A DNA stretch of 21,072 bases from an archaeon (lineage in GTDB: Archaea > Iainarchaeota > Iainarchaeia > Iainarchaeales > 1-14-0-10-31-34). The translations under genes were made by a program, and so were the position numbers. This document shows, in pieces, positions 1 through 21,072 of the stretch (position 1 is the stretch's first letter; each line of letters begins with the position of its first letter). The notes beneath the pieces were generated by a model. It worked only from the letters and a program-made list of their open reading frames with translations. It did no database searches and was not told the DNA's origin. Where the stretch lies: the NCBI GenBank assembly GCA_043819075.1, contig JBDRFE010000075.1, positions 1 through 21,072 on the forward strand, read 5' to 3'.

Positions 1-1
1 A

Positions 2-2095
2 CAAACTTGTACTAACACTTGGAGTGTTATTCCAACAGGAACAATAGGAAACACTTACGCTTTTTTCGTAACATACACTCCAGCGAATACTGCGATTTCA
101 CCACAAAACACTTCAACAGTTAATCTAACAATTGACAGACAGACAGGCTGCACTAACGGAACAACAAGAAACTGCACTACAACAGCAAACTGCGCAGGAA
201 CACAAACTTGTGTGAGTAATTCTTGGGGAACATGCAATGACACAGCAGGAGATAATTGCCCTTGCGTTGAAAACTGGAGCTGTACTTCCTGGAGTGCCTG
301 TGTGAATGGAACTCAGACTAGAACCTGTACTGATAATAGTTCTTGCGGAACAACAAACAACAAGCCGTTTGAAAGCCAGTCTTGTACTGAATGTACTTCT
401 GGTGCAACAAGAAACTGTATTACTTCACAAGCTTGCAGTGGAACACAAACCTGTGTAAGCGGTATGTGGAGTTTAACTTGTGTTGATAATCCAAACGACA
501 ATTGCCCTCCATTAACTTGTGCTGAAGGACAAATAACTTCTTTATGCGAATGCGGTGGAAGCACTTACTCAACAGGATACTGTTGTGCTGGAACATACAG
601 AACAACTCCTTGCCCCACAGACTGTTCAGAAGGACAAATAACAACTCAATGCTATTGTGATGGAACATTATTTTCTACAGGTTATTGCTGCTCTGACTCA
701 CACCAAACAACCCAATGCAGTTGCACTGAAAACTGGGTGTGCGGAACATGGAGTTCCTGCTTAAACGGAAGCCAGAGCAGAACATGCAATGACACAAACA
801 GTTGCGGAACAATCTTAAACCGGCCTTCTTTAACCCAATCATGCGGCGAATGCACTAACAACACAACTCAAGGCTGTACAACTAATGCAGGCTGCAGTGG
901 AACACAATTATGCTCAAACAATACATGGGGTTCCTGTACAGACACTCCAGGAGACAGTTGTCCAGCCTGCACACAAGGACAGATTTCATCTGAATGCTAT
1001 TGTGATGGCTCCACAAGAACAACAGGCTACTGCTGTTCAGAAACATACCAGGCAACTCAATGTGTTTGCACTGAATCATGGACTTGCAGTGGATGGAGTT
1101 CATGCTCAAACGGAACACAAACAAGAACTTGCACTGACTCAAGCTCATGCGAAACAACAGAAAACATACCATCACTAACACAGGCATGCGGTGACTGTAC
1201 AACAGGAAACACTCAATCATGCACAACCTCACTAGGCTGTTCAGGAACACAATCATGTGTAAACGCTTCATGGGGCTCATGCATTGACATAGCAGGAGAC
1301 AACTGCCCAACAACAATAGGGCCAATAACACTAAAAGAATTAACTATAATGATTGACCCAGCAAAAGTATTAGACGGAGAAAGATTAACAGTAACAGTTT
1401 TAAATGAAAACGGAAGCATTCTACAAAACGCCAGAGTAAGCTATTCAACCAAAACATATTACACTAACGCCCAAGGAAAAGTTACTTTAGAGGCGAAAAA
1501 AGATTACCTTAAATTAAGTGTTTCAGCAGCAGACTACAGAAGACAAACAATAGACTTAGATATAATCACTGTTTCATGCGGAAACAAAAAATGCGAAACA
1601 CCTTACGAGACTTTAACAAGCTGTCCCACAGACTGCGAAACAACAGCAGAGGAACTCATAATAACAACCACAATTGATGGCAGCACTTTAATAGTCAAAG
1701 TCACTGACTCAAAACAAAATCCAATAGACAACGCTGAAGTAACTTATGGAAAGCAAACAAAATACACTAATTCAGCAGGAACAACAACCTTCAAGGAATT
1801 GCAAAGCATAAATGATATTATTGTAAGCAAAGAAGATTTTGAACCAAAAACAATCAGCTATGTTGCTTCTGCTTTTGTCTGCGTAAACGACATGCTAAGA
1901 GTATGTGAAACAGAAGAAAAGTGTTCTGGAACACAAACCTGTTCAAACAATGCATGGGGTTTATGTGAAGACATTGAAAACGACTCATGCCCAGTGATTT
2001 CAAATGACACAGCAAACTCAATCACAACCACAGTACTCGCAGTAATCCTTGTAATAGGAATAATCATTTTAGTAATAACAAAAATGACAATATAA
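2..2095 (+). CDS. Large Cys-rich repeat cell-surface protein with C-terminal membrane anchor (5'-truncated by window)
   Basis: The frame of ORF 212..2095 is open back to position 2. It has three recurring Cys modules: CxExWxCxxWSxCxNGxQxRTCxDxxSC (TSP1-like), CTTxxxCSGTQxCxxxxWGxCxDxxGDxCP and CxEGQIxxxCxCxGxxxSTGYCC. Two beta-rich Ig-like segments follow, then the C-terminal TM VLAVILVIGIIILVI. Confidence 0.85.
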   Translation, partial: QTCTNTWSVIPTGTIGNTYAFFVTYTPANTAISPQNTSTVNLTIDRQTGCTNGTTRNCTTTANCAGTQTCVSNSWGTCNDTAGDNCPCVENWSCTSWSACVNGTQTRTCTDNSSCGTTNNKPFESQSCTECTSGATRNCITSQACSGTQTCVSGMWSLTCVDNPNDNCPPLTCAEGQITSLCECGGSTYSTGYCCAGTYRTTPCPTDCSEGQITTQCYCDGTLFSTGYCCSDSHQTTQCSCTENWVCGTWSSCLNGSQSRTCNDTNSCGTILNRPSLTQSCGECTNNTTQGCTTNAGCSGTQLCSNNTWGSCTDTPGDSCPACTQGQISSECYCDGSTRTTGYCCSETYQATQCVCTESWTCSGWSSCSNGTQTRTCTDSSSCETTENIPSLTQACGDCTTGNTQSCTTSLGCSGTQSCVNASWGSCIDIAGDNCPTTIGPITLKELTIMIDPAKVLDGERLTVTVLNENGSILQNARVSYSTKTYYTNAQGKVTLEAKKDYLKLSVSAADYRRQTIDLDIITVSCGNKKCETPYETLTSCPTDCETTAEELIITTTIDGSTLIVKVTDSKQNPIDNAEVTYGKQTKYTNSAGTTTFKELQSINDIIVSKEDFEPKTISYVASAFVCVNDMLRVCETEEKCSGTQTCSNNAWGLCEDIENDSCPVISNDTANSITTTVLAVILVIGIIILVITKMTI

Positions 2096-2110
2096 AAAAA
2101 AGAAAACGAA

Positions 2111-2332
2111 TTAACTTAATTCGTCTTCTAATTGAGTTAAATCTTCTTCAGGCAAGTCAGCTAGTTCTTCTTCAAACAATGAATCAATTTCTTTGTCTTC
2201 AGCAGATAATGCTTGCCCTGAAAGCTGTTCTTCTGTGCTATTGTTTGTAATGTCTGCTGGTTTGGAAACACAGCCACTGAAAATAATTCCAAGCAATACA
2301 AGAATGCTTAAAATTAAAATACAGCTCTTCAT
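2111..2332 (-). CDS. Small acidic lipoprotein (73 aa)
   Basis: Start reassigned to ATG 2332 (GGGTGA RBS; ATGA overlap with the upstream stop). Signal peptide and lipobox MKSCILILSILVLLGIIFSG-C, with an acidic tail. Confidence 0.75.
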   Translation of the reverse strand: MKSCILILSILVLLGIIFSGCVSKPADITNNSTEEQLSGQALSAEDKEIDSLFEEELADLPEEDLTQLEDELS

Positions 2333-3558
2333 TGGTTCACCCTGTTGGTTGTGCTGGCTGCTTTTCTGACTCTTTCCTGAACTGCGGAAACTATTGCCTT
2401 GCATTTTTCTGTGTCCTTGAATCTGTCAAGCTTGCATAAAGCTGTTGCTGTAACCGCACACTTTGGGTCATCTGGATTTTTTTCGCAGAAGCCGATTCTT
2501 GTGGTTCCGCATAATTCTGCTGTCTGGTTGTATTCACAGAACTGTTTTATTATTGGAGCACAGTTTTCTGCTGAAGGGTTTTTCTTGCAGAAAGAAATTT
2601 CTGCTGCTTTGCATCTGGAATCCTTTTCGTGGGTTTTACAGTATTCTGCGAAAACATTCTGGCAGTTTGTGTCTTCAGGGTTTTCCTTACAGAATTCAAC
2701 TACTTCGCTTTCACAGTATTTTGTGTTAGGGAATTTTTCGCAGTAATCCTTCATTTCTTCCCTGCATCTTGCATCCCTCAGGTTTCCTGCACAATAGCTT
2801 CTGACTATTTCCTTGCATCTTGAGTCACCTGGATGGTCTTCGCAGTATCTTTCAACTTTTTCCCTGCATTCTTTTGGATTATCATTGCACAAGTATCCTG
2901 CGACAGACTTGCATGTTTCATCAAAAGGGTTTTCCTTGCAGTAATTTTTTGCTTTCTCTGCAATCTCTGATGCCTTGAACATTCTTTTTTGTGCAAGCAA
3001 ATAGAAATTGTATGGCTTTGAATTCAATGTCATTGTTCCTGCCCAGACATCAGCTGAAGGCTTTGCCACTTTAGTCAAAGAAAGGCTTCCGACAACTGTT
3101 CCGGTAAAATTGTTTGTATCAGTGTTTGTGTCAGCAAAAGAAACAATGTTTGCTGTTGCAGTGTCTCCGACAAGATTTAAATCAGTCAGCCTGTATTTTT
3201 CTTCATCTAGGTAAAGAATTCCTCTTCCAACAATATTTCTGTCAGGCAATGCAACTTTTCCGCCGACTACTTTAACAGTATAAAAGTCCATTGCGTCAGA
3301 CGGATTGGATGCAATTCCTGTTCCGGAAAAAAACAGTGTCCTGATAAAAGCTTTTTTTGGCGCATCATCTGCAGAAAGTGTTTCTTCATCTGATTCCTCT
3401 AATTCAATTCCTTCATCTGGCTCATTTGTGTCATCTAATTCATCTGCATCACCTGCTGTTTCATCAGAAGAAACAGTGTCATCTGTTTCAGCCATTACAA
3501 CTGAAGCCAGCAAAACTGATGCTAAAAAAACAATTAAAATTAAATTAAATCTGTTCAT
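2329..3558 (-). CDS. Secreted protein with acidic linker, beta-rich domain and about 11 Cys-pair repeats
   Basis: Signal peptide, D/E-rich linker and tandem [YF]C-x-x-NP-x-D-x-x-C repeats of about 16-17 aa. GGGTGA RBS. Confidence 0.8.
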   Translation of the reverse strand: MNRFNLILIVFLASVLLASVVMAETDDTVSSDETAGDADELDDTNEPDEGIELEESDEETLSADDAPKKAFIRTLFFSGTGIASNPSDAMDFYTVKVVGGKVALPDRNIVGRGILYLDEEKYRLTDLNLVGDTATANIVSFADTNTDTNNFTGTVVGSLSLTKVAKPSADVWAGTMTLNSKPYNFYLLAQKRMFKASEIAEKAKNYCKENPFDETCKSVAGYLCNDNPKECREKVERYCEDHPGDSRCKEIVRSYCAGNLRDARCREEMKDYCEKFPNTKYCESEVVEFCKENPEDTNCQNVFAEYCKTHEKDSRCKAAEISFCKKNPSAENCAPIIKQFCEYNQTAELCGTTRIGFCEKNPDDPKCAVTATALCKLDRFKDTEKCKAIVSAVQERVRKAASTTNRVNQ

Positions 3559-3635
3559 TAATTCACCCCTATTCCTTAATTAAAAAGGAACCAGTAAAAG
3601 TTTAGTGGATTTGTTTTTTTAAGGCTTTTGATTCC

Positions 3636-4559
3636 TTAAGGGTTTTCTTTAAAAAATTCAATTGTTTTGCTGATTGAAGCCTTAAAATCGGTTTCAGGCT
3701 TCCAGTGCAGTTTTTTCTTAATCTTAGATATATCAGCAGTTAACTTCCTTGGATCGCCTTTTCTCGGGGGAAGAAAATTTACTGCTGTTTTCTTTCCTGT
3801 CAAATCAAAAACCAAATCAATCACTTCTTTCACTGAACAGCTTTCCCCTGAACCGACATTAAATACTTCAAAGCCAATTTCATCTAATTTCTCTAATGCA
3901 AGAACATGGGCTTTAACCAGGTCTTCAACAAAAACAAAATCCCTTTGCTGTTTTCCTGAACCAAAAACATTAATTTTTTTTCCTTCTAAAACTGCTTTAA
4001 TGAAATTTGGAATTGCATGGGTTTCAGGTTCATGTAATTCTTTTGGCCCAAAAGCATTAAAGTACCTTAAAGAAATGCTCTTTAATCCAAAAGAATGAAA
4101 ATACAGTTCAAGGATTTTCTCTAACCCAAGCTTTGTTTCGCCGTAAGGGGAAATCGGATTTAATTCACTTGCTTCTGTTACAGGAATTTTTTTTGGCTCG
4201 CCGTAAACTGATGCACTGGAAGAAAAAATTAGTTTTTCAATGTTTTTTTTTCTCATTTCTTCAAGCAATACAACTGAATTAACTAAATTGTTTTTATAGT
4301 ATTTTAATGGGTTTTTAACTGATTCCTCTACAGAAGAAAACGCACCTAAATGAATTACTGCTTCAACTCCCTTCAAGGCTTTTTCCAGAAGTTTTTTGTC
4401 TCCAAAGCTTCCTTCAAAAAATTCTGCTTCAGGATTCAGCAATTCCTTAAATCCTGTTGAAAGATTGTCTACAACAGTTACATCAAAATTTTTTTTGATT
4501 AAATAGTCAACTGTATTGCTTCCAATGAATCCTGCCCCGCCTGTTACAAGAATTTTCAT
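3636..4559 (-). CDS. galE: UDP-glucose 4-epimerase (extended SDR)
   Basis: Motifs ILVTGGAGFIGS, FSSSASVYG, YGETK (YxxxK), LRYFN, RDFVFVEDL. Confidence 0.85.
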   Translation of the reverse strand: MKILVTGGAGFIGSNTVDYLIKKNFDVTVVDNLSTGFKELLNPEAEFFEGSFGDKKLLEKALKGVEAVIHLGAFSSVEESVKNPLKYYKNNLVNSVVLLEEMRKKNIEKLIFSSSASVYGEPKKIPVTEASELNPISPYGETKLGLEKILELYFHSFGLKSISLRYFNAFGPKELHEPETHAIPNFIKAVLEGKKINVFGSGKQQRDFVFVEDLVKAHVLALEKLDEIGFEVFNVGSGESCSVKEVIDLVFDLTGKKTAVNFLPPRKGDPRKLTADISKIKKKLHWKPETDFKASISKTIEFFKENP

Positions 4560-4653
4560 TTTATCAGATAAAAATAAGAATTAAAAGAATTAAAAAAGCG
4601 TTGTTAAGGATTAGAAAATAAAAAAAATAAAAATAAGAAAAAGAAAAGGAATT

Positions 4654-5376
4654 TTATAACTTTATTCCTTCCCATGGCACTTCTTCGTTGCTTCTTACTA
4701 CAATTCCGTTTTCTGTTATTTCAAACGGGTGCGGGGACATTGACTGGTTTGTGCCGCGCATTTTTCTTACAAAAATTGTCCTGTGCGGGGGGTGTAAGTA
4801 TAAAACCATTACGCCGTCTACAACAAATTCTTCCACTCCAAAAGCACTGATAGATCCCTTGTCTCCTTTTGTCTCTGAAGTCATTAAAGTAGTGCAGTCA
4901 AGTTTTTTTAATCCGTCAGAGAACTGGAACAAGGTTTTTCGCATTGCCGCAGAGCCTCGAATCCACATCGCCAAAGAGGTAGTTGAATCAACAACTAATC
5001 TTGTTGCACCGACTTTTTCAATGTACTCTGAAATAATGTTTAATTCTTCTAAGACTTCTTCTTCAATGTTTTCAGAGTCTTTTTCAGCCAAATTTAATTT
5101 GTATATCTTGAATAATTCTTTTTCCTGCAGTTTTTTTATGTCCCACCTGAAGTTTTCCATGTCCCAGGTAATGTTTTTCAGGTTTGTTTCTAAAGTGACA
5201 TATAATCCGGGTTCATTGTATTTTGTTGCACCATTATACAAAAATTGTGTTGCAAAAATTGTTTTTCCTGTTCCTGCTCCCCCGGAAACCAGAATTGACG
5301 CACCTTTTGGGATTCCGCCCTGGATTAATTCATCTAAGCCTTCAATGCCTGTTGGAACTCTTTTCAATTCAATCAC
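4654..5376 (-). CDS. RAD55/KaiC-like single-domain RecA-superfamily ATPase
   Basis: TGIEGLDELIQGG, Walker A GGAGTGKT, Walker B LVVDS, EEFVVDG and RKMRGT motifs. The true start may be the TTG three codons downstream. Confidence 0.9.
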   Translation of the reverse strand: MIELKRVPTGIEGLDELIQGGIPKGASILVSGGAGTGKTIFATQFLYNGATKYNEPGLYVTLETNLKNITWDMENFRWDIKKLQEKELFKIYKLNLAEKDSENIEEEVLEELNIISEYIEKVGATRLVVDSTTSLAMWIRGSAAMRKTLFQFSDGLKKLDCTTLMTSETKGDKGSISAFGVEEFVVDGVMVLYLHPPHRTIFVRKMRGTNQSMSPHPFEITENGIVVRSNEEVPWEGIKL

Positions 5377-5509
5377 CTTAAAAAAAACTATTTTCTTTGT
5401 AATAAATAGGCTTAAACTGTTAATAAACTTTCTGGTTTGTTTGCCTGCAGAAAAACAGTTTTTTTAATGAAAAGCATTAAATTAAATACTTCAACAGGTT
5501 ATTTTTAGT

Positions 5510-6208
5510 ATGCAGAATTCGGTTATGGTTAACGATGTTAACCTGGTGTCATTGATTGATGTTCCGGAATGGAAAAGCATTTTACTGGACTTGGTTAATT
5601 CAGAGAAAATGGATCCATGGGACATTGACATAATAGATTTATCGGAAAAATACCTGAAAAAAATTAATTCAATTGAAAGAACCGATTTAAGGGTTCCGGC
5701 TAATGCAATCCTTGCTTCAGCGATTTTATTGAGGGCAAAATCAAGGCTGTTAAAAATTTCTTCTTTAGAGGAAGAAGAGAAAAGCACAACAGACAAAATC
5801 ATTGAAGAATTCATTCCAGAATTAAAGGATGCAAGGACTTTAAGGGAAGGAAAAATTTCTCTGGATGAATTAGTTGATGCAATACAAAATATTGTGGAGC
5901 AGACAAAAAGCAGGAAATCAAGGCTAAGGGAACTGCCTGAACTCAAATTCCAGGTGCCGATGACAAAAGAAAACATCAGCGAAAAAATGAAAAAAGTTTT
6001 TGAAAGAATAAAACAGAAAGCCGACTCGCAGGGAATGCTGTTGTTTTCTGCTTTAATAGACGGAAACAATTCAGAGCACCTGATTGACATTTTTATTCCC
6101 CTGCTGTTCTTAAACAATGAAAACAAAATCAATTTATGGCAGGAAGAATGGCTAGGAGAAATATTTATTTCTTTATCCGAAAATAATGCTGAAAAAACCA
6201 AGGTTTAA
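5510..6208 (+). CDS. scpA: Segregation/condensation protein A (kleisin)
   Basis: MDPWDIDI, ASAILLRAKS and C-terminal FIPLLFL...I.L.QEE..GEI match archaeal ScpA. scpB lies downstream. Confidence 0.88.
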   Translation: MQNSVMVNDVNLVSLIDVPEWKSILLDLVNSEKMDPWDIDIIDLSEKYLKKINSIERTDLRVPANAILASAILLRAKSRLLKISSLEEEEKSTTDKIIEEFIPELKDARTLREGKISLDELVDAIQNIVEQTKSRKSRLRELPELKFQVPMTKENISEKMKKVFERIKQKADSQGMLLFSALIDGNNSEHLIDIFIPLLFLNNENKINLWQEEWLGEIFISLSENNAEKTKV

Positions 6209-6234
6209 AAAGCTTTTTTAACAATTGTTAATTT

Positions 6235-6558
6235 ATGGCTGCAAGATTTCCCTGCGAGATAATAGGCTGGACTATCCTGCCTTCAATCAGAAGGGAATTA
6301 ACCCTCTACTTAATAAAAGAAAAAAAAATGCAGAGAAAAAAAGTATGCGAAATGCTTGACTTGACTCCTGCTGCTTTAAGCCAGTATGTTAAAGGAAAAA
6401 GAGGGAAAGGAATAAAATTAACAAAAGAAGAAAAAAAGAAAATACACGAAATGGGAGACTATTTAACTGCAAGAAAACAAAACAAAAAAAACTTTGTTTC
6501 GCAGTCATGTGAAATATGCAAAGTCATGCGAAAAAAAAAGAGCGGATGCTGTGAATAA
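6235..6558 (+). CDS. Archaeal HTH transcriptional regulator with Cys-rich ends
   Basis: PCE...LPSIRREL...LTPAALSQYVKGKRG, typical of a conserved archaeal HTH family. C-terminal CEIC and CC. Overlaps the iscS start. Confidence 0.8.
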   Translation: MAARFPCEIIGWTILPSIRRELTLYLIKEKKMQRKKVCEMLDLTPAALSQYVKGKRGKGIKLTKEEKKKIHEMGDYLTARKQNKKNFVSQSCEICKVMRKKKSGCCE

Positions 6559-7699
6559 AAAAATTTATTTAGACAATGCTGCAACAACACAATTAGATGA
6601 AAAAGTTCTGGAAGAAATGAACAGGGTTTTTCTTGAAAACTACGGGAATGCTTCCTCGCTTCATTCTTTTGGCCAGAAAGCTTTAGAGGAAACAGAAAAA
6701 GCAAGGGAAAAAGTTGCTAAAATTCTTGGAGCAAAGCCAAAAGAAATTTATTTTACAAGCGGAGGCACTGAATCAAACAACACTGCAGTAAAAGGAGCAA
6801 TGAATTTTTCCGCAAAAAATAAACTGATTGTTTCAAGAATAGAGCATCCTTCAGTTTTAAGGACAGCAGAATTCCTGAAAGAAAAAGGAAAAAATGTTTT
6901 CTTTGCCCCGGTAGATGAAAAAGGATTAATCAAATTAGATGAACTTGAAAAAGAAATAGACAAAGAAACTGCTTTGGTTTCAGTAATGCAATCAAACAAC
7001 GAAATAGGAACAATAGAACCAGTGAAAGAAATAGCTGAACTCTGTGAAGGAAAAACCTTGTTTCATTCAGATATAGTGCAGTCAGCAGGAAAACTGAAAA
7101 TTGAATTAAATAAAATGAATCTTGATTTGGCTTCAGTTTCAGGACACAAGTTTTACGGACCAAAAGGAACAGGAGTTTTATACATAAGAGAAGGCGTGAA
7201 AATAGAGCCATTAATCCACGGAGGAGGACAAGAAAAAAAATTAAGAAGCGGGACAGAAAATATTTCCGGAATTGTTGGAATGGCTAAAGCACTGGAATTA
7301 GCAGAAGAAAACAGGGAAAACGAAATGAAAAGGCAGGAAAAATTAAGGGACAAAATAATCAGTTCTTTAAGCTCAATAGAAAAATCCAAATTAAACGGGC
7401 ATGAAACAAAAAGGCTTCCAAACAACATTAATTTTTCTTTTTATGGAGTTGAAGGAGAAGCATTGATTACATTGCTTGACTTTGAAGGAATTGAAGCATC
7501 AACTGGCTCGGCCTGTTCAAGCAAAAGCCTGAAAATAAGCCATGTGTTAAAGGCAATCGGATTAGATCACGTCTGGGCCCACGGCTCGCTTAGATTGACT
7601 TTAGGAAAAAACAATTCAGGAAAAGAAATTGATTTTGCATTAGAAAAAATCCCTAAAGTTGTAGGACAGCTGAGAAAAGTCAGTGCGGTTAAAGTTTAG
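6551..7699 (+). CDS. iscS: Cysteine desulfurase (group I, IscS/NifS)
   Basis: IYLDNAATT, FTSGGTESNN, SGHKFYGPKG (PLP Lys), RSGTEN and STGSACSS (catalytic Cys). Start reassigned to the in-frame GTG at 6551. Confidence 0.93.
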   Translation: MNKKIYLDNAATTQLDEKVLEEMNRVFLENYGNASSLHSFGQKALEETEKAREKVAKILGAKPKEIYFTSGGTESNNTAVKGAMNFSAKNKLIVSRIEHPSVLRTAEFLKEKGKNVFFAPVDEKGLIKLDELEKEIDKETALVSVMQSNNEIGTIEPVKEIAELCEGKTLFHSDIVQSAGKLKIELNKMNLDLASVSGHKFYGPKGTGVLYIREGVKIEPLIHGGGQEKKLRSGTENISGIVGMAKALELAEENRENEMKRQEKLRDKIISSLSSIEKSKLNGHETKRLPNNINFSFYGVEGEALITLLDFEGIEASTGSACSSKSLKISHVLKAIGLDHVWAHGSLRLTLGKNNSGKEIDFALEKIPKVVGQLRKVSAVKV

Positions 7700-7707
7700 G
7701 TGAAAAA

Positions 7708-9216
7708 ATGTATTCAGAAAAAGTAATGAAAGAATTCAAGAACCCGAAGAATTTAGGGAAAATAGATAACCCAGATGCAGTAAGCGAAGTAGGAAACCCA
7801 GTCTGTTTAACTCCTGAAACAAAAATTGACACAACAAAAGGATTAACAGAAATCAAAGAAATCGAAAAAAATGATTTTGTTTTGAACCATAAAGGCAAAT
7901 ATTCTAATGTTTCAAAAAAATTCCAAAGGGAATATAAAGGAAAAATTGTTAAAATAAAAAGCAAATTAGGCATAAATTTTGTTACTCCAGAACACCAAAT
8001 TTTTGCGATAAAAATTCCAAAAAATTATCGTTTCTTTCTTCATAAAAACAAGAAAAAACTTTTTCCTGATTGGTTTCATGCAGAAGAACTTGAAAAGGGA
8101 GATATAATTACTTATCCTATACTAAAAGAAATAAAAGATAAAAAATACATTAGTTTCAAACAAGAAAGAAAAAAATGGGATTTTAGAAGTCAAAAAATTC
8201 CAAATAAAATTAATGTAAATAATGATTTCTTAAAATTTGCGGGGTATTATCTTTCTGAAGGAAATATCAAAGAGAAAGTTGGTAAAACATATTTGGGATT
8301 AACCTTTGGTTCAAAAGAAGATTTTTTAGCTGAAGATTCTATCAAAATTGTTAAAAAAAGTTTTGGGATAAAAGCCAAAAAAAAGAAAAGAGAAAAACGC
8401 AACACAATAGTAGTAGAAGTAAACAATGTTTGGTTAACAAGATTATTCCTAAAACTGTTTAACAAAGGCGCAAAAAACAAAAAAATACCTTTTGAATTCA
8501 TGATTCTGCCTCCAAAAAAACAAAAAAGTCTTATTTATGGGTTGTGGATGGGTGACGGGTATTTTAATACAGAAAGGCCTAGAGCAGGATATTCAACTAT
8601 TTCTTATGAATTATGCCACCAAATTAAAACACTTTTATTAAGACAAAGAATAGTCCCTTCTATTTATACTGAAAAAGAAAAAACTGTCAAAGGAGTTAAC
8701 CACCAAAAATCCTATAGAATACATATTGGAGAGAGAAAGTCTCTGAAAATATTAGCTAAAATTCTTAGAATACCATTTAAACCAAAAAAAACAACTATTA
8801 CTGATTCCTGGTTTAAATCAAACTATCTTTGTGTTCCAATAACTGCTGTAAATAAAGTAGACTATAAAGGCAAAGTATACAATCTAGAAATTAAAAGTAA
8901 ACATTCATTCACTACTGAATCATTAAGTGTTCATAACTGCGGGGACATGCTGAAAGTTTACTTAAAAATAAAAGACAACAAAATAGAAGACATTAAAGTG
9001 GAAACATTCGGCTGTGTAAGCGCAATTGCCACTTCTTCAAAGGCAACTGAAATGGTTAAAGGAAAAAGCATTGAAGAAGCATTGAAATTAACTGAAAAGC
9101 AAGTGGCAGACGCATTAGATGGTCTGCCTCCAATTAAAATGCATTGCTCTGTTTTAGCTGTGCAGGCAATAAAAAAAGCCATTGAAGACTACAAAAACAA
9201 GCAAAAAAAATCTTGA
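7708..9216 (+). CDS. iscU: Fe-S scaffold IscU/NifU-N (124-aa extein) interrupted by an intein
   Basis: The spliced product reads GNPV-CGDMLK...TFGCVSAIA...LPPIKMHCS, giving the three Cys ligands and the LPPxK motif. Follows iscS, with a GGTGA RBS. Confidence 0.92.
   Translation: MYSEKVMKEFKNPKNLGKIDNPDAVSEVGNPVCLTPETKIDTTKGLTEIKEIEKNDFVLNHKGKYSNVSKKFQREYKGKIVKIKSKLGINFVTPEHQIFAIKIPKNYRFFLHKNKKKLFPDWFHAEELEKGDIITYPILKEIKDKKYISFKQERKKWDFRSQKIPNKINVNNDFLKFAGYYLSEGNIKEKVGKTYLGLTFGSKEDFLAEDSIKIVKKSFGIKAKKKKREKRNTIVVEVNNVWLTRLFLKLFNKGAKNKKIPFEFMILPPKKQKSLIYGLWMGDGYFNTERPRAGYSTISYELCHQIKTLLLRQRIVPSIYTEKEKTVKGVNHQKSYRIHIGERKSLKILAKILRIPFKPKKTTITDSWFKSNYLCVPITAVNKVDYKGKVYNLEIKSKHSFTTESLSVHNCGDMLKVYLKIKDNKIEDIKVETFGCVSAIATSSKATEMVKGKSIEEALKLTEKQVADALDGLPPIKMHCSVLAVQAIKKAIEDYKNKQKKS
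7804..8937 (+). mobile_element. Intein with LAGLIDADG homing endonuclease (378 aa) in iscU
   Basis: Block A CLTPETKI, block B VTPEH, endonuclease motifs FAGYYLSEG and LIYGLWMGDG, block F VYNLEI, and C-terminal VHN followed by +1 Cys. Confidence 0.92.
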
Positions 9217-9359
9217 ATTAAATACTTTTCGCAGCTAATTCTTTCAGGCAAAAAAAACATGAACAATGACGGCAAAAAAGAATAATAACCACTTTTGCCT
9301 GCATTTGTCTCGGACTGCAATTAAATATTTTTCGGAAAATAATGTGTTTGGCTGGTTAA

Positions 9360-10106
9360 ATGCAAGAATACGAAGAAGAAACAGAAGAGGAAGAAGAAGA
9401 GTTGAACAAAAACCTGGATGAAGACTTAAACCCTAACTTAAACAAAAACTTAAACAAAATTGTCGGCGTTGAATCAGAGGACTCAAATGGGAATACAGAA
9501 GAAAAAACCGGTGAAACAGAAGAAATGGAAAAAATAAAAGAAACAAAAAAAGAAGACACAGCAGAAAAAAAGCCAGAAGAAAAACAGGAAAAAGATTATT
9601 TTAAAGAAGAAAAAAAAATAGAAAAATTAAGGCAGTTAGTTGAAGCAATACTTTTTATGTCACCCCAGCCGATTGCATTAAAAGAAATAGCAGGACTCTG
9701 CGAAACAGGAGATTTAGAATTAATTTCAGAATTAATTGACGCACTAAAAAAAGACTTTATTGAAAGAAAAAGCGGGATAGAAATTGTAAGGGAAACAGAA
9801 GGCTACAGAATGCAGGTGTTAAGCGAACTGGAAGTAAAAGTTTCCCATTTAGCCGGGTCTTCAAGGTTCTCCAAAGGAGTAATGAAAACCCTTGCATACA
9901 TTGCATTCAAGCAGCCTGTAAAACAATCCACTATAATAAAATACAGGACAAACAAGGCATATGATGAAATAAAAATCCTGGAAGAACAGGGATTTATTTC
10001 CAGGGAAAAAGCAGGAACAACTTATGTAATCAAGACAACAAAAAAATTCCTGCAGTATTTCGGCGACAACCCAGTAAGGCTGACAAAAAACCCTGAATTT
10101 GAATGA
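9360..10106 (+). CDS. scpB: Segregation/condensation protein B with acidic N-terminal extension
   Basis: VEAILFMS..PI, TLAYIAFKQPV and TTKKFLQYFG. The first about 85 aa are E/K-rich low complexity. Confidence 0.9.
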   Translation: MQEYEEETEEEEEELNKNLDEDLNPNLNKNLNKIVGVESEDSNGNTEEKTGETEEMEKIKETKKEDTAEKKPEEKQEKDYFKEEKKIEKLRQLVEAILFMSPQPIALKEIAGLCETGDLELISELIDALKKDFIERKSGIEIVRETEGYRMQVLSELEVKVSHLAGSSRFSKGVMKTLAYIAFKQPVKQSTIIKYRTNKAYDEIKILEEQGFISREKAGTTYVIKTTKKFLQYFGDNPVRLTKNPEFE

Positions 10107-10109
10107 CAA

Positions 10110-10583
10110 CTATTTTTTTTTAAAGGTAAGCTCTAAAAAAGAATTATTTAAGTTAGAGGAAAAATTTCTTGGATTAATTTTTTCTTTCAGCAAAAGATTT
10201 CTTGAAAAACTTTTTTTCCTGGATTTAACCAGAACACTGTTTTCCGTTACATCAACAATTAAATCTTTTCTTGAAATGTTTTTCGGCAGCTCAAAAGAAA
10301 CAAGGACTTCTTCATCAAAATAATGGGCTTCTGCAAGGGAATTCTTAAGGTTTTTTGCAACAAACCTCTTGTCTAACTCAGTTTCTTTTTCTATTTCCCT
10401 GATTTCCTCTATTACAGGCACATCAGAGCCAAAATTGATTGTAAAACCCATCATAAAAGGCTGTTTTTCTTCAGGAAGCTTTTCCATCATTGAATTCATT
10501 AACTTGTCAAAGATTTCCTCAACTTCATCCAAGTCCATTGAAAATCCATTAACAGTTTTTTTCTTTTCAGCCATCCAACTCAT
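10110..10583 (-). CDS. Small heat-shock protein (Hsp20/alpha-crystallin-like), divergent
   Basis: Archaeal Hsp20-type GFTINFG segment, V..ELP.I...D..V.V and C-terminal NNSFLELTFKK. Confidence 0.7.
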   Translation of the reverse strand: MSWMAEKKKTVNGFSMDLDEVEEIFDKLMNSMMEKLPEEKQPFMMGFTINFGSDVPVIEEIREIEKETELDKRFVAKNLKNSLAEAHYFDEEVLVSFELPKNISRKDLIVDVTENSVLVKSRKKSFSRNLLLKEKINPRNFSSNLNNSFLELTFKKK

Positions 10584-10669
10584 CCCAAATTTACTAATCC
10601 TTCATTAGCCTTTTAAAGCTAACCAAAAAAAAGAAAGTTTTTATGTTTTGCTTTTCCGGAAAAAAAACA

Positions 10670-11320
10670 TTAGAATAATTTTTTCTGAAACTTTTTGTCC
10701 ATTGCTCTTTTTGATGTACTCCAGGAATTCCTTGCAAAATCAGGAAGCGAAGAATTAGATTTCACCCAGTCATCAAGGAATTTTGATGTAACTTCATCCC
10801 CTGGATAGCCGGAGCCAATGTTACCGTACTTTTTCGAGAGCTTTTTTATTTCATTATCCCTTTCAACTTTTGCTATAATCGATGCAGCAGAAACAACAGG
10901 GTAATTTAAGTCAGCTTTATGCTCTGACCTGATAATGCAGTCAAAAGAAAGATATCTTTTTATCCGTTCAGCAAAATTTTTTTCAATTACATCAGGGGAA
11001 TCAACAAAAACAATTTCAGGCTTTTCTTTCAGGTTATTCAATAAAAAGCCAATACGCATTGCCTCAATTTCATTCAAAGATTTTCTATCCCTCAGAAAAT
11101 CAATTTCTTTTGCTTCAACTTTAACAGAATTAAATTCTTTTGCAATAGCCTTGATTTCAATAAACTGCCTTTCCCTTTCTTTTGCAGTCAAAAGCTTTGA
11201 ATCTTTTACGCCTAATTCAACAAGCTTTTCCTCGTCTTTTTTGTGAATACAGCATACAGCTAAAACCATCGGGCCAAAAACCGGTCCGCGGCCGGCTTCA
11301 TCTATTCCTGCAATAAGCAT
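10670..11320 (-). CDS. rnhB: Ribonuclease HII
   Basis: GIDEAGRGPVFGP, GVKDSK, HKAD, VSAASIIAKVERD, GSGYP. Confidence 0.97.
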   Translation of the reverse strand: MLIAGIDEAGRGPVFGPMVLAVCCIHKKDEEKLVELGVKDSKLLTAKERERQFIEIKAIAKEFNSVKVEAKEIDFLRDRKSLNEIEAMRIGFLLNNLKEKPEIVFVDSPDVIEKNFAERIKRYLSFDCIIRSEHKADLNYPVVSAASIIAKVERDNEIKKLSKKYGNIGSGYPGDEVTSKFLDDWVKSNSSLPDFARNSWSTSKRAMDKKFQKKLF

Positions 11321-11456
11321 AATCTCTTTAAAAGAAAAAGCATGAAAAGCTTAATATGTTAATGCAGGAATGGAAAGAAAAGTTTGATTTAAAAGTATTC
11401 CGATACACAATTTTTTGAATATTAATCTGATTTTATTTGATTAAAGGGGTAACAAA

Positions 11457-11768
11457 ATGGAAATGACAATAAAGAATTTCAGAAGAGGAAGAAGAACACA
11501 ACAGACAAACCAGTTTGTTCTGGTATCAGATTCTGTTGACAGCAAGGCAAAAGCCTCAGCATTAATCGGACAAAAAGCTGAATGGACGACAACAAGCGGA
11601 AAAACAATTAAAGGAAAAATTTCAAGAGTTCACGGAAACAAAGGCGCAGTAATAGCTAGAATGGATAAAGGCCTGCCCGGAACAGCAATTGGAACAAAAA
11701 TCACAGTGAAAGAAAAAACACAGGCAAAAACAGCAGAGAAAAAAACAAAAAAAACTAAAACCAAATAA
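11457..11768 (+). CDS. rpl35ae: 50S ribosomal protein L35Ae
   Basis: NFRRG, GKISRVHGNKGAVIAR and GLPG.AIG motifs, with a Lys-rich tail. Confidence 0.9.
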   Translation: MEMTIKNFRRGRRTQQTNQFVLVSDSVDSKAKASALIGQKAEWTTTSGKTIKGKISRVHGNKGAVIARMDKGLPGTAIGTKITVKEKTQAKTAEKKTKKTKTK

Positions 11769-11780
11769 AAATTGGTTTAA

Positions 11781-12485
11781 ATGACTGAAAGTGAAAAAAA
11801 CTTTTTTGAAAAATGCATTTACACTGAAAAAGGATTTATTTCTTACGAAGAATTCTTTGCTTCAGATGAAGGAAAAAACCACATAAAAAAAAGAATGCAC
11901 ACTATTCTGAGATTCAAAAAAAAAGGAAATTTTCTTGATATCGGGTGCGCTTTTGGCTATTATTTAAAAGAAGCATCAAAAAACTTTAATGTATTCGGCG
12001 TAGATGTTTCAGGTTATGCAATAAAAAAAGCAAGAAAAACAGTTAACTGCCCTGAAACAAATTTAATTAAATGCAGTGCAGAAAAACTTCCGTTTAAAGA
12101 TAATTTTTTTGATGTAATTATTGCAGTTCATTCAATTGAACACATAAAAGATTACAGGAAAGTCCTGAAAGAATGCAGCAGAGTATTAAAAAAAGACGGG
12201 ATACTTTTTCTTGATTTTCCTACAAAATTATTTGAGTTCCCTCATTTCATTCCAGTAACAAAAAAAGAAGTATTTGAATTAAATAGTTTCCTGAAAAAAA
12301 TCGGGTTAGGAAACAAAATCCAGTTTATTTTTGACAAAACACATGTTTCTTCTCCTTTCCCCTGGAATGTTGCAAACGGAAAATACCTTAAGCCTTTTTT
12401 TGAAGTCATTGAAATAAAACCAGAAAAAAAATGGAAACAATTAATTTCATCAGGTTTTCAGATAATTGCAAAACCAGTTAAATAA
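11781..12485 (+). CDS. Class I SAM-dependent methyltransferase
   Basis: FLDIGCAFG, GVDVS, LPFKDNFFD, SIEH, RVLKKDG. Confidence 0.88.
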   Translation: MTESEKNFFEKCIYTEKGFISYEEFFASDEGKNHIKKRMHTILRFKKKGNFLDIGCAFGYYLKEASKNFNVFGVDVSGYAIKKARKTVNCPETNLIKCSAEKLPFKDNFFDVIIAVHSIEHIKDYRKVLKECSRVLKKDGILFLDFPTKLFEFPHFIPVTKKEVFELNSFLKKIGLGNKIQFIFDKTHVSSPFPWNVANGKYLKPFFEVIEIKPEKKWKQLISSGFQIIAKPVK

Positions 12486-12530
12486 AAACAAATAAATTTT
12501 TAAAAAAAAGAAAAAAAAAGGAAAACAGCT

Positions 12531-12698
12531 TTATTTCCTTCTAACTGATTTCCTTTTGGTTGTTCTTAACTTTGCTTTCACTGAAACTCTTGCAACAGTT
12601 CTTGTTTTTGCCTTAACTGTTTTGACAGTTTTTGGTGCAAAACCAAGATTTGCTTTCATTTCATTAAAGAAAGCTGTTATTCTTCCAATCTGGTCCAT
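12531..12698 (-). CDS. Small highly basic protein (55 aa)
   Basis: ATG 12698 with a GGAGGGA RBS and a TTTATAAA box at 12726-12733. 17 of 55 residues are K/R. Confidence 0.65.
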   Translation of the reverse strand: MDQIGRITAFFNEMKANLGFAPKTVKTVKAKTRTVARVSVKAKLRTTKRKSVRRK

Positions 12699-12772
12699 GT
12701 AATCCCTCCATTTCAAATATAAGAATTTATAAATATACATAACTTGTGAACAAAAAAAAGGAAAAAAAGGGG

Positions 12773-13681
12773 TTAAGCAACCACCTCAATGTTTAATCTT
12801 TTTTTAAGCTCTCTGTACCTGTTTCGGATTGTTACTTCTGTTACTCCGGCAACATTTGCAACTTCTTTTTGGGTTCTTCTTTCTCCTTTTAAAAGCCCTG
12901 CAATGTATACTGCTGCTGCAGCAACACCTGTTGGCCCTCTTCCAGAAATCAATCCGTTTCCAATTGCTTCTTCAAGAATTTTTCTTCCTTCTTCTTGTAC
13001 TTCACCTGAAAGATTTAATTCTGAAGCAAACCTTGGAATGTAGTGGATTGGATTAGTTAACGGAACCTCTAATTTTAATTCTCTTACTAAAAACCTGTAA
13101 GTTCTTCCGATTTCTTTTTTGGTTAAACCAGAGGCTTCAGCCATTTCATTTAATGTTCTTGGAACATGATAGGTTCTGCACACAGTGTATAAAACTGCTG
13201 CAACAACTGCTTCAATTAATCTTCCTCTAATCAGGCCTTTTTTCACTGTTTTTCTGTACAATAATGCAGCTGCTTCAACTAAAGAATCAGGAATGTTCAG
13301 GTATGAGGCAACTCTCCTTAATTCAGTCAAAGCAATTGACAAATTTCTTTGCATTGAACTTGAAATTGAAGCTCTTTTATGCCATTTAATCAGCCTGTAC
13401 ATCTGGGCCCTTGACTTTGCTGACAGCTTGTTTCCCCTTAAATCTGTTCCTCTTCTGTCAATCATTGTCACAAGGCCTTTGTTCAGCTTAACGTATTTCA
13501 TTGGACTTCCTGTTCTAGCTCTTTCTTCAAACTGGTCTGAGTCAAAACTCCTCCATTCTTTTCCCTGGTCTATTTCATCTTCTTCTATAATTAATCCGCA
13601 GTCCTTGCAGACTAATTCCCCTTTCTCTGCGTCTTTTCTTACATTCTTGCTCTTACATTCAGGACATTCAGTCACCATCAA
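12773..13681 (-). CDS. tfb: Transcription initiation factor IIB
   Basis: Zn ribbon CPEC...CKDCG, EWRSF B-reader, two cyclin repeats and GVTEVTIRNRY HTH. Confidence 0.97.
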   Translation of the reverse strand: MMVTECPECKSKNVRKDAEKGELVCKDCGLIIEEDEIDQGKEWRSFDSDQFEERARTGSPMKYVKLNKGLVTMIDRRGTDLRGNKLSAKSRAQMYRLIKWHKRASISSSMQRNLSIALTELRRVASYLNIPDSLVEAAALLYRKTVKKGLIRGRLIEAVVAAVLYTVCRTYHVPRTLNEMAEASGLTKKEIGRTYRFLVRELKLEVPLTNPIHYIPRFASELNLSGEVQEEGRKILEEAIGNGLISGRGPTGVAAAAVYIAGLLKGERRTQKEVANVAGVTEVTIRNRYRELKKRLNIEVVA

Positions 13682-13804
13682 AATCCACCTTCTTAATTAA
13701 ATCAAATGTATTGTTCTTCATATTACGAAAAATAAACGATAATAACACAAGGTAAAAATGAGAACGAATTAGTACATCACTATAATAAATAGCCCCATAA
13801 GAAG

Positions 13805-13820
13805 TATTTAAAGCTTTTGG
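13805..13820 (-). promoter_or_regulatory. Probable BRE-TATA promoter of tfb
   Basis: The minus strand reads CCAAAAGC-TTTAAATA, a canonical archaeal BRE plus TATA pointing toward tfb, about 125 bp from its start. Confidence 0.65.
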
Positions 13821-13827
13821 TTCAGCT
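13819..13827 (+). repeat. 9-bp target-site duplication GGTTCAGCT (left copy)
   Basis: Identical to 18362-18370 and directly abuts the left terminus. 9 bp is the TSD length of IS903. Confidence 0.8.
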
Positions 13828-13832
13828 GGCGT

Positions 13833-13880
13833 TGCACACAAAATGGATTTTGCACACAAAAAAAGGGTTTTGCACACAAA
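13833..13880 (+). repeat. Subterminal TGCACACAAA x3 (13833, 13851, 13871)
   Basis: Exact 10-mers at 18- and 20-bp spacing. Confidence 0.9.
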
Positions 13881-13923
13881 AAGAATGTGAGATAAAATGA
13901 ATTTAAAAGGAGGTGAAAACGCA

Positions 13924-14184
13924 ATGGAAAAGGATATAAACCAGAAAAACCTAATAAAAAACATGAATGAAAAAGGACAGAACATCACCACTAACAAAGT
14001 TCTTGGTTTTTTGATTTTGTTTTTTGGGGCATACATGTTATTTGTTTTATTTAACATAGTGACCCCCATCCCAGGATACACTGAATTTTTAATAAACAGT
14101 GGCTTTTCAGTTATTCCAGTTCTTCAATTTATTATTGGAGTTATATTGGTTTATTTTGGTTATAATCTCTTAAATGAGGCTTAA
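13924..14184 (+). CDS. Small membrane protein (2 TM), transposon cargo
   Basis: GGAGGTGA RBS before the in-frame ATG at 13924, and two hydrophobic segments. Confidence 0.7.
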   Translation: MEKDINQKNLIKNMNEKGQNITTNKVLGFLILFFGAYMLFVLFNIVTPIPGYTEFLINSGFSVIPVLQFIIGVILVYFGYNLLNEA

Positions 14185-14186
14185 AA

Positions 14187-14627
14187 ATGGACTGGGGGGA
14201 CTTAAAAAAACAAATACCAACAATTCTTCTTGGGTTCATTTTATTTTCAGCATTACAATTACTAGCTGAAGGAGATATTTTATCCATACTTTTTATATCT
14301 ATTGCATTTTTCTTGCTTTATTTATTTTTAGACTGGATAGTACCAAAAATAAACAAAAAACTTAGCTTTATTTACAAACTAAAAGACTTGCAAGAAGAAA
14401 ACAAAAAAATGAAAGAAGAGATAACTATTTTACAGAATGAAAATAATAAATTAAAAAATAAAATAAACAGTTCACGACCAGACTCTGTTGTTAAAACAGA
14501 ACCAGAATCTGAGTGGGTTAGCCCAATAACAATACACTTTGAAAAAATGTTTGAGAACTTTCAAGACTTACCCTATAAAATGTTAGGGTGGCAAAAAAGA
14601 AAAAAAATAAAGAAGAAAGAAGAATAA
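14187..14627 (+). CDS. Membrane protein (2 TM) with coiled coil, cargo
   Basis: Two N-terminal hydrophobic helices and the heptad region LQEENKKMKEEITILQNENNKL. Starts 2 bp after the previous stop. Confidence 0.75.
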   Translation: MDWGDLKKQIPTILLGFILFSALQLLAEGDILSILFISIAFFLLYLFLDWIVPKINKKLSFIYKLKDLQEENKKMKEEITILQNENNKLKNKINSSRPDSVVKTEPESEWVSPITIHFEKMFENFQDLPYKMLGWQKRKKIKKKEE

Positions 14628-14637
14628 ATTAATTGTT

Positions 14638-14666
14638 TGGACTGCTTGAACACACACAAACTTTGA
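14638..14666 (+). repeat. Imperfect direct repeat copy A (upstream of lipoprotein gene)
   Basis: TGGACTGCTTGAACACACACAAACTTTGA matches 15244-15271 at 24/29 positions with one gap. Confidence 0.7.
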
Positions 14667-14706
14667 AACCGAAAACCTAAAATACGAGTTAAAACTACAA
14701 TAAAGC

Positions 14707-15147
14707 GTGAAACAGTTAATTTTGATTGCATTAATTGGTTTGATTTTGTTTAGTGGTTGCAGTGAAATCGGAATTGATTTATCTAAGCCAGTTGATTGTG
14801 GAACCGATTTAAATTGCTTTGAGGAACATTTAAAGTATTGTGAAAAAGCAACAGTAGAATACACTGAAGAAGTTGGATTAGGGTATACATGGGTAAGTAT
14901 GGATGAAAGTTTTTTTACGCTTCCTGGAAGTAAAGCAAGTATTATAGAATTTAAATCACCACAAAGTTGGTGTTCTGTTTCATATACAAAAGTAAGGTTT
15001 TTGAAAAAAAAGGCGTATAGTATCAATGAAACAGAAATAGATGAAGTTTGGAATAAAGCTGAATGCAGGTGGGAAACAAATGAACCAGGAACCAAGTATT
15101 ACAGCAGAGAACCTGGTTTTAGAACGTGTGTGAGATTAAGAGATTAA
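14707..15147 (+). CDS. Cys-containing lipoprotein, cargo
   Basis: GTG start, signal peptide and lipobox LILFSG-C, and a DCGTDLNCF...C motif. Confidence 0.75.
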   Translation: MKQLILIALIGLILFSGCSEIGIDLSKPVDCGTDLNCFEEHLKYCEKATVEYTEEVGLGYTWVSMDESFFTLPGSKASIIEFKSPQSWCSVSYTKVRFLKKKAYSINETEIDEVWNKAECRWETNEPGTKYYSREPGFRTCVRLRD

Positions 15148-15243
15148 TTTTATCCTGTTAGCACTAAATTTCCTTTTTCATTTCTTCAATGATTAATTTC
15201 TTTTCCCCGTAACCAGCAGGAGCAATGTATAGTTTTGTTGTTG

Positions 15244-15271
15244 TGGGCTACTTGAACACACTCAACTCTGA
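15244..15271 (+). repeat. Imperfect direct repeat copy B (downstream of lipoprotein gene)
   Basis: TGGGCTACTTGAACACACTCAACTCTGA; see copy A. Confidence 0.7.
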
Positions 15272-15307
15272 TTTAAGCTTTTCTTTAAACAAATTTTAAA
15301 GGTAAAA

Positions 15308-15526
15308 ATGTCTTTAATGGAAAGAATTGAGTTGGCTGTTGCAGTTATTATTGGCGCTTTTTTTCTTTTATATTTTTATCTTACTGGCGATTATGTTGGT
15401 GCAATCACTGGTTTAGTTAATGGCATGGTTCCTTTGCTTGCAACTGTTTTAAGTTGGGTTGCAGGAAGCACAATTCTTGTTTTAATCGTTATTGCTGGTT
15501 ACTTGGTTTTAAGTAAAATGAAATAG
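15308..15526 (+). CDS. Small hydrophobic membrane protein (72 aa), cargo
   Basis: Almost entirely hydrophobic (2-3 TM), AAGGT before the ATG, basic C-terminus. Confidence 0.7.
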   Translation: MSLMERIELAVAVIIGAFFLLYFYLTGDYVGAITGLVNGMVPLLATVLSWVAGSTILVLIVIAGYLVLSKMK

Positions 15527-15528
15527 TT

Positions 15529-15690
15529 TTATTCTTTGTTTTCTTCTATTAGTGAATTTATGATTTTTTTCATTATAGACTCAAGAGAATTTTTTTTGTC
15601 TCTTGCATAAATTGTAGTGGTTTTAGATTTGCCTGACTCTAAATCAATTAATCTTAACCTATAATTTCCCTTTTGCCTGCCTACTTGCAT
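15529..15690 (-). CDS. Small hypothetical protein (53 aa), not in ORF track
   Basis: Manual translation MQVGRQKGNYRLRLIDLESGKSKTTTIYARDKKNSLESIMKKIINSLIEENKE. It fills the gap and converges 2 bp from the previous stop. Confidence 0.6.
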   Translation of the reverse strand: MQVGRQKGNYRLRLIDLESGKSKTTTIYARDKKNSLESIMKKIINSLIEENKE

Positions 15691-15731
15691 AAATATAATA
15701 TGTGGCTTTTTGGCATTTAAATTAACAAGAA

Positions 15732-15762
15732 CTTGTACAACGTTTTGTACAAGGTTTTTAAC
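15732..15762 (+). promoter_or_regulatory. Putative operator (TTGTACAA x2) adjoining a TATA-like box
   Basis: Palindromic 8-mer at 15733-15740 and 15745-15752, followed by GGTTTTTAAC, between divergent genes. Confidence 0.5.
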
Positions 15763-15786
15763 CTTTTAGTATTAACAAATCTTATT

Positions 15787-16047
15787 ATGCCTTTGCGTAA
15801 TAGAGAAGTTAGGTCAAATAGGACTACACAGAAAATTCAGACTTTGCAAGACCAAATGCGTCAATTGAAAAGGGATTATTTTTATTTGGAAAGCAAAATA
15901 GTACGCATCCAAGAAGCTTTATTGGATGTAGCAATATTCAAACGCAAAACACAATACATTCACTTACAAGACTTGTTAGATGCATTAGAAAAATATGCTT
16001 TAATAGAAAAAAATGTAACAGGAAAACCATACAAAACAAAAAAATAA
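15787..16047 (+). CDS. Coiled-coil hypothetical protein (86 aa), cargo
   Basis: The ATG at 15787 is preferred over TTG 15733, which overlaps the operator. Heptad pattern IQTLQDQMRQLKRD. Confidence 0.6.
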   Translation: MPLRNREVRSNRTTQKIQTLQDQMRQLKRDYFYLESKIVRIQEALLDVAIFKRKTQYIHLQDLLDALEKYALIEKNVTGKPYKTKK

Positions 16048-16060
16048 AAAAGAAGGGTGA

Positions 16061-16075
16061 AGGGCTTAACGCCCT
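16061..16075 (-). terminator. Possible terminator hairpin between convergent genes
   Basis: AGGGC-TTAAC-GCCCT stem-loop, with a T-rich tract about 10 nt further along the minus strand. Confidence 0.4.
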
Positions 16076-16374
16076 CAGAGTTTTTTTGCAAACTCTATTC
16101 CTTCATTAGTCCATTGAAAGGTGTTTGTTCTATGTTTCTTCAAAAGACCTGCTCTTATCATTCGGAGTAATACTTTTTTTGCTTGTTTACGCTGATTCTT
16201 GTCTACATGTCGTGTCATGTTTACTAGCTCAGCGTGTTTTTTTCTTGCAAACTTTAACTCTCCGATTACACATCTTTTGATTACAAACACATCCCAAGGG
16301 TCAATGAAAAAATCACCCTTGTTGGTTTCTGATATACCAACCACCTCCAAGAATTTTCTCGTTGGCTTAACCAC
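16075..16374 (-). CDS. Small basic winged-helix-like protein, cargo (start uncertain)
   Basis: C-terminal AKKVLLRMIRAGLLKK...FQWTNEG resembles a wHTH recognition helix and wing. Confidence 0.6.
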   Translation of the reverse strand: MVKPTRKFLEVVGISETNKGDFFIDPWDVFVIKRCVIGELKFARKKHAELVNMTRHVDKNQRKQAKKVLLRMIRAGLLKKHRTNTFQWTNEGIEFAKKL

Positions 16375-16495
16375 TTTGTGGTTGGCTTTTTTGCCTTAAA
16401 AGGCATTAGAATAATGCAACGTCATATTTAAATATGTTGTCATATAATATTATTTGAGAATGAGAATATGGTTTTCTGTATAGAAGCTCAAAAAA

Positions 16496-16512
16496 CCAAA
16501 AAGCTTTTATAT
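16496..16512 (+). promoter_or_regulatory. Probable BRE-TATA promoter for the wHTH gene
   Basis: CCAAAAAGC-TTTTATAT. Confidence 0.5.
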
Positions 16513-16624
16513 TCAAAGAGTCATAATATTTTCGTAAAAAAAAGTTTATGCAAAATTCTTGAAGTCGTGTCATGTTTACTAATTCTTAATATCACAAAAA
16601 TTGAGTTGAATGGAGTTGAGTTGA

Positions 16625-16930
16625 ATGGAAATTTCCTTTACCCACATAAAAGACCCGTTAATTAGAAAAAGAGTTGAGAGTGCAGTCCAGATTTTTGTAG
16701 AATCTGGAAAAGACACTGATACTTTGACTAAAAAGTTTATTTCAAAAAAAGGCAAGGGCACAATTTATGACATTGCAAAACATTTTGGTTGGACTGAAGG
16801 AAAAGCACAAGGCTCAATTAAAAGATTAGAAGAAGCCAAAATCATCAAGCAAATAAAAAGCGTAGAAGAAAATGGCAGAACAAAAAAATTCTATGTATTA
16901 AGAACTCTCCAAGAGTTGCTTGCCGATTAA
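16625..16930 (+). CDS. Winged-helix transcriptional regulator, cargo
   Basis: GTIYDIAKHFGWTEGKAQGSIKRLEEAKII...GRTKKFY, an ArsR/TrmB-like wHTH pattern. Confidence 0.75.
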   Translation: MEISFTHIKDPLIRKRVESAVQIFVESGKDTDTLTKKFISKKGKGTIYDIAKHFGWTEGKAQGSIKRLEEAKIIKQIKSVEENGRTKKFYVLRTLQELLAD

Positions 16931-16943
16931 TGAAAATATTTTT

Positions 16944-17081
16944 TTATTTTTTCTTTTTAGGCACATTCCAATATGGAGACTTGCATTTAGGACAAACTTT
17001 TGGCAAAGCTTTTGTATTTCTTGGACTCCAAGGGTGTTGGCATCTTTCGCATTTGAATCCTTTTAGTGTTATTTCAGCCAT
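16944..17081 (-). CDS. Zinc-finger microprotein (45 aa), not in ORF track
   Basis: Manual translation MAEITLKGFKCERCQHPWSPRNTKALPKVCPKCKSPYWNVPKKKK, with two CxxC pairs. AAGG directly precedes the ATG. Confidence 0.8.
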   Translation of the reverse strand: MAEITLKGFKCERCQHPWSPRNTKALPKVCPKCKSPYWNVPKKKK

Positions 17082-17087
17082 CCTTTT

Positions 17088-17149
17088 AAGTAATATACCA
17101 ATAGGTATTAAAACACTTTGCATTATGTATACTTAATAATATATTACTT
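17088..17149. promoter_or_regulatory. Inverted repeats in the divergent Zn-finger/transposase promoter region
   Basis: AAGTAATATA (17088-17097) and TATATTACTT (17140-17149) are perfect inverses. Internal dyad ATACC-AATA-GGTAT at 17095-17108. Confidence 0.45.
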
Positions 17150-17161
17150 GAAGGTATACAA

Positions 17162-18343
17162 ATGGAACATATTAAATGCCCAACCTGCGAAAGTTTTAAC
17201 ATAAAAAACTTTGGCAGAAGAAGAACCATCAAAACCCAACAAAACAAATACATTCTATTTTGCTTAGACTGCGGGCACAGCTTTAGCTTAGATGAACTAA
17301 ACGATTACCCCATAAAAGAAAAAATTAAAGAAATTAACTACAAACAAGACTGGACAGCATACAATTTAGCCAAAACCAAAGAAAAAACACTATTCTTAGA
17401 AATACTAAGCGAACTATTAAACCAAATTCCTTACACACCCCAAAAAAAAGTTGGCAAACCAAGTATGAATTTAAAAGAAATCATTTTTTGTAATGCAATC
17501 AAAGCCTATGACAACCATTCTGCAAGAAGAGTTATTGCAGACATAAAATTATGTAACGCCAAAGGCTACATTAATTGGGAATGGCATTTTAACACTATTT
17601 TAAAGGGATTAAACAAACAGGAATTAACTGGCTTACTTAAACAACTAATTTTGTTAAGTGCATTGCCTTTAAAAGAAATTGAAGACCAATTTGGTTCTCA
17701 GTTCGCAGTTGATTCAACTGGTTTCTCTAACAAAATTTATTCAAGCTGGCATCACACTAAATGGGAAACAAAAGAAAAACACGCTGGCTGGCTTAAAGCC
17801 CACATAATTATTGGAACAAAAACCAACACAGTAACAGATGTTAAAGTTACTCTTGGAACTGCCAATGACTCGCCTTTATTGCCTGAACTCGTTTTTAGGA
17901 CTTCAGCTTATTTTAATGTTTTAGAGGTTTCAGCTGACAAAGGCTATTTAAGTGAAACCAATTTACAGGCAATTGAATCTATTGGCGCAACTCCTTTCAT
18001 TCCATTTAAGTCTTTAAATAAAAACACTACAAGCAAGTCAGGCATTTGGAAAAAAATGTTTAAATTATATTTTTTTAATTCAGAGCAATTTAAAGAACAT
18101 TATCATAGGCGTTCTAATGTTGAAAGCACGTTTTCTGCTATTAAAGGAAAATTTGGTGGCTCTCTTAAAAGCAAATCTTTTGTTGGGCAAACTAATGAAG
18201 TTTTGCTAAAAGTTTTATGCCACAACATTTGTTGTTTAATTCAAGAAATGTATGAAACTGGTGTTGATGGTTTAGTTGCCCAAGAAATTTCTAATTTTTG
18301 CACACAAACCCTCGCAACTGCACACAAATTACAAAAATATTAG
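17162..18343 (+). CDS. IS5-family (IS903-like) DDE transposase with N-terminal C4 zinc ribbon
   Basis: W.AYN, VDSTG, WLKAH, ADKGY and the Y-2-R-3-E-6-K signature (YHRRSNVESTFSAIK). N-terminal CPTC...CLDC. Confidence 0.9.
   Translation: MEHIKCPTCESFNIKNFGRRRTIKTQQNKYILFCLDCGHSFSLDELNDYPIKEKIKEINYKQDWTAYNLAKTKEKTLFLEILSELLNQIPYTPQKKVGKPSMNLKEIIFCNAIKAYDNHSARRVIADIKLCNAKGYINWEWHFNTILKGLNKQELTGLLKQLILLSALPLKEIEDQFGSQFAVDSTGFSNKIYSSWHHTKWETKEKHAGWLKAHIIIGTKTNTVTDVKVTLGTANDSPLLPELVFRTSAYFNVLEVSADKGYLSETNLQAIESIGATPFIPFKSLNKNTTSKSGIWKKMFKLYFFNSEQFKEHYHRRSNVESTFSAIKGKFGGSLKSKSFVGQTNEVLLKVLCHNICCLIQEMYETGVDGLVAQEISNFCTQTLATAHKLQKY
18299..18328 (+). repeat. Subterminal TGCACACAAA x2 (18299, 18319)
   Basis: Same 10-mer and same orientation as at the left end, 20-bp spacing, inside the transposase 3' end. 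Confidence 0.9.
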
Positions 18344-18361
18344 GAATGTGTATGCAAAGAC

Positions 18362-18370
18362 GGTTCAGCT
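18362..18370 (+). repeat. 9-bp target-site duplication GGTTCAGCT (between elements 1 and 2)
   Basis: Identical to 13819-13827 and flanked on both sides by element termini. Confidence 0.8.
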
Positions 18371-18401
18371 GGCTTTGCTATTTTAGTGCCTTTTTTGGCT
18401 T

Positions 18402-18433
18402 ACTTTAGGAGCAAAAATGGCACTTTAGGAGCA
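18402..18433 (-). repeat. Subterminal ACTTTAGGAGCA x2 (TGCTCCTAAAGT on minus)
   Basis: Exact 12-mers at 18402 and 18422, with a degenerate third copy near 18381. Confidence 0.85.
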
Positions 18434-18446
18434 GTAAAGACTTATT

Positions 18447-19313
18447 TTATTCAGGTCTATTTTTATTTATCAATAACTCCAATATTATTATATTCTCTTT
18501 TTCATAAATATTTTTTTCAAAAAAGTTCATAAAATCTTTGTTTTCATCAACCCACTTTTTTATTGTTTCAAGATTGTGTTTGCCAATTCCATGTATATGT
18601 ATAAAATTAAAACCATACTTTGTGGATATGTTTAATTTTGATATTATTGACTTTGTTATTTCTTCTGGGCTCGTATTTGAACTAACAAATAGTGTCAATG
18701 CAGTTTTTTCCACGACTATTTGGTATAATTCTTTGAATTTTTCTGGGGATAAATTATACAACGGTATTAAAAATCCTTCAAAATAGTTTGCTGAACATAA
18801 ATTGCAAATGTTTTTGCCCCTATCACCAAACTTTGCTATTATATCTATTTTTATTTTTGTTATGTCGTTACCCTTTTTAAATTCAGACCTTAAATACAGT
18901 GATGATTCTAAAGCATCATAATCTTCTGGAGAAATTATTTTTTCAAAAAAATTTAAGACTTGAGCATCATCATTTTCTTTTTCATATTTATAAATATTGT
19001 TGAGTTGGCTTTCTGTTGTTTTTTCAAGGAGTATATTCTCTTTACTATCTTCAGTAAAATCATTTATGAGTTCTTTAATTGTTTTTTTTTCTTCTTCTTT
19101 AATCTTTGCAAGATTTATTTCTATTGTTTTTGTTTCATTATTAAAAAACATTTCCCCATTTTTTGAAATATTTTGAATAAGAGAACCTTTATTTTTTTGT
19201 GTTTTGTTAAAACTGTTGTTGAAATTAATAAAAGAAACATCTTTTAACAAAGGAGAATTGATGTTTATAGTAATTATCCCTTTTAGTTTATCCAAAACTT
19301 TATCTAAATCCAT
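18447..19313 (-). CDS. Hypothetical protein (288 aa), possible C-terminal Smr/Alba-like domain
   Basis: Long ORF. C-terminal FNFIHIHGIGKHNLETIKKW resembles the Smr IHGxG motif (by-eye match only). Confidence 0.7.
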   Translation of the reverse strand: MDLDKVLDKLKGIITININSPLLKDVSFINFNNSFNKTQKNKGSLIQNISKNGEMFFNNETKTIEINLAKIKEEEKKTIKELINDFTEDSKENILLEKTTESQLNNIYKYEKENDDAQVLNFFEKIISPEDYDALESSLYLRSEFKKGNDITKIKIDIIAKFGDRGKNICNLCSANYFEGFLIPLYNLSPEKFKELYQIVVEKTALTLFVSSNTSPEEITKSIISKLNISTKYGFNFIHIHGIGKHNLETIKKWVDENKDFMNFFEKNIYEKENIIILELLINKNRPE

Positions 19314-19328
19314 AAAAATAAAAGGAGA

Positions 19329-19574
19329 CTATTTTTTAGACTTTATAAATTTGAATAATGAAACAACATTATCCCTTATAAATATTTCAGACCCTTTTTT
19401 ATAGCCACCAAATTCATCCGCCTTTATTTCTTGTTCGTCAAAAGCCAATACACGTTGAGAAGGGTTTTCTTTTTCTACAATATAACCATCTTTATCTACA
19501 TCTTTCCCAAGCAAATCAAAAATTTCTTTCTTAGCGGACTTATCAAAAGTTATTTTAATATTAGACATACTCAA
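19329..19574 (-). CDS. Small hypothetical protein (81 aa), probably co-transcribed with the 288-aa gene
   Basis: Globular-looking ORF ending 15 bp upstream of the next gene, same strand. Confidence 0.7.
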   Translation of the reverse strand: MSMSNIKITFDKSAKKEIFDLLGKDVDKDGYIVEKENPSQRVLAFDEQEIKADEFGGYKKGSEIFIRDNVVSLFKFIKSKK

Positions 19575-19667
19575 TACCTATAACAACCACAAATTAATAT
19601 ATTTGTTTATTTATAAACTTTTCCTATATTCAATTTTTGTCTTTAATTTAACTATATCTAAAAATCT

Positions 19668-20834
19668 TTAAAATTCTATCTTTATCCCAAGTTCATGTGT
19701 TTCGTGGATTAAAACTGCAATATTGTATGCTATTATTTTACATAGTAATTCGTTTGTTTGGCTTACAAAAGTTTTGTTTTTTAGGCAGTCGCCGAATTTT
19801 GTTTTGATTGCCATAAAAGTAGTTTCAACATTGCTTCTTGCATGATAATGTTGCATGAATTCTTCTTGGTTGAATTGAAAGTAGCAATACATTTTTCTCC
19901 AGATTGAGTTTCCTTTAGATTTTCCTGTTGCATTGCTTCTGAAAGGAATAAATGCAATTCCATTCAAATCATCAACTAATGCAAGATTTTCTCTTGAACT
20001 GTAAGCCTTATCTGCCATCATTTTCTGAACATTAAAACCGTTTTCTGCTATTGTTTCAACTAATGGCTTAAATTGAGGGCAGTCAGCTCCATTCTCTTGA
20101 GTGATTTCTGCTGAGCATACAATATTTGTTTTGTTACCAGAACAAATATGGGCTTTTACCCATTTATGTTCTTTTTTTGTGCCATGCTTTTCTTTACAAT
20201 ACTCATTAAATCTTGTTGTTCTGAATCCTGAACTGTCTACTGAAAAGCTTGTTTCAATTACTTTTAACGGAGAAGCTGATAAAGTAATTAATTCTTTTAG
20301 TATTGAAGTTATTTCTTTTTCATTTAAGATTTTGTTTATTGCATTATAGTTTGGTGTTTTGTTGATTATGTTTTTTCCTTGTGCGTTTTTGAATAAACTA
20401 TAAGCCCTTCTTGAACTTAATTGAGAGTAAACTTTTTGGATTGCACAAAACAAAACTTCTTTTCTGCTTAATTTAGGTCTGCCAAAAGAATATTCAGGTT
20501 CTTCAATTTCTTTTAATAAATCTTTTAATAAAACTTCAAATTGGTTTACTTCACATTTTTGTGCTTCGGTGTAAGCTCTCCAAGCCTGAGGATAACTTAA
20601 TTTAATTTTGTGTTTTGTTCCATCAGGCTTTTCAATCTGCAAATAATACTTTACTGCAAAAGCGTGTTTGCAAGTGCAGTGCCTTTCTTTATGGTCAGGG
20701 CAACTGCAAGAGTAATCTTTTCTAACAAAATATTTTTTGTTTGAAGTTTGACTTGGAACTATCCATCCATCTACTCCACTTTGAATTGTTTTTGTTTTGA
20801 ATATCTGTAATCCTTTTTGTTTTCTTAAATCCAT
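19668..20834 (-). CDS. IS5-family (IS903-like) DDE transposase with N-terminal SWIM zinc finger
   Basis: CSCPD...CKH (SWIM), W.AY, VDSSG, WVKAH, ADKAY and YHARSNVETTFMAIK (YREK). Confidence 0.9.
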   Translation of the reverse strand: MDLRKQKGLQIFKTKTIQSGVDGWIVPSQTSNKKYFVRKDYSCSCPDHKERHCTCKHAFAVKYYLQIEKPDGTKHKIKLSYPQAWRAYTEAQKCEVNQFEVLLKDLLKEIEEPEYSFGRPKLSRKEVLFCAIQKVYSQLSSRRAYSLFKNAQGKNIINKTPNYNAINKILNEKEITSILKELITLSASPLKVIETSFSVDSSGFRTTRFNEYCKEKHGTKKEHKWVKAHICSGNKTNIVCSAEITQENGADCPQFKPLVETIAENGFNVQKMMADKAYSSRENLALVDDLNGIAFIPFRSNATGKSKGNSIWRKMYCYFQFNQEEFMQHYHARSNVETTFMAIKTKFGDCLKNKTFVSQTNELLCKIIAYNIAVLIHETHELGIKIEF

Positions 20835-20960
20835 TTAAATTACCCCTAAAAAAAATGTTTCTATTACACTAATGCTTAACAAAAGTTTAGGGTTCTTTTT
20901 ACCTAAAACCTTTGAATTTAAAATCATTAATGCAAAAAATAATGAAAAAACTTTAATCAT
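20835..20960 (-). CDS. Possible 41-aa hydrophobic peptide coupled to transposase 2
   Basis: MIKVFSLFFALMILNSKVLGKKNPKLLLSISVIETFFLGVI. AAGGA upstream, and its TAA directly precedes the transposase ATG. Confidence 0.3.
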   Translation of the reverse strand: MIKVFSLFFALMILNSKVLGKKNPKLLLSISVIETFFLGVI

Positions 20961-21039
20961 TTAAATTCCTTCTTTTTACATAGTTTAAGTCTTATATTAC
21001 ATAGCAACAAAAAGCATATAAATATATCTATGAAATATT

Positions 21040-21058
21040 AGTCTCATTTTATGAGACT
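21040..21058. promoter_or_regulatory. Perfect dyad AGTCTCAT-TTT-ATGAGACT, putative operator
   Basis: 8-bp inverted arms just downstream of a plus-strand AAAAGCATATAAATA BRE/TATA-like box. Confidence 0.45.
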
Positions 21059-21072
21059 TTTAAAACATATGT

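What the first reader, a model, noticed from the sequence alone, without database searches (positions are those of the whole stretch)
13819..21072. Two different cargo-carrying IS903-like transposons stacked at exactly the same 9-bp target
Seen: the order is GGTTCAGCT | element 1 (4.5 kb) | GGTTCAGCT | element 2. The three visible termini read inward as GGCGTTGC, GTCTTTGC and GGCTTTGC. Established: IS903 has GGCTTTG-starting IRs and 9-bp TSDs, is about 1 kb, has no passengers and is not strictly site-specific. Here two clearly divergent transposases, in opposite orientations and each with passenger genes, flank one identical 9-mer. Inference: a site-selective family of single-transposase cargo elements that builds tandem accessory arrays at a fixed locus.
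Basis: partly seen in the sequence, partly recalled or inferred. Interest (0 to 1): 0.85.

Follow-up and report, generated by a model that had tools for sequence, protein, structure and literature searches.

The report
Archaeal cargo transposons homing on promoters
Two different gene-carrying jumping elements are stacked at one spot because their family, in archaea but not in bacteria, lands exactly six bases in front of a gene's TATA box, which leaves the gene working and the landing spot ready for the next element.

Summary
Observation confirmed and extended. Contig C9 continues the window and closes element 2 (6,035 bp) with a matching end and a third GGTTCAGCT. Five of five same-genus genomes have the empty tfb/fen1 site.

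The target is not the 9-mer: 59 archaeal relatives give 58 different duplications. It is a position. On the tfb strand the site reads duplication, 6-bp BRE, TATA box. A TATA octamer lies exactly 6 bp from the duplication in 41 of 59 archaeal elements (background 4%) and in 0 of 43 bacterial-clade elements. The signal is one-sided and carries the BRE adenines. Compact archaeal IS903-type elements also show it (9 of 18); compact bacterial ones do not (1 of 17). A contig from another study has an element-2-type end at this same site, reversed.

Best mechanism, inferred: docking beside promoter-bound TBP(/TFB), as Ty3 does in yeast. Direct DNA readout is the main rival. The scan noted the six-base rule before on other DNA (e1-2551904). 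Ten paper searches found no description.

The parts
12773..13681 (-). tfb (transcription factor B), the gene whose promoter is the target
   Evidence: Pfam TFIIB and Zn_Ribbon_TF; ATG 140 nt from the duplication
13805..13812 (-). TATA box of tfb (TTTAAATA on the minus strand)
   Evidence: a box at this place recurs upstream of tfb in the relatives; promoter function inferred
13813..13818 (-). 6-bp spacer = TFB recognition element (AAAAGC on the minus strand, A at -3 and -4)
   Evidence: BRE position per PMC2699501 passages
13819..13827 (.). 9-bp target duplication, copy 1
   Evidence: first seven letters single-copy at the empty site in 5 of 5 same-genus genomes
13828..18361 (+). Element 1, 4,534 bp
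13828..13882 (+). Element 1 'D' end: terminal site plus direct copies at +23 and +43
13897..16930 (.). Element 1 cargo: about seven small ORFs (membrane or lipoprotein-like proteins, a winged-helix protein at 16625-16930); no family over its cut-off
17162..18343 (+). Transposase 1, 393 aa, N-terminal zinc ribbon plus DDE domain (D184, D259, E321), intact
18299..18361 (-). Element 1 'I' end: terminal site plus inverted copies at +31 and +51
18362..18370 (.). 9-bp target duplication, copy 2, shared by both elements
18371..21072 (-). Element 2, left 2.7 kb of 6,035 bp; the rest, its 'D' end and duplication copy 3 lie on contig C9
18371..18433 (+). Element 2 'I' end (inverted copies at +31 and +51)
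18447..19574 (-). Element 2 cargo in the window: a 288-aa and an 81-aa protein of unknown function
19668..20834 (-). Transposase 2, 388 aa, N-terminal CxCxD..CKH zinc motif (SWIM-like, name recalled) plus DDE domain (D200, D275, E337), intact
21003..21072 (.). 70-bp exact overlap with contig C9, which carries the rest of element 2 and fen1

Best explanation
Both elements belong to a family of 2.4-9 kb IS5/IS903-type DNA transposons with one DDE transposase, passenger genes, 9-bp duplications and asymmetric ends bearing three transposase sites each (shown). In archaea they insert at a fixed position: the duplication ends 6 bp upstream of a promoter's TATA box, so the BRE and TATA box stay intact and point away from the element (shown statistically). 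The duplicated 9 bp, BRE and TATA box survive each insertion, so the target is recreated. A later, unrelated element can then land at the same base and push the earlier one away from the promoter. This gives the TSD-E1-TSD-E2-TSD stack between tfb and fen1, with element 1 the newer (inferred). Most likely the transpososome is positioned by the host's promoter-bound initiation factors. It would abut TBP on the upstream side of the TATA box, over the BRE, by protein contact or by the TBP-induced bend, much as Ty3 integrase is placed by TBP and Brf1 (inferred, not tested).
For: Position: TTTAWATA (up to 2 mismatches) lies at offset 6 in 41 of 59 archaeal elements from three phyla, against 4.4% at other offsets. 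NNTWWAWA is at offset 6 in 44 of 61, and in 33 of 47 counting one element per genome. Host dependence: 0 of 43 bacterial-clade elements with the same domain layout and ends show it, and 20 of 26 against 0 of 25 at overlapping GC. Compact IS903-type elements show it in 9 of 18 archaeal and 1 of 17 bacterial cases, p 0.007. One-sided: A at -3 on 41 of 46 promoter flanks against 9 of 39 opposite flanks, and 34 of 40 against 28% for TATA matches elsewhere. An ATG lies within 150 nt on 28 of 40 promoter flanks against 13 of 40 opposite flanks, and element orientation is free, 22 to 18. Both N-terminal types (zinc ribbon and SWIM-like) target TATA, and no archaea-only domain exists. Re-use of this very site: a contig of run X2 matches 13652-13827 without a difference and continues into an element-2-type D end, so reversed and without element 1 in front. 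Another family's genome (G027) has an end at the same offset from the tfb TATA box with a different 9-mer. In tbp loci fetched only by a TBP search, family ends lie 9+6 nt from the first TATA box in 4 of 28 relatives: two with full end architecture, two short. These boxes lack the BRE A at -3, which points to TBP rather than TFB.
Against: No binding or transposition was tested. NNTWWAWA was derived from these flanks, and TTTAWATA (recalled consensus) was chosen after I had seen them; only the comparisons across offsets, sides and domains are independent. 17 of 61 archaeal elements miss the strict pattern, and a few have no TATA-like box at all (L262, L271 inner, L274, L239, L249). Stacks also occur in the bacterial clade without any TATA box (5 rows flagged of 43 and a few more by eye), so stacking has a second cause or another target. 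Bacterial compact IS903-type elements already prefer A-rich flanks (A at index 4 in 25 of 34), and compact archaeal ones show A on both sides (26 of 36). Three related bacterial elements sit in one REP-like palindrome with a TTTAAA-like box 15 nt from the far cut, the archaeal distance. TFB contacts the backbone at the three promoter-proximal positions of the duplication (PMC2699501), so TFB and the transpososome may clash. The X2 evidence is one contig with a 29-nt overhang.
Confidence: 0.62

Rival explanations
1. Direct readout: archaeal members of the IS903 lineage recognise the BRE-TATA sequence or shape themselves (A-tract next to the cut, flexible TA steps 7-14 bp out), with no host protein. 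The position rule and the stack follow in the same way.
For: Bacterial IS903-type elements have an intrinsic A-rich flank preference overlapping the BRE adenines. Compact archaeal elements show a partly two-sided A signal. One bacterial sub-clade has a TTTAAA-like box at the same distance from the far cut. It also avoids a clash with TFB.
Against: In the cargo family the signal is strictly one-sided. G000 has 15,366 TATA-like octamers, only 1,766 with an RnAA BRE, yet 30 of 46 targets have it. Only 2 of 42 archaeal sites fall in long frames. Two lineages only 23-32% identical (full-length matches) show the rule in archaea and lack it in bacteria.
Confidence: 0.27
2. The stack arose by end-directed insertion: an incoming transposase is captured by a resident element end and inserts flush against it. 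Promoter targeting would then explain only the first insertion.
For: In the bacterial clade an adjacent resident end is the only positional signal (7-8 of 43 rows by k-mer scan); L175 holds three elements in a row.
Against: In 7 of 9 archaeal stacks other than element 2 itself, the far flank of the stacked element is a BRE/TATA-like site (read by eye). Elements 1 and 2 have different end cores and 41%-identical enzymes. Run X2 shows an element-2-type end directly at the promoter-proximal position.
Confidence: 0.2
3. Insertion is random or loosely AT-biased, and selection in gene-dense genomes keeps only copies that spare genes and promoters.
For: Archaeal sites are nearly all outside long frames (40 of 42).
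Against: Selection would allow any distance beyond the BRE, but the counts peak at one offset (44 at offset 6, at most 3 outside offsets 4-8). The peak also holds in genomes of 43-56% GC (23 of 28).
Confidence: 0.03
4. One reading: the family recognises the sequence GGTTCAGCT or one fixed locus.
For: Three identical 9-mers here; tfb is hit in at least two genomes and in a further strain.
Against: 58 different duplications in 59 archaeal elements. A same-genus element sharing three regulators with element 2 sits at another promoter (L065).
Confidence: 0.02

Closest known systems
IS903 group of the IS5 family (NCBIfam NF033579; comparator L334, a 1,052-bp element on a Klebsiella plasmid)
   Same: DDE_Tnp_1 enzyme, GGCTTTG-type ends, 9-bp duplication; NF033579 is the best model for both enzymes.
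   Different: Scores 127 and 124 bits against a cut-off of 140; 22-23% identity to L334. Extra N-terminal zinc domain, 2.4-9 kb with passengers, and three-site asymmetric ends that L334 lacks. TATA-anchored targeting in archaea.
Ty3 retrotransposon of yeast (10.1101/2021.07.27.453949, passages read)
   Same: A DDE-type enzyme inserts at a fixed distance from a promoter without breaking the gene; in Ty3 this is set by contacts with TBP and the TFIIB-like Brf1.
   Different: Ty3 is an LTR retroelement inserting 2-3 bp upstream of the start site of Pol III genes, downstream of the TFIIIB site. These are prokaryotic DNA transposons inserting upstream of BRE-TATA at protein genes, and factor contact is not shown.
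Casposons and Tn7-family elements (PMC6563490 and 10.1101/2025.07.27.667033, passages read)
   Same: Site-selective cargo elements of archaea; casposons form tandem insertions at one target with shared duplications.
   Different: Those use Cas1 or multi-protein TnsABC/TniQ machines and gene-specific sites. Here one DDE protein uses many promoters. The archaeal Tn7 preprint has no occurrence of 'TATA', 'TFB' or 'promoter'.
Transporter insertion sequences (tIS; recalled, no call)
   Same: IS-type single transposase with passenger genes between one pair of ends.
   Different: I recall no IS903-group tIS with these ends or this target rule; ISfinder could not be checked.

Membership tests
IS5 family, IS903 group | DDE transposase of the IS5/IS903 type | tested here: inconclusive
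   Pfam DDE_Tnp_1 over cut-off; NF033579 best but under cut-off (127 and 124 against 140 bits); invariant D, D, E
IS5 family, IS903 group | 9-bp target duplication | tested here: met
   9 bp here and in 59 of 59 archaeal elements; 7 of 51 others 10 bp; the end finder favoured 9, but a generic search over 4-10 bp also ranked 9 first
IS5 family, IS903 group | Short terminal inverted repeats starting GGCTTTG | tested here: met
   element 1 ends are degenerate (GGCGTTG, GTCTTTG)
IS5 family, IS903 group | About 1 kb, transposase only, no sub-terminal repeats (as in L334; general rule recalled) | tested here: not met
   4.5 and 6.0 kb with cargo; copies at +23/+43 and +31/+51 in 63-77 ends each, of 110 elements, against 0.1 per end in shuffles; absent from L334
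Host-factor-guided integration (Ty3 type) | Fixed distance to the factor's site, gene left intact | tested here: met
Host-factor-guided integration (Ty3 type) | Direct contact of the enzyme with TBP or the TFIIB homologue | not tested
Tn7 / casposon type site-specific elements | Dedicated targeting protein or Cas1 integrase, gene-specific att site | tested here: not met
   no cargo family shared by all elements (largest cluster 27 ORFs in 110 elements, restriction-modification); targets are many promoters
Composite transposon | Two copies of one IS flanking the cargo | tested here: not met
   each element has one transposase and its own ends and duplication; the two enzymes are 41% identical

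The most novel reading that the evidence does not exclude
Archaeal IS903-type transposases, both cargo-carrying and compact, use the TBP(-TFB) promoter complex as a landing pad and insert 6 bp upstream of the TATA box. This would be a prokaryotic counterpart of Ty3/TFIIIB targeting: a genome-wide safe-harbour rule that builds accessory-gene stacks at promoters, notably those of tfb and tbp themselves, and needs no extra targeting protein.
Probability: 0.55. Interest if true: 0.92.

Novelty: new variant of a known kind. Interest (0 to 1): 0.83.

Why it matters
Targeting by the basal transcription machinery is known from eukaryotic retroelements. I found no report of it for a prokaryotic DNA transposon (ten searches; most subscription papers and ISfinder are not covered). 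If it holds, it shows how mobile DNA survives in small, gene-dense archaeal genomes and how restriction-modification and other cargo pile up at promoters. It is directly testable with one small enzyme plus TBP and TFB. Element ends would mark promoters at base resolution in uncultured archaea, and the system could give a single-protein, gene-sparing integration tool for archaea.

Tried and rejected
A promoter matrix from G000 tRNA upstream regions or from gene upstream regions failed: it found other repeats and the ribosome-binding site. Fixed consensus patterns were used instead.

A tRNA or known RNA as target was not supported: no tRNA in the window, no Rfam match at gathering level, and no tRNA just behind the targeted TATA boxes.

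Aloposons (PMC8813620 passages) were rejected: they carry giant genes and use tRNA sites.

The N-terminal zinc domain as targeting module is not supported: both types target TATA, and bacterial SWIM-type enzymes do not.

The structure model (pLDDT 86.7) matches only distant DDE enzymes; no solved relative was found by sequence. The careful tree did not finish, so the quick tree was used.

Window cargo: no PADLOC, PHROG or Atlas assignment. No RNA holder was listed. The complex prediction of transposase with TBP and TFB was not available, so there is no verdict. The paper on IS distribution bias in archaea (PMC3912053) is not held. An apparent element end at G000's own tbp promoter was rejected as host sequence (wrong spacing). 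L334's DNA had no match in the E. coli collection, so it is used as an unnamed IS903-type comparator.
Full report
Observation. The window is contig C75 of genome G000, an archaeon of the same order as a record titled Candidatus Iainarchaeum (L104 = G081). GGTTCAGCT occurs at 13819 and 18362, each flush with an IS903-like terminus. The last 70 bp of the window are identical to one end of contig C9. There element 2 ends in a repeat matching its left end at 18 of 19 nt, followed by a third GGTTCAGCT and fen1. The join is shorter than most contig overlaps of this assembly. It is backed by the closed repeat, the duplication and tfb/fen1 synteny in relatives, and by a same-genus element (L065) that carries the same small regulator genes. 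The locus is tfb - TSD - E1 (4,534 bp) - TSD - E2 (6,035 bp) - TSD - fen1. Five of five same-genus genomes have tfb and fen1 back to back with one copy of the site; they share TTTTGGTTCA but differ in the last letters of the 9-mer.

The elements. Each has one intact DDE transposase (Pfam DDE_Tnp_1; best NCBIfam NF033579 at 127 and 124 bits, cut-off 140). The two are 40.8% identical and single-copy. Relatives occur in 38 of 215 genomes of the phylum, 17 of 301 of the phylum of a Thermoplasmatota genome, and 43 of 301 of a third, unnamed archaeal phylum (the last tally includes one unpublished genome, G714, on which nothing else rests). They also occur in metagenomes and IMG/VR. Of 239 transposase loci examined, 113 gave both ends and a duplication. 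One search dropped three duplicates and two with atypical ends (L089, L100; restored) and added the two window elements, giving 110 rows. All 59 archaeal rows have 9-bp duplications and run from 2.4 to 9.3 kb, apart from one compact 1.0-kb element (L101) and one 13.4-kb element with another nested in it. The ends are asymmetric: a 12-nt core at the tip is repeated directly at +23 and +43 at one end (77 and 70 ends) and inverted at +31 and +51 at the other (74 and 63), against 0.1 per end in shuffles. Both window elements fit exactly. A compact IS903-type element (L334) has the same tips and duplication but no such repeats. Cargo across the family is mostly restriction-modification (clusters of 27, 18, 8 and 5 ORFs of 441; some ORFs are spurious). 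The window's cargo is small membrane or lipoprotein-like proteins and winged-helix regulators without defence hits.

The target is a position. The 59 archaeal elements have 58 different duplications. On the tfb strand the window site reads AGCTGAACC, AAAAGC, TTTAAATA: duplication, BRE, TATA box. Pooling both flanks, TTTAWATA with up to two mismatches lies 6 nt from the duplication in 41 of 59 elements (17 of 23, 4 of 8 and 20 of 28 by phylum; 4.4% at other offsets). Side peaks at 4 and 8 are TA register shifts. A strict pattern drawn from the data gives 44 of 61, at most 3 outside offsets 4-8, and 33 of 47 with one element per genome. Both patterns were chosen after seeing flanks, so the tests that count are across offsets, sides and host domains. 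The spacer looks like a BRE: A at -3 in 34 of 40 against 28% for TATA matches elsewhere, and a purine at -6 in 30 of 40. [quoted passage not shown] The opposite flank is flat. An ATG follows within 150 nt on 28 of 40 promoter flanks against 13 of 40 others, orientation is free, and 2 of 42 sites lie in long frames. Exceptions exist: 17 of 61 miss the strict pattern. Most are near-matches, but L239, L249, L262, L274 and the nested L271 element have no box.

Host dependence. In a quick tree of 108 enzymes the bacterial and phage elements form one clade (42 rows, support 98). Nine were confirmed as bacterial by flanking genes; the rest are assigned by the tree. They have the same domains and ends but no TATA signal (0 of 43; 20 of 26 against 0 of 25 at overlapping GC). 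Archaeal TATA-adjacent elements fall both in the SWIM-like clade (with E2) and in the zinc-ribbon grade (with E1), and no archaea-only domain is seen. Compact NF033579 elements of Thermoplasmatota-phylum genomes have other ends and no cargo, yet show the box at offset 6 in 9 of 18 complete copies (29 loci examined). Compact bacterial ones show it in 1 of 17 (64 loci examined; p 0.007). Copies within one genome are not independent.

Hot promoters and the stack. The same genes recur with different duplications: tfb (G000, G027), tbp (L097, L252), L7Ae (L128, L283) and an unknown gene (L063, L077, L087, L291). Among 28 relatives' tbp loci fetched only through TBP, four have a family end 9+6 nt before the first TATA box. 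G003 and G008 have full end architecture, G005 and G027 only short ends; where the flank could be read (G003, G005, G008) no transposase remains beside the end. A contig of run X2, from another study, matches window 13652-13827 without a difference and then enters an element-2-type D end (28 of 29 nt). An E2-like element therefore stands directly at this site, reversed and without E1 in front (one contig, depth 11). This is best read as an independent use of the same target. Each insertion leaves duplication, BRE and TATA box in place, so the site is reusable and the promoter-proximal element (E1) should be the newer. Stacks also occur in the bacterial clade without a TATA box, so insertion next to a resident end may contribute.

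Mechanism. Shown: the element structure, the 6-bp rule, its one-sidedness and its restriction to archaeal hosts in these samples. Inferred: guidance by promoter-bound TBP, with or without TFB. A transpososome covering the duplication plus about 6 bp on each side (footprint size recalled, no call) would end at the TATA edge and occupy the BRE. TFB touches the backbone of the last three duplicated bases, and the tbp hot spots lack the BRE adenine at -3. TBP is therefore the likelier partner, with TFB displaced. The precedent is Ty3, whose integrase contacts TBP and Brf1 (10.1101/2021.07.27.453949, passages read). The main rival is direct readout of BRE-TATA DNA. It is helped by the A-rich flank preference of bacterial IS903-type elements, the partly two-sided signal of compact archaeal ones and one bacterial palindrome site with a similar box.

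Novelty. The element type is a variant of the IS903 group, not a plain member. Ten paper searches found no account of TATA-anchored transposition in archaea. I saw search listings for most papers and passages only of PMC8813620, PMC2699501, PMC9208149, PMC6563490, 10.1101/2021.07.27.453949 and 10.1101/2025.07.27.667033; no supplements were read. Subscription papers and ISfinder are not covered. I reached the promoter reading before looking at earlier notes. The scan had recorded the six-base rule for another member (e1-2551904) and, not checked here, for an IS6-like family (e1-6414082, e1-6525676). Added here are the closed three-duplication stack, the reversed allele at the same site, the bacterial and compact-element controls, the end architecture and the tfb/tbp hot spots.

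Noticed in passing
window 13780-13812; L003-L030: The tfb upstream region has two conserved TATA-like boxes about 20-25 nt apart across the order; the elements use the one farther from the gene. Possibly autoregulation.
   Followed up: no
L299-L326 (tbp upstream regions): tbp promoters of this order carry arrays of three or more TTTTTAAA-like boxes about 12 nt apart; decayed transposon ends lie just upstream in several genomes, including a 62-bp mini element in G018 (L332:2819-2880).
   Followed up: partly
L335-L363: Compact 1.0-1.45 kb IS5/IS903-type elements of Thermoplasmatota-phylum genomes, with different ends, also sit 6 bp from TATA boxes (9 of 18).
   Followed up: partly
L158, L160, L194: Three related bacterial elements insert in both orientations into one REP-like palindrome with 10-bp duplications.
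   Followed up: partly
L175:1500-9600; L167; L184: Tandem stacks of up to three divergent elements sharing one duplication in bacterial contigs without a TATA box; L175 has extra partial copies of the duplication.
   Followed up: partly
L149, L157, L169, L171, L174: Several bacterial insertions lie within about 30 nt of motifs that resemble Xer recombinase half-sites (resemblance recalled), at varying offsets.
   Followed up: no
window 14645-14765; C9, C19, C27, C59, C60: A stretch of about 100 bp covering the start of a lipoprotein-like ORF has 74-88% identical copies at several other places of the genome, before different secreted proteins: a possible cassette-like leader.
   Followed up: no
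G000 tRNA upstream regions: Many tRNA genes are preceded by shared GC-richer or palindromic leaders instead of a plain TATA box; several look like copies of one small repeat.
   Followed up: no
window 7708-9216: An IscU/NifU-like gene next to a cysteine desulfurase-like gene is interrupted by what looks like an intein of about 380 aa (read by eye from the translation).
   Followed up: no
window 2-2095 and 2329-3558: Two cysteine-rich repeat proteins, probably secreted or surface-anchored.
   Followed up: no
L080:4560-4640 (G027): A 25-bp duplication that includes the tfb TATA box and the 9-mer precedes the element end; real or an assembly artefact.
   Followed up: no
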